In this document: in pieces, positions 1 to 64,000 of the stretch
Position numbering within the stretch: the first letter of the stretch is position 1
Layout: each line of letters starts with the position of its first letter
Origin: Candidatus Sysuiplasma jiujiangense
Lineage (GTDB): Archaea > Thermoplasmatota > Thermoplasmata > Sysuiplasmatales > Sysuiplasmataceae
Direction of reading: 5' to 3'
Length of the DNA stretch: 64,000 nt
Assembly (NCBI GenBank): GCA_019721075.1
Contig: JAHEAD010000009.1
Span: 29,888 to 93,887 of the forward strand
Notes under the pieces: model-generated
The model's input: only the letters and a program-made list of their open reading frames with translations
The model's database searches: none
What the model was told of the DNA's origin: nothing
Program-made: the position numbers and the translations under genes

Positions 1-155
1 TCATTTTCCTGACTGGTATTTTCCTGACCGGTAAATTCATTATGTAATATTCAGTAAATAAAATATAGCCTGTCATTATGCCATCCGGGGATTCTCAGCA
101 TCACGCAGGGATAAGAAAAAACTCTCCTGCCGGCGAACAGCGCCTGCATAACCAT

Positions 156-761
156 TCAGCCGACGTTTTCAGCAATCCAGTTAAGTATGACGATACACTG
201 GTCAGAATGAAGACTCCTTTTGGAGATCGAAATCCTTTTCGGATCAACTGATTCAAGAAGTTTTTCCTCGCCTGGCGTCAAATCCCTGTGATCGCCGAGA
301 AAGGAAGTAAAAGGTATCGACAGCGACTGGACAGGCTGGCCGTCCTCCCTGAGATAGTACGGTGTGGTGGAGGCAGAGATGGATTTCAGCAGTACGGCGG
401 CTGGTGCGTTGATGAAATAAATACCGGGACTCGAAAAACCCTCCGTTGTTTTAACGGACCTGAGCAGTGCGTTTCTGAGCAACGATGCGGTTGATCTTTC
501 ATCAGGATTCAGATATCTTACAGTCGAACCGAAAATTATGATCTCCAGAGAGGTTTCAGCTTCGGCATTCAGTATGAATGCAACTGTTGCATCCTTCCGA
601 ATCATATTCGATGCAAGAAGAGCGGAGGTAAGGCACCTGGCGGCCACATCTGCTCTTCCGCCGCTACCCGGTAGATCATTAAGGCTGAAACTGCCGTCGC
701 GGGGGACATCATGCAGGAAAATTACAAAACGTTTGGACCCCAATGGAAGGGCGTCAGTCAT
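156..761 (-). CDS. trmY: tRNA (pseudouridine54-N1)-methyltransferase TrmY-like, SPOUT family
   Basis: Motifs SLNDLPGSGGRADVAARC, PDERS..LRNAL, SPGIYF and FLGDHRDL...KRISIS...HSDQCIVILN line up with remembered MJ1640/TrmY sequences. Confidence 0.7.
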   Translation of the reverse strand: MTDALPLGSKRFVIFLHDVPRDGSFSLNDLPGSGGRADVAARCLTSALLASNMIRKDATVAFILNAEAETSLEIIIFGSTVRYLNPDERSTASLLRNALLRSVKTTEGFSSPGIYFINAPAAVLLKSISASTTPYYLREDGQPVQSLSIPFTSFLGDHRDLTPGEEKLLESVDPKRISISKRSLHSDQCIVILNWIAENVG

Positions 762-2091
762 CAGTTGCCTTCTGCTCCTTCATCTGTTTCATCAGCTGTC
801 TCCTTATCTGCCTGTTTCCCAGGAAACCCTTGACGGCTCTGCGAGAGAGATTGTACTGCTTGAGCAATTCCCTCACATTTCTCTGCTCAACACCCGCCCC
901 CCTTGCAATGCGTATTATCCTGCTCGATTTGATGACTTTTGGATTGTCCAGCTCCTCGTTTGTCATTGAATCCATTATGACCCGGAACCGCTGCAGTTTC
1001 TGCTGCAGCTCGTCCGGGTCAATGTCCTTTTTCATACCCGGCATACCGGGCAGCATAGACATTATCTTCTTCAAAGGGCCGACATCAGCCATCATCTCCA
1101 TCTGCTCATACATTTCCCTGAGCGTGAAGTGGCCTGACATAATTTTGCGAGCTGTTTCTTCGGCCCTGTCCTCGTCTATCGTCTCCTTCATCTTTTCGAG
1201 AAGAGCATGTAGATCGCCCATGCCGAGCAGCCTGGAAATGAATCGTTCGGTGTCAAACGTTTCCAGGTCCTCCAGATGTTCCCCGGTTCCTATGAATATT
1301 ATCGGAGCCCCGGTATGACCTACGGCACTGAGTGCACCTCCGCCTTTCGCGGTCCCGTCCATTTTGGTGAGTATTACGCCGTTGACGTTTACAGCATCAT
1401 GAAATGCCTTTGCCTGTGCACCGGCCTGCTGCCCCACCGAGGCGTCCAGCACCAGTATCCTCTGCTCAGGTTTGACAAAATCCTCAATCCGCTTTATTTC
1501 ATCTATGAGATCCTGTTCGAGGGAATGCCGGCCGCTCGTATCTATAATCTTGACGTCGAGGGCCGAAAACTGCCTGATACCCTCCCTTACAATTTTCATT
1601 GCATCCTTTTCATTCCTGATGCCGAAAACAGGAACCTTGATCTCTTTGCCAATCTGTTCAAGCTGGTCATAAGCAGCCGGGCGGTGGACATCGGCCGCAA
1701 TGAGTCCCACGCTCAATCCCCTTTTGAACAGGAATCTGGCGAGTTTGCCGGCGGTCGTTGTCTTGCCCTGACCGTATAGACCCACGAGCATTATATTCTG
1801 CTTCTCCCGGGGAAGCTGTCTTGATTCACCGAGGATTGATGCCAGTTCCTCATAAATGATCTTTATAACATGCTCCTTGAGGCTCGCACCTGCCTGAAGC
1901 TTCTCGTTGAGAGCCCTCTCCTCCAGCTTCTTCGAAAGGGACAGCACAAGATTCACGTTGACATCGGCTTGCAACAGCGCTCTCTGGATGTCTTTCACAA
2001 TTTCCTTCAGGAATTTTTCATCAATGTTTGCAGAACCGGTTATCCTCTTGACAATCGAACGGAGCGATTCACCGAGACCTTCAAGAACCAG
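754..2091 (-). CDS. srp54: Signal recognition particle protein SRP54 (N, G and M domains). The longest canonical-start ORF is 754..1998 (GTG); homology extends upstream to 2091 with no ATG/GTG/TTG in frame.
   Basis: GLYGQGKTTT P-loop, DTSGR, TKMDG, and a Met-rich M-domain (MSMLPGMPGM). The N-terminus VLEGLGESLRS...FLKEIVKDIQRALLQADVNV matches archaeal SRP54 MVLDNLG...IKDIQRALIQADVNV. Confidence 0.85.
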   Translation of the reverse strand: MVLEGLGESLRSIVKRITGSANIDEKFLKEIVKDIQRALLQADVNVNLVLSLSKKLEERALNEKLQAGASLKEHVIKIIYEELASILGESRQLPREKQNIMLVGLYGQGKTTTAGKLARFLFKRGLSVGLIAADVHRPAAYDQLEQIGKEIKVPVFGIRNEKDAMKIVREGIRQFSALDVKIIDTSGRHSLEQDLIDEIKRIEDFVKPEQRILVLDASVGQQAGAQAKAFHDAVNVNGVILTKMDGTAKGGGALSAVGHTGAPIIFIGTGEHLEDLETFDTERFISRLLGMGDLHALLEKMKETIDEDRAEETARKIMSGHFTLREMYEQMEMMADVGPLKKIMSMLPGMPGMKKDIDPDELQQKLQRFRVIMDSMTNEELDNPKVIKSSRIIRIARGAGVEQRNVRELLKQYNLSRRAVKGFLGNRQIRRQLMKQMKEQKATDD

Positions 2092-2144
2092 AATACCACC
2101 TCAGAACTGACATCTCTTCCGCATGGACAGATATGTCACTATTT

Positions 2145-2169
2145 TTAGCTTTACAATTTAGCTTTACAA
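2145..2169. repeat. Tandem direct repeat (TTAGCTTTACAA x2) followed by a second direct repeat AGAA(A)GGGATGGG x2 (2178..2214), in the divergent srp54/psmB intergenic region next to a TATA-like TAAAAATA for srp54
   Basis: Seen directly; candidate regulator binding sites. Confidence 0.4.
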
Positions 2170-2545
2170 AAATCCCTTTAGAAAGGGATGGGCCAGTTTT
2201 GTCAGAAGGGATGGGATGCACTCTAACAACTAGCCCAAAACCCTGTCTTTTATCATAGAGACACTACTATTAAAACATTTCTGATTGTCTTTGCGTGAGG
2301 TGGAAGGAGGGGTTTGACAGTGCTTGCTTAATGCCGAGATTGCACATACATATCCAAGGCTTCGGTTCTAAAGAGACAGTTAGGTTTCAGGTAGTTCATG
2401 AACCGGCGACCCCTGAATTCAGATAATATATCAAAATCTGCCTGAAAAACAGATCCGCATGTCTTTTTTCTGTATAGACTTAAATACTTGTTTTCTCTTG
2501 AAAGAGATGAAAATCCTTTTTTTTAAGCTTGGCAGGGATTCGCTG

Positions 2546-3187
2546 ATGGAACTTTCAGAACTGAAGAAGGGAACGACGACCATAGGGATAGCGTGCAAGG
2601 ACGGAACAGTACTGGCCTCCGAAACAAGAGCCACCATGGGAAACCTGATCGCGCACAAGCATGCCGATAAAATTTACAAGCTTGATGACAACCTCGGAAT
2701 GACGACAGCGGGCCTTGTCGGGGACGATCAGGCTCTTGCGAGATACGTGAGGGCCGAGGTTGAGCTGCACAGACTGAAAAGCGCATCCTTCATGAGCGTG
2801 AAGGGCGCAGCAACGCTGACTGCAAACATTTTGCAGTCCAACAGATACATGCCTTTTTATGTCGGCCTGATCATAGGCGGTATCGACGGAGGCAAGTCCA
2901 GCGTATACGGTCTGGATGCGGCCGGCGGCATGACGGACGACGAATATGTTTCAATAGGATCAGGTTCGCCGTTCTCCCTTGGTGTACTGGAAGATCACTT
3001 TGAATCCGGCATGAATGTCAACGAGGCGACTGACATAGCAATAAGGGCCCTCCATTCTTCAATGGAAAGAGATTCCGCGAGCGGCGGAAAGGCTGTTGTT
3101 GTGAACATCACCTCCAAGGGATACGTAAAGCTTGACGAGAAGGAGATAGACAAGAGATGGTCCAGGATCCAGAAATCATCTCAATGA
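2546..3187 (+). CDS. psmB: Proteasome beta subunit with a 9-aa propeptide (MELSELKKG | TTTIG)
   Basis: Thr1 active-site context TTTIGIACKDGTVLASE, GLVGDDQ and GSGSPF, collinear with Thermoplasma PsmB. Confidence 0.9.
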   Translation: MELSELKKGTTTIGIACKDGTVLASETRATMGNLIAHKHADKIYKLDDNLGMTTAGLVGDDQALARYVRAEVELHRLKSASFMSVKGAATLTANILQSNRYMPFYVGLIIGGIDGGKSSVYGLDAAGGMTDDEYVSIGSGSPFSLGVLEDHFESGMNVNEATDIAIRALHSSMERDSASGGKAVVVNITSKGYVKLDEKEIDKRWSRIQKSSQ

Positions 3188-3280
3188 AACGGTTTAACTG
3201 ACATATTTCTCACATCAAAGCGATTTGGGATTTACTCTCATTGAACAGAGTTTCAAATGAATCCGGAAGGTAAGTAGCAG

Positions 3281-5206
3281 ATGAGTCTAGAAAGAATGCT
3301 TGAAGAAGTTAACGAAGCGGTAAAGAAAATTTTCCCTGCAGATATTGAGATTGCAAACATAGATTTCGAAGCTTCTGTGGTGGTAATATACATCAGGAAT
3401 TTCGAAAAATTTTCACAGAACACGGAACTGGTAAGACAGCTTGCCCAGTCTCTGAAGAGAAGAGTGGATATAAGGCCGGATCCATCATTGCTGGCAGACA
3501 AGGATGAGGTCGAAAAAAAGATCAGGTCAATTATACCGGACGAAGCACAGGTAATGGACATATTCTTTGACGATGAAACCGGCGAGGTTGTTATCGAGGC
3601 GATAAGCCCCGGTTCGGTGATAGGAAAGCAGGGGGCAGTTCTCAACGAGATCAAAAGAGAGACCGGCTGGGCGCCCAAGGTTGTTCGTGCTCCACCAATC
3701 GCATCCAAGACAATAAACGACATCAGGACATACATGAGGACGATATCAAACGAGCGGAAGGACTTTCTCAGGAAGGTGGGTAGACGACTTTACAGGGCCA
3801 GGATGGAAGGGGAAGGCTGGATACGCATAACATCCCTGGGAGGTTTCAGGGAGGTTGGAAGAAGCTCCACACTGCTCAGCACCAGGGAGAGCAAAGTTCT
3901 CATAGACTGCGGATTGGGAACATCGGATCAGGACAGCGGCGGGCCAAATGTTCCGGCGCCCTATCTCAGTGCACCTGAACTGCAGCCCATCGAATCGATT
4001 GATGCCGTCGTTATTACGCATGCTCACCTTGACCACACAGGCCTGCTGCCGGCGCTTTTCAAGTATGGTTATGACGGCCCTGTTTACTGCACCCCTCCCA
4101 CGCGCGATATGATGTCGATGCTCCAGCTTGATATGATCAAGGTTGCGTTCGGAGAGGGCAAGAAGCCTCCTTATGAATCATCCCATATCAGAAAGGAGGT
4201 CGCAAACTGCATAACACTGAAATACGGTGAAACTACAGACATAGCACCGGATATCAGGCTAACCTTCCAGAACGCGGGCCATATTCTAGGTTCTGCTGTA
4301 TGCCACTTCCACATAGGCGAAGGGCTGTACAACATAGCATTCAGCGGCGACATAAAGTACGAAAAGACATGGCTGTTCAATCCGGCAAACAACAAATTCC
4401 CAAGACTGGAGGCACTTGTTCTGGAGGCAACGTATGGCGGCTACAAGGACATACAGGCATCACGGCAGGAAGCTTCGATAGGTCTCAAGGAGATCGTAGA
4501 GAGGGTTCTCGGCAGGCAGGGAAAGGTCATAATTCCCGTTTTCGCAGTAGGCAGATCGCAGGAAATGATGCTAGTACTGGAGGAACTTATGAGAACCGGT
4601 CAGGTGCCGACCATTCCAGTCTGGCTCGACGGGATGATCTGGGAAGCTACAGCCATTCACACAGCCTATCCGGAATACCTTAACAGCCAGCTAAGAACGC
4701 AGATATTCCAGAATGGAGAGAATCCATTTCTCTCACCCATATTCCGAAGGGTCGACAGCAGTGAGACAAGAAACAGGATACTCAACGACACGGAACCCTG
4801 CATCGTCCTCGCCACATCGGGAATGATGAACGGCGGGCCTGTAATGGAGTACATGAAACACTGGGCAGACGATCAGAGAAATACGCTCATATTCGTCGGT
4901 TATCAGGCCGAGGGAACGCTTGGCAGAAAGATCCAGCGCGGTGCAAAGGAACTGCAGATGAGCGAGCATGGCCAGCAGATAGCGGTGCCCATAAACCTGA
5001 ATATCGAGACTGTAGACGGTTTCAGCGGCCATTCGGACAGAAGACAGCTGCTTAACTTTGTTTCCAGCATGGAGCCGAAGCCCAGCAGAATATTCCTTGG
5101 ACATGGCGAAGAGCACAAGTGCCTTGAGCTCGCGAGCACCATACACAAGAAATTCGGCATTGAAACTAAGGCGCCGATGAATCTGGAGACCGTCAGGCTC
5201 AGGTGA
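3281..5206 (+). CDS. fttA: aCPSF1/FttA: KH-domain beta-CASP metallo-beta-lactamase ribonuclease (transcription termination / RNA processing)
   Basis: N-terminal KH-like region, HAHLDHTG (HxHxDH), and C-terminal GFSGHSDRRQLLNFV beta-CASP motif C; 641 aa. Confidence 0.9.
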   Translation: MSLERMLEEVNEAVKKIFPADIEIANIDFEASVVVIYIRNFEKFSQNTELVRQLAQSLKRRVDIRPDPSLLADKDEVEKKIRSIIPDEAQVMDIFFDDETGEVVIEAISPGSVIGKQGAVLNEIKRETGWAPKVVRAPPIASKTINDIRTYMRTISNERKDFLRKVGRRLYRARMEGEGWIRITSLGGFREVGRSSTLLSTRESKVLIDCGLGTSDQDSGGPNVPAPYLSAPELQPIESIDAVVITHAHLDHTGLLPALFKYGYDGPVYCTPPTRDMMSMLQLDMIKVAFGEGKKPPYESSHIRKEVANCITLKYGETTDIAPDIRLTFQNAGHILGSAVCHFHIGEGLYNIAFSGDIKYEKTWLFNPANNKFPRLEALVLEATYGGYKDIQASRQEASIGLKEIVERVLGRQGKVIIPVFAVGRSQEMMLVLEELMRTGQVPTIPVWLDGMIWEATAIHTAYPEYLNSQLRTQIFQNGENPFLSPIFRRVDSSETRNRILNDTEPCIVLATSGMMNGGPVMEYMKHWADDQRNTLIFVGYQAEGTLGRKIQRGAKELQMSEHGQQIAVPINLNIETVDGFSGHSDRRQLLNFVSSMEPKPSRIFLGHGEEHKCLELASTIHKKFGIETKAPMNLETVRLR

Positions 5207-5256
5207 AAACTTCCCTTATCCTGACCTTTATCGCGGGAAAACAGGATTTCGGCGGC

Positions 5257-6249
5257 TCATGCAGTAACTTGTTTCCTTGCCCTGTTGTATCTTATTTCTT
5301 CCTCCACAGGTCTTTCAAGCCCCGGGAGCCATCTGTTTACGCCATCTCTTACCAGGAGAACGACGCGTGAATCCTCTCTCTCACTCTGAATCCGGTAATT
5401 TCCGAGGAGTTTTCCGAGCGTGTTTGCAAATCCCTTTATCTCCTCATGGGATGGCATGTTCCTTATCGACAGTCTTTCCCTCGAATAGCCGACGTGGACG
5501 TATCCCTTGGATTCGATGAAATGCGGCTTGGCAACGCTGTCCAGGGCAGCATATGTTTCCTCAAAACCCATTGTCCAGTCCTTTACCAGGGTATGCCTTA
5601 TTACTTTCCTGGTGTTGAGAGACGGTAGCAGCTCCAGTGTTTCCATGAGCTGCTCCCATGCATTCGATCGTATGGGAGCGCAGATCTTGGTGAAAATCTC
5701 CCTGGTGGGTGCCGCAACAGTGACATAAAGCTGGGTAGGCAGCGGGTTCAGTTTCCTCAGCACGTCCGGGTTGGTACCGTTCGTTACAAGAAAGGTAGTC
5801 ATTCCGTTTCTGTGGCATAGCTCAATGTACTCTCCGAGGCGCGAATAGGCCGTCGGTTCTCCAGTCAGGGAAATGGCAACATGCTTTGGCGACTGGGATT
5901 CCTCCCATTTCGTGAGCGTGCATCTCGGATCCCCCTTGTACCCGCTCATCAGTTTCTTCTGCGCCTCTATCGACTTTTCCAGTATGAACGACGGGTCATC
6001 CTCGACATCGATATGATCCTCCTGGAAATCCTGGAATCGCCAGCAGAACTGGCAGTTTTCCGAGCACTGGTTAACCGCAGGCGTCATCTGCATGCATCTG
6101 TGCGACGCAATGCCGTAAAAACTCTGCTTGTAGCACCCCCTGTCATGTATCATGCTCTCCCTGGTCCAGTGGCATACCTTTACAGCGCTGTGTTCACCCA
6201 CCACCTTGTAATGCTGCTTTTCAAGCACAGCCTTTCTTTGGGAATCCAT
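5257..6249 (-). CDS. taw1: tRNA wybutosine-synthesis radical-SAM enzyme TYW1/Taw1 (4-demethylwyosine synthase)
   Basis: Radical-SAM cysteine cluster CSENCQFC plus a second Cys cluster; the internal Met at MDSQRKAV gives the typical ~330 aa length. Confidence 0.8.
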   Translation of the reverse strand: MDSQRKAVLEKQHYKVVGEHSAVKVCHWTRESMIHDRGCYKQSFYGIASHRCMQMTPAVNQCSENCQFCWRFQDFQEDHIDVEDDPSFILEKSIEAQKKLMSGYKGDPRCTLTKWEESQSPKHVAISLTGEPTAYSRLGEYIELCHRNGMTTFLVTNGTNPDVLRKLNPLPTQLYVTVAAPTREIFTKICAPIRSNAWEQLMETLELLPSLNTRKVIRHTLVKDWTMGFEETYAALDSVAKPHFIESKGYVHVGYSRERLSIRNMPSHEEIKGFANTLGKLLGNYRIQSEREDSRVVLLVRDGVNRWLPGLERPVEEEIRYNRARKQVTA

Positions 6250-6400
6250 AACGCCGATATTGCGTCTTGATATTAGAGTATTGTGAGTTTTTGCTGCTTG
6301 CTGCCGAATCCGCGATCGTATTTCATGATTCCCGTCCTGCGAGGATGAACGTGGGCCCTCGTTGAATGATGAGGTAGGTTTTTGACCCTCCAATAAGAGG

Positions 6401-7723
6401 TCATTTTGCAGCCTGCATGACCTGCATTTTACCAAGAAGGCGCGAAATTCTTTCCGAGTCTTCCGGCTCGTCGATAAGGTTTGAAACGTCCTCAACCGTG
6501 AATGACAGCCTGCCTATCATCGAAAGTGCAAACTGGTCCGAGGATTTGAATGCGCTTCTGAAAAATGGAATCACATCATCCCTTGCATGGGCGATTGAAC
6601 AGTGGCAATAACCGGCGATCTTTTCCTCCATCGACGCCCTTGACCTGATCAGTGAATTTCTGTAGCCTATCCGCATTAGCATGTAAGGGAACCTGGGCAA
6701 TGGAGAATGGCTGCTGCCCCGTGCCGCATTGCTTGCGCCTATTCCCATCAGTTCGGAAGAATAAGACCAGAATTTATAGTAGCTCAGTCTCCCTGCTCTT
6801 TCCAGGAATTCCGTAGCAAGCGCCAGCATAGCATATCCGCCGGCCAGTCTGTCGATGTTTTCCACATAATACGGGAGATTTTCATCAATCCACAGGGATA
6901 TGTGTTCCGGATCCTCGTCGAACCTGCCTAGAATTTCCCTTACCTTTCCTGGGCTGTCCGACTTAAACAGGGTTGCGAGACCATCCCGCAACTCCACTGT
7001 TTTGTCCCGCTTCTTCATAGACAAAACGTCTTCAAGAGTTACGACTTTCCTGATCGAAATCGCCTGCAGATCATTGATTGCGGCCCGCGCATCGCCGGAT
7101 GACTGTTCGATCAGTTTGAGCGCAGCATCCCTGCTGATGGATATGCCTTCGGCATCAGCTATCCTGTGAATGATGGATGCAAGTTCGTACTCGCCGATAT
7201 TTTCGAATTTGATCACCTTCGATGACTTCTTTATGAATTCGCTCCTTTTTGTCAGGCTGAAAAGATCGTTCACTATCAGAACGACCGGCTGCAGGGTGTT
7301 CCGTATAAGATCGGACACAGCCGCAATTCCTCCCCTGTCCTCCCTGCTGTGTATATTATCAGCCTCATCGAGAATTATCAGATGGCGTTTGCCCTTCTCA
7401 ATTGAAAAATATTCTCCATTCTGGGCGAAGGTATTCGTGCCTGAACCCGGGATCACAACTCTCCGTATTTCCTTTTCGCCTCTCTTGTCCGATGCATTCA
7501 TCTCTATGAAATCCCATCCGAATTCCTTCGCAAGCGCGATCGCACTTGAAGTCTTTCCGACACCAGGCGGGCCTGAAAGTATGGCAGCGCGGATTTCCGG
7601 CGGCTCCCTGCCTGACCATGTTTCAGCCCATTTTTGAAGCGCAGCCTTAGCCTGCTTGTTCCCTGCAATTTCAGCCAGGGTTGAAGGCCTGTATTTTTCG
7701 CTCCAGGCGATCTCGTATTTCAT
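6401..7723 (-). CDS. rfcL: Replication factor C large subunit
   Basis: WSEKYRP start, Walker A ILSGPPGVGKTSSA, Walker B LIILDEAD and SRED-like region. Confidence 0.9.
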   Translation of the reverse strand: MKYEIAWSEKYRPSTLAEIAGNKQAKAALQKWAETWSGREPPEIRAAILSGPPGVGKTSSAIALAKEFGWDFIEMNASDKRGEKEIRRVVIPGSGTNTFAQNGEYFSIEKGKRHLIILDEADNIHSREDRGGIAAVSDLIRNTLQPVVLIVNDLFSLTKRSEFIKKSSKVIKFENIGEYELASIIHRIADAEGISISRDAALKLIEQSSGDARAAINDLQAISIRKVVTLEDVLSMKKRDKTVELRDGLATLFKSDSPGKVREILGRFDEDPEHISLWIDENLPYYVENIDRLAGGYAMLALATEFLERAGRLSYYKFWSYSSELMGIGASNAARGSSHSPLPRFPYMLMRIGYRNSLIRSRASMEEKIAGYCHCSIAHARDDVIPFFRSAFKSSDQFALSMIGRLSFTVEDVSNLIDEPEDSERISRLLGKMQVMQAAK

Positions 7724-8453
7724 CAGAATGAAGCAATGATATCCGCGCCTTAAATGCCTTTTTTGTTCAAGTCTCATATCGTTATATGTCTAATAGTTAG
7801 TAAATTATGCCATACATATACAAACAATAATTAAACACTAATATGCTATATTCGGCTAAATTGCAAAGCGTGCGATCAAATGGAGAAGGATCGACCTATC
7901 CATCCATGCAGAACTGATTATGCTCAAGCCTGAGTAAATAGCGATAAGAGAAATTGTTATCCGCGTAGACAGAAAATTACAAAACTCAAATAACGGGTCT
8001 CATGAACACTCAATTTTGATCTGAAGAGAACTTGAAAGGGATCTTCATAAACATGTCAGTTGAAATTCAGCATTGATTATGAATATTATTATTGGATTAT
8101 GCTCGTCTCATCAAATTATATGTTAAACATATAATAGCTCTGACTTCCTGGCCCAATATCTGAATTTATTCCCTGTAATACACTATCAAGCTAAATAATA
8201 ATAGGTATACACTGTATTGGATAAATTAATATTTGTCGATAGTTATTTTCACTGTACATCCATTTCCGTAAAGTCCTGTCAAGGCATTATACGGGGGATA
8301 TTCACAGAGAGCGGATCCAAAACCTGTTGTTTCCGCAATATCCGGCCCGATTGCCTGATCCGGTTTTCAGTGGATCGATGCATAGTGTGTCGGTTAATGC
8401 GCAATATCAGGGACTGTGGCGCCTGGAGAGGAATAAGACAATCCACGATCCGT

Positions 8454-8493
8454 ACATTCACGTAAATGTCGGTGAACCGATATTTACGTGAAT
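8454..8493. repeat. 13-bp perfect inverted repeat CATTCACGTAAAT / ATTTACGTGAATG around a 14-bp near-palindromic spacer, inside the AT-rich region downstream of the truncated serine recombinase
   Basis: Seen directly; candidate recombinase crossover or binding site. Confidence 0.5.
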
Positions 8494-8776
8494 GCGCAAT
8501 AATGTTCTTCAATTTCTTTTGTGCTCCACAAGATACCGCTGGAAATGCACGGAGCGGCGCCGCACGGATTTTAACATTGTGTATCGCGAAAGCAAATTTA
8601 TTCATTCATGTAATGGCACAACTGCAGGGGCACAACCGCCGTTTCACACATTTCAACATCAAGATGAATGGATAAATGATATGAGCAATTAGCATAGATC
8701 GAATATCGTGTCATTCACAGTTTGTCACGTCGCATGCTCTCAATGACCGTGATTTATGCGCTGCGTCATGCAATCG

Positions 8777-9658
8777 TCAGGCCGAGGCACATACACCGAA
8801 CTCGCCATTTACAAGCTTTTGAATCTGCATAATACGGCAGCTGTCGCCGCGACTCCTAAGTTGCCTGAGTCTCTGGGCCGCATTCCACTTTTCCTGATCT
8901 ACTATAGGTGTGTGTTTTCCTTTCCAGTAGAACAGGCTCCACCTGTGATATCCGGCGTAAAGCGGATTTGTCAGCACGTTGAGGACAGTCTGCCTCGTCC
9001 ACTCTTTCAAATTTTTTGTCTTAATGTCTTTCATGTTCATGCCTGTCGCTATGTCCTGGAGGCTATGCCCTTTCAGATATTCATCGTAAATCCGCTTCAC
9101 CACCATAGCTTCGCGATCCTCCACCTTCAGCCCGCCTTCCTCATAGCGGTAACCATATGGATGATTGAAGCCAAGAATACCGTTTCCCTCTTTAGCCTTC
9201 TGAAGCATTCCCATTTTCACTCTCTCGGCTATCATACCACGCTCAAACTCAGCCACACTGCCTAGCATATTAAAAATAAGTTTGCCTGCAGGAGTCGTTG
9301 TATCAAAGGGTTCGGTCGCACTCTTGAAATACACTCCGCTCTCATCCATTTCATGGACCAGGTTAGACAGATCCCTCATATTCCTGGAGAGCCTGTCCAG
9401 CTTGTAAACAAGTATCAGATCAAAATTCTTCTTTCTGAGATCCTCTCTCAACTTCAAAAAGGCGGGTCTGTTCAAATTGCCCCCGGAGAATCCGGCATCT
9501 TCGTAAATTTCGGAGAGCTCCCACCCCTGACTGACTATGTACGCCTTGAGCCTGTCCCGCTGGGCAGCAATGCTGTAACCCTCCTCGGCCTGTTCAGTGG
9601 TTGAAACCCTGAGATATATCGCTACCCGCATGTGCATCCGACGATTGTCAGACATCAA
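8777..9658 (-). pseudogene. Large serine recombinase (resolvase/invertase catalytic domain + start of recombinase domain), truncated; the Zn-ribbon/coiled-coil C-terminal half is absent
   Basis: Catalytic serine in MRVAIYLRVSTTEQ, then AGFSG, YKLDRLSRN and the first ~130 aa of the recombinase domain (GFNHPYGYRY...NPLYAGYHRW), then a stop. Downstream is ~1 kb of AT-rich DNA without ORFs. Confidence 0.6.
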
Positions 9659-9707
9659 CCTTCATGAATATAATTCTTTCAAATCAGCGAGGAGCAGCAT
9701 CAACACG

Positions 9708-10193
9708 ATGTTATTGGGACTTTCTAAATACATGAATGACCCTTTTTCAGTCGTGAACGAAGAAATAAAGAAAAAAATCGAACATTTTGGCGGCCTGCTG
9801 GATGAACAGACGGCAAAACTGCTGATCGATTACGAGAATGGAAAGTTTGACGAGGAGAGAAAGGAAAAATTGCGCGCAAAAATTTACAAATCACTCAACT
9901 CAAGGATCGAAGCGCTTGTACTGGAGGTACAAATGCCTCGGGAATACAGGAAAAAGAATGAAGAGACGGGAAAAATACTTTCCATAAAGGTATTTGTAAA
10001 TCAGAGAGAGGCATCGCTTACATTCTGGGACTCCCAGATAGAAAAAATCGATATCGGAAAATTTTCAGAGGGAAAGAAGATTGTCATGGTGAACTGCCAT
10101 CTAAGCGAGGGAAAATTCGGGCTACAGATTAACACAGGTAAGGGCGGGGTAATTTCAACAGAAACAGGTGAGTTGATATTCAGCGCATATTAA
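9708..10193 (+). CDS. Hypothetical OB-fold nucleic-acid-binding (RPA-like) protein
   Basis: The C-terminal segment ILSIKVFVNQREASLTFWDSQIEKIDIGKFSEGKKIVMVNCHLSEGKFGLQINTGKGGVI resembles ssDNA-binding OB folds (..TG.i.vtlWd...). The start was chosen at an internal Met to avoid overlap with the recombinase. Confidence 0.4.
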   Translation: MLLGLSKYMNDPFSVVNEEIKKKIEHFGGLLDEQTAKLLIDYENGKFDEERKEKLRAKIYKSLNSRIEALVLEVQMPREYRKKNEETGKILSIKVFVNQREASLTFWDSQIEKIDIGKFSEGKKIVMVNCHLSEGKFGLQINTGKGGVISTETGELIFSAY

Positions 10194-10379
10194 TTTAGCA
10201 CGCATATGTATTAGATAAAATTAATTATGTTCGACAAGAACTTCGGTGGCAATACGAAATCTGATTACGGATTAACGAGCAGGGATTGTGCATGCCTGCG
10301 AAACAACCTGACAGCTCTGATTCTTCAATCCTCACCCTGGCGGGATTGTCCGCATACAGAGATTTTCACACATATATAG

Positions 10380-10520
10380 ATATATGTCTATAAATCAAAT
10401 ATTAAAATGCATATAATTCAATATAACATTAACTACAATTTAATATTAATATAAAAGTTTTAAATTAACATAAAATATTAAATATAAATTAAATATATAT
10501 TGCCATATAACAGTGATTTA
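10380..10520. repeat. Extreme AT-rich low-complexity block with reiterated AATATTAAA/TAAATATA units, upstream of the GH15 gene
   Basis: Base composition and short degenerate repeats seen directly. Confidence 0.5.
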
Positions 10521-10636
10521 ACATATCCCCACAGTCACATAGGGAACGGAAATTCAGTCTCCGGTAGTGACAGATGTGCTGAAGCAGGTAATTCTCATCT
10601 CTGCAAACAGCATTAATAAGAGCGTGTTTTTACCGA

Positions 10637-12460
10637 TTGACAATGAAAACCTTCGTCGAGAATGAATTTGACGAGTACAGGATTGAAAATCACGGAATAA
10701 TCGGAGACACCTATACAGCGGCACTGATCACTGTTAAGGGCACGATTGACTGGTGCTGCTTTCCCATAATGGATTCGGATGCCGTTTTTTCGTCGTTGCT
10801 TGACAGGGATAAGGGAGGGGAGTTCAGAATCGACGTTTCCGGCGCGATATCGTATTCACAGCGCTATCTCAGGAACACAAATGTACTCGAAACCGCAATT
10901 ATTTCTGAAACAGGGAAAATGAAAATTGTTGATTACATGCCTGTCGAGCTCCACCACGAGCATTATCACAGCTTCATATATTCAAGGCGTGAAATACACA
11001 GGATCATCAGTGTCGCTGAGGGAAGCGTGAAGTTTAAGATTGTGTTCAGACCGGGATTTGGCTTCGGACTCCGCAAGGCTGCATTCAAAAGAGTTGGCGG
11101 TGGCATTGTTGCCTCACACGGGACTGAAACGTTTTCAATTTCCGGTATCGAAAAGTTGAAGGCTGAGAGGCTCTGCGGCTCAGCGGAAATTTCCATGAAA
11201 AAGGGCATGGAGAAAGCGCTAGTAATGAGATGGAACGAGTCTGACCCTGTACCGTTCAACCCTTCCGTCGCAAAAGATTACCTCAAAAATACCATATCAT
11301 TCTGGCGCAATTGGGTTTCCGGGTCCTCATACAGCGGTAAATGGAAAGACGAGGTTATGAGATCTGCACTCGTGCTGAAGCTGCTCACTTATTCTCCCAC
11401 CGGTGCCATCTGCGCTGCCGCGACGACAAGTCTGCCTGAATCAATCGGAGGTGAGCGTAACTGGGATTACAGGTATTCCTGGATTCGCGATTCATCCTAC
11501 GCCCTGAGCGCGTTCAACCTGCTCGGCCACAGGGAGGAAGAGGAACGCTACTTCATGTGGCTGCTTCATCTTCTCAGGGGGAGAGCGACGAGTCCCGAGA
11601 GATTGAGGGTAATGTATACTGTCGAGGGCGACAATGTGCAGGATGAGATTAGTCTGAATGCGCTCGCCGGTTATGAAAACTCGCGTCCGGTAAGGGTGGG
11701 AAACGGTGCGACAGACCAGCTGCAGATTGATATCTTTGGGCCTATCATCGACGCAATATATTACACATTTTCGACGCCGGAAGTCCTGCCGGATCTTCTG
11801 TGGCGCATCGTGAAATCTGTCGCCGGCTATGTGCTTCTCAACTGGAACAGACCGGATATGGGAATATGGGAAATGAGAAACGGAAAAAAACGCCATACGC
11901 ACAGTGCAGTTATGTGCTGGATCGCACTTGACAGGGCCGCGAAAATTGCAGAAACTGCCGGGAATACTCTTACAGCAGGGAAATGGCGCAGGGCAGCGGA
12001 TGCCATCAGGCGGACAGTGCTACGTGACAGTTATGTAAGCGAGGGAGGCTATGTTTCAGGCATACTGAATCAGGCGTGGCTCGATGCGAGCGTTCTGGTA
12101 ATGGCTGATGCAGGCATAATAGATGCAAAGGATCCTGTATTCTCGTCGACACTGGATATGGTATCGGCACATCTTATGAGGGACGGACTCGTCTACAGAT
12201 ATCTCGGAAAGGACGGCCTGAAAGGCAATGAAGGCGCATTTTTACTGTGCACCTTCTGGTACATCGAGGCGCTGTGCCTGGCAGGAAAGCGGAGGGAAGC
12301 TGAAAATCTTTTCAAACGCATGCTGCGCCGAAGCAACCACCTTGGGCTGCTTTCCGAAGAGATTGAACCTTCGGATGGAAGATTCCTCGGCAACTTCCCG
12401 CAGGCTTTCAGCCATCTCGGACTCATAAAATGCGCTTGCCGGCTTGCCGGCAGGGAATAA
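10637..12460 (+). CDS. Glycoside hydrolase family 15 (glucoamylase/glucodextranase-like)
   Basis: WDYRYSWIRDSSYALSAFNLLGH and the (alpha/alpha)6 barrel region are typical of archaeal GH15; 607 aa. Confidence 0.8.
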   Translation: MTMKTFVENEFDEYRIENHGIIGDTYTAALITVKGTIDWCCFPIMDSDAVFSSLLDRDKGGEFRIDVSGAISYSQRYLRNTNVLETAIISETGKMKIVDYMPVELHHEHYHSFIYSRREIHRIISVAEGSVKFKIVFRPGFGFGLRKAAFKRVGGGIVASHGTETFSISGIEKLKAERLCGSAEISMKKGMEKALVMRWNESDPVPFNPSVAKDYLKNTISFWRNWVSGSSYSGKWKDEVMRSALVLKLLTYSPTGAICAAATTSLPESIGGERNWDYRYSWIRDSSYALSAFNLLGHREEEERYFMWLLHLLRGRATSPERLRVMYTVEGDNVQDEISLNALAGYENSRPVRVGNGATDQLQIDIFGPIIDAIYYTFSTPEVLPDLLWRIVKSVAGYVLLNWNRPDMGIWEMRNGKKRHTHSAVMCWIALDRAAKIAETAGNTLTAGKWRRAADAIRRTVLRDSYVSEGGYVSGILNQAWLDASVLVMADAGIIDAKDPVFSSTLDMVSAHLMRDGLVYRYLGKDGLKGNEGAFLLCTFWYIEALCLAGKRREAENLFKRMLRRSNHLGLLSEEIEPSDGRFLGNFPQAFSHLGLIKCACRLAGRE

Positions 12461-12530
12461 AAAAAGAAGAGAAAGAGAAAACGGTTTGGGGGCCGCGCGC
12501 CTTCCGCGGACGGTTCTCCGCTTCTACCAG

Positions 12531-14207
12531 TTACATCATGCCTGGCGGCATACCGCCCATACCACCCATGCCGCCCATGCCGGGTGGCATTCCGCCTGCT
12601 CCTCCTGGTGGTGCGGCAGACTCCGAACCTCTCTTTGCAGCTATCACGTCATCTATACGGAGTATCATCACTGCCACTTCAGTCGCGGACGCAAGCGCCT
12701 GTTTCTTGACCCTCAGCGGCTCCAGAACCTTTGCCCTGACCATATCCTTGATCTTTCCGCCGTCCACTGAAATACCTTCGGTGTTGCTGGAATTCTTTGC
12801 GCTGTGCCTGGTCTTCAGCTCAAGTATTGTATCTATAGGATCAAGACCCGCATTTTCGGCAAGCGTCCTTGGTATGCTCTCAAGAGCCGAGGCAAAGGCT
12901 TCTACTGCAAGCTGTTCCCTTCCGCCGACTGTGGACGCATAATCTCTCAACTTGAGCGAAAGCGCTATTTCGACGGCACCGCCTCCGGGAAGCATCTTTC
13001 CGTCTTCCGTTGCTGCAGATACGACACGGATGGCATCGTTGAACGCTCTCTCAAGTTCCTCGACTACATGTTCGGTGCCGGCACGGAGCAGGACGGTAAC
13101 TGACTTGGGGTTTTTACATCCTGTTATGAAAGTCATGTCCTCGTCTGAAACCTTTCGCTGTTCCACCCTTGCAGAGTGTCCGAGATCTTTTGATGTAATA
13201 TCCCTGAGATTCGCAACAAGTCTTCCGCCGGTTGCCCTGGCGAGCTTTTCCATATCCGATTTCTTGGCCCTCTGGACTGCATAAATTCCCTGCTTGGAGA
13301 GGTAGTACTGGACACTTTCGGAAATGCCCTTCTCACAGATGACGACGTTTGCTCCTGCGTTTATTATCATGTCTGCCATTTCATGAAGGGATTTCTCTTC
13401 CTGATCAAGGAATTTCTGAATCTGCGACGGCTCCCTGATCTGGATACTTGACGAAACTTCAGTCTTCTTTATCTCCAGTGCCTGGCTGATAAGAGCGATT
13501 TTTGCACCGTCTACGTATTCCGGCATCCTCGAATGAACTCTTTCCTTGTCAATCACAATCCCCTGGATTAACTGCGAATCTGAGACAGCGGCGCCATGTT
13601 TCTTCTCCACCTTGATGTTTTCAGTGTCCGCCTTTACAACACCGTTCGACTCTTCAGTAACAGCCATGACGGCTTTGACTGCGAGATCTGCGATTATAGA
13701 CGGATTCCCGCCGACATTTTTGCCTGTTACAGCAGTCTCCGCAATGCTCTTCAATGACCTGGAATCCTTTCGGTCGAGTTCAATTGCCATCTTGTTCAGC
13801 AAAACCATTCCGTGCTCCTGGGCCATCTTGTAGCCGGCTGCGATTACAGTAGGATGCACATTTTTATCCACCAGTTCTTCCGATCTCTTGAGAAGCTCAC
13901 CGGCGAGCACGACTGCAGTTGTCGTGCCATCTCCCACTTCATTGTCCTGTGTCTTTGCGACCTCAACAAGCATCTTCGCAGCTGGATGCTCGACCTCGAG
14001 TTCCTTCATGATGGTAGCACCGTCATTTGTTATGACAACCTCTCCGAGGCTGTCAACGAGCATTTTGTCCATCCCGCTTGGACCGAGAGTTGATCGCACC
14101 GCCTCGGCCACCGCCACCGCGGCTGCAATGTTGTTGTGCCTTGCTGATTTGCCTGTATCTCTTTCCGTGCCTTCCCTGAGGATTATAACTGGCTGTCCTT
14201 GTAACAT
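12531..14207 (-). CDS. ths: Thermosome subunit (group II chaperonin)
   Basis: [15 protein letters not shown], the equatorial ATPase motif GDGTTT, and the C-terminal [14 protein letters not shown] tail. Confidence 0.95.
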
Positions 14208-14378
14208 CTTACACCTGATATAACCGATGAGCAGTTGATATTTAATCCTACTGAGTGAACAGGGTGAAACCGATATGGCAGGCTGCAGAAACGCGGTAAA
14301 GCTGAAATGCAGGCCTGCAGGTGCCGGAAATGTGTTCCCTGCACAAGCAGAACTCGCATACCGGAATTGCCTTAATTA

Positions 14379-15650
14379 TCAGAATTGATCGAGCCTTCTC
14401 TGCTCCCTGAAATTCCGGAGTACCTCACTGTGCGCCAGCCAGTCGTTCACCGGAATCTCAAGTATTCCGGAAGCATACTGAAGGGAGGCATCAAGTGTAT
14501 CAAAAGAAGAGGGCGTGCTCCTCAGGGTTTCCCTTACATGTTCCCTGACGTTCCAGACGCCCACAGGCATGATATAACCCGGATGGGCTTCCCGCAGTAT
14601 TACCGCACCGGCCTGTATCCTCTCCTTCCGGAGCAGTTCATTGACTGCGAGTCGGGCCGCATAGTAACATCCGCCGATTTCTGCATACTCCCTTCTTCCG
14701 CCGTAAAATTCGTGCGAGGAAATCATCCATATCTGCCTTCCGGAAGGGTTCCATGTGGTGTTGGGGTACCATGCTTCAATCAATTCGTAACGCCATGAGG
14801 ACGGCAGAAGTATGATAACCCAGCGATTGTCAAGAGCCGTGTATGAATAAACACGGAAATTCCAGAGCAGGTCGTTCTGCTTGTTTTCTGCCACAAGATG
14901 CTTCCCTATTAAATCGTCAACCGCCGTTATGCTCCACCTTGTCGGTACCATCTTCCTGTTTTTGCCCACACCGAGCACGCCGGCGCTGAAAGCACGCTGG
15001 ATGCCCGAAACCATGACATTTGAGTTGTAAAGACTCACCACACCTTCACCGGCAGGCAGATCAGTGTCGTAGAACGCCTTCTCTATTCTCGAATCGAACC
15101 TCCCCGATTCTGACTCGATTCTTTCTATTCTGCCAGATCGTCCGAATGGCTGAATATCGTCATCAAGGGCTATCACAACCTTTGGCTCTTTCCTGAATTT
15201 TACCTCCATCGAAGGTGAGCTGCCGGCCATTGAAATTTCCTGTACCATAGTGTAAATTTTATCCCCTTCCGGCCTGTCGATCCTTATGGAATGCTTCCCG
15301 CGTATAAGTGAAAATCTCATCTGTGTTATATCTTCAAGCTTCTTTCCAACCCACCTTTCGGGAGTGTCTAGGATGCTGACGTTTTCAGTCACGGGAGTGA
15401 TAAAAGGGCCAATGTCGACCTTCGGATATCCGAACCGCCCAATAAAGACACCAGGAGGGGACATTCCGTCCATCTCCGTTTGGGAGGTGAGTTTCCTGAC
15501 ACTGCTGTCTGCATAGTATTTGACAAGTATCGGGCAGACGGGTTTGCCGCATAGCATTTTCGTTCCCCTGCACCTGACGCAGATGGAAACTGCATAGGGG
15601 GTCCTGGGATTGGCAAATATATCCTCCGCTTCATGCAACTGATACTGCAT
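14379..15650 (-). CDS. Nre-family putative DNA repair protein (DUF650/DUF651-like)
   Basis: N-terminal Cys cluster CVRCRGTKMLCGKPVCP and ~420 aa length. Assigned by recollection of the family, not by a checked alignment. Confidence 0.45.
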   Translation of the reverse strand: MQYQLHEAEDIFANPRTPYAVSICVRCRGTKMLCGKPVCPILVKYYADSSVRKLTSQTEMDGMSPPGVFIGRFGYPKVDIGPFITPVTENVSILDTPERWVGKKLEDITQMRFSLIRGKHSIRIDRPEGDKIYTMVQEISMAGSSPSMEVKFRKEPKVVIALDDDIQPFGRSGRIERIESESGRFDSRIEKAFYDTDLPAGEGVVSLYNSNVMVSGIQRAFSAGVLGVGKNRKMVPTRWSITAVDDLIGKHLVAENKQNDLLWNFRVYSYTALDNRWVIILLPSSWRYELIEAWYPNTTWNPSGRQIWMISSHEFYGGRREYAEIGGCYYAARLAVNELLRKERIQAGAVILREAHPGYIMPVGVWNVREHVRETLRSTPSSFDTLDASLQYASGILEIPVNDWLAHSEVLRNFREQRRLDQF

Positions 15651-15705
15651 CTTCTCTCTGAATTCCAGAAACAGATATTTAAACAGAACAACGGGGTAGC
15701 CGAAA

Positions 15706-16683
15706 TCAGCCGGCCCAGGAGTTGACCTCGATCAGATTGTCATTGACCGGAATGCTGCCGCTGCGAAGCATTCTGATGTTTGTCCCCCTTAGGCTGTAAC
15801 CCGCCCTCCTGAGCATATCGAGCGCAGAACGGCTTCCGGTATAAAACCTGACATTCATCCTGTCGCGTTCACTCTCAATCGCAACATCCTCACTTGCATT
15901 CATAAGGCAGCCTGCTTCCGGGGATGACGGGTCGAAACCTGAAAGGAGGAGCAGTCTGATGGATGCGTTAGTGGATCCGTCGGAGGTGCTGTAGGTGTAA
16001 ATGAGCGAGAAACCTCTGACCTCCCCGTCCTTGGTAAGAAAGAGCGTTTCGCCTGTCTTATGTTTCATTGAAAAATCAACTTCCCTTGAATAGTCCAGTT
16101 CCGGCATAGACGCGGTTGACAGCCTTCTGACCGCGTTTAGGGCACTGTCCCTGCCGATTTCATCAAAGGTGAGAACCCTGCAACCTTCAGGTTTCGCCGG
16201 CTCCCTCTTCACACCGGTAAGCGGCTTTTCCATCAGATAAGTTATCCTGTCTGGCAGGAAACCAAGATTGGAATAGAGAATCACGTTCTTCAGCGTCTCT
16301 GGCATCGTTTCAAGACCGATAACCGAACAGCCTGATCTGTCAAGATAGGAAAGTGCATTTCCGATCAGCTGCTTACCAATACCAGAATTCTGAAAATTCG
16401 GAAGAACTTCGACGGGGCCGAACCATCCGACCTTTCCCCATACGTGGCAGAACACGTCGCCAACGATGCGACCGTCAGATTCAGCCACTATGCATCCGCC
16501 CGGCTCCTTGTCGAGATAAAAAACAATATTCTTCCTGCTTCGCTTTGGAACCTGAAAATTCTGATGAAATTCCTTGGAATATAGATCTGACCATGCATTC
16601 TGACCCACTACCCTGACATCTTCGATGTCGCCTTCGCACATAGGTCTCGTCTGAACAGTCATCTTCCTCGAGAAAAGTCTCAT
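15706..16683 (-). CDS. GNAT family N-acetyltransferase with a C-terminal extra domain
   Basis: Acetyl-CoA binding motif VEVLPNFQNSGIGKQLIGNAL. Confidence 0.65.
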   Translation of the reverse strand: MRLFSRKMTVQTRPMCEGDIEDVRVVGQNAWSDLYSKEFHQNFQVPKRSRKNIVFYLDKEPGGCIVAESDGRIVGDVFCHVWGKVGWFGPVEVLPNFQNSGIGKQLIGNALSYLDRSGCSVIGLETMPETLKNVILYSNLGFLPDRITYLMEKPLTGVKREPAKPEGCRVLTFDEIGRDSALNAVRRLSTASMPELDYSREVDFSMKHKTGETLFLTKDGEVRGFSLIYTYSTSDGSTNASIRLLLLSGFDPSSPEAGCLMNASEDVAIESERDRMNVRFYTGSRSALDMLRRAGYSLRGTNIRMLRSGSIPVNDNLIEVNSWAG

Positions 16684-16780
16684 TTAGACGCTCCCGGACT
16701 GATGTACAGATGCGTCATTTAAATAAATCAACTTTTCTGGTGTGCCTTGAAAGATTCGCATTCGCCTTCACCTTCACCTT

Positions 16781-17563
16781 TCATGCTTGTGCCGTCTCAT
16801 TTATATCACTGCCTGGTCTCCTTTTCGGACGACCCGCAAAAAGATTCATAATCGCGACAGCCGAAGCTGCCGCTCCGACACCGTTGTCTATGTTCACCAC
16901 CGTCAGACCGGGGATGCAGGATTGCAGCATTGACGTAATTGCCGCGATGCCGCTGCCGCCGAAACCGTAACCTGTGGATACAGGAACGCCAATGACCGGT
17001 ATGTCGACAAGTGATGTGATGACTGAAGCAAGCGCACCCTCCATCCCTGCGAACACTATTGCTACTGCATAATCACCGCGCTGCAGTTCTGCCGCCACTT
17101 CCACAGTCCTGTGAAGGCCCGCGATTCCGCAGTCAAAAAAGCTGTCGTGTTTGCATTGCAGGATTTCCAGAATCGCCTCTGTTTCAGCAGCCACTCTAAT
17201 GTCTGATGAGCCGCCAGTGACGATTGCCGCTTTCAGCGGGAGATCGGAAAAACTGCTTTTCCACTTAAGCGGCACTATTGACAAAATCTCCGCATCGCCC
17301 CAGTACTTTGGCTTAATACCGGGCGGTATCCTCTTCAGAACTGCTCTCGTGACTGCTGCGCTTCTGGATTTGCCGATTTTCGATACGATTACCGGTTCAC
17401 CCGATTCGACGACCCTGATGCATATCTCTGTCAGCTGCCTAACGCTTTTGCCGGAGGAAAAGACTATTTCGGGAAAACCTTTCCTGTAAAAACGCGAAAT
17501 ATCATATTTCACAGCTTTACCTATCGCAAGCGTGTAATCATTTAGATATCTGTTCTTCCTCAT
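16781..17563 (-). CDS. larB: LarB-like (PurE-related) nickel-pincer cofactor biosynthesis carboxylase/hydrolase
   Basis: PurE-like C-terminal half (AIVTGGSSD, GMEGALASV, PVIGVPVSTGYGFGGSGIAAITSM) with the LarB-type N-terminal domain. The ORF track's longer version overlaps the tRNA; it is trimmed here to the internal ATG. Confidence 0.65.
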   Translation of the reverse strand: MRKNRYLNDYTLAIGKAVKYDISRFYRKGFPEIVFSSGKSVRQLTEICIRVVESGEPVIVSKIGKSRSAAVTRAVLKRIPPGIKPKYWGDAEILSIVPLKWKSSFSDLPLKAAIVTGGSSDIRVAAETEAILEILQCKHDSFFDCGIAGLHRTVEVAAELQRGDYAVAIVFAGMEGALASVITSLVDIPVIGVPVSTGYGFGGSGIAAITSMLQSCIPGLTVVNIDNGVGAAASAVAIMNLFAGRPKRRPGSDINETAQA

Positions 17564-17585
17564 AACCTCAATCCTGATCCGCAAC

Positions 17586-17686
17586 TGGCGCCGAGGGGGA
17601 GATTTGAACTCCCGAGGTGCAGTGCACCAGTGGCTTTCACGACTGGGTCTCGAGGCCACCGCTTTACCGGGCTGAGCTACCTCGGC
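17586..17686 (-). tRNA. tRNA-Ser(CGA) with a predicted 13-nt intron at the canonical 37/38 position, a long variable arm, and encoded CCA
   Basis: Hand fold: acceptor GCCGAGG/CCTCGGC, discriminator G, T-arm GGGAG-TTCAAAT-CTCCC, anticodon stem GTGGC/GCCAC, anticodon loop CTCGAGA, variable-arm hairpin GGTGC-ACT-GCACC, 3' CCA. Confidence 0.7.
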
Positions 17687-17739
17687 CTGAATACAAAGAA
17701 TGGAAACGTGTTTAAAACATTGTTGCATAGCAGGTTTCC

Positions 17740-17952
17740 GTGGAAGTGCACGTAGAGCTTCATGGCAGGGAACGCAGAGACTTCGATATACAGATTTTTC
17801 CGGGAATGACAGTTCTCGAAATTATGAAGAAAATTTCGGTCAACCCGGAAGGAGTGGTTACATTCAGGGGCGATGTGCCGGTTCCGGTGGACCAGGAAGT
17901 AAACGACGGCGATGAATTTGTTTTCATAGAAGCGGCTAGCGGCGGCGTGTGA
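17740..17952 (+). CDS. MoaD/ThiS-family ubiquitin-like small protein (SAMP-like); C-terminus ..SGGV
   Basis: 70 aa with a beta-grasp-like pattern and a C-terminal di-glycine followed by one extra residue (V). Confidence 0.5.
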   Translation: MEVHVELHGRERRDFDIQIFPGMTVLEIMKKISVNPEGVVTFRGDVPVPVDQEVNDGDEFVFIEAASGGV

Positions 17953-18035
17953 AAAATATTTGTCAACCATACGTCTGCAGTTTACCGGACTGTGAGAGTG
18001 CCGATGTTTGCTGCCTGTTCGGAGGTTTGTTTCAG

Positions 18036-18869
18036 TTGCATGGAAGAACTGTAGGATTTCAGGGAGAAAAGGGTGCGTACAGCGAGCAGGCGGCCATTGA
18101 ATACTATGGGGCGGATGTAGAGACAGTTCCACTGAGAACGGTAAGCGACGTATTCCTGGAAGTGGAGTCAGGTGGCGTCGATTCAGGAATTGTTCCTGTA
18201 GAGAATTCAATCGGCGGCAACATTTATGAAACATATGACATGCTCTCCGAAACCAGCCTGAACATTGCAGGCGAGACAATTCTCAGAATCGAGCACTGCC
18301 TTATCGGTGCCCGCGGATCAAAACTCCCGGACATCAAAACAGTCTATTCGCATCCCCAGGCTCTGGAACAGTGCAGGAACTACCTGAAGAAACTGAAGGT
18401 TGAAATGGTGAGCACTTATGACACAGCGGGAAGCGTCAGGATGATAAAGGAAGGCAATATGAGGGACTGTGCGGCAATAGCTGCCGAAAGAAACGCTTCA
18501 CTGTACGGCCTCGAGGTAATCGCAAAGGGCATTGAGGGATATGCCGGCAGTTTTACGAGATTTTTGATCATGTCGAAAGACAGAGGAGAAAGGATCGGAC
18601 CTTACAAAACATCCCTTATGTTTGGCGTCGATCACTCGCCGGGCTCCCTCTACAGGGCGCTTGAACCATTTGCGGAACTGGGCATAAACCTGAGCAAAAT
18701 AGAATCCAGACCGAAAAAAGGATTTCCATGGGAATACTACTTCTTCATGGATTTCGAAGGCGGAACTGATGAAACGGAATGTGCTCTTGCTGTTTCGAGG
18801 CTTCGCGGCCTGACACAGTACGTGAAAGTGCTTGGCTCGTACCGCAGGGCAATGCCTCCAAAGAAATGA
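18036..18869 (+). CDS. pheA: Prephenate dehydratase with C-terminal ACT domain
   Basis: GEKGAYSEQAA, TVYSHPQALEQC, the ESRP motif (SKIESRPKK) and the ACT region. The likely TTG start is preceded by GGAGGT. Confidence 0.8.
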   Translation: MHGRTVGFQGEKGAYSEQAAIEYYGADVETVPLRTVSDVFLEVESGGVDSGIVPVENSIGGNIYETYDMLSETSLNIAGETILRIEHCLIGARGSKLPDIKTVYSHPQALEQCRNYLKKLKVEMVSTYDTAGSVRMIKEGNMRDCAAIAAERNASLYGLEVIAKGIEGYAGSFTRFLIMSKDRGERIGPYKTSLMFGVDHSPGSLYRALEPFAELGINLSKIESRPKKGFPWEYYFFMDFEGGTDETECALAVSRLRGLTQYVKVLGSYRRAMPPKK

Positions 18870-19143
18870 CGAAGGCACATGGATATCGGATTGCAGTCGT
18901 CATCGTAAAAACAGACAAAACCGCGGCAACCGCATCGTATGCCGTTTTTGTGAAAAGGATGCTGCAGTTTATGGAAACGTAAAGTCCGTGAATGGACCGG
19001 ATGCCTCATCTGAATGCTGTCAGAGAAAATTGTCTGTCCAGGGAGAGGTTTCGCTTATACCGCACAGCAAATGCAGATGCGGAAAGATTTTGGTAGCAGA
19101 TTTCAGATGAGGGAAAGGTTTATTAGGCACGCTACAATGTGGC

Positions 19144-19218
19144 ATGCCGATGATGGCATTCATAGCTGCATCGGCGTCTTTTATCCAGGATGATGCAGCC
19201 TTGCTTTTGCCGAACTGA
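19144..19218 (+). other. Candidate leader mini-ORF (MPMMAFIAASASFIQDDAALLLPN) ending in three consecutive Leu codons, upstream of leuA
   Basis: Seen directly: a 24-codon ORF ending ttg-ctt-ttg-ccg-aac-tga, a TATA-like TTTATTA ~20 nt upstream, and overlapping alternative hairpins. Functional interpretation is inference. Confidence 0.3.
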
Positions 19219-19313
19219 GATCGGTCCGCTGTTTTGCCCGGTCTCCATACATTCGTGGTGGTATTTTGAAATCAGAATATTCTTCAGTGGAAAAAGTCGT
19301 CGGTGTTCGAGGC

Positions 19314-20531
19314 ATGGACTCATATGCGAGAGCACCGCACAGGATAGTGAGTAACATCATTGAGCGGGATGCTGAATCCACAGCATATGTTAGAATACTC
19401 GATACTACTCTGAGGGATGGAGAACAGACACCCGGAATATCGCTCACTCCTGAGCAAAAACTGAAACTCGCTGGAATACTCAACGAGCTGGGCGTGGACA
19501 CAATCGAGGCAGGTTTTCCGGTCACCTCACGGGGGGAAGAGGAGGCTGTAAAGAAGATAGCCTCTTCTGCAACCGGTGCAAAGGTAATCTGTCTTGCGAG
19601 GGCGGAAAAGAGCGACATCGAGAAGGCTGCCGAATGCGGTGTTTCCAGTATTCACATATTTCTTGCCTCATCGGACATACACCTCGTGAACAAACTGAAA
19701 ATGACGCGCGGGGAGATGCTGCAGAAGGCTGCGGATGCCGTTGATTTTGCGGGAACACGCGGCCTTGAGGTTGAGTTTTCTGCAGAAGACAGCACCCGGA
19801 CTGAACCTGGTTTTCTCGCAGAGGTTGCCAGGACAGTGCATGACGCCGGGGCAACGGTATTCGACATTGCAGACACGGTAGGCGTTGCGACTCCCGAATT
19901 GATGAAGTGCCTGGTGAAATCGGTTTCCGGGACAGGCATAGAAGTCAGCGTGCACTGCCATAACGACTTCGGTCTGGCTGTTGCCAACAGCATAGCGGCA
20001 GTGGATGCGGGAGCGGCACAGGTCCATGCAACGCTCAACGGAATTGGGGAAAGGGCCGGAAACACTTCGCTTGAAGAGTTTGCAACGGCCGCAACATGGC
20101 TTTACGGCTACAGAACCAAAATCAGGTTTGAGATGATATCGCACGCATGCGAACAGGCTGCAAGCATTACCGGAATGCCAATACACGCAAACAAGCCAAT
20201 AGTAGGAAGCAACGCGTTCGGGCACAAGTCAGGGATTCACACTCACGGCATAATACGGAATCCGATTACATACGAGCCGTTTGATCCGCGTCTGGTCGGC
20301 AGAGGGCGATGGATGCAGGCTGGAAAGCACTCCGGTCGCCATGGTATAGAAGCGCAGCTAAAGGAACAGAACATAACGCTGGGAAGAGAGGAACTTGACA
20401 TGGTGGTAAGGATGGTAAAGCAGCGGGGAGATTCCGGAATGATCACGGCGGCAGACGAGCTCGCGAGACTGGCTGATATGGCAAGGAAATCGTCGCTGCA
20501 GCAGATCCCCGAGGCACGGAATGGTGAGTGA
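19314..20531 (+). CDS. leuA: 2-isopropylmalate synthase / (R)-citramalate synthase family (LeuA/CimA)
   Basis: ILDTTLRDGEQTPG, HCHNDFGLAVANS and the TIM-barrel DRE-TIM family. Confidence 0.85.
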   Translation: MDSYARAPHRIVSNIIERDAESTAYVRILDTTLRDGEQTPGISLTPEQKLKLAGILNELGVDTIEAGFPVTSRGEEEAVKKIASSATGAKVICLARAEKSDIEKAAECGVSSIHIFLASSDIHLVNKLKMTRGEMLQKAADAVDFAGTRGLEVEFSAEDSTRTEPGFLAEVARTVHDAGATVFDIADTVGVATPELMKCLVKSVSGTGIEVSVHCHNDFGLAVANSIAAVDAGAAQVHATLNGIGERAGNTSLEEFATAATWLYGYRTKIRFEMISHACEQAASITGMPIHANKPIVGSNAFGHKSGIHTHGIIRNPITYEPFDPRLVGRGRWMQAGKHSGRHGIEAQLKEQNITLGREELDMVVRMVKQRGDSGMITAADELARLADMARKSSLQQIPEARNGE

Positions 20532-21845
20532 ATGGGCTCTACCACGGTGGAAAAGATCGTGTCAAGGGCATGCGGGAAGGCTGTAAGTGCGGGGGAGAAG
20601 CTGGAATCCCTTCCTGTGGACAGGTTATATCTGAACGAAGTTGTTGCGCCACCAGCAATTATCAACTTCCAGAATGACTTCAGCAAGGTATTCAGGGACA
20701 CGCAATCGCCGAAGCAGGTGTTTGACAGATCCAGAGTAACATTTTTTGCAGATCACAGCGTGCCATCATGCTCCGAGAGTGTTAGCAGGGGGATTGCCCT
20801 GATGAAGACATTTTCGAATGAAACGGGCGTCAGAATGTACAAGGAAGGGGACGGCATAGAACATACTGTGGCTGGAGAAGAAGGTTCCGTGCTTCCCGGG
20901 GAAATAGTCGTGGCCACAGACTCGCACACATGCACGCAGGGTGCCCTGGGTGCACTTGCATTCGGAATAGGAGCAACGGAGGCTGAATATGCGATGGCGA
21001 ATGGTGAAATCTACTCATTCTCCGTTCCTGAAACGATTCGCTTTTCAATCGGAGGCGAGCTGTCCGATGGTGTTTTTGCAAAGGATCTGATTTTACACAT
21101 ACTGGGAATGATGGGACAGGACGGCTGTTCAAGAAGGATCGCCGAATTCGATGGCCGGTGCATCAGCTCAATGGACATGGACGGAAGATTTACGATGTGC
21201 AATCTCTCTGTGGAAATGGGTGCCAGAAGCGCCATCATCAATCCTGATGACTCCACTTCGGCATATATACGCGAAGCATTCGCCAATTCAGGAAAGAGTT
21301 TTGACGGCAGTGCACTAGATAAAGCGCGGCGAAGCGATTCGGATGCAGTGTTCTCGTCCGTGTTTGAAGTCGATGCCGCAGATGTCGAACCAACTGTGGC
21401 ACTGCCGCATTCGCCTGCCAATGCGAAGCCGGTGAGCGAAGTTGATGATGAAATTGACACCGTCTTCATAGGGTCATGCGCAAATGCCAGGAAATCCGAT
21501 CTTGAAATAGCTGCCAGGATACTAGGCGGAAGAAGGATCAGCCGAAGGGTTAACCTTATCGTAATCCCGGCGAGCAGGAGGATCTACAACTGGGCTGCCT
21601 CTAACGGCATTCTTTCCCGGCTGGCAGAGGCAGGGGCGAATATAGAATCATCTAACTGCGGTCCCTGTTTCGGAAAGCACATGGGTGTCCTGGGGCCAGG
21701 TCAGCGTTGCGTGAGCACGAGTAACAGGAATTACAGGGGCAGAATGGGATCTCCGGATGCAATGATTTACCTGGCATCTCCTGCAGTGGCCGCTGCCTGC
21801 GCAATCGAAGGAAAAATCGCAGATCCGAGGAAGTATCTGAGGTGA
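20532..21845 (+). CDS. leuC: 3-isopropylmalate dehydratase (or homoaconitase) large subunit
   Basis: Aconitase-family Cys ligands (DSHT, GSCANAR, CGPCFG). Confidence 0.9.
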
Positions 21846-21849
21846 GGAG

Positions 21850-22374
21850 ATGAAGATAGCAGGGAATGTCAGGAGAAAATTCGGGGATGACATAAACACC
21901 GACTACATCATACCGGCTCATCTTCTCCAGGAAAGCTGGGATCCGCATTTTTTTGCGGCTCATGCCTTTGAAAAATTCGATCCGCTTTTCAGGGAAAAAT
22001 GTCAGGCGGGCGACAGCAACATTATTGTGGCCGGGCGCAACTTCGGCTGCGGAAGTTCGCGTGAGCAGGCCGTCTATGCCCTGAAATACAACGGCGTCGT
22101 GGCAGTCGTGGCGGAATCGTTTCCCGATATCTTCTACCGGAATGCGCTGAACAACGGCCTCCTTCCTGTCAGGACACCACGCGCCGGGGGTATTCAGGAG
22201 GGTGATTCTGTAACGATAGACGTTTCTGCCGGCACAATGATTGTCAATGAGACCGGCAGCGCCATCATGCTTCCGGATCTTGATGATTACGCCGGTGTCA
22301 TGTCGAAAGGCGGAATGCTCGGACTTGCACAGGAGCGGTTACGTGAGAGGCTTATGCGTGCAGGAGGGGATTAG
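21850..22374 (+). CDS. leuD: 3-isopropylmalate dehydratase small subunit
   Basis: Aconitase swivel domain: [23 protein letters not shown]. Confidence 0.9.
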
Positions 22375-22396
22375 CCTGGGTTTCAGAATCGCCGTA

Positions 22397-23401
22397 ATGG
22401 AGGGGGACGGTGTCGGAAAGGAGGTGGTATCCGCGGCTATTGAGGTGATTTCTGCGGTCGAAAGGAAATTTGACATCGGTTTCTCGTTTGAGAACGCTCC
22501 GGCCGGCGATGAGCTGCTCAGAAGAGATGGCAGCCCCTTCCCGCGATCATCGTTCAACGCAATAGAGGAAGCAGACGCGACACTGAAAGGTCCGCTAGGA
22601 TGGAGTGCAAAGGACGTAATCGTCAGGCTCAGGCGTGATCTTGACCTTTTTGCCAACATACGGCCGGCCAGGACACTATATGGTGCCGTAAGTCCGGCGA
22701 AACCCATAGACCTTGTCATTGTCAGGGAAAATACCGAAGACCTCTACAGTGAAATTGAATTCGATCTTGGAGACGGCGCGATAGCAATGAAGGTCATCAC
22801 AAGGCAGGCTACTGCAAGAATAGCAGAATATGCGGCAAGGGTTGCGATGAACAGAAATAAGTCAATGAAGGTTACATGCGTTCACAAATCGAATGTTCTG
22901 CAAAAGACCGACGGCTTGTTTTCAAATATATCGCGCGATGTGATTTCAAATTACCCTGCCATTCGTTTCGAAGAAATGCTTGTGGACGCCGCCGCCATGA
23001 ACCTGATACGCAATCCGCAGGATTTCGATGTTATTCTGACATCCAACCTATATGGAGACATACTTTCTGACGAAGCTGCGCAGATCGCCGGCGGGATAGG
23101 TTTCGCACCCTCAGCCAACATCGGCCGGGATCATGCCATATTTGAACCTGTGCACGGGGCGGCATTTGACATAGCGGGCGGCGGTGCGGCCAATCCGGCG
23201 GGCATGATACTTTCTGCCGCAATGATGCTCCGTTACCTCGGAGAGGGACACGGCAGCAATGAGTGCATGATTGCCGCTGCAGCTGTTGAGAGGGCGGTGG
23301 AAGATGCACTTTCGAGGGGGGTGGTGACTGCAGATTCAGGCGGAACGGCCAGCACTTCAGATTTCGGCAGATACGTCTCCAGAAGCATACTGGCTCAATG
23401 A
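22397..23401 (+). CDS. leuB: 3-isopropylmalate dehydrogenase (or isocitrate/homoisocitrate DH family)
   Basis: IAVMEGDGVGKEV N-terminus, NLYGDILSDEAAQIAGGIG and HGAAFDIAG motifs. Confidence 0.85.
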   Translation: MEGDGVGKEVVSAAIEVISAVERKFDIGFSFENAPAGDELLRRDGSPFPRSSFNAIEEADATLKGPLGWSAKDVIVRLRRDLDLFANIRPARTLYGAVSPAKPIDLVIVRENTEDLYSEIEFDLGDGAIAMKVITRQATARIAEYAARVAMNRNKSMKVTCVHKSNVLQKTDGLFSNISRDVISNYPAIRFEEMLVDAAAMNLIRNPQDFDVILTSNLYGDILSDEAAQIAGGIGFAPSANIGRDHAIFEPVHGAAFDIAGGGAANPAGMILSAAMMLRYLGEGHGSNECMIAAAAVERAVEDALSRGVVTADSGGTASTSDFGRYVSRSILAQ

Positions 23402-23407
23402 CAGCGG

Positions 23408-24652
23408 TCATGCGCCGTACTTCTTATTCCGCTGGGCATATCCCTTCAGCAGCGGCATGATGTCGAGCCCTCTGAGGCCGTTGAGCGAACCGCGGGCCGC
23501 ACTTATTTCGTCGAACGAGGAAATTCCGTCGGAGCGAAGCCCCTTCGAATAAATCATAAGCGGCACCGGATCGCAGGTATGTTCCTTCGCCGAAACAGGC
23601 GTTGAATGGTCGGCAGTCATTGCAAACACAACATTTTCATCCAACTCAGCGAATATGTCGTTAAGCATTGCATCCACACGCTCGATTATTGATACCTTGC
23701 CGGCTGCATTGCCGTCATGCCCGGCAATGTCTGTAGGCTTCACATGGATGAATACAAAATCGTTCGTGTCAAGCATCTTCAGCGCAGCCTTTCCCTTTGA
23801 TCCAAGGTTGGTGTCCATCCCTGCAGTGGCGCCGGCCGGAGTTACAACATCTGCCCCGAGTGCAAGGCAGATGCCCTTTATGAGTCCCTCCGCGGCAATT
23901 GCACCGAAGGACATGCCGTGCTTTACACTGAAAGGCTGAAGCTCGGGATACATTCCCCCGCTCCTCGCAAGAATTGTATTGGCAGGCGGAAGATTTCTTT
24001 GAATCCTCTTCCTGTTGACTTCGGAACCGGCAAGAATCTTCGAAGCCTGAAAAGTAAATTTATTGAGTACCTCGGCAGTCCTCGCGGAGTGCCTGTCGAG
24101 CGGTCTTGACTGGAGAACCGGACTTCCTGTCTCGCCAGGATCCGTGTCGCTGACGTTTGCTCCCAGATCCTTCCCGCTCAGCACCAGGACGCATCTGTGT
24201 TCCGTGCTTTCCTTGAATGTTACACTTACATCATCTATACGCATGTTTGATACAAGCGAGGCGAGCTCGGCGGTTTCCGGCTCCCTGATACGCCCTGCTC
24301 TCCTGTCCACTATTTTTCCTCCGGAATCGACCGTCGCGAAATTGCATCTGAACGCTATATCCCCCCGTGAGAGATGCAATCCTGCCCCGAGTGCCTCAAA
24401 CGGTCCGCGCCCCGTATAAAATTCAGCAGGATCATAGCCGAGTATGGAAAGATGCGAGGTATCGCTTCCAGGAATAAAACCTGGTTTTATCGTGTAGAGG
24501 AGTCCGTGCATGGCGGATGACGCAATCCTGTCAGTTGCTGGCTTCCTTGCGGCCTGCAATGGAGTCCTGCCGTGCAGTTCCTCTACTGGCCTGTCTCCAA
24601 GACCGTCGCATATCAGAAGAAGTATCTTCCGTTCACTCATTTCAGCATACAC
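23408..24652 (-). CDS. apgM: 2,3-bisphosphoglycerate-independent phosphoglycerate mutase, archaeal type
   Basis: N-terminal LLICDGLGDRP, the phosphopentomutase/iPGM metal-binding core, ~414 aa. Confidence 0.85.
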   Translation of the reverse strand: MYAEMSERKILLLICDGLGDRPVEELHGRTPLQAARKPATDRIASSAMHGLLYTIKPGFIPGSDTSHLSILGYDPAEFYTGRGPFEALGAGLHLSRGDIAFRCNFATVDSGGKIVDRRAGRIREPETAELASLVSNMRIDDVSVTFKESTEHRCVLVLSGKDLGANVSDTDPGETGSPVLQSRPLDRHSARTAEVLNKFTFQASKILAGSEVNRKRIQRNLPPANTILARSGGMYPELQPFSVKHGMSFGAIAAEGLIKGICLALGADVVTPAGATAGMDTNLGSKGKAALKMLDTNDFVFIHVKPTDIAGHDGNAAGKVSIIERVDAMLNDIFAELDENVVFAMTADHSTPVSAKEHTCDPVPLMIYSKGLRSDGISSFDEISAARGSLNGLRGLDIMPLLKGYAQRNKKYGA

Positions 24653-24658
24653 CTCTGT

Positions 24659-25033
24659 TCAATGATGCTCCCATGCGTCCAGGGGCAGCTCGTCATATAC
24701 ATTTGTGTCCGCAGTCTTTTCCTCTTTTTTAGACAGTATGTTGCGTATCTGATTTACATTGAGCTGCCAGTAATAAATTCGCCACAGCCTGCCGTTGGGC
24801 AGGAGGGACTCTTCCCAGTCGCTAGAAAGTATACCTGTATCGTGCAGTTCATAGAATATCTTTCTGTCATCGGGATCAAGTGCGTTATCTATAACCTGAA
24901 GATCAAAACCGAAATACGACATGACTGTTTCCGCCACTGTCTTTGCCTCCCCTGGACTCAAGCCAAGCTTGAGCACTATCGCCGAGGCCAGCGTCTCGAC
25001 ATCGACAAGATCCAATTTGCCCGAATCTGTCAT
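24659..25033 (-). CDS. Hypothetical protein, 7 nt upstream of apgM (probably co-transcribed)
   Basis: 124-aa ORF on the same strand as apgM with a 7-nt gap; no recognisable motif. Confidence 0.4.
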   Translation of the reverse strand: MTDSGKLDLVDVETLASAIVLKLGLSPGEAKTVAETVMSYFGFDLQVIDNALDPDDRKIFYELHDTGILSSDWEESLLPNGRLWRIYYWQLNVNQIRNILSKKEEKTADTNVYDELPLDAWEHH

Positions 25034-25101
25034 CCGGAATATACACCCTGTCCCACTCTATCGTAAATAAGCAATTAAACCTAGTTACTATCAGCATCCG
25101 G

Positions 25102-26247
25102 GTGTTTTCATTGAAGGAAAGGACGGAGCGCACTATCGGGCTGATAACCAACCCGATCGCTGGACTCGGAGGGAGCAAGGCGCTCAAAGGAACAGACGGC
25201 GAGCTGGCCCGGCGTGCCATTTCAATGGGTGCAGGTGGGAACGCTGTCAGGAGGACTTTCGAGGCACTTGCATCCCTGATAGATATTCTGGATGACAACG
25301 ACATTGATCCGCCTAAGATACTCAGCTGCCATGGGCCAATGGGGGAAGCGGCCCTGCTCCGCTCACGATATCCGAATTACTCAGCGGTTTACTCATATGA
25401 GGGCAAAACATCCTCTGGTGAAGATACCAGACTCGCGGCAGCCGTGATGGAGGCAATGGGGGCATCCATCATTGCGTTTGCAGGCGGTGACGGAACGCTG
25501 AGGGATGCGTCAGGAGGCATTAGAAGGAGGACACCGTTAATCGGTATTCCCTCCGGCGTAAAGATGTATTCCGGAGCGTTTCTACGTAAACCTGAATTGT
25601 TTGGTCAATCCATCCTGGGCTGGTTTGAGTCCGGCTGCCCTACAAAGAGTGTAAATATGCTGGATTTCGAGGACATTGCTGAAGGAAACATCAGCGTCTC
25701 AAACTATGGAACCGTCATCTCACCAATGCTGGAGACCGTCCAGCAGTCCAAGGAAGAGACGATCGGTGATGAGGATAGTAAGCAGGATATTGCAGAATAT
25801 TTCATCAGTACGATGGACGATTCCTTGACATACCTGATGGGTACCGGCTCTACTGTGAAGGAAATAGTGAAAGAAATGGGGTACAGGACGCATGTCCTGG
25901 GAGTCGACGTGTTCATGGGAAGGAAGATGGTATGCGCCGATGCCACAGACAGCATGATTGCACAGGCTGTTGAAAATGCGGGTCCAGGTAAGGTGCGGAT
26001 AGTTGTCACGCCGACAGGCGGCAGCGGATTCCTGTTCGGAAGGGGAAACCAGCAGTTTACACCGGAAATGCTGAAGGAAATTGGCAGAGAGAACATAATC
26101 GTGCTCTGCACTCCGCGCAAACTGGAATCCATCGGAACAATCAGGATCGACACGGGTGACAGGGAGGTGGACAGGACGCTCAGCGGAAACTATGAAGTAA
26201 TAAAAGGCTTCGGCATAAGGAGGATAACACATATAGGCAGCGAGTGA
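25102..26247 (+). CDS. ATP-NAD kinase-like protein (COG3199-type predicted polyphosphate/ATP NAD kinase)
   Basis: AGGDGTLRDASGGI (GGDGT) diacylglycerol/NAD-kinase-like motif; ~380 aa. Confidence 0.5.
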   Translation: MFSLKERTERTIGLITNPIAGLGGSKALKGTDGELARRAISMGAGGNAVRRTFEALASLIDILDDNDIDPPKILSCHGPMGEAALLRSRYPNYSAVYSYEGKTSSGEDTRLAAAVMEAMGASIIAFAGGDGTLRDASGGIRRRTPLIGIPSGVKMYSGAFLRKPELFGQSILGWFESGCPTKSVNMLDFEDIAEGNISVSNYGTVISPMLETVQQSKEETIGDEDSKQDIAEYFISTMDDSLTYLMGTGSTVKEIVKEMGYRTHVLGVDVFMGRKMVCADATDSMIAQAVENAGPGKVRIVVTPTGGSGFLFGRGNQQFTPEMLKEIGRENIIVLCTPRKLESIGTIRIDTGDREVDRTLSGNYEVIKGFGIRRITHIGSE

Positions 26248-26253
26248 GATGCG

Positions 26254-26739
26254 ATGTCGCCAAAAAGTCAGCCAGCAGGAAAAGTCGGCGAAATAAGGTG
26301 CTGGGCAATATGCCATTCTACAGAAGATGAGCATAAAGTCGAAATGGCGCTCCGAAATGTGGTTGGATCTGAAGCCGCGATTGAGCATGTTCGTACTGAA
26401 ACGCACTTCGGGCAGCCGATGTCAATTATCTCATGCAGATTAAGCGGCGGAAAGAAATTTTCCGAAATTTTGAGCAGGTTCTCCGCTGAAGATATTGAAA
26501 CACTCCTAGGGCAGCTCGAGGAAAGGCTTGACAGTGACAATACATTTCACATCAGGCTTGATAAACAGCAGACATATGAAGGCGAGCCGAAACTGTCATG
26601 CAGCTTTGATCCAGTGACGCGCAAGAAGAGGGACAGCATAGATCTCGATATACACTTCACCACGTATCCGTCCAGGAGAGAAAATGCAATCAGGTTCATA
26701 GAATCGCTGTTGAGAAAAAATGATTTGGAGCAGGGGTAG
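26254..26739 (+). CDS. Hypothetical RNA-binding-like protein (COG1325-like, predicted exosome-associated)
   Basis: 161-aa ORF 6 nt after the previous gene. Its stop codon lies inside the first 10 nt of tRNA-Leu. Confidence 0.45.
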   Translation: MSPKSQPAGKVGEIRCWAICHSTEDEHKVEMALRNVVGSEAAIEHVRTETHFGQPMSIISCRLSGGKKFSEILSRFSAEDIETLLGQLEERLDSDNTFHIRLDKQQTYEGEPKLSCSFDPVTRKKRDSIDLDIHFTTYPSRRENAIRFIESLLRKNDLEQG

Positions 26740-26814
26740 CCCAGCTTGGCCAAAGGCGCAAGGCTTAGGACCTTGTCCAGCAGTGGTTCGCCGGTTCAAA
26801 TCCGGCCCCCTGCA
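26730..26814 (+). tRNA. tRNA-Leu(UAG), class II with long variable arm; CCA not encoded
   Basis: Hand fold: acceptor GCAGGGG/CCCCTGC, discriminator A, anticodon stem CAAGG/CCTTG, loop CTTAGGA, 14-nt variable arm, T-arm GCCGG-TTCAAAT-CCGGC. Confidence 0.85.
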
Positions 26815-27748
26815 CTGGGACGATTGTTCGACCTGTTTAGAAGCGGTTAATCCCTCACTGATATTTGGATCATCATTGGCTTTTTTGAACTGATGAACGA
26901 ACTGGAGTTGCATCAGGATACCGGTTCTACGTAATCATGATGCAAGGAAGAGTGTGACGGAGAGATTAAAGGCTCTTCAGGACAGTCGAATGACGACAGT
27001 CGAACTCAAGATGCCCGTCATTGACGGAATACGCACAAAGGATGTGAACAAAGTGGCACCGCTTAAGGGTTCATGGCGACATCATCGATCGCAAAACCGC
27101 TCTTCCTCGAAGGACTGGTGAAGCTGCCCGGTGCAAAGCTGACATTCGGCGGCGCGGTCAGCAAGGCAGGGCTGCGGAGGTTCGTGATCTCGATATGGTC
27201 GACCGTTGAATTGAAGAACTGCCCCGAGGATACGTTGCATTATCGTAGCGTTCGCAGGCTTGTAGAAGAAGCAGTTGATGGCACATTCACCAGCTACTCC
27301 AGCGTAACGCACGGCAGCAGGGATTAGTTTCAGATAGCACTGAGATACGGCCAAAAAACGAGTCCAGTGCTCGTGCCTGTGTATCAGTCGTATGCTCTCG
27401 AAATCATTGAACTTGATGTCACAACCTGAAAGCAGAGCCTGTGCTATCTGTCCCTGTTGATCAATACTCCTGATCTTCTCCGGACAGCTTACCGATGGTT
27501 CCGATTGCCCTGGAGGTATCCGGGTCCATCGTTGACAGGCACTCTTAGATGAAAACCGCGAGCATCATCAGCAGTTCTTTGAATGCGCGCAAATAGCGTT
27601 TAGTGAGATTTCAACTATCACAACAGAACAACGCATTTTATCTTCCTTCCTCACCATTACCTGCGCGATCGGTTTTGCGACGGATTCACGGGCGCATCAC
27701 GAAGAGATGTGCCTGGTTTCGGCTCAAGCGCAACTGAAAGCAGTTAAA

Positions 27749-27774
27749 TATAGGTATGTAAATACTTACTACTA
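27749..27774. promoter_or_regulatory. Perfect 26-bp palindrome AATACTTACTACTAGTAGTAAGTATT ~50 bp upstream of the RHH-fusion gene; candidate RHH operator or centromere-like site
   Basis: Verified base by base as its own reverse complement. Confidence 0.6.
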
Positions 27775-27824
27775 GTAGTAAGTATTAAGTAATTAGCTAT
27801 CACTGATCATTACCGGCGATTTCC

Positions 27825-28346
27825 GTGAATGAAAAGGTAAGCATATCCCTTGATGAAAATATAATCAAACTCATAGATGCCGAAAGGGGAGATGTACCCA
27901 GAAGCAGGTACATAGAGAACCTGCTCAAGACTGCCGGCTCGCTTTTTGAGGCTCTGTGGATATTTTCAGACGAATTTGAAAGTGTTACAAAAATGGAGAG
28001 ATGGCTCGCAGCTCACGCTTCGCAGCCACTGGGGAGACCGCTGCACAAGCATGAAGGGTACCTCTCCGTTACGGATAATGCACTGCGCTTTTATAACGAT
28101 AAAATGGATCTTCTGTTTATTATCGAAAAGCGTTCAATCCTGAATATGAGCGTGAGTTACGATGAGCAGTTCAAAAGATTCAGAGACTCGCGCGGACTCA
28201 TACCGCCGCTCAAGCTGGAGCTCGATAACAGGATTGTGTATCTCTTCACCAAGACCATAGGCAGGAAACGGCTGGGAGGGGGGTGGATGTTCAGAGGAGA
28301 GAATGAAGCTCTGGAAATGTGGTTTAAGGGCTTTCCGCAGCGCTGA
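27825..28346 (+). CDS. Ribbon-helix-helix (CopG/Arc-like) DNA-binding domain fused to a ~130-aa uncharacterised C-terminal domain
   Basis: N-terminal beta-strand then two helices: VSISLDENIIKLIDAE...RSRYIENLLK. The C-terminal part has no recognised motif. Confidence 0.55.
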   Translation: MNEKVSISLDENIIKLIDAERGDVPRSRYIENLLKTAGSLFEALWIFSDEFESVTKMERWLAAHASQPLGRPLHKHEGYLSVTDNALRFYNDKMDLLFIIEKRSILNMSVSYDEQFKRFRDSRGLIPPLKLELDNRIVYLFTKTIGRKRLGGGWMFRGENEALEMWFKGFPQR

Positions 28347-28685
28347 ACTGTTCGGTTCTGCCGCGGCGGAGTTATTACGCTGCAATGAAGAGTACATACT
28401 GATCGGCAAAGGAACAAGACCGGCCCATAAGTCGTCAGCTCGTCAGCGCCACCGCAACATTTGTGCTGCCTGGCAACGGCGCAGTGAGAGGCTCACACAC
28501 TGTCTATTGGAAAAACGGCAAATTCATCCATGCGTCAGAATGCCACCTGCACCTGTCAGGGCAACAGCAGACAGGTTGTCGATTTCACAGACAGCATATT
28601 CAGGTGCTGAATGAGATCAAACCGGTTTGCTCCCTGCCTGCTTAGCGGGGATAGGGTTTCGCCCTACCCGGATTCAATACCTGAT

Positions 28686-29450
28686 TTACTGGAAATTGAA
28701 ATATGGACCGCCGATTGTGAAGAGCGAGGCCTGCATGAATCCGGATTCCTGCTGGGGGGGCGTCAGCGTGACGTCTGCTTCCTGCTGCACATTTCCCATT
28801 GAAAGGATATCGTAACGGAGTTCCTCCGCTATGTCCGAACTGAAGTACTGCGTAATCTGGTCGTTTATGTGCCTGCAGACGGAGAGTATTATCTTGGATA
28901 TTCCCTCCTGGACTATTCTGAAACCGTCCTCCAGCGTGATTTCATCCGAAAGCTCGGTGAGTTTATTGTTGTCTATGACAACAATCGCATCCGAGATGGA
29001 TTTCAGTTCAGCAATTGTCTTCTCGCACTGCGACCTGGACTCCTCGACAAACGGTCTTATACCAATCGAGACAACAGTGATATCCATTTCCTTTGCCGCC
29101 CTTGCCACGACAGGCGCAACACGTGAGCCGAAGGTTCCACCGAGGCCGGTTACAACAAATATGATACCTGCGTTGACTATCTTTGCCTTTATTGCCTCAA
29201 GGTACAGCTCTTCGACAGCGTCAATATCCTCCGGCCTGATCAGGAGCGCAGAACTGCAGGCGACAGAGCAGAGTCTGTCCTGATTGTCATTGACTGCGAC
29301 TGTCTCAATATCGGGGTGTTCCCAGTACAGCCGTTCAGCAATGTTCGTTCCGGCGCCGCCGCAGCCGACGACGCTCACTCTAGGTTCTCCGATTCCGCCC
29401 ACAATGGATACATCCATCCCTTCCTGGGTGAAGTCACCGAATTCAGACAT
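28686..29450 (-). CDS. FtsZ/tubulin-superfamily GTPase, minimal form (GTPase core through the T7 region, no C-terminal domain); FtsZl1- or TubZ-like
   Basis: T1 loop VVGCGGAGTNIAERL (cf. FtsZ VIGVGGGGNNAVNRM), degenerate tubulin signature VTGLGGTFGSRVAPVVARAAKE (cf. GMGGGTGTGAAPVIA), VVSIGIRPFVEESRSQCEKTIAELKSISDAIVVIDNNKL (cf. VVTKPFSFEGRKR...LIVIPNDKL), and a T7-like INDQ. It ends ~60 aa later at 254 aa. Confidence 0.8.
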   Translation of the reverse strand: MSEFGDFTQEGMDVSIVGGIGEPRVSVVGCGGAGTNIAERLYWEHPDIETVAVNDNQDRLCSVACSSALLIRPEDIDAVEELYLEAIKAKIVNAGIIFVVTGLGGTFGSRVAPVVARAAKEMDITVVSIGIRPFVEESRSQCEKTIAELKSISDAIVVIDNNKLTELSDEITLEDGFRIVQEGISKIILSVCRHINDQITQYFSSDIAEELRYDILSMGNVQQEADVTLTPPQQESGFMQASLFTIGGPYFNFQ

Positions 29451-29562
29451 TTGTCTCCTCCTTGATCTTGCGGATATGCTCTGGAGAAACCGTTTCCCTG
29501 TTCAGTAACTGTTCGTGCATCCCATCCCTTCTGACAGCCGCCAAACCTTTCCATGTCCACTA

Positions 29563-29964
29563 CTAGTGCTCGCGGTCCACTTGCACCAGTCTTTCCCTGG
29601 AGTCGCATATGGAATCAATGGTTTTGTCGAGCCTGCTGTCCTTATTTATGGTGTGGTTCTTCAGAATGAAGTATGCAGCCTCATTCTCATCCACGAAGTA
29701 CCCTCCTCTCACCATCTCTTGGAGGACATGCATGACTGCAGGCGCGGCAACAATCTTGATCACTCTTCTGTTCTCAGGCGCCTCGTTCGCAGTGCCTGCG
29801 ACGCTACCATCTTCTTCGAAGATAAAGCGCCTGATCGCCTCTCGAGCTAAATGAGATCTGCTCGCAAATTCCGTGTGCGATTCAAGGAATTTGTCGATTG
29901 TCTTTATCTCATTGTCGTCGAGACGAAGAGAAATCCTGTTGTCCACCATTGTGCCCTTCTCCAT
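29563..29964 (-). CDS. Ribbon-helix-helix (CopG-like) DNA-binding protein with a ~70-aa C-terminal extension, immediately upstream of the FtsZ-like gene
   Basis: RISLRLDDNEIKTIDKFLE...SRSHLAREAIRRFI RHH pattern; 112-nt gap to the FtsZ-like gene on the same strand. Confidence 0.6.
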   Translation of the reverse strand: MEKGTMVDNRISLRLDDNEIKTIDKFLESHTEFASRSHLAREAIRRFIFEEDGSVAGTANEAPENRRVIKIVAAPAVMHVLQEMVRGGYFVDENEAAYFILKNHTINKDSRLDKTIDSICDSRERLVQVDREH

Positions 29965-30010
29965 CGGATATTCGCAGGGATGACATAACCTTCAATTTAT
30001 ATTTAATACT

Positions 30011-30040
30011 TTTGTCATGCGTCGTACGAAGTATGACAAA
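30011..30040. promoter_or_regulatory. Extended imperfect palindrome TTTGTCAT-GCGTCGTACGAAGT-ATGACAAA upstream of the RHH/FtsZ-like operon (just beyond a TATA-like TTAAATATAAA on the minus strand)
   Basis: 9-bp perfect arms flanking a CGTACG-centred core. It sits in the intergenic region between the ECF S-component 3' end and the RHH gene start. Confidence 0.45.
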
Positions 30041-30071
30041 CAGACCGAAAACGGAGAACACAAATTCCGAA

Positions 30072-30827
30072 TCAGTCAATGTATTCGACGGTAAATCTTT
30101 TTCTATATCTCTCCAGTATTTTTATCGTGTACGCACCCAGAAAAACAGTGAAGAGCAAATTTGCCATGGCGTCTATCAGGTTGAAGGGTATTCCCGCAAC
30201 CATTATCGGTATGAGCGGCGCTTCGCCGTTGTAGCTCAGCCAGGTAAAGAAATCAAGCGGCATTCCGAATATGAATCCCCAGGCGAAATTATACGCGGAC
30301 AGAGTCTCGACGGAAATAGTGCCAAAACGTTTTCTGATGGCACCGCCTGACCAGCCCGCTATGGCCCACATAAGCATCTGCCAGACAGTCCATGGACCCT
30401 GCCCCAGAAACATGTTGGAAATGGCAGGTGTGAGAATGCCGACCATAACACCGGCCTCTGGACCGAAGACGTATCCGGTTATCACTATTAGGAAGGTGCA
30501 GGGTTTGAAATTGGGAATTGGAATCACGAGGCGAGAAGCTGCAGAAAGCGCCGCAAGCGTTCCGATTACAGCAATCTCCTTAGTGCCGCTCTGCCTCCTT
30601 TCATACCTCATGACGATCGACAAAACGAGAAGGGCGGAAACTACGAACGAAATTGCGGAGTAATATATCACAACATTGATATTGTGCAGACCGGCAAAAC
30701 TGAGTGAATTCGGGTTGAAAGAGAGCATCACAGAAACAACGACCAGACCGAGGGAAAGAGCCGCGGCCACCGGCCATAGCCGTTCGATGGCGTGCCTTTT
30801 CTCTTCAGCATCTGCAGTGCTCTGCAT
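30072..30827 (-). CDS. ECF transporter substrate-specific (S) transmembrane component
   Basis: Multi-TM hydrophobic protein directly downstream of EcfA-A' and EcfT. The start was trimmed to an internal Met; the longer ORF overlaps ecfA. Confidence 0.6.
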   Translation of the reverse strand: MQSTADAEEKRHAIERLWPVAAALSLGLVVVSVMLSFNPNSLSFAGLHNINVVIYYSAISFVVSALLVLSIVMRYERRQSGTKEIAVIGTLAALSAASRLVIPIPNFKPCTFLIVITGYVFGPEAGVMVGILTPAISNMFLGQGPWTVWQMLMWAIAGWSGGAIRKRFGTISVETLSAYNFAWGFIFGMPLDFFTWLSYNGEAPLIPIMVAGIPFNLIDAMANLLFTVFLGAYTIKILERYRKRFTVEYID

Positions 30828-32313
30828 CACATCGATCCTCCGGAGTTGTCTCCACAATTTTACCCTCTTCCAATCTGTAAACCCTGTCAGCATAGGAATG
30901 AAGCAGGAACCGATCGTGCGTCGTCATGAGCACAGACTTGGCGTACCCTGATGAGAGTCCTTCAAGAAAGGTCATGAATTTCTCTTTTTTCCAGTAATCC
31001 ATGCCTCTTGTCGGTTCATCAAGCAGGACGATTTTTCTGCCGCCCACTAGTGTGCAGGCTATTGCCGCAATTTCCCTTTCGCCGCTGCTAAGTTCCCTGG
31101 GAAAACGTTCCATCATCGACTGTATTCCCAGTGATGAGGCGACAGCAGCTGCTTTCTCCTTCAGAAATCCTTGATCGGAGGCGGACATACCTGAATATTT
31201 TGCTGAAAATATCAGTTCTTCGAGAAGTGTCTGATGGAAAAGATATGAAAGCGGGTTGTGACCGAGATATGCCACATGTTTCGAAATGTCAAGCGGTGTG
31301 AGATGTGTGACATCCATGCCGTCAACGCCGATTGCTCCGCGTTGCCTTGGTATGAAATTCATTATAGACTTGAGCAGAGTCGTCTTTCCTGATCCGTTCT
31401 TACCTGTAAGCATGGCCAGTTCACCACCGGCAACACTGAAAGTTACACCGTCGAGAATGCGCAGCCCTTCTATATCAACGACAAGATCTTTCACTGAGAG
31501 CATCGCTCTATCTGAAAAAATGCTGCGATGGCCTTGACCGCGGTTACTGACAGGTCTGAAAAGACTGATGCCCCTTTCCCCATACCACCGTTCAGTCTCA
31601 CCCATCTTCCCGTCGACCTCTATTTTCCCTCCATTCATGACTAGGAAGCGGGAACAGTATTTTGCAACCCTTTCGATTCTGTGCTCCGATATAATGATGG
31701 TATGCCCGGCCCTTTTCAGGCCCAGAAGTATCTTCATCAGGGACTCCGTGCCCTGATCGTCCAGCTGGGATGTGGGTTCGTCCAGAAGAATATATTTTGT
31801 CCTGGAAGCGGCTACAGATGCAATTGCAATTCTCTGCTTCTGCCCCGCGGAGAGTTCGACTACGCTTCTCTCAAGCAGGTTCCCCGCCTCCACTAGAGAC
31901 ACGACTTCAGCTATGTCCGCCCTGATCTCCTCCTCTGTCCTTCCCCTGTTCCTCAGGTTGAATGCAACCTCTTCGCCTGCTGAGAGCATTATGAACTGGT
32001 TTTCAGGGTCCTGAAATACGGTGCCTACCGCCGAACTGAGTTCATAGGGGGTAGCGTCCCTCGTATCAATTCCATCCACGATGACATGACCGCCGAACTG
32101 CCCGCCGTAAAAATTTGGAATCAGTGAATTTAGGCATCTGAAAAGGGTCGTCTTGCCGGAACCGGTAGGTCCGCAGACGAGCACCATTTCCCCTTCAGAT
32201 ATGTCAAGGCTGTCTATGCTCAGAGAGATCCTTTCTGCATCGCTATACCGGAACTTCAGATCCCTGATTTGCAGCAACTTTTGACCTCCCGTTAAACACG
32301 AAGAAGGGAACAT
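30805..32313 (-). CDS. ecfA: ECF transporter duplicated ATPase (fused EcfA-EcfA')
   Basis: Two ABC cassettes: GPTGSGKTT...LSAGQKQR...LLDEPTSQLD and GKNGSGKTT...LSSGEREI...LLDEPTRGMD. Confidence 0.9.
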   Translation of the reverse strand: MFPSSCLTGGQKLLQIRDLKFRYSDAERISLSIDSLDISEGEMVLVCGPTGSGKTTLFRCLNSLIPNFYGGQFGGHVIVDGIDTRDATPYELSSAVGTVFQDPENQFIMLSAGEEVAFNLRNRGRTEEEIRADIAEVVSLVEAGNLLERSVVELSAGQKQRIAIASVAASRTKYILLDEPTSQLDDQGTESLMKILLGLKRAGHTIIISEHRIERVAKYCSRFLVMNGGKIEVDGKMGETERWYGERGISLFRPVSNRGQGHRSIFSDRAMLSVKDLVVDIEGLRILDGVTFSVAGGELAMLTGKNGSGKTTLLKSIMNFIPRQRGAIGVDGMDVTHLTPLDISKHVAYLGHNPLSYLFHQTLLEELIFSAKYSGMSASDQGFLKEKAAAVASSLGIQSMMERFPRELSSGEREIAAIACTLVGGRKIVLLDEPTRGMDYWKKEKFMTFLEGLSSGYAKSVLMTTHDRFLLHSYADRVYRLEEGKIVETTPEDRCDAEHCRC

Positions 32314-33139
32314 TGACTATCAGCACCGACAACATCCCAATCAGAGAATAGCCGGCATATATCGATGTTACTGAATAATAATCAGCTTCCCCAATTCCGT
32401 AAAGGGAAAGAACTGTGAAAGTGAGAACGGAAAAGACGCTCGCAGCGATCTGGAACAGATCGAATCGGGTTAAGATTTCCTTCTTATGCTTCCACCGGGA
32501 AGGGAATCCCCTCGTCTCCATTGCTTCAGCAACAGCTATTCCCCTGTCCATCGAACTATAGAGCATAGGATACAGGACATGAGACGCTGCCCTTACTCTG
32601 TCGAGCATCCTGCCGCTCCTCAGTGGAACGCCGCGTGCCTCAAACGCCTGCAGAATTTCATCGCCTTCATTGCTCATCACCGGCATGAGCCTGGTGGAGA
32701 TGAGGAGTGCACCTGCCGTCTTCCTGCTCAGGCGGGATAAAATTGACATGACTGAATCTGGATCGACTGTGAGCAGAAGCATTTCGAATGACATAACAGA
32801 ACTTACAAGTCTGATGGTCATGGATATTGAAAACAGTACCGGTGAAATGGTTACAGATATGAAACTGATGCTGTAGATTATTCTTCCTCCGGGACCGAAA
32901 ATAACGGAGATTACGGCAAGGAATGCCGACATGTACACTATAAAACGTGAGAAATAAAACGCTTCTCTGAGAACACCCGCAAGACATGCAGTAATGATAA
33001 TCAGGAAGAGTACAGCCATCTGAATCTCTATGCTGGAGAACAGGATGGAGAGATAGAAGAGAGCCGATAGATATGCGATTCTGGCCCAGGGATTCAGGTT
33101 GTAGAATGAGGTTTCCCTTCTCCTGTATGCAAATTTCAT
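32243..33139 (-). CDS. ecfT: ECF transporter transmembrane (T) component, CbiQ family
   Basis: Polytopic membrane protein with a CbiQ-like profile, overlapping the ecfA start. Confidence 0.75.
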   Translation of the reverse strand: MKFAYRRRETSFYNLNPWARIAYLSALFYLSILFSSIEIQMAVLFLIIITACLAGVLREAFYFSRFIVYMSAFLAVISVIFGPGGRIIYSISFISVTISPVLFSISMTIRLVSSVMSFEMLLLTVDPDSVMSILSRLSRKTAGALLISTRLMPVMSNEGDEILQAFEARGVPLRSGRMLDRVRAASHVLYPMLYSSMDRGIAVAEAMETRGFPSRWKHKKEILTRFDLFQIAASVFSVLTFTVLSLYGIGEADYYSVTSIYAGYSLIGMLSVLIVNVPFFVFNGRSKVAANQGSEVPV

Positions 33140-35208
33140 TTTTGCTTTCTCTTCCTATGGGACATTACAGCATAAACAGCAGACACTGCAACTACCAGCA
33201 CTACGATCCCGATTACAAGATAAAGATAGGGGCCCGGGAAACTCTGTTTCTTGGAGGGAGCAACTGTTTTCACGACATGGACGACAGAATTTACGATCAC
33301 CTGGCCTGAATAGTAGGCGGTGGTGTTATTCGAGTATATGACGGTCAGCGTCACGGGATATGTACCGTTGGCGGTGTAGGTGTGCTCAGCAGTCTGTGAA
33401 TAGGAGTACTGACCGTTACCGACATACCATGTATAGTTCAAGACGGGCGATGCCTCCTGAATAATGTTTGCGTTGAGCGTCACTGTTCCGTTCACCTGGG
33501 AATAAGTGAAATTGGCTACCTGAAGGTGCTCGAACGAGAATAACTGGCCTGCATCGTTTCCCCAAACCATCGCCGTCCCGTTGTATGATGGTGATGAAAG
33601 CGAGTAGCTGCCGCTTACAGGATCTGTGAAATTCCAGATGAGATGGCCGTTGTCAGACAGTACGAAGACTGATGCATTCGACGAGTCCTCTGAAACAAGT
33701 AAATACTTCTCGAATGCGAACGGAGACGGACTTCCGTATTCGTTATTCAAACTCATTTTCCACAGAACAAAGGAGGTTGAATTCGATGCTGAAGTGTTGA
33801 CGGATATAAGCTCGCTGCCGTCAGAAAAGATTGCCTGATGGCCCATTGGCAGGACGCTCGATGGAAATGAGTTTGAGACGCCGACTGAATAATTTGCGGC
33901 AAAGGAGCCAGTAACGGCATTCAATTCAGTGAGTTCGACGCTGCCGTACGTGGAGGTTCCGGTGGATTTTTTTGCCTGGGTGAGATATACCATTCCGCCG
34001 TAGACAGCGGGTGTATCGTAAATCAGGCCGGAAATTCCGCGCTGCCAGAGAACATGCGGCCTGACGCTCGCATTCGGAACAGAGAGTGCTGTAACCCTGC
34101 CTGCACCATTCAAATTCGAGGCAACGTAGAGGGTGCTGCCGGAAAAGGAGGGGGAACTGTAATAAGACTGCGCTCCGAGCATAAAATTCCAGTACTCCGT
34201 ACCGTTAAACGAGAAATAGAAAATGCCTCCCGTGTCGTTCAGGACAAAATAGCCCTGCGGTCCAAGGACCGGAGAGCTCGTGATACCTGCGGAAGAATTG
34301 AGATTCAACCTGTAAACCAGGCTGCCGTCGGCCGCATTGAAGGCATAAAGATAGCCGTTAGTACTGGCTACGATCAGCATGCCGCCGGCGGCAAGGGGGG
34401 CAGCCAGTTCGTATCCGGAACTGCCCAGAGTGTTGTTCCATACCTGATCTCCATAGAAATTAAAGGCGAAAATGCCTGCCTTCCCGCCGTTTGACGGACC
34501 GTCGGTAAGGACGTAGACAAGACCGTTGTATTCAATCGGCTGTGAATCTATGCCGCCAAAATCAGTTGTGTTGATCCTTGCAGTCCATGACGGCGCTGGA
34601 ACGGGCGGAAGAAACGGCAGATTGGAATGCGGACTGCTGTAACCGGTACCTGCCGAAACAGCCCGGACCTGGTAGACCGGATACGGATCTACCGGCGTCG
34701 GAACCGGAGCGTACAGTGGTGCCGAGAAGTTTGATGTCCAATATGAGTAACTCAGTGCAATCGACAGGTTGCCGTTCATCGAGATACTTCCGATGCCAAC
34801 GGGAGAAACAGACCACTGATTCAGTGAGTTGTTCCAGATCCAGAGAGACCAGGACGGGTTGAATGTGGTATTGTTCTTCCAGACCCCGCCAATCATGTTG
34901 ACTAACGTGCCGAAACTGTAGTTTGTATAATTGAACGCCATGCCGTAATAGCCGACTGATGCAGCAGTCAGGTTAAAACCGTTGCCGTACCTGCCGTGCT
35001 GGGCGTAGTACCAGTAATATGAGCCGTTCTGAAAATAAATGAGCACAGAGTTCATCCCCTGCCCGATCAGGAAGTGCGCTGCGCCCTGAACAACCGTGTT
35101 TCCGTCATACTGCGTGACTTTCGTAGCCGGGGAATCATTTTGAAAAGCAGCACCTGCAAGAAGAAGCACCGAAACGACCGATATCACCAAGACAAAGTTC
35201 GCATTCAT
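33136..35208 (-). CDS. Cell-surface glycoprotein: signal peptide, PQQ-like beta-propeller repeats, PKD domain, C-terminal TM anchor with basic tail
   Basis: N-terminal MNANFVLVISVVSVLLLAGAAF; repeated YLYAFNAADGSLVY-type blades; PKD-like NYTWYVGNGQYSYSQTAEHTYTANGTYPVTLTV; C-terminal LYLVIGIVVLVVAVSAVYAVMSHRKRKQK; many NxS/T sequons. Confidence 0.75.
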   Translation of the reverse strand: MNANFVLVISVVSVLLLAGAAFQNDSPATKVTQYDGNTVVQGAAHFLIGQGMNSVLIYFQNGSYYWYYAQHGRYGNGFNLTAASVGYYGMAFNYTNYSFGTLVNMIGGVWKNNTTFNPSWSLWIWNNSLNQWSVSPVGIGSISMNGNLSIALSYSYWTSNFSAPLYAPVPTPVDPYPVYQVRAVSAGTGYSSPHSNLPFLPPVPAPSWTARINTTDFGGIDSQPIEYNGLVYVLTDGPSNGGKAGIFAFNFYGDQVWNNTLGSSGYELAAPLAAGGMLIVASTNGYLYAFNAADGSLVYRLNLNSSAGITSSPVLGPQGYFVLNDTGGIFYFSFNGTEYWNFMLGAQSYYSSPSFSGSTLYVASNLNGAGRVTALSVPNASVRPHVLWQRGISGLIYDTPAVYGGMVYLTQAKKSTGTSTYGSVELTELNAVTGSFAANYSVGVSNSFPSSVLPMGHQAIFSDGSELISVNTSASNSTSFVLWKMSLNNEYGSPSPFAFEKYLLVSEDSSNASVFVLSDNGHLIWNFTDPVSGSYSLSSPSYNGTAMVWGNDAGQLFSFEHLQVANFTYSQVNGTVTLNANIIQEASPVLNYTWYVGNGQYSYSQTAEHTYTANGTYPVTLTVIYSNNTTAYYSGQVIVNSVVHVVKTVAPSKKQSFPGPYLYLVIGIVVLVVAVSAVYAVMSHRKRKQK

Positions 35209-35217
35209 CAAATCACG

Positions 35218-35234
35218 TTGGATAATATATCCAA
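35218..35234. promoter_or_regulatory. Inverted repeat TTGGATA-ata-TATCCAA with an embedded AT-rich TATA-like core, 10 bp upstream of the surface-protein start codon
   Basis: 7-bp perfect arms seen directly. Confidence 0.4.
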
Positions 35235-35548
35235 CGGAATACTGAATTTGTATTTAAGCATAGCTGGAGTGTCCAATGACGGACATAGACTTCCAGCCCG
35301 GTTCCTGATTATGAACTGCAACAGGCATCGCTGGATTCAGCTGCTGCGGGCAGTGCTTGCAGTATGTCCATTTTGACTCAGGATGCAATATCAGTTACAC
35401 GCCCCAGAATTCCGATAACTCATTTCCGCTGCCTGTGAGCGCCTTCAGCTTCAGAATCGTGTTCATGCCTCAAATCATGAGAACGATTCAAATGCAGGCT
35501 GTTCCGGTTGTCCGGGCAAAGGAGCAGAGCTTCACCCTGTTTGACAAT

Positions 35549-36154
35549 TCAGACAACAGTCAGCGCAGCAAAGAAGGCCGCCTGTTCCGAAATTTCAGGC
35601 GAGTCGGCCGATGTCAGAATCACAGCATCCTCTTCTGAGCCGAGAAGTCTGCCGAATACAGCCGATTCGGCTTCAGCATCGGTGACTGGTTCCATCATGG
35701 GAGGAATGAGCAGCTTCCCTTTCATTATGAGCAGTGTCACCGCGCCAGCGGCACCGTGCCTGACTGCCTCGTCCCTCTGGAGAATCCCGTTGGTTATTTT
35801 TGGCGCTGCCTTCCTCGCAAGGGCGGCAGTGGTAAAACTTCCAAGCGAGAGTCCGCACCGTTTCACCGGACAGGTGTTGACAGGAAAGGACGACAACGTT
35901 TTCTGCGCCTTTCGCGTGAGTACAATACCGGAGTTGTTTCTGCGTATGAAACCTGCGTCTTCAAGCTCGTCCAGGAGAGTCCTGATGCTCCCCTCGCCTA
36001 TTCCCAGTTCTGAAGAAAGGCGGGCCCTGCCCGTCCTTCCTTTTTCGCTCAGAACTGAAAGTGCCTTGTAGTAGTGGAACGGTCCGAATTTTCTCCCCGG
36101 ACCGTGTGGCGACAGTTTCGGAAGGCCCGCTAAATCAGAAAACCGAGAGTTCAT
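35549..36154 (-). CDS. Winged-helix transcriptional regulator with a C-terminal putative sensor domain; its start overlaps the 3' end of metK by ~20 nt
   Basis: wHTH-like KALSVLSEKGRTGRARLSSELGIGEGSIRTLLDELEDAGFIRR. The long antisense ORF 35508..36071 was judged spurious. Confidence 0.5.
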   Translation of the reverse strand: MNSRFSDLAGLPKLSPHGPGRKFGPFHYYKALSVLSEKGRTGRARLSSELGIGEGSIRTLLDELEDAGFIRRNNSGIVLTRKAQKTLSSFPVNTCPVKRCGLSLGSFTTAALARKAAPKITNGILQRDEAVRHGAAGAVTLLIMKGKLLIPPMMEPVTDAEAESAVFGRLLGSEEDAVILTSADSPEISEQAAFFAALTVV

Positions 36155-37334
36155 TTCTAATTACTCTCTGAGTAACATATTTATCTATGTTATCGAGGTA
36201 ATCAGCTAAAATATTTTCTGCCTCTGATTTGTACCTGTTAAGTTTGACTCCGTCCGACATGATGATATCAATATTGCTGGAAAGCGGTTCAGATACCGGC
36301 TTGCCAATCTGAGAAAGTATTCGCACGCTGACTTCCTGTATGTCTCCCTTGCCCAGTTCATAAACCTTCTCTGCCACCTGCATGGAAAGCAGATTGTACA
36401 GCTTTCCCACATGTGTCACAGGATTCTTTCCCGCGGCAGCTTCAAGGCTCATGGGCCTGAACGGTGTGATTAGACCGTTGACCCTGTTTCCTCTTCCGAC
36501 AGATCCGTCGTCTCCGTTTTCCATGGACAGCCCAGTTACGGTGTTGTAATAAATGCCACTCTCATAATCGTCAGCGGTGTTTATGTATACAGTCACTTCC
36601 CTGTCTGTGTATTTTGAAGCATGTTCCAGTATCTTCTCGCTCATCTCCTCCTTCACGCTCATATAGTGATCCCTGTCAGGAATGCGTTTTCCGATCATTG
36701 CAATGGCACAGGTAACGGTAATCTTATCTCCCCTCCTGGAGGTCATTACCTTCACATCCTGTCCTGATTCGGGTATTTCTTTTTTCATTTCGCCGTTGAT
36801 AAATTTTTCAGTTTCCTTCGTAATTGTCTCCGCTTCGCTGAACGGCGCAAAACCGACACCGAAACTGGTATCGTTGGCAAGATATTTCTGTGTCTCGTAG
36901 AGACCCCTGAGATCCACGGAGCCCTGTCCGATCTTGGTTTCCAGTCTGACATTCCTGTCGGCTTCAAGATCCGGAAATGTATTCCTCAGGTAATTTATCG
37001 CAGCTTCTTCAGCGATTTCTCTGAAAGGAATATCCCTCTCACTTACCCTCGTTGTGGCTCTGCCCACAAGGAGGATATAAATCGGCTCTGAAACGACGCC
37101 GCCGCCAAAAGCCGGGGTTGCCTGACCTCCCACAATCTGGCATTCGTCCGTATTGTGATGCAGGACGCGGTCGAAGTGCTTTAGATAATATCTGCACAGT
37201 CCCCTGCTTACCTGCTCGGCTATTCCATCCGCAACACTGTCCGGATGCCCGATACCTTTTCTCTCAACCATTTCAGTTTCTGTCTTTTCGATTGGATCTG
37301 ATCTTAAATCTTTGACTGTTATGTTCTTGGCCAA
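36135..37334 (-). CDS. mat: S-adenosylmethionine synthetase, archaeal type
   Basis: [20 protein letters not shown] and ~400 aa archaeal MAT architecture. Confidence 0.9.
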
Positions 37335-37460
37335 CGTGACTACCTCGATGAAGTATTCATTCTTGCCATATTATTGTGGTTAATATCTGTTTGGCACCAA
37401 TATATTCCAGTAGGAATATTATATCACAATCGTGTGAACTGCTTCCACGTGAAAAACTGA

Positions 37461-38369
37461 TCAGCCCGACGGTCTCAGGCGATAACGAAGGAAATCCCTT
37501 GCAACGTAGGTTCTTTCAAATAATGCCCTGGCCTCATCGCGCAGCAGTTTATCGGTTTCATAACGGCCGCTGATATGTGTGAGATAGAGTCTGCGGGCGC
37601 ATGCCTTCCTTGCAACCGTTGCCGCCTCAGCGCTGGTTGAATGCATTGTGTAACGGGCCCTGGATTTGAGAGAGGAATCGAAGGTTGAATCAAACACAAG
37701 GACATCGACACCGCGAACAAGCCTGACTATTTCCCTGGTCGGCCTGGTATCCACGGCATATCCTACCGATAGACCGGCCCTTGGTTTTCCCAGTACCATT
37801 TCCGGCGTAATCCTTTTCCCTCCTACAATTATTTCCTTCCCTTTCTGCAGGACACCAAATGCCGGACCGGGCGTTACGCCGAGTTGTATTGCTTTTGCCG
37901 TATTGAACCTGCCCGGTCTGTCGTTTTCCTGGAGTCTGTATGCAAGGCATTTCACGTTGTGCTTCGCATTGTCGCAGGTGAGCCTGTATTTTTCAAAATC
38001 GAATGATGTATCTCGTGAAAGTTCCACAGGTATTATTCTGAACGTGTTGGTAAGCATCCGCATTTCAAGCAGAGACATAAGAAAGCCTGACAGACCCTCA
38101 GGCCCAATGACGTACAGCTCCCTCTTCCGACCGGAAAGCTGCATAGACTGGACGAGGCCGGGTATGCCGAGAACATGATCACCATGAAAATGCGAAAGAG
38201 CTATCCAGTTTACCTTCATGTAGGAAATTCCGGCGAGCATCATCTGCCGCTGGGTTCCCTCACCGCAGTCAAAGAGAAACGTACCTTCATCGAGTATCAC
38301 TGCGCATGAAGAAACATTCCTCTTTGTTGATGGCAGGGTAGCCGCAGTTCCGAGAAAAAGCAGTTCCAA
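37461..38369 (-). CDS. rnz: Ribonuclease Z (tRNA 3'-processing endonuclease)
   Basis: MELLFLGTAA N-terminus and LSHFHGDHVLGIPGL (HxHxDH), ~300 aa. Confidence 0.85.
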   Translation of the reverse strand: MELLFLGTAATLPSTKRNVSSCAVILDEGTFLFDCGEGTQRQMMLAGISYMKVNWIALSHFHGDHVLGIPGLVQSMQLSGRKRELYVIGPEGLSGFLMSLLEMRMLTNTFRIIPVELSRDTSFDFEKYRLTCDNAKHNVKCLAYRLQENDRPGRFNTAKAIQLGVTPGPAFGVLQKGKEIIVGGKRITPEMVLGKPRAGLSVGYAVDTRPTREIVRLVRGVDVLVFDSTFDSSLKSRARYTMHSTSAEAATVARKACARRLYLTHISGRYETDKLLRDEARALFERTYVARDFLRYRLRPSG

Positions 38370-38426
38370 TAAACCATCCTCACCTGGCTTCGAGTATGCA
38401 TTAATCAGCAGATGCTCCTGTACAAT

Positions 38427-38720
38427 TCACCAGGTGAGACGATCTAGTTCGCGTTCCGATCTGGTCGTCTTCTTGAAATCCCTGTAATGTTTCTTGCAAA
38501 GGTGGGCCCTGCCGCCGTTGTCCGGTTTTATCGACATTTTTGCTTTGCCTATTGCATCCCTGGCAGGGACAGACCTTACAGATTTCTCACTGCATGATAT
38601 GACGGAACACAGTTCTTCAGATGCATGCCTCACTGCATGTCTTTCAGCCATTGAAATCTGGATAGAATGGCTGGATAAATAAATTGATTCCTCCGAAATG
38701 ACCGGCGTGCGTCCAGACAA
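38427..38720 (-). CDS. Hypothetical small Cys/His-containing (possible Zn-ribbon) protein
   Basis: ELCSVISCSEK...HLCKKHYRD pattern; no family assigned. Confidence 0.3.
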   Translation of the reverse strand: MSGRTPVISEESIYLSSHSIQISMAERHAVRHASEELCSVISCSEKSVRSVPARDAIGKAKMSIKPDNGGRAHLCKKHYRDFKKTTRSERELDRLTW

Positions 38721-38763
38721 AGTTATTAATTCGCTTCACTTAGAGGCCTCCGGAGAATTCAAT

Positions 38764-39411
38764 TTGGCAAGAATATCACCATCGATACTTTCAAGCGATT
38801 TCGGGGATCTCAGGCGAGAGATCCTGAAAGTTGATAAGGCAGGCGCTGACAGCATACACATAGATGTCATGGACGGGCATTTTGTACCGAATCTTACTTT
38901 CGGACCGGCTCTTATCAAATCGATAAGGAGCGCCTCAAAGCTCAGGTTCGACGCCCATCTCATGATAGAACGGGCTGACATGTTTGTGGATAAATTCTCG
39001 GAAGCCGGGGCAGATCTGATCATCATACATCCGGAGGCAAAGCACAGCACAGCTGATGTTATCAGAAACATCAGCGGTATCGGGAAATCGAGCGGGCTGG
39101 CATTGAATCCTGAAACGCCTTTCCATACGGCGGAAAAATTTATGGGCGACATCAGTCTCCTGCTGATCATGACAGTCCACCCCGGATTTGGCGGGCAGCA
39201 GTTTCTGCCGGAGGTTCTTCCGAAGATCAGGGAAGCGAGGAATTACATCGACAGGGAAGGCATTAAGGTTTCAATTTCCGTGGACGGTGGCATAACGCCG
39301 GAGAATGCTGTTGATGCGCTGAAGGCCGGTGCCAGCGAGCTGGTAGCCGGAAACGCCATATTCAAATCGGAAGACGCTGAAGCGGCCATAAAGTTCTTTA
39401 AAAAACTGTAA
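38764..39411 (+). CDS. rpe: Ribulose-phosphate 3-epimerase
   Basis: ISPSILSSDF, IHIDVMDGHFVPNLTFGP, VHPGFGGQ. Probable TTG start (the ORF track begins upstream at 38698). Confidence 0.85.
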   Translation: MARISPSILSSDFGDLRREILKVDKAGADSIHIDVMDGHFVPNLTFGPALIKSIRSASKLRFDAHLMIERADMFVDKFSEAGADLIIIHPEAKHSTADVIRNISGIGKSSGLALNPETPFHTAEKFMGDISLLLIMTVHPGFGGQQFLPEVLPKIREARNYIDREGIKVSISVDGGITPENAVDALKAGASELVAGNAIFKSEDAEAAIKFFKKL

Positions 39412-39686
39412 ATCTGAAATTTCAACTTCGGTTGGAACAGCGAATCCTGCCTGATCTCCGATACTGTTGGCACCAGTCGCCCGGCGGTGGCAAAAGCATT
39501 AATAACCCGATACAAATAGATGATAACGGGCAGACAGCTATGGAATCGATCCTGACTTTCATAAATTCACATCGTATGGGTTTCAAACCGTTGAACCGGA
39601 TGCGCAGCGTTGTGTGACAAAGGGCTAGATTGTTTTCCTCAAATGCTGGTTGCGCCCTGAAACCAAAAACAAAAGAAGTGAAAGAG

Positions 39687-41018
39687 ATGGCAAATAATGA
39701 ACACATCAATATTGACCCGTCGACAACAAAATACCTTATACAGGCACGGCTGAATGCCGACGGAATAGTCGAGAAGCCGGATGTCGTTGGCGCGATATTC
39801 GGCCAGACAGAAGGACTGCTCGGAGAGGAACTTGATCTGAGGGATCTGCAGAAAGGGGGAAGGATCGGAAGAATTGAAGTGGACGTTACTTCAAAGATGG
39901 GTAAATCGGAAGGCACCGTCCTGATACCATCAAGCCTTGACCAGATTGAGACGGCAATACTCGCATCTTCCCTTGAAACAATAGATCGGATAGGTCCGTG
40001 CAAGGCGAAGATTGCGGTTGAATCGCTCGAGGACGTAAGAATATCAAAAAGGAACAAGATAATTGAAAGATCAAAGGAACTGCTCACACAGATGTCCAAA
40101 CAGTCCAAAACCAGCGGACTCGACCTGCTTGAGGCCGTCAGACAGAACATAAAAACAGAAGAACTCACCTACTTCGGAAAGGAACGGCTTCCTGCCGGGC
40201 CCAATGCCACGGATTCCGACGCAATAATAATCGTCGAGGGAAGATCAGACGTAATTAACCTGCTTAAGAGCGGCATAAGGAATACAATAGCGGTAGAGGG
40301 GACAAACGTCCCCAAGTCCATTCAGGACATTTCAAAAGAAAAGGTCGTGACTGCTTTCGTCGATGGCGATCGCGGCGGTGAACTCATATTGAAAGAGCTT
40401 CTCCAGGTTGCGGAAGTCGATTTCATTGCCAGGGCTCCCAAAGGGCAGGAAGTGGAGGAACTCACCCAGAAACAGATAATGAAGTGCCTCCGGAATAAGA
40501 TGCCGGCCGAGCAGTATGTCGAAATGTACGGTATCAACGTACAGACACCCGACCAGCGTGAACAGCGGGAACGCGAGGCCGGACACAAGAGAAGGGAGGA
40601 CAATCATCACCCCAAGCAGTTGGAGGTTGTCGAGAAGAGGGTCAGACCGGACGAAGCACAGCAGGAAGAAAATGACAGCAGGCAGGCGGCACAGCCTGTC
40701 AGACCGGAGCATCTGCTTTCGGACGTACAGGAAAATCTTAAGGAAATACTCAATTCACTGGCCGGAAATTCGAAAGCTGTCCTTCTCGATGATTCGGGAA
40801 ATCGACTGGTCGAAGTTCCGGTAAGGGAGCTGGTAAACAACCTGAGGGAACAGGAGGCCGGAAAGGTCAGCAGCGTTGTCTTTGACGGCATCATCACTCA
40901 GCGCATACTGGATATTGCCTCCGAAAAGAAAATCGGCACGCTTGTTGCAAGCAAACTGGGCAGCATAACAAAACAGCCTGATAACGTGGGCATATGGGTT
41001 AAAGAGGAGTTAAGTTAA
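39687..41018 (+). CDS. dnaG: Archaeal DnaG-type primase (TOPRIM; exosome-associated)
   Basis: TOPRIM motifs IIVEGRSDVINL and VDGDRGGELI, ~440 aa. Confidence 0.85.
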   Translation: MANNEHINIDPSTTKYLIQARLNADGIVEKPDVVGAIFGQTEGLLGEELDLRDLQKGGRIGRIEVDVTSKMGKSEGTVLIPSSLDQIETAILASSLETIDRIGPCKAKIAVESLEDVRISKRNKIIERSKELLTQMSKQSKTSGLDLLEAVRQNIKTEELTYFGKERLPAGPNATDSDAIIIVEGRSDVINLLKSGIRNTIAVEGTNVPKSIQDISKEKVVTAFVDGDRGGELILKELLQVAEVDFIARAPKGQEVEELTQKQIMKCLRNKMPAEQYVEMYGINVQTPDQREQREREAGHKRREDNHHPKQLEVVEKRVRPDEAQQEENDSRQAAQPVRPEHLLSDVQENLKEILNSLAGNSKAVLLDDSGNRLVEVPVRELVNNLREQEAGKVSSVVFDGIITQRILDIASEKKIGTLVASKLGSITKQPDNVGIWVKEELS

Positions 41019-41056
41019 TTAAGCGTGAAGAAGAGTTGATGTACGCGGGTCTGTAG

Positions 41057-42577
41057 ATGCAGGAAAACAAGCAACAGCTGATTTCGGAGATAAGCACTAC
41101 ACAGGATATTTCAATACCGCAGGATCCGCTTGAAAGGGTAATAGGACAGGACGAGGCAGTCAATCTTGCCAGGGTTTCGGCAGTGCAGAGAAGAAACCTT
41201 CTCCTTGTAGGACCCCCCGGGGTAGGAAAGAGCATGATTGCCCGCGCGCTTTCCCTTCATCTTTTGCCGCCTACACAGGAGCTTCGTGTCGTTCACAACC
41301 CGGAAAATCCTGAAAGACCCACAGTAGAGGTGAAACGCGGGGAAGACACGGAGGCTGAAAAGGCCAGCAGGGAGTATGCCGGGGGCGAAGTGATAGATCC
41401 GACAGAGGCACCGATTACGGTGGCCGAACGTCTCGGTTACAGGTGCAGAAGCTGCGGAACGTACTCCTCCCCGAGAGAGGTCTACTGCCCAAAATGCCAG
41501 AAATCGAAAATGCTGGGAACCTTTCAGGGCCAGGGGAATCCGTTCAGCGATATATTCGGAAACCTGTTCGAAATAACGATGGGACAGGGCTTTGGCACAG
41601 ACAGAGTGACGACAACCAGAAAGAGATTTGACAAGGAGGAGGTCGTCGTCTATGAACGGTTCGGGGACAACATAAGGGTTCTGGACCAGAAGGCTCTTGA
41701 GAAGAGAAGGACAATAGAAAAGCAGAGTCCTCACAAAGTCATAGTTCCTTACAGGAGAAACAATTTCATAATGGTGGCCGGAGCGAGCGAAACCGAACTT
41801 CTCGGGGATGTGAGGCATGACCCTTACGGAGGGCACAGTCAGCTTGGCACACAGCCCTATGAGAGGGTGATACCCGGCGCAGTACACGAAGCGCACGAAG
41901 GCGTCCTCTATATCGATGAATTGCCTCACCTTGGCCAGCTGCAGAGGTATATACTCACTGCGATGCAGGAAAAGGTCTTTCCGATAGAAGGGCACAATCC
42001 TCAGAGCGCAGGTGCTGCTGTCCGCGTCGACAATGTACCGTGCGATTTCATACTTGTAGCATCGTGCAACATACAGGATCTGCAGCAGATTATCTCTCCG
42101 CTGCGTTCGAGGATCGTAGGGACCGGCTATGAGGTGCTGCTTGAAACGACAATGAAAGACACGGAGGAAAACCGTGCCAAGATAGCCCAGTTTGTCGCCC
42201 AGGAGATACAGAAGGACGGCAAAATACCGCACGCGACGCCCGAGGCTCTGGCTGAACTGATAAAGGAGGCGTCCAGGCGTGCCAAATCCATTGACGGTAA
42301 GGACGATGCACTTACACTCAGGCTCAGGGAACTCGGAGGTGTTGTGAGGGCAGCCGGAGATATAGCGGTGATGGACGGAAGCACCCTCATGGAGGAAAGG
42401 CACATCAGGCTGGCCCTCAAGAGAGCGCGGCCGGTTGAGGAGCAGATCAAGGACAAATACGGCTATTTCTACAAAGCAGTAAATGACGAGATGACAGCCG
42501 CGCAGCGGCATGCAGGAAACGACTACTGGTATGAAAACGAAGTTTCCCAGGAAAACAACAAACCCGGATATGGCTGA
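41057..42577 (+). CDS. LonB-like AAA+ ATPase with a Zn-ribbon insert; no transmembrane segment or protease domain detected
   Basis: Walker A LLLVGPPGVGKSM, Walker B VLYIDEL, LonB-like sensor region GHNPQSAGAAVRVDNVPCDFILVASCN. The insert CRSCGTYSSPREVYCPKCQ sits between Walker A and B. It ends at 506 aa without an S-K protease dyad region. Confidence 0.65.
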   Translation: MQENKQQLISEISTTQDISIPQDPLERVIGQDEAVNLARVSAVQRRNLLLVGPPGVGKSMIARALSLHLLPPTQELRVVHNPENPERPTVEVKRGEDTEAEKASREYAGGEVIDPTEAPITVAERLGYRCRSCGTYSSPREVYCPKCQKSKMLGTFQGQGNPFSDIFGNLFEITMGQGFGTDRVTTTRKRFDKEEVVVYERFGDNIRVLDQKALEKRRTIEKQSPHKVIVPYRRNNFIMVAGASETELLGDVRHDPYGGHSQLGTQPYERVIPGAVHEAHEGVLYIDELPHLGQLQRYILTAMQEKVFPIEGHNPQSAGAAVRVDNVPCDFILVASCNIQDLQQIISPLRSRIVGTGYEVLLETTMKDTEENRAKIAQFVAQEIQKDGKIPHATPEALAELIKEASRRAKSIDGKDDALTLRLRELGGVVRAAGDIAVMDGSTLMEERHIRLALKRARPVEEQIKDKYGYFYKAVNDEMTAAQRHAGNDYWYENEVSQENNKPGYG

Positions 42578-42595
42578 TACTGCATCGCCTGACAG

Positions 42596-43051
42596 TCAGA
42601 GCTGGCGCACCATCCGATAGCCGTCCTCCATATCCGAATAATACCTGCTCAGCACGCCGGCAATCTGGAAGCCGAATTTTTGGTAGAAGCGGATTGCGCC
42701 GATGTTGCTCTTTCTGACTTCAAGCGTTATCCTCCTGACCCCACGGACAGCGGATCTCTTCATGAAGTCGAGCATCATCATTGACCCGATGCCCCTGTTC
42801 CGGTATGGCGTCTCCACGGCAAACATGAGTATCCTTGATTCGGATCGTCCCTCGAGCGCGCCCAGGAGCATGGAAATAATCCTTCCCCCCTCCTCCGCCA
42901 CCATGAAACCTTCATTCCACTGTCGGGATTTTTCCAGATAGAGTGTTCTCGGATAGAATTCTCCCAGTGAACCAAGGACGAGTTCTGAGACGCTTTCGAC
43001 GTCCTCGGAGCGGAATTCCCTGATTTCTGCCATTTTCGTGATTGCAAACAC
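42596..43051 (-). CDS. GNAT N-acetyltransferase (RimI-like)
   Basis: LGALEGRSESRILMFAVETPYRNRGIGSMMM acetyl-CoA binding motif; 151 aa. Confidence 0.7.
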   Translation of the reverse strand: MFAITKMAEIREFRSEDVESVSELVLGSLGEFYPRTLYLEKSRQWNEGFMVAEEGGRIISMLLGALEGRSESRILMFAVETPYRNRGIGSMMMLDFMKRSAVRGVRRITLEVRKSNIGAIRFYQKFGFQIAGVLSRYYSDMEDGYRMVRQL

Positions 43052-43243
43052 ATTCGCTTTTATTTTCTTTTTGAATCGCCTTCAGCGCGCAATATACACC
43101 GCCGCAGCGCCCAGGGACGGCTGATATTCACACTGGCACTCCGGAGCTATGGTTATAAATAATCAATGCAATAGCCTCGCCATCAGGGAATAACAGTATG
43201 CGGCAGACACATGTGATGGTTAACGAAGGAGTTCGCTGATAAA

Positions 43244-44431
43244 ATGGGAATGAATTATGATGTTGTCGTTGTCGGCGCCGGTCCCGGCGGGAGCGTTGCC
43301 GCAAAATACGCCGCCAAATCGGGTTGCTCTACCCTTCTGATCGAGAAGAGGCAGGAGATAGGAACACCTGTCAGATGCGGGGAGGGCATAGCAAAAAGGT
43401 GGCTTGATGACGTTGGAATAGAGCCCAGCAGCAAGTGGATAGCCAATGAGGTTGACGGCGCGCGCATAATTTCACCCAACGGAACAGTGCTGACAGTGGA
43501 CGAAAGCCGCGCCGGAAACGAGTGCGGCTACGTCATACACAGGGACGTGTTTGACATGACTCTTGCGCAGCATGCTGCCGCCGCAGGCGCTGAAGTGATG
43601 GTCAAGACTTCTGCAACGGGCATCATCAGGGAGGATGGTATGATCAAAGGGATCAGGGCCCGCTCCATGGGAAAAGAATTCAGCATAAGGAGCAATGTGG
43701 TGATAGCTGCGGATGGTTTCGAGTCGCAGGTGGGAAGATGGGCCGGCCTCAACACAAATCTGAAACCGAAGGACGTTGATTCCTGCTATGAATACACACT
43801 CGTGGACGTCGACATCGACCGGCGCTATACAGACTTCTTTATCGGAAACATTGCACCGGGCGGCTACATTTGGATGTTTCCGAAGGGCGATGACGTCGCG
43901 AACGTCGGTATCGGTGTTCAGACAAGCAAAATCAGGGGTCCGGGTGAGGCAAAGATGTACCTTGACAGGTTCATCGAAAAACATCCGGAATTCAGAAAAG
44001 GAAAACCGATCATGGAGATAGCCGGGGGTGTTTCCATCAGTCCACCGCTTGAAAAAACAGCACTTCCCGGATTCATGCTCGTGGGGGATGCTGCCAGGAT
44101 GATAGACCCAGTGACCGGGGGCGGAATCTACAACGCGTGCGTCGCAGGCAGGATAGCGGGTGAGGTTGCGGGAAGAGCTGTTGAGCGCAACGATTTCAGC
44201 CAGCAGATGATGGACGCCTACGAAACCGGATGGCGCGAAAGGATGGAGGAACACCTTTACAGAAACTACCTGATGAAGGAGAAGATAGCAAAACTTGACG
44301 ATGAAACATTCGACAAGCTTGTAGATGCAATGACGAAAGTGGACATGAAGAGAATGACCACGCTCGACATACTCAGGGCAATACAGCAGAAATATCCCGA
44401 ACTTGTAAAGGAGTTTGAAGAGTTTCTCTGA
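43244..44431 (+). CDS. ggr: Geranylgeranyl reductase (digeranylgeranylglycerophospholipid reductase)
   Basis: FAD motif YDVVVVGAGPGGSVAAKYAAKSG, GDAAR and PVTGGGI. Confidence 0.9.
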   Translation: MGMNYDVVVVGAGPGGSVAAKYAAKSGCSTLLIEKRQEIGTPVRCGEGIAKRWLDDVGIEPSSKWIANEVDGARIISPNGTVLTVDESRAGNECGYVIHRDVFDMTLAQHAAAAGAEVMVKTSATGIIREDGMIKGIRARSMGKEFSIRSNVVIAADGFESQVGRWAGLNTNLKPKDVDSCYEYTLVDVDIDRRYTDFFIGNIAPGGYIWMFPKGDDVANVGIGVQTSKIRGPGEAKMYLDRFIEKHPEFRKGKPIMEIAGGVSISPPLEKTALPGFMLVGDAARMIDPVTGGGIYNACVAGRIAGEVAGRAVERNDFSQQMMDAYETGWRERMEEHLYRNYLMKEKIAKLDDETFDKLVDAMTKVDMKRMTTLDILRAIQQKYPELVKEFEEFL

Positions 44432-44506
44432 GACACGGCATTAGCCATGCCGTGGAAACACAGGATATAAATGCAAGCATATTCTGCACTCTTACGGTGT
44501 GCCTGA

Positions 44507-45811
44507 TTGCCTTCAATATCAACTTCTGATACGATAAGCGCCGAACTCGACGGGAGAGAAGTTAAAATTGGCGGATGGATTGAAGACATCAGGGATCTTG
44601 GCGGAATATCGTTTTACATCGTGAGAGACGGATACGGTGCGGTGCAGGTCACTGTAGTCCGGAGGAATGCGCCAGCGGAAGTCATCTCGGCGCTTGAGGG
44701 CGTCCAGAGGGAAAGCGTAATAGAAGTCAGAGGGAAGATAAGGAAATCAGAAAAGGCGGGAAGGGGCTTTGAGCTCATACCTGATGAGATAACTGTTCTT
44801 TCCGCAGCCGGAGCCCCACTTCCGCTGGGAGTTGTCGACAGGGTCGGAACTGAAGCCGAAACACGCTTCGACAACAGATTCCTTGATCTCCGTAAGGAAG
44901 AGAAGAGTGCGATATTCAGGGTCAGGGCTGAAATGTCGTACAGAATGCGTGAAAAGCTCAGGGAGATGCGTTTTGTTGAGGTTTTCACTCCGAAGGTCGT
45001 TTCCGAAGGCGCGGAGGGTGGAGCAACGCTGTTCAGGGTTGACTATTTTGGAAAGAAGGCATTCCTGGCGCAGAGTCCACAGCTCTACAAGCAGATACTC
45101 ATGTCTACAGGCCTCAACAGGGTTTATGAGATTGCGCCCGCCTACAGGGCGGAGCTGTCCGACACGGTGAGGCATACATCCGAATTCGTCTCATTCGACG
45201 CAGAGATTGCTTTCATCGACGGCCTTGAGGACGTGCTGAACACGCTGCAGGAGCTGATGGTCTACACAATTTCCAGGACGGCCGAATTCATCAGGGAGCG
45301 CTTTCCATCCCGTTTCACTCCGGAAATACCGAAGACTCCCTTCCCGCGTCTCAGGTACAGCGAATGCCTCGACTTGCTTGCTTCGGAGCACAAGGAAATA
45401 CGGGAAGGAGAGGATCTCGACTCGGAAAGCGAGAAACTGATTGGCAGGATAATGAAAGAGAAGGGCTATTCGATGTATTTCATCACAATGTATCCGGCTT
45501 CGATCAAGCCGTTTTATGTAATGGAGGACGGCAACGGCATGTCCTTCTCATTCGATCTTGAATTCGACGGGACTGAGATGGCTTCCGGAGGGCAGAGGGA
45601 GCACAGGTACGACAGGCTTGTATCGAGAATGAAACAGAAAAATCTTGAAATCAGCGCGTTCGAGTTTTATCTCAAAGCTTTCAGATTCGGGATGCCGCCG
45701 CATGGGGGCTGGGGTCTCGGATTTGACAGACTCGTAAACTCATACCTGAAACTGGGAAACATAAGGGAGGCAATTCTTTTTCCAAGGGACAGGACCAGGC
45801 TGGCACCCTGA
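44507..45811 (+). CDS. aspS: Aspartyl-tRNA synthetase, archaeal type
   Basis: N-terminal OB anticodon-binding domain, class II motifs (FRVR, GGATLF, GLGFDRL). Confidence 0.9.
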   Translation: MPSISTSDTISAELDGREVKIGGWIEDIRDLGGISFYIVRDGYGAVQVTVVRRNAPAEVISALEGVQRESVIEVRGKIRKSEKAGRGFELIPDEITVLSAAGAPLPLGVVDRVGTEAETRFDNRFLDLRKEEKSAIFRVRAEMSYRMREKLREMRFVEVFTPKVVSEGAEGGATLFRVDYFGKKAFLAQSPQLYKQILMSTGLNRVYEIAPAYRAELSDTVRHTSEFVSFDAEIAFIDGLEDVLNTLQELMVYTISRTAEFIRERFPSRFTPEIPKTPFPRLRYSECLDLLASEHKEIREGEDLDSESEKLIGRIMKEKGYSMYFITMYPASIKPFYVMEDGNGMSFSFDLEFDGTEMASGGQREHRYDRLVSRMKQKNLEISAFEFYLKAFRFGMPPHGGWGLGFDRLVNSYLKLGNIREAILFPRDRTRLAP

Positions 45812-46135
45812 ATGTACACTCGGTCATATCTGCAAATTGGGAGGCATTGGCAGGCATGTTCATGTACACGCGGCGGAAGACGGCAGCTGCAGGGGACATA
45901 CATTTTACAGATGCTGCTATCTGGAGCATGTTACAAACAATGGGAAGACACCTTATGCCACTGCCGTGCACATAGGTCAGTCATCTTTTCACGGCATGAA
46001 GACGCACGAAAGGTGTGAAGATCGCAGGCGGCCGCGGAAATTGGCAGAGGCATGTTGCCTGAGAAAAACTGCGGGCCTTGGCAACTGAAAGTGATGGCAA
46101 GATAATATATTTAAAAACACATAACGCGACTGAAG

Positions 46136-46654
46136 ATGGGAGATACATACGAAAGAGAGCTGAAAGGGATCCTCGGCGGGGAGGGGGCCTTCATCGAGAG
46201 GATATCCAGGACCCTTCCTTCTGCGGAAAGGGAGTCATACCAGAAGCTCAGAAGAAAGCACTTTCTTGTGATACGGGCTGCAGGATCCTTCGGCGTTGAT
46301 CTTCTGGCCGTAAGGGGAAATTTTGCATTCCCCATAGAAGTCAAGAGCTCAAGGAGCGATGTTTTCCGTTTCAGCCGGAGTGAAAAGCTTGCTTTCCAGG
46401 CAGCACGCATGAGGGAACTCTGCGAACAGTCGGCACTCGTTCCTGCATATGCATACAGGCTGAAAAACGCCGATTCTGATCCATGGAGGCTCTTCACGAT
46501 TCAGGATTCATCCGACGGCCTCAAGGGAATACAGGCACTCCTGTTCAGGAAGCTTCCCAAAATCGGAATGACGGAGGACGGGAACGGAATTATGAAATGG
46601 TCAGAGGGGATGAAGTTGAGTTCGTTTGTAGATTACTTCAGCGAAATGATGTGA
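46136..46654 (+). CDS. hjc: Holliday junction resolvase Hjc-like, with a ~30-aa insertion
   Basis: YERELKGIL, VIRAAGSFGVDLLAV, IEVKSSRSD match Hjc (ERELIKLL, VVRSAGS..DLVA, IEVK). Confidence 0.55.
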   Translation: MGDTYERELKGILGGEGAFIERISRTLPSAERESYQKLRRKHFLVIRAAGSFGVDLLAVRGNFAFPIEVKSSRSDVFRFSRSEKLAFQAARMRELCEQSALVPAYAYRLKNADSDPWRLFTIQDSSDGLKGIQALLFRKLPKIGMTEDGNGIMKWSEGMKLSSFVDYFSEMM

Positions 46655-47124
46655 TCGCGGGCTGCTACAGGGTCCGGCAGCAATCCGCGGCGGGGTGCAT
46701 GCGGGCGGTTGCGGCGTGGTATTTATGAGCATGGTCCCTAAAATCAATTAAATAATCCTTCGGCAATACACCCTCGAGGCTCAGACGGGGATTGGTTCAT
46801 CTTTGTTGAACTGTGTCAGGCAGTGCTATGCATCATTTGGAGCGTTTTTGCACTGGGCGATTCCCGAGGGGTGCTACATTTGATACTGAAAAATCCACAG
46901 GAAATGACAGGCGACAGCGAATGCATTACAGAATGTGAACCCTGGCCCGGGTTCCTGGAGAACGATTTGAATCTGCCCTTATCTGTCCCGGTAACAGGCA
47001 CGATGCATGAAGGGAAGAGCGAAGTTGCGAAGATCTGAATCCAAGGTGTATGAAGATGGAATTTCTTTCAGCCATTCCGGTTTCGCAGCGCGCGGCCATG
47101 CTTGTGCGGGCTCTGGTGGAATAG

Positions 47125-47670
47125 ATGGCTGAGGTGGTCAAAATAGGGCTAACCGGCCTTCCGGGCTCAGGAAAGACCAGCACCCTCCTGAAACTTGTGG
47201 AAATGCTGGAGGAGGAGGGGAAGACCGTCGGCGGCATGGTTACCGAGCCGATTGTGGAAAACGGCAGAAGAAAGGGCCTCCGCATATACAACAAAATGAC
47301 AGGTGAAAGCGGAACGCTTGCGCATGTAGACATCGAGTCGAGATACATGTATGAGAAATTCGGAGTCGATCTCACCGTTCTTGAGAGCATAGGGGTAAAG
47401 GCACTGGCGGATGCGGAGGAGAAGGCGGACGTCATAATCGTCGACGAGGTCGGAAAGCTCGAAGTTGAAAGCGAGAAGTTTGTCGACGAGGTCAAGAACG
47501 TGCTGGATCTTGACAAGCCTGTCATACTTACGCTGCACAAGAAGTCGAGAAACCCGCTTTTGCAGGATATAAGGAAGAGGGATGACATACGGATACTCGA
47601 GGTTACGCCGATCAACAGAAACCTCCTTCCTTACAAGGTGATGAAGCTCATGAAAGGTCAGCTATGGTGA
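47125..47670 (+). CDS. Nucleoside-triphosphatase THEP1 family
   Basis: IGLTGLPGSGKTS P-loop and IIVDEVGKLE Walker B; ~180 aa. Confidence 0.8.
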   Translation: MAEVVKIGLTGLPGSGKTSTLLKLVEMLEEEGKTVGGMVTEPIVENGRRKGLRIYNKMTGESGTLAHVDIESRYMYEKFGVDLTVLESIGVKALADAEEKADVIIVDEVGKLEVESEKFVDEVKNVLDLDKPVILTLHKKSRNPLLQDIRKRDDIRILEVTPINRNLLPYKVMKLMKGQLW

Positions 47671-48815
47671 AAAATGACGATTTGCGCGAAGTCACCGAAG
47701 GGAAGGTTAACTACTTCGTTCCCTCGGACTACAATTTAAACGGCCCCGGCAGCATAACAGGAAGCGCGTTCTACAACAGGCAGATGGAGTTCAACAGGGA
47801 CGTATGCATCGCATTCCTTGCGGGCACAGCCTCCGACGGATTCAGGGTACTCGACGCAAACGGCGCAACAGGCATACGATCCGCGAGAATTGCGATTGAA
47901 ATACCGCTCCGTCTCAGGATTACCTGCAACGACACTGAAAAGAACGCCACTTCCCTGATGAGGGAGAATTTCAGAAGGCTTGGCCTCGACGGCATCAGGA
48001 TTACTTCCAGGAGGGCTCAGGCACTGCTTGCCGAGGAACATTTCGACTACATCGACATTGATCCGTTCGGCACCCCTGCCGGCTACATACCGGCGGCGGT
48101 ACAGTCGGTTAGCGGCGGCGGGATTATGGCAATCACGGCCACCGATGCGGCAGTCCTGTGCGGCTCGGCCCGCGGCTCTGAAAGAAGATATCTATGCAGG
48201 GCAGGGAGATGGCCGTTCATGCATGAGGTCGGCCTGAGGAATCTGACAGGTTATGTCGTGCGGATGGCAGCATCATATGACAGGGCCGCATACCCTCTTC
48301 TTTCCTATTATGCCGACCATTATTTCAGGATTTATTTCAGGTTCGCGGATGGGGGGACAAGAGCTGAAAAGCAGCTCGAGTCAATCGGCTACGCGCATTA
48401 TGACAGCAGGACGGGCGAGAGGAGGGTGGACCTGGAGTATGATGCCAGGGCCGCAGGACCGATGTGGATCGGACCCCTGCACGACAGAAATACGTTGAAC
48501 TCACTCAGTGTCCCTGACGGGTCAGGCACAGGAAAGAGACTGGCGAAATGGATTGATATGTGGAAGAATGAATGTGATGCGCCGCCGTTGTTTTACAGAA
48601 TGGACGAGATTGCATCGATGCTCAGGATCAGCATGCCGAAAAGGGAAGAACTGCTCGGGCTTCTTTCTACCGAGACCCCCGCAGTCAGGACGCACTTCGA
48701 CAGCAAGGGTTTCAAAACACGGTTGACCATGGGTGAAATACGCCATAAACTCCTCGATATTTACGGAAAAACGGATGTATCAGACACCCGCGGACAAATA
48801 CCAAATACGGGATAG
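47664..48815 (+). CDS. trm1: tRNA (guanine26-N2)-dimethyltransferase Trm1
   Basis: FYNRQMEFNRD, DIDPFGTPA and the C-terminal Trm1 domain. Confidence 0.85.
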   Translation: MVKNDDLREVTEGKVNYFVPSDYNLNGPGSITGSAFYNRQMEFNRDVCIAFLAGTASDGFRVLDANGATGIRSARIAIEIPLRLRITCNDTEKNATSLMRENFRRLGLDGIRITSRRAQALLAEEHFDYIDIDPFGTPAGYIPAAVQSVSGGGIMAITATDAAVLCGSARGSERRYLCRAGRWPFMHEVGLRNLTGYVVRMAASYDRAAYPLLSYYADHYFRIYFRFADGGTRAEKQLESIGYAHYDSRTGERRVDLEYDARAAGPMWIGPLHDRNTLNSLSVPDGSGTGKRLAKWIDMWKNECDAPPLFYRMDEIASMLRISMPKREELLGLLSTETPAVRTHFDSKGFKTRLTMGEIRHKLLDIYGKTDVSDTRGQIPNTG

Positions 48816-48839
48816 CCGTTCCAACCGCGGCAGCAGGGA

Positions 48840-49829
48840 ATGACCTCACTGAAAGTAACAAACGGGAACGGAATTGAAGTCGAGACGGGAGATTCGTCGT
48901 ATCTCCTCGATCCGAAGAAAACTGTTGACGGAATAGTCAATGTGATATCCCATGCCCACTCTGACCATCTGCCGAGGGGAGGAAGCGGCAGAAAGGTCAT
49001 TTCGACCTCAGAGACAATTGAGCTTGCATATCACAGGACAGGGAAGAGGTATTATCCTGCCGAGGATGACACCGTCGAAATTGTCGAGGCAGGGCATATT
49101 CCAGGATCCGTTATGACGCTGATCCGCGGCGATTCCAGCTTCCTCTATACGGCGGATTTCTGCACAAGGCAGAAGGTTTATCTGAAGCCGGCGGAACCGA
49201 GAAAAACAGACTGTCTCGTGATTGAGACAACGTACGGCCGTCCCGATTACGTTTTTCCCGATCCGGTGGAACTCTCGGGCGTTATAAGGGACTGGGTTTC
49301 GGACTCCATAAGTCACTCGATTCCAGTCTTCTTTTCGCTGTATCCGCTGGGCAAGGCGCAGGAAATCGAAGTGATTTTGAAGGGACTGCCGCTCTATGCC
49401 GACGAAACTGTCCGGTCACACAACAGCATTATTTTCGGCGACACACCGTGGATCGGCAGCATGGAGGAAGCGCATTCGGCGGAATCTGTCTTCATCTGCT
49501 CCTCGAGGAAGTCCCTTTCGGCGGTGAGACCCTCTGTCAGGAGGAAGCTCCTGACGGCAACTGTTTCCGGATGGGCACTCGGCAATGGTTTCCGGCATGG
49601 GGGAGGTTACGACGAGGCTTTCCCGCTTTCAGATCACTGCGACTACAACGACCTGATGAACTTTGTCGAAAAGTGCGGACCCGAAATCGTGTACACTGTC
49701 CACGGTTTCACGGACGATTTTGCAGCTTCGGTGAAAAGCGAGCTTGGAATAGAGGCAATGCCTCTGAAAAGCGCGCGCGTTGCGCGCAGAAGGATGCAGA
49801 GCCGGATTGACAGTTTCAGGCCAAGATAG
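48840..49829 (+). CDS. Short beta-CASP family metallo-beta-lactamase nuclease
   Basis: ISHAHSDH (HxHxDH) and C-terminal LSDHCDYNDLMNFVEKCGPEIVYTVHG, parallel to FSGHSDRRQLLNFV of aCPSF1; 329 aa. Confidence 0.6.
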   Translation: MTSLKVTNGNGIEVETGDSSYLLDPKKTVDGIVNVISHAHSDHLPRGGSGRKVISTSETIELAYHRTGKRYYPAEDDTVEIVEAGHIPGSVMTLIRGDSSFLYTADFCTRQKVYLKPAEPRKTDCLVIETTYGRPDYVFPDPVELSGVIRDWVSDSISHSIPVFFSLYPLGKAQEIEVILKGLPLYADETVRSHNSIIFGDTPWIGSMEEAHSAESVFICSSRKSLSAVRPSVRRKLLTATVSGWALGNGFRHGGGYDEAFPLSDHCDYNDLMNFVEKCGPEIVYTVHGFTDDFAASVKSELGIEAMPLKSARVARRRMQSRIDSFRPR

Positions 49830-49848
49830 GCCGCAGGGGAGTGCCGCA

Positions 49849-50844
49849 TCATGGCTTCCGTCTGAATCCGGGATAGGTCCCATGCCTCATAAGGACACGG
49901 AGCGTATCGGAGGCAATGCCGGACGCAGAGCTGGATATGGAATCGCCGGACATGAGTGCCCTTGCGATTGCCACGCCCTCGCCCTTTTCAGTCAGGAGCG
50001 CAATTACCGAGCCCCGTCTTACTGTTCCGTTGATCCGCCTTACTCCCTTCACGGTGAGATCGGCGCCATGGCAGATGCTGTCGACAGCGCTGTCCTTCAG
50101 CACTATTGACGGAAGCGCCGACAGTATTTCCTCATATGGAACGAGTATTTCGCGCAGCCGCGTTTCATCGCCTTTCCTCCAGTAATAGACGGCGTCCTCG
50201 AGCTGGTGAAGCGTTACGGCCCTGTCCTCACCGAACGGTCCCGCCCTTGTCCTCCTCAGCTCTTCCATCTGTGCGCCTGTGCACAATGCCTTTCCGATAT
50301 CGACGCAGAGTGTCCTGATATAAGTGCCTGCCTCGCATTCAACACGGAAGAGGAAGCGCCTCTCTCTTGATTCCAGCAGCTTCAGCGAGCGTATTTCCCT
50401 TGTCCTTCTTTCTCTCTTTACAGCGGATCGCACGGGCGGCACCTGGAAAATGCTGCCTGTGAATTTGGAAAAAATCCATTCTACCTCACGCTGCGGAACA
50501 TCCGAATGAAAACGCAGGACACCGACGTACTCCTTTGTGAGGTAGTTCATGACATCAAGAGCCCTCAGCGCGTAACCGGTGCCGATGGGCAGAACGCCTG
50601 TCACTGCGGGATCGAGCGTACCGCTGTGCCCTGTTTTCTCCACGCCGAGTATGTCTGAAACCCATGAGGTAACCTGATGGCTCGTGGGACCGCTTGGCTT
50701 GTCCAGAACAATGATGGAGGATGTCAGCTTCTCCTGCAGCGTGCGCTGCGACGGACTTTTTCCGTAGGCTGCGGAGGAACCGCCGTCGGCATCCACAGGA
50801 TCACTCCCTGTAAAGACGGCGCATAACGTTCTCTGCCAGTTCAT
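49849..50844 (-). CDS. cbf5: H/ACA RNP pseudouridine synthase Cbf5 (TruB family with PUA domain)
   Basis: LDKPSGPTSHQVTSWV, GHSGTLDPAVTGVLPIG, C-terminal PUA. Start trimmed to an internal Met; the longer ORF overlaps cmk. Confidence 0.85.
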   Translation of the reverse strand: MNWQRTLCAVFTGSDPVDADGGSSAAYGKSPSQRTLQEKLTSSIIVLDKPSGPTSHQVTSWVSDILGVEKTGHSGTLDPAVTGVLPIGTGYALRALDVMNYLTKEYVGVLRFHSDVPQREVEWIFSKFTGSIFQVPPVRSAVKRERRTREIRSLKLLESRERRFLFRVECEAGTYIRTLCVDIGKALCTGAQMEELRRTRAGPFGEDRAVTLHQLEDAVYYWRKGDETRLREILVPYEEILSALPSIVLKDSAVDSICHGADLTVKGVRRINGTVRRGSVIALLTEKGEGVAIARALMSGDSISSSASGIASDTLRVLMRHGTYPGFRRKP

Positions 50845-51331
50845 CGGGGAGCATGGCGGTAGAGTCGAGGACAGCGTCGTAACAGGACATGTCATCCCTG
50901 TCTATGCCGTAAATTTTGAGATACCGCCTCTTCTCGCTCTCCTCCCTCATCAATGTCTGCCTTACCGCCTCTTCATACGTGATGCCGTCTCTCTCCGAAA
51001 TTCTCTCCATTCTTGTGCCGAAAGATGCATCGAGAAAGACAGACAGTGCAGAGAGACCGGCGCGTTTTATCATGTGGCACGAAAGCCTTCCCTCAACAAC
51101 ACAGTCCGCCTGCCTGGCGGCTTCCGCAACAACCCTCTTGTCAAGCGCAATGTCTATCTCGTAGTCGCTTTCAGCCAGCAGATTCATCTCCACGACACCA
51201 ATTCCCCTCTCCGATGCAATCTGCCTGAATATCGAGCCGGTGGATATGAGTTTATAGCCCAGCTTCCCTGAAATCAGGGAGGCGAGCGTTGTTTTGCCGC
51301 TTCCTGCCGGACCGCTCACTGTTATGATCAT
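50801..51331 (-). CDS. cmk: Cytidylate kinase, archaeal type
   Basis: MIITVSGPAGSGKTT P-loop; ~175 aa. Confidence 0.85.
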   Translation of the reverse strand: MIITVSGPAGSGKTTLASLISGKLGYKLISTGSIFRQIASERGIGVVEMNLLAESDYEIDIALDKRVVAEAARQADCVVEGRLSCHMIKRAGLSALSVFLDASFGTRMERISERDGITYEEAVRQTLMREESEKRRYLKIYGIDRDDMSCYDAVLDSTAMLPDELAENVMRRLYRE

Positions 51332-51460
51332 CCGGGATGTTAAATGCAATCTCTATAAAAACAGATTGCCGGTGCAGCCATTCCTGCCCGGTCCGTAATA
51401 GTCCGTGCAGGCCCGAACATACTGTCCCGGAATGCAGGGCGGCGCGTGCGGACCGGCAAT

Positions 51461-52159
51461 TCAGCTGTTCTCGGCGGGCTTTTTCATTGCGGCCGTATTC
51501 AACCGTTCAAGTCTTCTCTTCAGTATGAAATAGCGCAGAAAACGCTGATACACGATTGTGAACGGAAGACCGAGAAGTCCGTAAAGGAACACCCACGCCG
51601 GGAAAAAGATGATCGACTGGCCGAAATACACCCTGGCTGCCCACGGAACAGCGAAAACAGGATATGGAAGCGCAAGGAGAAATACGCTGAGCCAGGCGAA
51701 CAGGGGGAAAATGACTATTATCGTTATTGGCATTACCTTGAACTGCCTGTTCATCTGCTGCGTGTTTTCCATCATGTAGGAACCCTGAATCTTCTGAATC
51801 TTCTTCAGCTTCACCTGATCCCTTTCCTTCATCGCCTGCCTGTGGTGGATGCGCAGTGCTGCAAGATGTTTCTGGATCCTTGCCTGCTGGATGAAATCAG
51901 TGTAGATGACACGGAGCGATGTTCCAAGCAGGACGACAACCAGTTCGGCAAACATGATCGTGATTGTAGGATAAAGGCCGCCGAAACCGATGAGCGGATC
52001 GAGCACGTCGCCCGTGACCCTTACGGCAACCGCCCGTACGGAGGGGTTGAGGAAGGCAAACAGCATCACAAGCATGAATATCATGACAATGAACATCTGT
52101 CCCGTTCCCTGCGGCATCTGCTGCGGCGGCTGCCTGCTCTGCGCTGATGCCATGCTCAT
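51461..52159 (-). CDS. DUF106 family membrane protein (archaeal YidC/Oxa1/EMC3-like insertase homolog)
   Basis: Three-TM architecture with a coiled-coil/basic cytoplasmic loop and the typical secY-adjacent position. Confidence 0.65.
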   Translation of the reverse strand: MSMASAQSRQPPQQMPQGTGQMFIVMIFMLVMLFAFLNPSVRAVAVRVTGDVLDPLIGFGGLYPTITIMFAELVVVLLGTSLRVIYTDFIQQARIQKHLAALRIHHRQAMKERDQVKLKKIQKIQGSYMMENTQQMNRQFKVMPITIIVIFPLFAWLSVFLLALPYPVFAVPWAARVYFGQSIIFFPAWVFLYGLLGLPFTIVYQRFLRYFILKRRLERLNTAAMKKPAENS

Positions 52160-53778
52160 CCCCCGAAGAACTGTCTCAGCACAGGATGCATCTCCATCAT
52201 CTGTTCCTGGCCTATGGCGTCATAAAACTGGATGAGTATGCCGGTGGTCAGCAGCAGTCCTACGCCCGTGGCGTTGCCCACAGTGCCGATCAGATCAGCA
52301 CCTACCGCCAGGAAACCCACCAGTGCTCCGCTCAGAACGGTCACTGTCGGTATGTAACGCTCAAGCACTCTCTTCATGACACGGGGGTCCCTCCTGAAAC
52401 CGGGAATCTGCATGCCGCTGCTTTCAATCTGCTCCGCAACGGCCTGCGGTCCCATGTTGGTTGTCTCTATCCAGAACTTGGCGAAAAGTATCGACCCCAG
52501 GACGTAGACAAGCGTGAATGCGCCTATCCAGGCAGCAAACTGTATGAATGTATGCCCCTCCAGCTGCGGACTTCCGTTGGCGTATACCGGGCTTATCATC
52601 GGAAGCAGCCAGTCGGAAAGGCCGTTGACATTGCTGACATACCATGCGATACCGCCTGTCGGCGTTGTGCTGCCCGCGGCATATGTTCCCAGCCATGCCT
52701 GGTGGCCTATAAGGGGTATCTTCATCATTGCGGGGTTCGTCCAAAGTAGGTAGCTGAACATGCTGACGTTCGCAAGAAGCGCAGCAACTAGTATTACCGG
52801 TATGTTCGAAGCGTAGATGAGTTTTATCGGATACCTGCCTCTCGCTCCCTTGGCTGTTTCATGCGCAAGCGGTAGTTCAATCCTTGTCGATTCGGTCCAG
52901 GCAACAATGAGGAAGATCGCTATCGTCCCGATAAGTGCCGTCACCGGATTGGGCTGGCCCAGCATCAGCGTTTCAAAACCGCTGCTGCTCAGCTGGCCGG
53001 CCGGGACGTTGAACAGCACGTATATTATTTTAGGGATCGTCCCGACCGGTGCACTTGCGAACGGTCCCGTTGCGACAATACCGTTGGATGCGGCCGGGGC
53101 AGGATACCAGTTGAGTGCGCCGGTAAATATCTGCTGCGACACGCCGGCTGCAATGAACATCGAGATGCCGCTTCCAATCCCCCATTTTGATACTATTTCA
53201 TCCATGAGGAATATCAGGTATGACCCGACAAAAAGCTGCCCGATGATTATGATCTGCGAAAGGGACTTGCCGCTGTCCAGGAGCGGATATACGCCCAGCA
53301 CCGATATCCTTGAGGCGGCAGCGCCTATATTGTGGACGAATGTGGGCGAGGGGGAAAGATATCCGAAAACCTGCGGTATCGCCTCCACAAATATCATTAT
53401 GAGCACGACGAACTTCTGTGTGCTCTGGTAAACGGCCTTGTCCTCGTCGTCAGTGAGGTCCAGATTGATTATCTTGGCGCCAGTGAACAGCTGCATCACT
53501 ATGGACCCCGTGACAATCGGGCCTATTCCCAGCTGGAGTATTGAACCGGAGGCACCTGCAATGATTGCCCTGTACTGCGCGAAAAGATCGATGGTGGTCG
53601 CCCTGTCGAGACCGTAGATATAGACATTTGTCATGACGAAGTAGAGGAATATGATCAGTATGACCCAGAGCATTTTTGTCCTGAAATGGACATGCCCCTC
53701 CGGCTTTGTTATTGCCGGCAGCCTGTCTGTAAAGGGCTTAAGCTTGTAAAGAAGACTTTTTTTCTCCTCGTTCGCCAT
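52156..53778 (-). CDS. secY: Preprotein translocase subunit SecY
   Basis: 10-TM SecY architecture immediately after uL15. Confidence 0.95.
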   Translation of the reverse strand: MANEEKKSLLYKLKPFTDRLPAITKPEGHVHFRTKMLWVILIIFLYFVMTNVYIYGLDRATTIDLFAQYRAIIAGASGSILQLGIGPIVTGSIVMQLFTGAKIINLDLTDDEDKAVYQSTQKFVVLIMIFVEAIPQVFGYLSPSPTFVHNIGAAASRISVLGVYPLLDSGKSLSQIIIIGQLFVGSYLIFLMDEIVSKWGIGSGISMFIAAGVSQQIFTGALNWYPAPAASNGIVATGPFASAPVGTIPKIIYVLFNVPAGQLSSSGFETLMLGQPNPVTALIGTIAIFLIVAWTESTRIELPLAHETAKGARGRYPIKLIYASNIPVILVAALLANVSMFSYLLWTNPAMMKIPLIGHQAWLGTYAAGSTTPTGGIAWYVSNVNGLSDWLLPMISPVYANGSPQLEGHTFIQFAAWIGAFTLVYVLGSILFAKFWIETTNMGPQAVAEQIESSGMQIPGFRRDPRVMKRVLERYIPTVTVLSGALVGFLAVGADLIGTVGNATGVGLLLTTGILIQFYDAIGQEQMMEMHPVLRQFFGG

Positions 53779-53801
53779 TCTAAATCACATAAAACGCCAA
53801 G

Positions 53802-54227
53802 CTATTTAAGTGTCACACTTCCGCCTGATTTTTCAATATGCTGCTTTGCCTTTGGAGTCGCAGCCGCGACGGCGACATGAATTGCCGAGTGAATCCTGCC
53901 GTCAGAAATGAGCTTGTCGTAGCCTGCTGCACCGAGATCGACAGTAATTTTGCCGTCCTGTTCCTTCGCAAAGCCGTCGGAAACCAGCCGGGGCAGAACG
54001 GATTCCAGTACGGTTGTGGTTATCGCCCTCTTCTCGTCAAGCATCTTCAGGGGGCGCTTGAATCCACGCGGTCCGAAGTGGCCGGGATCGTATTTCAGCA
54101 TATGCATGAACTTGTGCTTGTGCAGGCCCGCATTTCCCCTGCCGCCATGTATGCCTGCCCCCCTTCCCGACTTCTTTCCCCTGCCGTGCGTCCTTGAGCC
54201 CCTGAACTTACTCGTTCTGCTTACCAT
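53802..54227 (-). CDS. rpl15: 50S ribosomal protein L15 (uL15)
   Basis: Basic Gly-rich N-terminus and operon position. Confidence 0.9.
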   Translation of the reverse strand: MVSRTSKFRGSRTHGRGKKSGRGAGIHGGRGNAGLHKHKFMHMLKYDPGHFGPRGFKRPLKMLDEKRAITTTVLESVLPRLVSDGFAKEQDGKITVDLGAAGYDKLISDGRIHSAIHVAVAAATPKAKQHIEKSGGSVTLK

Positions 54228-54705
54228 TTCCGTTCACTCCTCCCATTGGTATCATGCGCCCTATGAGCGTGTTTATCTCCCCGCCCCTGTAACCGAGGGA
54301 GCCGCCGGTCGCATAGTCCTTCTTGACAGCCTCCCATCCCTGCCTCGGGGGATGGAGCCGCACGACCTTCTTGAGCTTCAGATCCGGCAGGCGTTTGCTG
54401 CCTTCGGAGAGGGACCGGACGAGCGATTGCCTGTCCATCCCGGAAGCTTTCTCGATCTCACCCGGCGATGGTTTCCTGTCCCCTTCAAGCCGGAATGCTG
54501 AATTCATCAGTTTTTCGATGCTCTCCCCGCTGATCTCTCCCCAGGTGACATAATCCTTGACTATCTGGAGCATCCTCCGCGTCGTTTCCGTTTCAGGAAG
54601 AAGAACCATGTGGTTGACCCTGCTCAGATGCATCTGTTCCAGTGTCACAACTGCCTTGCGCTTTATCTTTCCGTGACCCCTGACTCGTATGACCGCATAC
54701 ATCAT
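54208..54705 (-). CDS. rpl30: 50S ribosomal protein L30 (uL30)
   Basis: MYAVIRVRG N-terminus and position. Confidence 0.85.
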   Translation of the reverse strand: MMYAVIRVRGHGKIKRKAVVTLEQMHLSRVNHMVLLPETETTRRMLQIVKDYVTWGEISGESIEKLMNSAFRLEGDRKPSPGEIEKASGMDRQSLVRSLSEGSKRLPDLKLKKVVRLHPPRQGWEAVKKDYATGGSLGYRGGEINTLIGRMIPMGGVNGNGKQNE

Positions 54706-55406
54706 TCAGCACCCTCCGTGCCCGCCGGCGGTATTTCCGTCTCGACGACATGGACCCTGCTTATCCCGGACCTTATCTTCAGCCTTTCGAGCTGGTCTGA
54801 AGACACACGGTAGCTGACGGTCTTCTTCAGCGCATCAAACGCCGCATACGTGAAGTTGAGCGTTGTCTTCGAGTGACCGTTGGTAAATCCCCAGGCATCA
54901 GATATGCCTGCGAGCGAGATTACAGTCTTTGCGACGTTCCCGACCGCAAGGCCAACGCCCCTGGGGGCCGGCCTGAGCGAAAGCGTGACCGAACCGGCCC
55001 TCCCTTCCACCCTGAACGGAAGGGTATGCGCGGTCAGGCAGCCGCACTGCCATGAGCCGCATCCTCTCCTTATTTCGATGATATTGAGCTTTGCATCCTG
55101 TATTGCGTTTCTTATCGTCGGTCCCACTTCCCTGCCCTTGGCGCGGCCGACGCCGACGATTCCGTCCCTGTTACCGACAACACATGTAATGGCAAACCTG
55201 ACCCTTCTGCCGCTGTCCGTCATACGCTGGACCATCTTTACATCGGCAACCTCGTCCGCCATGTCCGGAACAAGCATGTCGACGATTTCCGGTTCCCTGA
55301 GAGGGAGCTTTGAACCGAGCGCCTGTGATATAGAGGTAATCTTTCCTTCATAAACAAGCCTGCCGAGTTTTGTTTTCGGCGTCCATGGCAATGTCTCATT
55401 CTGCAA
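54702..55406 (-). CDS. rps5: 30S ribosomal protein S5 (uS5)
   Basis: dsRBD-like + S5 C-terminal domain (VGNRDGIVGVG). Confidence 0.9.
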   Translation of the reverse strand: MQNETLPWTPKTKLGRLVYEGKITSISQALGSKLPLREPEIVDMLVPDMADEVADVKMVQRMTDSGRRVRFAITCVVGNRDGIVGVGRAKGREVGPTIRNAIQDAKLNIIEIRRGCGSWQCGCLTAHTLPFRVEGRAGSVTLSLRPAPRGVGLAVGNVAKTVISLAGISDAWGFTNGHSKTTLNFTYAAFDALKKTVSYRVSSDQLERLKIRSGISRVHVVETEIPPAGTEGAE

Positions 55407-55407
55407 C

Positions 55408-55893
55408 TCATTTCACCAGCTTTGTCTTGATTTCAGATATATTTCCATGACCTGCCGAAAGCGCCTCGATACGTGCCGCCGGCACAACAATCGAGTCGTC
55501 ATGCGGTATCTCCACCCCGCCTTCAAGCATGCCGCTGAGTGCGGCATACATGTTGCCGTTCTTCCGGGGGTTAATCATGCCGACATCGAGGATGGCCTCG
55601 CTTACACCATGCTTTTTTGCCCTCGCCGCCGCCAGCATACCGGTCAGGAAGGCTGCGGCGCCGTTTGAGGCTGCGCCGCTCCAGCCATACTTCCTGAGTT
55701 CAATGCTGTTCGCCGTCGCAATGACCCTGTCTCCGGAAGGATCAAAACTGATAAACTGAACAGTGAAGTACCTGTTGCTGCAGCGGACAACCGCCCTCGG
55801 GCTTCCCGACTTGAGCAGACGGAGTCTGTGGGAATAATCTGTGATTCCCTCCCTTCTTCTCCTGAACGGTACCTTGTAACGCGGTCCTGTCAT
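55408..55893 (-). CDS. rpl18: 50S ribosomal protein L18 (uL18)
   Basis: PRYKVPFRRRREGITDY N-terminus. Confidence 0.9.
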   Translation of the reverse strand: MTGPRYKVPFRRRREGITDYSHRLRLLKSGSPRAVVRCSNRYFTVQFISFDPSGDRVIATANSIELRKYGWSGAASNGAAAFLTGMLAAARAKKHGVSEAILDVGMINPRKNGNMYAALSGMLEGGVEIPHDDSIVVPAARIEALSAGHGNISEIKTKLVK

Positions 55894-56357
55894 TTCACTT
55901 CCTCCCTGAGCAGACCTTCACCCTTGAGGTGCTCTTCAAGGTTTCTTCTGCCCTTGAACATGCCTCCCTTGGTGAGCCTGTAAAATTTCCTGTAGGTGGA
56001 GCGGTCGATTCTCCCGCCGTCGCGGTACGATTTGAGCTGTTCCCTCATCGCCCTTATTGTTTTCTTCCATCTCTGCTTCTTCGGTGCGCGTGTATTGAAC
56101 GTACCCTTCTTCGATCCCCTGCCGCTCTGCCTTCCCTTCATCTTCTGCTCCAGATTGCTGTTGATCCTTCCCCTGGAGTTGCCTTTCCGCGGAACGGCAT
56201 AGATGCTGCCGGACTGGATTGCTGTCCTGATGTCCGCCCTGGTGATGGCATCGGCGACGTCTGAAATCCTGTTGGGGTTTATCTTTACACGAGAACCGCC
56301 GCACTTCAATATGCCGGCAGCCATCCTTTTCTGATTTTTCAGATCCATTGATATCAC
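55890..56357 (-). CDS. rpl19e: 50S ribosomal protein L19e (eL19)
   Basis: MDLKNQKRMAAGILKCG motif. Confidence 0.9.
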   Translation of the reverse strand: MISMDLKNQKRMAAGILKCGGSRVKINPNRISDVADAITRADIRTAIQSGSIYAVPRKGNSRGRINSNLEQKMKGRQSGRGSKKGTFNTRAPKKQRWKKTIRAMREQLKSYRDGGRIDRSTYRKFYRLTKGGMFKGRRNLEEHLKGEGLLREEVK

Positions 56358-57022
56358 CCGTTGAGAACCCTTATCTGCAGCCTTTCGGCCTCTGCAACAA
56401 TTTCATTCCTCTTCCTGGTGCCGACGGAGTGGGCAATCCTCACTGCTGTTGTTTTCGGATCAACGCCTTCCAGCTCACCGGCGTTATGAACAATCTTTTC
56501 GGCAAAGCCTGAGGGGTGCAGATGCCTCGCCATTGCCGGGGAACCGTAGCCTGCGGATGCCAGCTTCGGCCTGTAGTAGACCGCAAGCCTCATCTTGCCC
56601 TGGTTTCCCCTCGGCCTCCTCCACTTGAGACCGATCCTGTCCGCCTTGTAATATTCGGCGCGGTGGAATGCCGGCCTTCTTGCGGCTGTCTCCGCTCTCT
56701 TCCTGAGCGCGTCCCTGAGCGCCGGTGTGAGTGAAGGTTTCCGGTGCGGATGGTATTTGCCTTCCTCCTCGAGTTTTGAAGTTTCGGCGACAACAGTTTC
56801 CTTTTCCTCGGCTGCTTCCTCTTCGGCGCCGTTCGCTTCAATGCCGAGTTTTTCCTTCCAGGAATTCAACTCTGCATCCGATGCGCCGATGCTGGTCTGA
56901 AGCTCGGCCGCCTTCTCTTCATCCTCGAGCCGCTCGGCGAGAGCACCTTCATCCGTGATGCCTGCGTCGGAGAGCTTTTTCAGCATTTCGCTGTCCTGTC
57001 CAACAATCTCCTCAAGCTTCAT
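56354..57022 (-). CDS. rpl32e: 50S ribosomal protein L32e (eL32) with a ~90-aa N-terminal acidic/helix-hairpin-helix-like extension
   Basis: C-terminal core FHRAEYYKADRIGLKWRRPRG...; N-terminal LKKLSDAGITDEGALAE extension as in halophile L32e. Confidence 0.85.
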   Translation of the reverse strand: MKLEEIVGQDSEMLKKLSDAGITDEGALAERLEDEEKAAELQTSIGASDAELNSWKEKLGIEANGAEEEAAEEKETVVAETSKLEEEGKYHPHRKPSLTPALRDALRKRAETAARRPAFHRAEYYKADRIGLKWRRPRGNQGKMRLAVYYRPKLASAGYGSPAMARHLHPSGFAEKIVHNAGELEGVDPKTTAVRIAHSVGTRKRNEIVAEAERLQIRVLNG

Positions 57023-57570
57023 GATACCGCCTTCCCTGCCTTCGACACAATATATATTCCATCCTGGAACACGCGCTTATCATAGTTTTTGATCCTCGTG
57101 GCGCGCTCTATGTTGGCGGCAGTCTGGCCCGCATGCTCGATATACGGTGAAGAAACAGTGACCTGATCTCCCGATATGCTGACCTTCGCACCGCCGACAA
57201 TGGCTGCCCTCCTCGGATGCCTCTCGCCAAGGAAGTTTTCAATCATTACCTCCGGGCCTTTCACCTGAACCTTAATCGGGAAATGGGCATAGACAATCCT
57301 GAGTCTGTATTCGAATCCCTTGGAAACGCCTTCAATCATGCTCCTTATCTCGGATGTTATGGTGTTGAGATTTGCAAGCTCCAGCTTTGAGGGCATTTCA
57401 ATGCCTAGCTTCAGTGTCTTTCCGGAAATACTGGCATCCACCCTGCCGAAATTCACCTTCCTGGCTATTTCGCCTGCCTTCCCCTTTGAGGTTACGGCAT
57501 CCGGGCTGATTGACAGCTTTACATCGTCCGGTATCTGTATTTCATTCTCCGCTCTGCCGATTACTGCCAT
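57019..57570 (-). CDS. rpl6: 50S ribosomal protein L6 (uL6)
   Basis: Two-domain uL6 pattern and position. Confidence 0.9.
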   Translation of the reverse strand: MAVIGRAENEIQIPDDVKLSISPDAVTSKGKAGEIARKVNFGRVDASISGKTLKLGIEMPSKLELANLNTITSEIRSMIEGVSKGFEYRLRIVYAHFPIKVQVKGPEVMIENFLGERHPRRAAIVGGAKVSISGDQVTVSSPYIEHAGQTAANIERATRIKNYDKRVFQDGIYIVSKAGKAVS

Positions 57571-57580
57571 CGATTACACC

Positions 57581-57970
57581 TCAGTAGACGTACGCCAGGA
57601 GCTTTCCTCCCACACCAAGCTCCTTTGCCTTGAACTGCGAAATGACACCGTTTGTGGTCGTCATTATAAGAAGGCCGAAATCCTGTGCGGGAAGGTATCT
57701 TGACTCGTACTGCTCGATATCCATCTTCCTCACAGAATGGCGGGGCTTCACCACACCGCAGTTGTTTATTCTCTTTGCAAGGACGACCCTGAAGATTCCG
57801 GCCCTGCCGTCGTCAACGAGCTCAAACTGGCGGATATAGCCGTTCTCTGCCATGACTTTCAGCACATGCCCTATGAGCTTTGATGCCGGGCGTATCACGC
57901 ATTCGTCCTTACCCCTTTCCTCCGCGTTCTTTATTGTCGACATTGCGTCATTTAATGGATCAGATTGCAT
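57581..57970 (-). CDS. rps8: 30S ribosomal protein S8 (uS8)
   Basis: MQSDPLNDAMSTIKNAE start; the ORF track's upstream extension overlaps S14. Confidence 0.9.
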   Translation of the reverse strand: MQSDPLNDAMSTIKNAEERGKDECVIRPASKLIGHVLKVMAENGYIRQFELVDDGRAGIFRVVLAKRINNCGVVKPRHSVRKMDIEQYESRYLPAQDFGLLIMTTTNGVISQFKAKELGVGGKLLAYVY

Positions 57971-57980
57971 ACTGTTCACC

Positions 57981-58127
57981 TCAGGAATATTTCCTGAACT
58001 CAAGCTGCGGGGCAATTTCCCTGAAGCACTGTCTGCACAGGTGCAGCCCGTATCTTCTCACTATGCCCCTCTTCCTTCCGCATCTCCTGCATCCCGCCTT
58101 CCTGCCGAATTCCTTCCTGGGCTTCAT
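57981..58127 (-). CDS. rps14: 30S ribosomal protein S14 type Z (uS14, zinc-binding); absent from the ORF track because it is under 60 aa
   Basis: Translated by hand: [48 protein letters not shown] (CxxC...CxxC). Its ATG overlaps the L5 stop (ATGA). Confidence 0.85.
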
Positions 58128-58633
58128 TCAAGCACCTCCAAGCTGAAATGCTCCTTCAGGTATGCAACCGCTTCCGTCAGTGTCATGCGGTGTCTGGCAG
58201 GTATGCTCCTCCGTTTTGTCTGGCGACGTGCAATCCTGTATCCCTTCCTTTTCAGGGAGACGCTTATATCCATCCCGAAAACACCTATTTCAGGATCGTA
58301 CTTCATTCCCTCGAAATCTGTATAGTCCGGTATGCCAAATGAAAAATTACCGTCGCTGCTGAACGAATAGAGACTCACCCTGTTTTCCTTCACCCAGAGG
58401 GCCTTCCTGAGGAATGTCATTGCCCTTTCTCCCCGGAGTGTTGTCTTGCATCCGATATTCTGTCCCTTTCTGATGCCGAAATCACGGTTGGTCCGCCTGG
58501 AATAGGTGACGGCTGCCGACTGGCCAGTAACCATTTCAAGCACTTTCTGTGCCTTGAGAAGGCGCTCGCCCGCTTCCCCTACACCTATATTGACAACGAC
58601 CTTGTCAATTGCCGGTGCCCTCATCGGATTCAT
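58124..58633 (-). CDS. rpl5: 50S ribosomal protein L5 (uL5)
   Basis: uL5 fold motifs and position. Confidence 0.9.
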
Positions 58634-59337
58634 AATGCCGGCACCTCCACAGCCTTTATTGAAGAGACCTCATCCCCGGCAACAAACACGTTTCTCCATA
58701 CCGTGGAGAAACCTTCCTTGAAATAGACCAGATTTGGAGCCGGATTTCTCCACTTTTCGAATTTTGAGACTGTGGCTATTTCCCCCACATGGGAACCGCC
58801 GGTGACGAGTGCCTTTGCCCCGGGCTTAAGCTGCATCACGTCGACAATCTTCTGTTCCGGCAATCCGATCCTCACCGCGTCGCCGGTCTTGACTGATATG
58901 TCGGAAAGGATTGTCCTGCCGTCATGCAGCAGGATCTGCGGCCTGCCTCCGGGGAGCGTCCTCCTTCCCTCCACCCTGCATATCTTCCAGCTGCATTCCT
59001 CGGGCGGTATGCGCACAAGATGCAGTTTCTTCCTCCTGTCTATAATCATCCTGTATCCGCCTTCCTCGCCCTTTACCGTCAGCACATCCATCAGGCCGAC
59101 GGGGTATCTGTAATCCTTTCTGATTCGCCCGTCGACAGAGAATGCCCCCGCGTTGATCAGGGCTCTGGCCTCCCTTGCATTGTTGCACAGCTTCAGCGTG
59201 TCCCTGACAACCATGAGAAGGGGAAGAGAAAATTCCGTCTCATGCGGTCCGGCTGAGGGTTTGACTATCCAGTAGTCGGTTTTCCGCTTAAGCGGCCATC
59301 GCTGCGGCGCCGCCATCCTCTTGATCCTTCCGGACAT
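58630..59337 (-). CDS. rps4e: 30S ribosomal protein S4e (eS4)
   Basis: RIKRMAAPQRWPLKRK N-terminus, KOW-like region. Confidence 0.9.
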   Translation of the reverse strand: MSGRIKRMAAPQRWPLKRKTDYWIVKPSAGPHETEFSLPLLMVVRDTLKLCNNAREARALINAGAFSVDGRIRKDYRYPVGLMDVLTVKGEEGGYRMIIDRRKKLHLVRIPPEECSWKICRVEGRRTLPGGRPQILLHDGRTILSDISVKTGDAVRIGLPEQKIVDVMQLKPGAKALVTGGSHVGEIATVSKFEKWRNPAPNLVYFKEGFSTVWRNVFVAGDEVSSIKAVEVPAL

Positions 59338-59338
59338 T

Positions 59339-59692
59339 TCAGCTCTCCTCCCTTGAAATATTTCTTTTCTGGTCAACCGCCAGAGCGATGATCATCAGGT
59401 TTGAATATGCCAGCGGTCTTGCAGCCTGTTTTCCGTCTGCCTTGGCAATCGTAACGCCGTCAACAAGGATCTTCCGCCTGCGTGTGTCGACCTTTGACAC
59501 CTTGCCTTCAAGCCCGCGTATGTCGCTGTCTCCCTTGACGACGACAACGGTGTCGCCCTTTCTGACCGGCACCCTGCTTATGTTCCGCTGCTTCCTCAGC
59601 TCCTCGCTCAGCGGCAGGACCATCTGCTTCCTCCTTGCCGTAACATGGGCGGTGAATATACGTTTCCTCTGCAATCTCCTGTTCTCCGTCAT
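59339..59692 (-). CDS. rpl24: 50S ribosomal protein L24 (uL24)
   Basis: KOW motif VRKGDTVVVVKGD. Confidence 0.9.
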   Translation of the reverse strand: MTENRRLQRKRIFTAHVTARRKQMVLPLSEELRKQRNISRVPVRKGDTVVVVKGDSDIRGLEGKVSKVDTRRRKILVDGVTIAKADGKQAARPLAYSNLMIIALAVDQKRNISREES

Positions 59693-59699
59693 ATTTGCA

Positions 59700-60098
59700 T
59701 CACACTATCATTGAGGCGACAGCCGCGATTCTCGGCCAGCGTTCCGCAGCTTCTCTCGCGACGGGGCCCTTGATATCTGTTCCCTTGGCCTCGCCTGTTT
59801 CGGTCGTTATGACTGCCGCATTGTCCTCAAACTGGACCATCGTCCCGTCTGATCTCCTGAAAGGACGTCTCTGCCTTACTATCACTGCATACAGAACCTG
59901 TTTCCTTATTTCCGGCGTCCCCTTTTTGACCGTGACAACAACGATGTCACCGATGCCTGCTCTCGGATAACGCCTGATTGTGCCGTGATATCCGGGAACG
60001 GCAATTATCTGTGCCATCTTGGCGCCCGAATTGTCTATGACTGAAAGTATTCCGCCGGTGTTCATTCCCCTCATCTGCTTTCCGGCAAGTCCCTTCAT
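59700..60098 (-). CDS. rpl14: 50S ribosomal protein L14 (uL14)
   Basis: [12 protein letters not shown] motif; start trimmed to abut S17. Confidence 0.9.
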
Positions 60099-60427
60099 GC
60101 TGATCCGCTCCTCTCTATGACGACAAAGCTCACTGTTTTGCTCAGAGGTCTGCACTCCATTATCCTTACTTCATCCCCTTCCCGGATCTGGATGCACCCC
60201 GGGAGATGGGCAGGATACCGCCTTCTCCTCCGCTCATACCGCTCATACTTGTGACTGAACTTCCTGTGCTCATTCTCGACAATGACGGTGCCCTTCATCT
60301 TTGCCGAAACCACCCTGCCGATTATCGACTGGCCCCTCACGGACAGTCTTCCATGATAGGGGCACTTGCTGTCGCTGCATTCTGCAGCCGGCTTCCATTT
60401 TGTTACGCCTATATCCCTTGTTACCAT
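60095..60427 (-). CDS. rps17: 30S ribosomal protein S17 (uS17)
   Basis: OB-fold uS17 pattern ([14 protein letters not shown]). Confidence 0.9.
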
Positions 60428-60688
60428 TCATCTCAGCCTCTTTATCCTGTCCTCGGGTCTGAACGCTATCTTTGCACCTTCCACCACTGCCCTGCCGTTC
60501 TCCGTCTGAAAGATGAACATGTGCCCCTTCTTGGAAAATTTCCTTTCAGGATTGCCGATATGCACCATGTTCTTTGTTTCCCAGACGACAGTTCCTCTCG
60601 CCATCTCTTTCATGCTGCTGTCGCAGACGACAACACTTTCGCCTATGAATTCGCCCCTGAGAAAACCTCTTTCTTTCAGATTAATCAC
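60428..60688 (-). CDS. rnp1: Ribonuclease P protein component 1 (Rpp29/Pop4)
   Basis: Small Sm-like protein ([12 protein letters not shown]...[13 protein letters not shown]) in the conserved slot between L29/SUI1 and S17. Confidence 0.75.
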
Positions 60689-60984
60689 CTGACAGTGGCA
60701 TTGAAACCCATTTCATCCAGCGTTTCCTTGACCCTTCTTTTATGATCTCCCTGAAGTTCAATCCTGCCGTCCTTGACAGTTCCGCCGGACGCACATTTCA
60801 TCTTCAGCTTCTTCGCCAGAGCCTCGATATCTATGTCTGAAGTGTTGAATCCTTCAACCACAGTCACGACCTTGCCATAGCGCCGGTTGTCTGTGTAAAC
60901 GACTATAGACTGCTGTTCTCTTGCTATCTGCTCGCACATGCACAGTTCTTCGGGTAAACCACACGTTGGACATATTCCTGCCAT
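60685..60984 (-). CDS. sui1: Translation initiation factor SUI1 (aIF1)
   Basis: VTVVEGFN...[26 protein letters not shown]1 motif. Confidence 0.85.
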
Positions 60985-61184
60985 TAACTTTCTTCCTCCC
61001 TTTCCACCGTGAGTATGCGCGCTATCTGCTTCCTCAGCGCCCTTATCTTGCCCGGGTCTGCGGGCGCACCACCCATCGCGGAAAGACCTCTCTCTGTCAT
61101 CAGCTCATCCCTGAGCTGCTTCAGCTTCTGAGCCCTTTCTTCCTTCCTCATGGCTCTGACTTCCTTTGCCTTCACAAGACTCAT
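60984..61184 (-). CDS. rpl29: 50S ribosomal protein L29 (uL29)
   Basis: Small helical protein, conserved position. Confidence 0.85.
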
Positions 61185-61903
61185 TTAGGCTCTTCACCCC
61201 CGTTTTCATGCCCGTCTGCGGTCGCAGGCGGTGTCTCCGCCGCAGTTTCGGCCGCAGCCTGCTCTGCAACGGGCGGCTGCTCGGCCGGCACCTCAATTCC
61301 CACCTTTCCAGGCTCGCTGATCGTGATCTCATCGGGCAGTTTTGCATCGGGAGCCATTATCTGCACCTTGACGCCTATGATGCCCAGTTTCAGCTTTGCA
61401 GCGGCAAAACCTTCCCTGATGAACAGGCGTTTCGGCTCGCCGCAGTATTTAATATGCCCCTCCTTGAACTTTTCAGTCCTGTGGCGCTGGCCGGTGAGTT
61501 TTCCCGATATGATGACCTGGCATCCCCTTGCGCCTGAATCCATTATACGTCTTACCGTAGAATGACCGGCTCTCCTGAAATGCCATCCGCGCTCCAGTGC
61601 AAATGCAAGCTTCTTTGCCATAATCTGGGCATTGAGGTTGGGATTCTGGTCTTCCTGGACCTCTATCTGCGGATTGTCGAAATCAAAGAGCTCCTCCATC
61701 TGCCTGGTAAGCGACTTGATCACGCCGCCCTTCCTTCCGATGACCAGTCCCGGACGCTCTGTCACAAGCGTGACACGTGTGCCCAGAGGCGTTCTCTGAA
61801 TGTCTATACCACCGAAGCCCGCCCTGTCAACCTCCTTCATCATGTACTCCTTCAGCAGTACGCGTCTCGTGTTTTCATTGATGAACTTTCTCTCTCCACT
61901 CAT
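61181..61903 (-). CDS. rps3: 30S ribosomal protein S3 (uS3) with an Ala/Glu-rich C-terminal tail
   Basis: KH domain GRKGGVIKSL and uS3 C-terminal domain. Confidence 0.9.
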   Translation of the reverse strand: MSGERKFINENTRRVLLKEYMMKEVDRAGFGGIDIQRTPLGTRVTLVTERPGLVIGRKGGVIKSLTRQMEELFDFDNPQIEVQEDQNPNLNAQIMAKKLAFALERGWHFRRAGHSTVRRIMDSGARGCQVIISGKLTGQRHRTEKFKEGHIKYCGEPKRLFIREGFAAAKLKLGIIGVKVQIMAPDAKLPDEITISEPGKVGIEVPAEQPPVAEQAAAETAAETPPATADGHENGGEEPK

Positions 61904-61912
61904 CTGTCTTCC

Positions 61913-62359
61913 TCATTTGATTTCTTCAAGTATTACCTCTATGATCACGCGCTGCCTCTTCCACTGCCCGCTCCTCCCGAATGCGCGCGGCCTGAAAAAG
62001 TCGAACGGCTGGCCCAGGTGAGAGCTTATTGTGTGTATGCGCATGCTGTCCGAATCGAGTCCCTTGTATTCTGCGTTGTGCTGTGCTTCCTCTATCGCCC
62101 TTTTCACGAATTTAGCAGCCTTCACAGGAAACCTTCCTGGTCCGATGCCCTTCTTGTGGGTCACCTGCTTCTTGAAACGCCTGAAGGGCACCGCCTTCCT
62201 CAATTCGATGATGTCGTCGAGATATCCGAGCGCTGTGTCCACCTTCTTTCCTCTCAGCGAGCGGCAAATTTCGCGCGCATGCTTGGGTGAAATGTCAATG
62301 TCCTTCACAAGCGCTCTGGATGTTGTATCCGGATCTGTCTGCTGTGTATAACCTGACAT
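61913..62359 (-). CDS. rpl22: 50S ribosomal protein L22 (uL22)
   Basis: uL22 pattern and position. Confidence 0.9.
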   Translation of the reverse strand: MSGYTQQTDPDTTSRALVKDIDISPKHAREICRSLRGKKVDTALGYLDDIIELRKAVPFRRFKKQVTHKKGIGPGRFPVKAAKFVKRAIEEAQHNAEYKGLDSDSMRIHTISSHLGQPFDFFRPRAFGRSGQWKRQRVIIEVILEEIK

Positions 62360-62368
62360 TTTCTTACC

Positions 62369-62827
62369 TCATTTGAGCGGCAGGAATTTGGAGCCTCTGG
62401 TCGCACCGACACCCGGTCCCGAATGCTTCGTGAAACGCCTGGTCTGCGCAAATTCTCCAAGTGCATGGCCTATCATTTCGGCCTTGATTTCAACTTCCTT
62501 GAATTCCTTTCCGTTGTAGACTGCAACCTTTTTGCCGACAAAGTCCGGAAGTATGAATATCTCCCTCCGGTGTGTCTTCACTGCCTCGCCGTTCGATGAT
62601 TTCAGCCTGTCCACGAATGACTGCTGTTCCCTGTTGAGACCCCTCTTATAGGAACGCCTTGCCCTGGCAGGAAGGATCGGCAGAATTTCCGCAAGTGTCA
62701 TGCCGAGCATTTCCTCCAGCGAGTGTCCGCGGTAAGTGAATTCCTTCTTTCTTCTGACTGTGACCTTGGACCTCTTCTTCCCTGTCCTCTTCTTGGCCAG
62801 CTTGCTTTCGAGTGTTTCTTCAGCCAT
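62369..62827 (-). CDS. rps19: 30S ribosomal protein S19 (uS19)
   Basis: uS19 motif (HRREIFILPDFVGKKVAVYNGKEF). Confidence 0.9.
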   Translation of the reverse strand: MAEETLESKLAKKRTGKKRSKVTVRRKKEFTYRGHSLEEMLGMTLAEILPILPARARRSYKRGLNREQQSFVDRLKSSNGEAVKTHRREIFILPDFVGKKVAVYNGKEFKEVEIKAEMIGHALGEFAQTRRFTKHSGPGVGATRGSKFLPLK

Positions 62828-62831
62828 TTAA

Positions 62832-63530
62832 TCACTCCTTCTTCTTCCTTTGAGGCGACAGCCTGCCAACCTTCTGCCCGGGCCTTGCGCCGCGCGGAAC
62901 TGTACTCGGTCTGCCGACATGAGGATGTGAACCGCCGCCAAACGGATGGTTGACGGGATTCATTGAAACGCCGCTCACCTTAATGTGTGTCTTTGCCTTG
63001 GAAGAAAGAGCGTGATACTTTTTGCCGGCCTTGGCGTACGGCCTGTCAATCCTGCCGCTGCCCGCGGGAACACCGATTGCGGCATAGCACCTGTTGTTTA
63101 TCCTCTTGAAGCCGCCCGAAGGAAGCTGGACTGTTGTCTCGGTCCCATGGCTGATCACGGTCGCCGACGTACCCGCTGTCTTGACAAGCTTCCCGAGATC
63201 TCCCGGTTTCAGCTCTATGTTATAGATGAGAGTCCCTTCCGGGATGGAGCCTACGGGTATTATATTTCCCCTCTCAATCGGTGCCTCCTGCCCCACCGCA
63301 ATTTCCTGGTCAACAAACGAGCCTTCGGCAGCAATGAGATATTCCTTCTGTCCGCCGAAATCGACAAGCATCAGGGGCGTGCTCCTTCCCGGCGCATGCA
63401 GTATGTCCATGACCTTTCCCTTGCCCTCCCTGATCTGGGGATGCCTTCCGGGCGCGAGATGCCTGAAACTGGGTGACCTGTAGTTCGGAGAACCCTCGCC
63501 TCTTCTCTGCGTTCTTAATCTCTTTCCCAT
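62832..63530 (-). CDS. rpl2: 50S ribosomal protein L2 (uL2)
   Basis: GGGSHPHVGRPSTVPRGA signature. Confidence 0.95.
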   Translation of the reverse strand: MGKRLRTQRRGEGSPNYRSPSFRHLAPGRHPQIREGKGKVMDILHAPGRSTPLMLVDFGGQKEYLIAAEGSFVDQEIAVGQEAPIERGNIIPVGSIPEGTLIYNIELKPGDLGKLVKTAGTSATVISHGTETTVQLPSGGFKRINNRCYAAIGVPAGSGRIDRPYAKAGKKYHALSSKAKTHIKVSGVSMNPVNHPFGGGSHPHVGRPSTVPRGARPGQKVGRLSPQRKKKE

Positions 63531-63540
63531 TTCAACTACC

Positions 63541-63843
63541 TCATATTACGCCAATTCTCACGCCTATGTCCTCCGCGGAGTAGCCTTCCTTCAGCAGTAT
63601 TATCGCATGTTTGCCGTCCGAGCGGATCTTGACATTCACCTTTTCCACCTTAACCTCAAACCTTTTCTCGAACGCCTGCTTTATTTCCTGCTTGGTCGCA
63701 TCTGTCCTGACAACAAACTCCAATCTGTTGCCGTCCCTGAGATTCTGTCTTGATGTCCCGGACATCGCGTTCATTGTCTTTTCTGTCACATACGGATGCA
63801 CGAGAACCGTGTACTCATCAGTGATCTTCCGCTCCTTCGGCAT
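63541..63843 (-). CDS. rpl23: 50S ribosomal protein L23 (uL23)
   Basis: MPKERKITDEYTVLVHPYVTEKTM start overlapping the L4 stop. Confidence 0.85.
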   Translation of the reverse strand: MPKERKITDEYTVLVHPYVTEKTMNAMSGTSRQNLRDGNRLEFVVRTDATKQEIKQAFEKRFEVKVEKVNVKIRSDGKHAIILLKEGYSAEDIGVRIGVI

Positions 63844-63845
63844 GC

Positions 63846-64000
63846 TACTTCCCTCCCAGATTCTGCAGTGCTTTCCTGGAAAATATGACAAGCCTTCCCG
63901 CATCCCCGCCTGGAGCAAGCATCTCTGTACTGAGCTGGCCAGGAGTGATCACATCGACACCTGCAAGATTCCTGGCACTCCTTGCGAGTGCGACATCGGG
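63846..64000 (-). CDS. rpl4: 50S ribosomal protein L4 (uL4), C-terminal fragment (5' end of the gene lies outside the window)
   Basis: Hand translation of the minus strand gives ...PDVALARSARNLAGVDVITPGQLSTEMLAPGGDAGRLVIFSRKALQNLGGK*. Confidence 0.75.

What the first reader, a model, noticed from the sequence alone, without database searches (positions are those of the whole stretch)
27825..28346. RHH domain fused to an unrecognised ~130-aa C-terminal domain
The N-terminal 45 aa form a clear ribbon-helix-helix. The remainder (…WLAAHASQPLGRPLHKHEGYLSVTDNALRFYNDKMDLLFIIEKRSILNMSVSYDEQFKRF…GGGWMFRGENEALEMWFKGF) matches no family I recognise. RHH proteins are usually <100 aa, so a larger fusion suggests an effector or sensor domain. 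It could equally be a fused antitoxin-like regulator of the neighbouring FtsZ-like cassette.
Basis: partly seen in the sequence, partly recalled or inferred. Interest (0 to 1): 0.5.

Follow-up and report, generated by a model that had tools for sequence, protein, structure and literature searches.

The report
Archaeal RHH regulator with PH-like domain
This is a real, conserved archaeal gene for a small DNA-binding (ribbon-helix-helix) protein fused to an unannotated pleckstrin-homology-like domain; it most likely regulates its own promoter, and it sits next to the FtsZ-like genes only by accident of insertion.

Summary
The 173-aa ORF at 27825-28346 (+) is real: it has 34 homologues and dN/dS of about 0.09 against an 85%-identical orthologue.

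- **N-terminal domain.** Residues 1-37 are a ribbon-helix-helix (RHH). Single-sequence scores are below threshold, but the family hits RHH models consistently.
- **Domain family.** The family has at least 170 clusters, all "hypothetical". It is mostly standalone (about 135 aa) in archaea, bacteria and volvocine algae. It has been fused independently to several RHH lineages and to AbrB/MazE-type DNA-binding domains.
- **Candidate operator.** A palindrome (core CTACTAGTAG; a perfect 26-bp dyad at 27761-27786) lies next to a TATA-like box about 40-60 nt upstream. It travels with the gene through unrelated genomic contexts.
- **FtsZ link.** This is not supported. Syntenic relatives keep the RHH-127/tubulin-254 cassette and tRNA-Leu but lack this gene.

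Best reading: a self-contained, autoregulated transcription factor whose PH-like domain is a sensor, partner-binding or oligomerisation module. The ligand is unknown.

The parts
27825..28346 (+). CDS, 173 aa (GTG start, TGA stop): RHH + PH-like fusion protein
   Evidence: ORF list and sequence; 34 homologues; dN/dS ~0.09 against L034
27825..27935 (+). Ribbon-helix-helix DNA-binding domain (residues 1-37). Beta-strand KVSISL; helix A DENIIKLIDAER; G-D-V-P-R-S turn; helix B RSRYIENLLKTA.
   Evidence: AF2 helices 11-21 and 26-36; 14/17 family N-termini hit Pfam RHH_1, 7 hit RHH_3; PDB profile best hit is RHH antitoxin Rv0298, E 0.006; NCBIfam MazE-type antitoxin model NF050104, residues 4-36, E 2.7e-4
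27936..28343 (+). PH-like (PH/PTB/GRAM superfold) domain of an unannotated family (residues 38-173). Motifs: ALWIFxDE, AHxSQPxGxPLHKHEGY, GYDxxFxRFRDSRGxxPP, YLFT, RGEN.
27761..27786 (.). Perfect 26-bp palindrome AATACTTACTACT|AGTAGTAAGTATT. Candidate operator for the RHH dimer(s). The conserved core CTACTAGTAG is at 27769-27778.
   Evidence: The core is conserved at the same register upstream of orthologues in unrelated contexts. The exact 10-mer occurs once in each of 12 of 115 loci, always just upstream of the gene, and nowhere else. It is unique in the 64-kb window.
27780..27788 (+). AAGTATTAA: TATA/BRE-like promoter element overlapping the right arm of the palindrome, 37-45 nt upstream of the start codon
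   Evidence: rTATTwA lies at -36 to -44 in 9 of 16 loci, 15 nt (13 in the window) downstream of CTACT. The only other exact copy in the window lies 40-48 nt upstream of the RHH-133/FtsZ-like operon start. The promoter role is inferred.
26730..26815 (+). tRNA-Leu (context only). The variable insertion spot that holds the RHH-PH gene lies 3' of this tRNA.
   Evidence: In L113/L115 the tRNA-Leu lies ~300 nt from the tubulin-like gene with no RHH-PH gene between them.

Best explanation
The gene encodes a self-contained, probably autoregulated archaeal transcription factor.

- **DNA binding (inferred).** The N-terminal RHH (residues 1-37) dimerises and inserts its two-stranded beta-ribbon into the major groove of the CTACTAGTAG dyad. 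That dyad abuts and overlaps the BRE/TATA-like element of the gene's own promoter. Occupancy would therefore hinder TBP/TFB recruitment and repress transcription.
- **C-terminal domain.** With no linker, each RHH subunit carries a ~135-aa PH-like domain of an unannotated family. This domain is the regulatory module: it binds a signal (small molecule or peptide/protein partner) and/or drives higher-order oligomerisation, and so tunes DNA binding.
- **Genomic status.** Promoter, operator and gene move together as one unit. In this genome the unit was inserted 3' of tRNA-Leu, next to an RHH/FtsZ-like cassette to which it is functionally unrelated.

Shown: the ORF is real and under purifying selection; the RHH assignment; the PH-like fold; the conserved upstream dyad; the lack of any conserved neighbour; the recurrent fusion of the domain to DNA-binding modules.

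Inferred: DNA binding at the dyad, repression, and a signal-dependent role for the PH-like domain. The ligand is unknown.
For: - The gene is real and constrained.
- RHH assignment.
- PH-like fold at high confidence. Sub-threshold sequence hits all fall in the PH clan: bPH_3 6.3e-5, GRAM 0.0075, PH 0.01, Vps36 0.017.
- The C-domain occurs standalone in 158 of 212 collected proteins. It is fused to at least 3-4 different RHH types and 2 AbrB/SpoVT types (PF04014, E 4.7e-9; TIGR01439 above cutoff). That is the pattern expected of a portable regulatory module.
- Upstream dyad. It is a perfect 26-bp palindrome in the window. The core plus TATA-like box sit at a fixed register in 9-10 of 16 non-redundant loci, although synonymous sites are saturated between the window and three of them (L005, L012, L013). 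Window-versus-L034 DNA similarity resumes at 27756, five bases upstream of the palindrome. The exact core 10-mer is found only upstream of this gene in 115 loci.
- Loci with beta-strand ISISL keep the element (10/10), whereas ISITL and other variants mostly lack it (1/6). Fisher p = 0.0014, but this is confounded by phylogeny.
- Neighbours are not conserved.
Against: - There is no experimental DNA-binding or expression data.
- RHH scores are below Pfam's gathering threshold for the single sequence.
- The RHH part of the monomer model has low pLDDT (43-67). This is expected for an obligate dimer but is not proof.
- The conserved upstream block could be mainly a strong promoter (BRE/TATA) retained by descent rather than an operator. 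Its right half is degenerate in L009, L012, L014 and L018.
- More distant orthologues (L001, L015, L017, L020, L026) lack the motif.
- Only H74, D113 and N160 are near-invariant polar residues across the whole family.
- Most family members lack any DNA-binding domain, so the domain's primary function need not be transcriptional.
Confidence: 0.6

Rival explanations
1. Dedicated regulator of the neighbouring RHH-133/short-FtsZ-like cassette. The protein would bind that cassette's promoter and couple a signal to cell division or membrane remodelling.
For: Physical proximity: the genes converge about 340 nt apart. The adjacency is retained in the 85% relative L034. FtsZ genes are also near orthologues in L001/L002 and L026. 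RHH proteins (CdrS) are known regulators of ftsZ2 (PMC7439475).
Against: - L113, L114 and L115 keep the RHH-127/tubulin-254 cassette and the surrounding synteny, but have no RHH-PH gene.
- In L034 an FMN_bind_2 gene separates the two.
- Most orthologue contexts have no FtsZ.
- The FtsZ in L001 and L026 is the canonical full-length FtsZ of the ftsZ-secE-nusG-rpl11 cluster, not the short one.
- The dyad motif is absent from the cassette promoter.
- The cassette has its own co-oriented RHH gene.
Confidence: 0.04
2. Toxin-antitoxin-like element. The RHH (or AbrB in relatives) would be an antitoxin-type DNA-binding head, and the C-terminal domain a fused toxin, toxin mimic or toxin-neutralising domain.
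For: RHH and AbrB/MazE are the classic antitoxin DNA-binding modules. The best PDB and NCBIfam hits for the N-terminus are antitoxins: Rv0298 (E 0.006) and MazE-type NF050104 (E 2.7e-4). The AbrB-fused relatives hit 'doc_partner' and antitoxin models. The gene is patchily distributed, sits in variable regions and is apparently transferred horizontally.
Against: - No conserved adjacent partner gene in any context.
- No PADLOC or PHROG hit for the target or the standalone proteins; the AbrB-fused relative's only PHROG hits are to its N-terminal AbrB domain.
- Standalone C-domains sit beside housekeeping genes without an RHH/AbrB neighbour and occur in green algae.
- The domain has a PH-like fold, which to my own knowledge is not a known toxin fold.
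- None were found in viral contigs.
Confidence: 0.08
3. Metal- or small-molecule-responsive repressor of the NikR type. Conserved His/Asp residues of the C-domain (H64, H74, H76, D113 in the Thermoplasmata clade) would form a metal site whose occupancy switches DNA binding. This would fit acid-mine-drainage habitats. It is a specific sub-case of the best explanation.
For: The architecture (RHH + C-terminal sensor) parallels NikR, and a weak NikR profile hit exists (E 0.55). The loop AHxSQPxGxPLHKHEG is His-rich and highly conserved in the clade. Source MAGs are from acidic, metal-rich sites (record titles).
Against: - H64 and H76 are not conserved across the wider family; H76 becomes Y, and only H74 and D113 are near-invariant.
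- The C-domain fold is PH-like, not ACT-like.
- No neighbouring metal transporter is conserved.
- Spatial clustering of the residues could not be checked.
Confidence: 0.1
4. Not primarily a transcription factor. The PH-like domain would perform a membrane- or protein-associated function, as GRAM/bPH domains do, and the RHH would merely provide dimerisation or non-specific nucleic-acid tethering.
For: Three quarters of family members have no DNA-binding domain. One relative has C-terminal TM helices (P0040). Some standalone genes sit next to RDD/CPBP membrane proteins. Bacterial PH domains form oligomeric rings, and their functions are not transcriptional (PMC2817789).
Against: - Repeated independent fusion specifically to sequence-specific DNA-binding folds (RHH, AbrB).
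- A gene-linked conserved dyad at the promoter.
- The target has no TM segment or signal peptide on inspection of the sequence.
Confidence: 0.12

Closest known systems
NikR (RHH + C-terminal sensor domain; PDB 1q5v, 2hza)
   Same: An N-terminal RHH is fused directly to a globular C-terminal regulatory domain, and the protein is expected to autoregulate at a palindromic operator. A weak profile hit to the NikR RHH exists (E 0.55).
   Different: The C-domain here is a PH-like beta-sandwich, not an ACT-like ferredoxin fold. There is no NikR NCBIfam hit for the target, no conserved metal-transport neighbours, and no experimental ligand.
Type II antitoxins with RHH or AbrB/SpoVT heads (e.g. Rv0298, PDB 8u12; MazE, PF04014)
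   Same: The best sequence matches of the N-terminus are to these proteins. Relatives of the C-domain are fused to PF04014. The protein is small, patchily distributed and probably autoregulated.
   Different: There is no cognate toxin gene. The C-terminus is a folded 135-aa domain instead of a short disordered toxin-binding tail.
Prokaryotic PH-like domains: bPH_3/YokE-like (PF14470), GRAM (PF02893), PHb PF08000 (Xu et al. 2010, PMC2817789), and the PH-like domain in archaeal CheF (PDB 7ovp)
   Different: No member reaches any family's gathering score. The family has its own signature motifs (ALWxFxxE, AHTSxxKPLHxxEG, GFDDxFRR, PLRIxF). It has an extra N-terminal strand plus two short helices, an elaboration I judge from my own knowledge to be PTB-like. 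Its fusion to RHH/AbrB was not found in the literature search.
CdrS / cdrS-ftsZ2 (PMC7439475)
   Same: A small archaeal RHH protein near an FtsZ-family gene.
   Different: CdrS is ~60 aa and lies co-oriented immediately upstream of ftsZ2. Here that role fits the neighbouring RHH-133 gene (29563-29964, weak CdrS hit). It does not fit the target, which is convergent, carries a PH-like domain and is absent from syntenic relatives.

Membership tests
Ribbon-helix-helix (Arc/MetJ/CopG) superfamily | Sequence match to an RHH family model at the curated threshold | tested here: not met
   Target: RHH_1 14.9 bits against a cutoff of 20.5; no RHH hit for the full-length protein. Family-level support exists: 14/17 N-termini hit RHH_1 (best E 2e-4) and 7 hit RHH_3.
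Ribbon-helix-helix (Arc/MetJ/CopG) superfamily | Beta-strand, helix A, G-x-(S/T/N) turn, helix B within ~40 residues | tested here: met
   KVSISL / DENIIKLIDAER / G22-D-V-P-R-S27 / RSRYIENLLKTA. AF2 helices 11-21 and 26-36. Invariant R21, G22, D23, P25, R26, S27. Aligns to the RHH antitoxin Rv0298 over positions 2-36.
Ribbon-helix-helix (Arc/MetJ/CopG) superfamily | Obligate dimer that binds DNA through the paired beta-ribbon | not testable with these tools
   Only monomer prediction was available. The conserved dyad upstream is consistent with this feature but indirect.
PH-like superfold (Pfam clan PH; PH/PTB/GRAM/bPH) | Antiparallel beta-sandwich closed at one end by a C-terminal alpha-helix | tested here: met
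PH-like superfold (Pfam clan PH; PH/PTB/GRAM/bPH) | Membership of a specific Pfam family (PH, GRAM, bPH_1-6) at the gathering score | tested here: not met
   No hit for the target. Homologues give only sub-threshold hits: bPH_3 6.3e-5 (2/43), GRAM 0.0075 (3/43), PH 0.01.
Type II toxin-antitoxin antitoxin | Cognate toxin gene adjacent in the same operon | tested here: not met
   No conserved neighbour across about 20 contexts. In the window the downstream gene is convergent.
Type II toxin-antitoxin antitoxin | Short, largely disordered C-terminal toxin-binding region | tested here: not met
   The C-terminus is a confidently folded 135-aa domain.
NikR family | C-terminal ACT-like tetramerisation and metal-binding domain with conserved His/Cys ligands | tested here: not met
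   The fold is PH-like. No NikR model hit for the target in NCBIfam.
CdrS (cdrS-ftsZ2 module) | Small RHH gene immediately upstream of, and co-transcribed with, an FtsZ-family gene; co-occurrence across genomes | tested here: not met
   The target converges on the FtsZ-like gene and is absent in syntenic L113-L115. There is no CdrS model hit for the target.

The most novel reading that the evidence does not exclude
The C-terminal domain defines a previously undescribed, widely distributed PH-like domain family found in archaea, bacteria and volvocine algae. Archaea have repeatedly recruited it as the signal-sensing or partner-binding module of one-component transcription factors, with RHH or AbrB heads. 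As far as the searches here could tell, this would be the first PH-like sensor domain in prokaryotic transcription factors, and it would bind a ligand that is still unknown.
Probability: 0.35. Interest if true: 0.55.

Novelty: new variant of a known kind. Interest (0 to 1): 0.4.

Why it matters
RHH regulators with C-terminal sensor domains are a known design (NikR). A PH-like sensor or partner-binding domain attached to RHH or AbrB heads was not found in any domain library or paper searched here.

- If the domain really gates DNA binding, it adds a new module to the small repertoire of archaeal one-component regulators.
- It would also give a functional handle on a family of at least 170 "hypothetical" protein clusters that spans all three domains of life.
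- The compact promoter-operator-gene unit, with a 26-bp perfect palindrome, is an easy in vitro test system.
- The analysis also removes a tempting but wrong link to archaeal cell division.

Tried and rejected
1. Pfam, NCBIfam, PHROGs, PADLOC and PDB sequence searches with the single protein and with profiles gave no family for the C-domain.
2. The exhaustive HMM search also returned long WD40-repeat proteins. They match only profile positions about 53-82, repeatedly ('WDAxTGQPLGKPLxGHxxxV' against 'AHTSQPLGKPLHKHEG'). I rejected these as local, non-homologous similarity.
3. Co-occurrence with FtsZ, tested from the target side and from the FtsZ-like side, was rejected.
4. A conserved-partner search for the standalone domain in 73 metagenome loci found only clade-restricted neighbours: RDD/CPBP membrane proteins, HU, a methyltransferase and a flavodoxin. 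There is no universal partner.
5. Viral origin: no relatives were found in IMG/VR.
6. Integrated element with att repeats: there is no direct repeat of the tRNA-Leu 3' end in 26700-28750.
7. A regulon search for the dyad found no other copy in the 64-kb window or elsewhere in the 115 loci.
8. The AFDB Foldseek library was not available. Model coordinates are not exposed, so conserved residues could not be mapped in 3D.
9. The 940-nt spacer between tRNA-Leu and the promoter, and the 340-nt downstream spacer, gave no Pfam or Rfam hits.

Full report
**Observation**

The window contains an ORF at 27825..28346 (+) with a GTG start. It is a genuine gene.
- 34 proteins of 133-187 aa match it at E from 1e-110 to 1e-13. 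The few that carry a source name are Thermoplasmata/Thermoplasmatota MAG proteins, and every named one is annotated "hypothetical".
- Orthologues start with ATG at the same codon.
- Against the 85%-identical orthologue in L034, dN = 0.086 and dS = 0.93.
- A genome scan adds orthologues in E-plasma and other Thermoplasmatales. It also finds them in DPANN MAGs from the same kinds of sites (Micrarchaeota, Nanoarchaeota, Woesearchaeota), in Sysuiplasma, and, with a different RHH head, in Bathyarchaeota, Thermoproteota and Thaumarchaeota MAGs.

**N-terminal domain**

Residues 1-37 have the canonical RHH layout:
- beta-strand KVSISL;
- helix A DENIIKLIDAER;
- turn G22-D-V-P-R-S27;
- helix B RSRYIENLLKTA.

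AF2 predicts helices 11-21 and 26-36. Single-sequence scores are below the curated cutoffs. However, 14 of 17 family N-termini hit Pfam RHH_1 (best E 2e-4) and 7 hit RHH_3. A profile of the N-termini finds the RHH antitoxin Rv0298 (E 0.006), and NikR further down the list at E 0.55.

The boundary is residue ~37, not 45. Residues 40-47 form the first strand of the C-terminal domain and are present in homologues that have no RHH.

**C-terminal domain**

No curated library recognises it.

With a 49-sequence alignment, AF2 gives a confident model (pLDDT 88.5, pTM 0.84). Its elements in order are an N-terminal strand, two short helices, six further strands with a short helix (79-82) between the fourth and fifth, and a C-terminal helix.
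- Foldseek agrees qualitatively, with PTB and PH domains on top, but only weakly (E >= 7.6e-3, TM ~0.4).
- At sequence level, a few homologues give sub-threshold hits. Most of these, including the strongest (bPH_3), fall in the PH clan: bPH_3 6.3e-5, GRAM 0.0075, PH 0.01, Vps36-GLUE 0.017.

The domain is therefore a divergent, unannotated member of the PH-like superfold.

**The wider family**

An exhaustive profile search and a second word-indexed search find at least 170 clusters.
- Of 212 collected proteins that contain the domain, 158 are standalone at about 130-145 aa.
- Named standalone examples come from Caldiarchaeum and Bathyarchaeota. Others sit in an archaeal contig next to rpS19e/rpL31e and in a probably bacterial contig next to purD and CorA. 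Two volvocine algae also have it: Tetrabaena PNH04681.1 and Gonium.
- The remainder are N-terminal fusions to this RHH, to at least three other RHH types (P0051; P0092/P0192; P0045), and to two AbrB/SpoVT types (P0044 group with PF04014 at E 4.7e-9; P0234).
- One member has C-terminal TM helices (P0040).
- Invariant or near-invariant residues across the whole family are P72, H74, G78, D113, P128, Y139 and N160 in target numbering.
- The long WD40 proteins in the hit list match only a ~20-residue motif, repeatedly, and are not homologues.

**Cis element**

A perfect 26-bp palindrome, AATACTTACTACT|AGTAGTAAGTATT, lies at 27761-27786, 39 nt upstream of the start codon.
- Orthologous loci in unrelated genomic contexts carry tCCTACTAGTAG-nAAAAGTATTAAt at the same register. 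CTACT lies at -51 to -59, and rTATTwA lies 15 nt downstream of it (13 nt in the window). This holds in 9-10 of 16 non-redundant loci.
- Synonymous sites are saturated between the window and three of these loci (L005, L012, L013), so this conservation is not neutral.
- DNA similarity between the window and L034 resumes at 27756, five bases upstream of the palindrome.
- The exact core CTACTAGTAG occurs once in each of 12 of the 115 loci fetched, always just upstream of this gene and nowhere else. It is unique in the 64-kb window.
- The AAGTATTAA part also occurs 40-48 nt upstream of the start of the neighbouring RHH-133/FtsZ-like operon. It is therefore probably a generic BRE/TATA element, and the CTACT/AGTAG dyad is the specific part.
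- Loci whose RHH strand reads ISISL keep the element (10/10). ISITL and other variants mostly lack it (1/6; Fisher p = 0.0014). This is suggestive but confounded by phylogeny.

**Context**

No neighbour is conserved. FtsZ-family genes are near the target in only two situations:
- in the window and L034, where the neighbour is the short 254-aa tubulin-like gene, and L034 has an FMN_bind_2 gene in between;
- in L001/L002 and L026, where the gene sits in or near the ftsZ-secE gene cluster. In L026 that cluster continues with ribosomal protein genes on both sides of the target.

Approached from the other side, homologues of the 254-aa tubulin-like protein in L113, L114 and L115 show the same synteny as the window: ECF-S | RHH-127 | tubulin-254 | tRNA-Leu | RNA_binding | NAD kinase | DUF6015 (L113 and L115 continue to phosphoglycerate mutase). 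They have no RHH-PH gene. L114 has other genes at that spot.

The RHH-PH gene, with its own promoter and operator, is therefore an insertion in a variable spot 3' of tRNA-Leu (26730-26815). No att-like repeat was found, and there are no viral relatives.

**Mechanism**

The best-supported reading is an autoregulated RHH transcription factor. Its dimer, or dimer of dimers, binds the dyad abutting its own TATA/BRE and thereby represses transcription. The PH-like domain, attached without a linker, modulates this by binding a signal or partner and/or by oligomerising.

The evidence for a regulatory-module role is comparative: repeated independent fusion to RHH and AbrB heads. No ligand can be named. 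A NikR-like metal switch is possible, because the Thermoplasmata clade has a His-rich conserved loop. However, only H74 and D113 are conserved family-wide.

The toxin-antitoxin and FtsZ-regulator readings fail their defining tests.

**Comparison and novelty**

Functionally this resembles NikR-type "RHH + sensor" regulators. Structurally, the sensor belongs to the PH-like superfold, nearest to bPH_3/GRAM by weak sequence signal and to PTB/PH by structure. Full-text searches found no paper that describes an RHH-PH fusion: one search returned none, and the other returned two papers on other subjects. Known prokaryotic PH domains (PMC2817789) are not transcription-factor modules.

I rate this a new variant of a known kind, of moderate interest. 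It is an unannotated, cross-domain protein family with a clean, testable promoter-operator-gene unit, but so far without a function or ligand.

Noticed in passing
window 28686-29450 (-) and 29563-29964 (-): A conserved two-gene cassette: a 133-aa RHH protein (weak CdrS and RHH_1 hits) immediately upstream of a short 254-aa tubulin/FtsZ-like protein. The latter has only the GTPase domain (PF00091) and no FtsZ_C. The pair recurs in L034 and L113-L115. The tubulin-like family is small (16 clusters; the only one named by a source is a Thermoplasmata archaeon). The arrangement resembles cdrS-ftsZ2, but with a truncated FtsZ.
   Followed up: partly
window 26816-27755: About 940 nt lie between tRNA-Leu and the RHH-PH promoter with coding-like GC (~0.50). 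The ORFs of this stretch that were scanned gave no significant Pfam hit, and nothing matched Rfam. The stretch is absent from the 85% relative L034, where the gap is ~115 nt. It could be a decayed remnant of an inserted element, or an unannotated RNA.
   Followed up: partly
window 27759-27767 (-): The left arm of the palindrome creates a second TATA-like element (AAGTATTTA) on the minus strand. This would be a possible divergent promoter pointing into the unannotated 940-nt spacer.
   Followed up: no
L015, L017, L018, L019, L020 (DPANN MAGs): Micrarchaeota, Nanoarchaeota and Woesearchaeota MAGs carry ~50%-identical RHH-PH orthologues, some from the same sampling series as the Thermoplasmata MAGs. 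Micrarchaeota L018 even keeps the CCTACT...AAGTATTA upstream element. This suggests horizontal transfer of the whole promoter-gene unit between hosts and DPANN symbionts.
   Followed up: partly
P0130 (Tetrabaena socialis PNH04681.1) and P0257 (Gonium pectorale): The standalone PH-like domain of this otherwise prokaryotic family occurs in two volvocine green algae, on large contigs of 114 and 234 kb.
   Followed up: no
P0042, P0049, P0067 and other long proteins: WD40-repeat proteins share a ~20-residue motif (WDAxTGQPLGKPLxGHxxxV) with the family's AHTSQPLGKPLHKHEG loop. Because the motif repeats, it inflates HMM scores to E 5e-28. This is local similarity, not homology.
   Followed up: yes
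L016 6001-6099; L021 near 6100: The orthologue in L016 is cut after 33 codons, by a frameshift, a pseudogene or an assembly error. L021 has a masked run inside the gene.
   Followed up: no
L022-L025 and P0028, P0031-P0034: Close relatives of the Thermoplasmata RHH-PH clade (about 35-53% identity) lack the RHH and carry only a short unrelated N-terminal extension. The DNA-binding head has therefore been gained or lost within the clade. One MAG (YF1.bin6) has two such copies.
   Followed up: partly
L040-L045, L061, L064, L085, L086: In one clade of standalone-domain loci, the gene immediately downstream encodes an RDD-family membrane protein, sometimes fused to a CPBP (CAAX-type) intramembrane protease. 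This may hint at a membrane-linked role for the standalone domain.
   Followed up: partly
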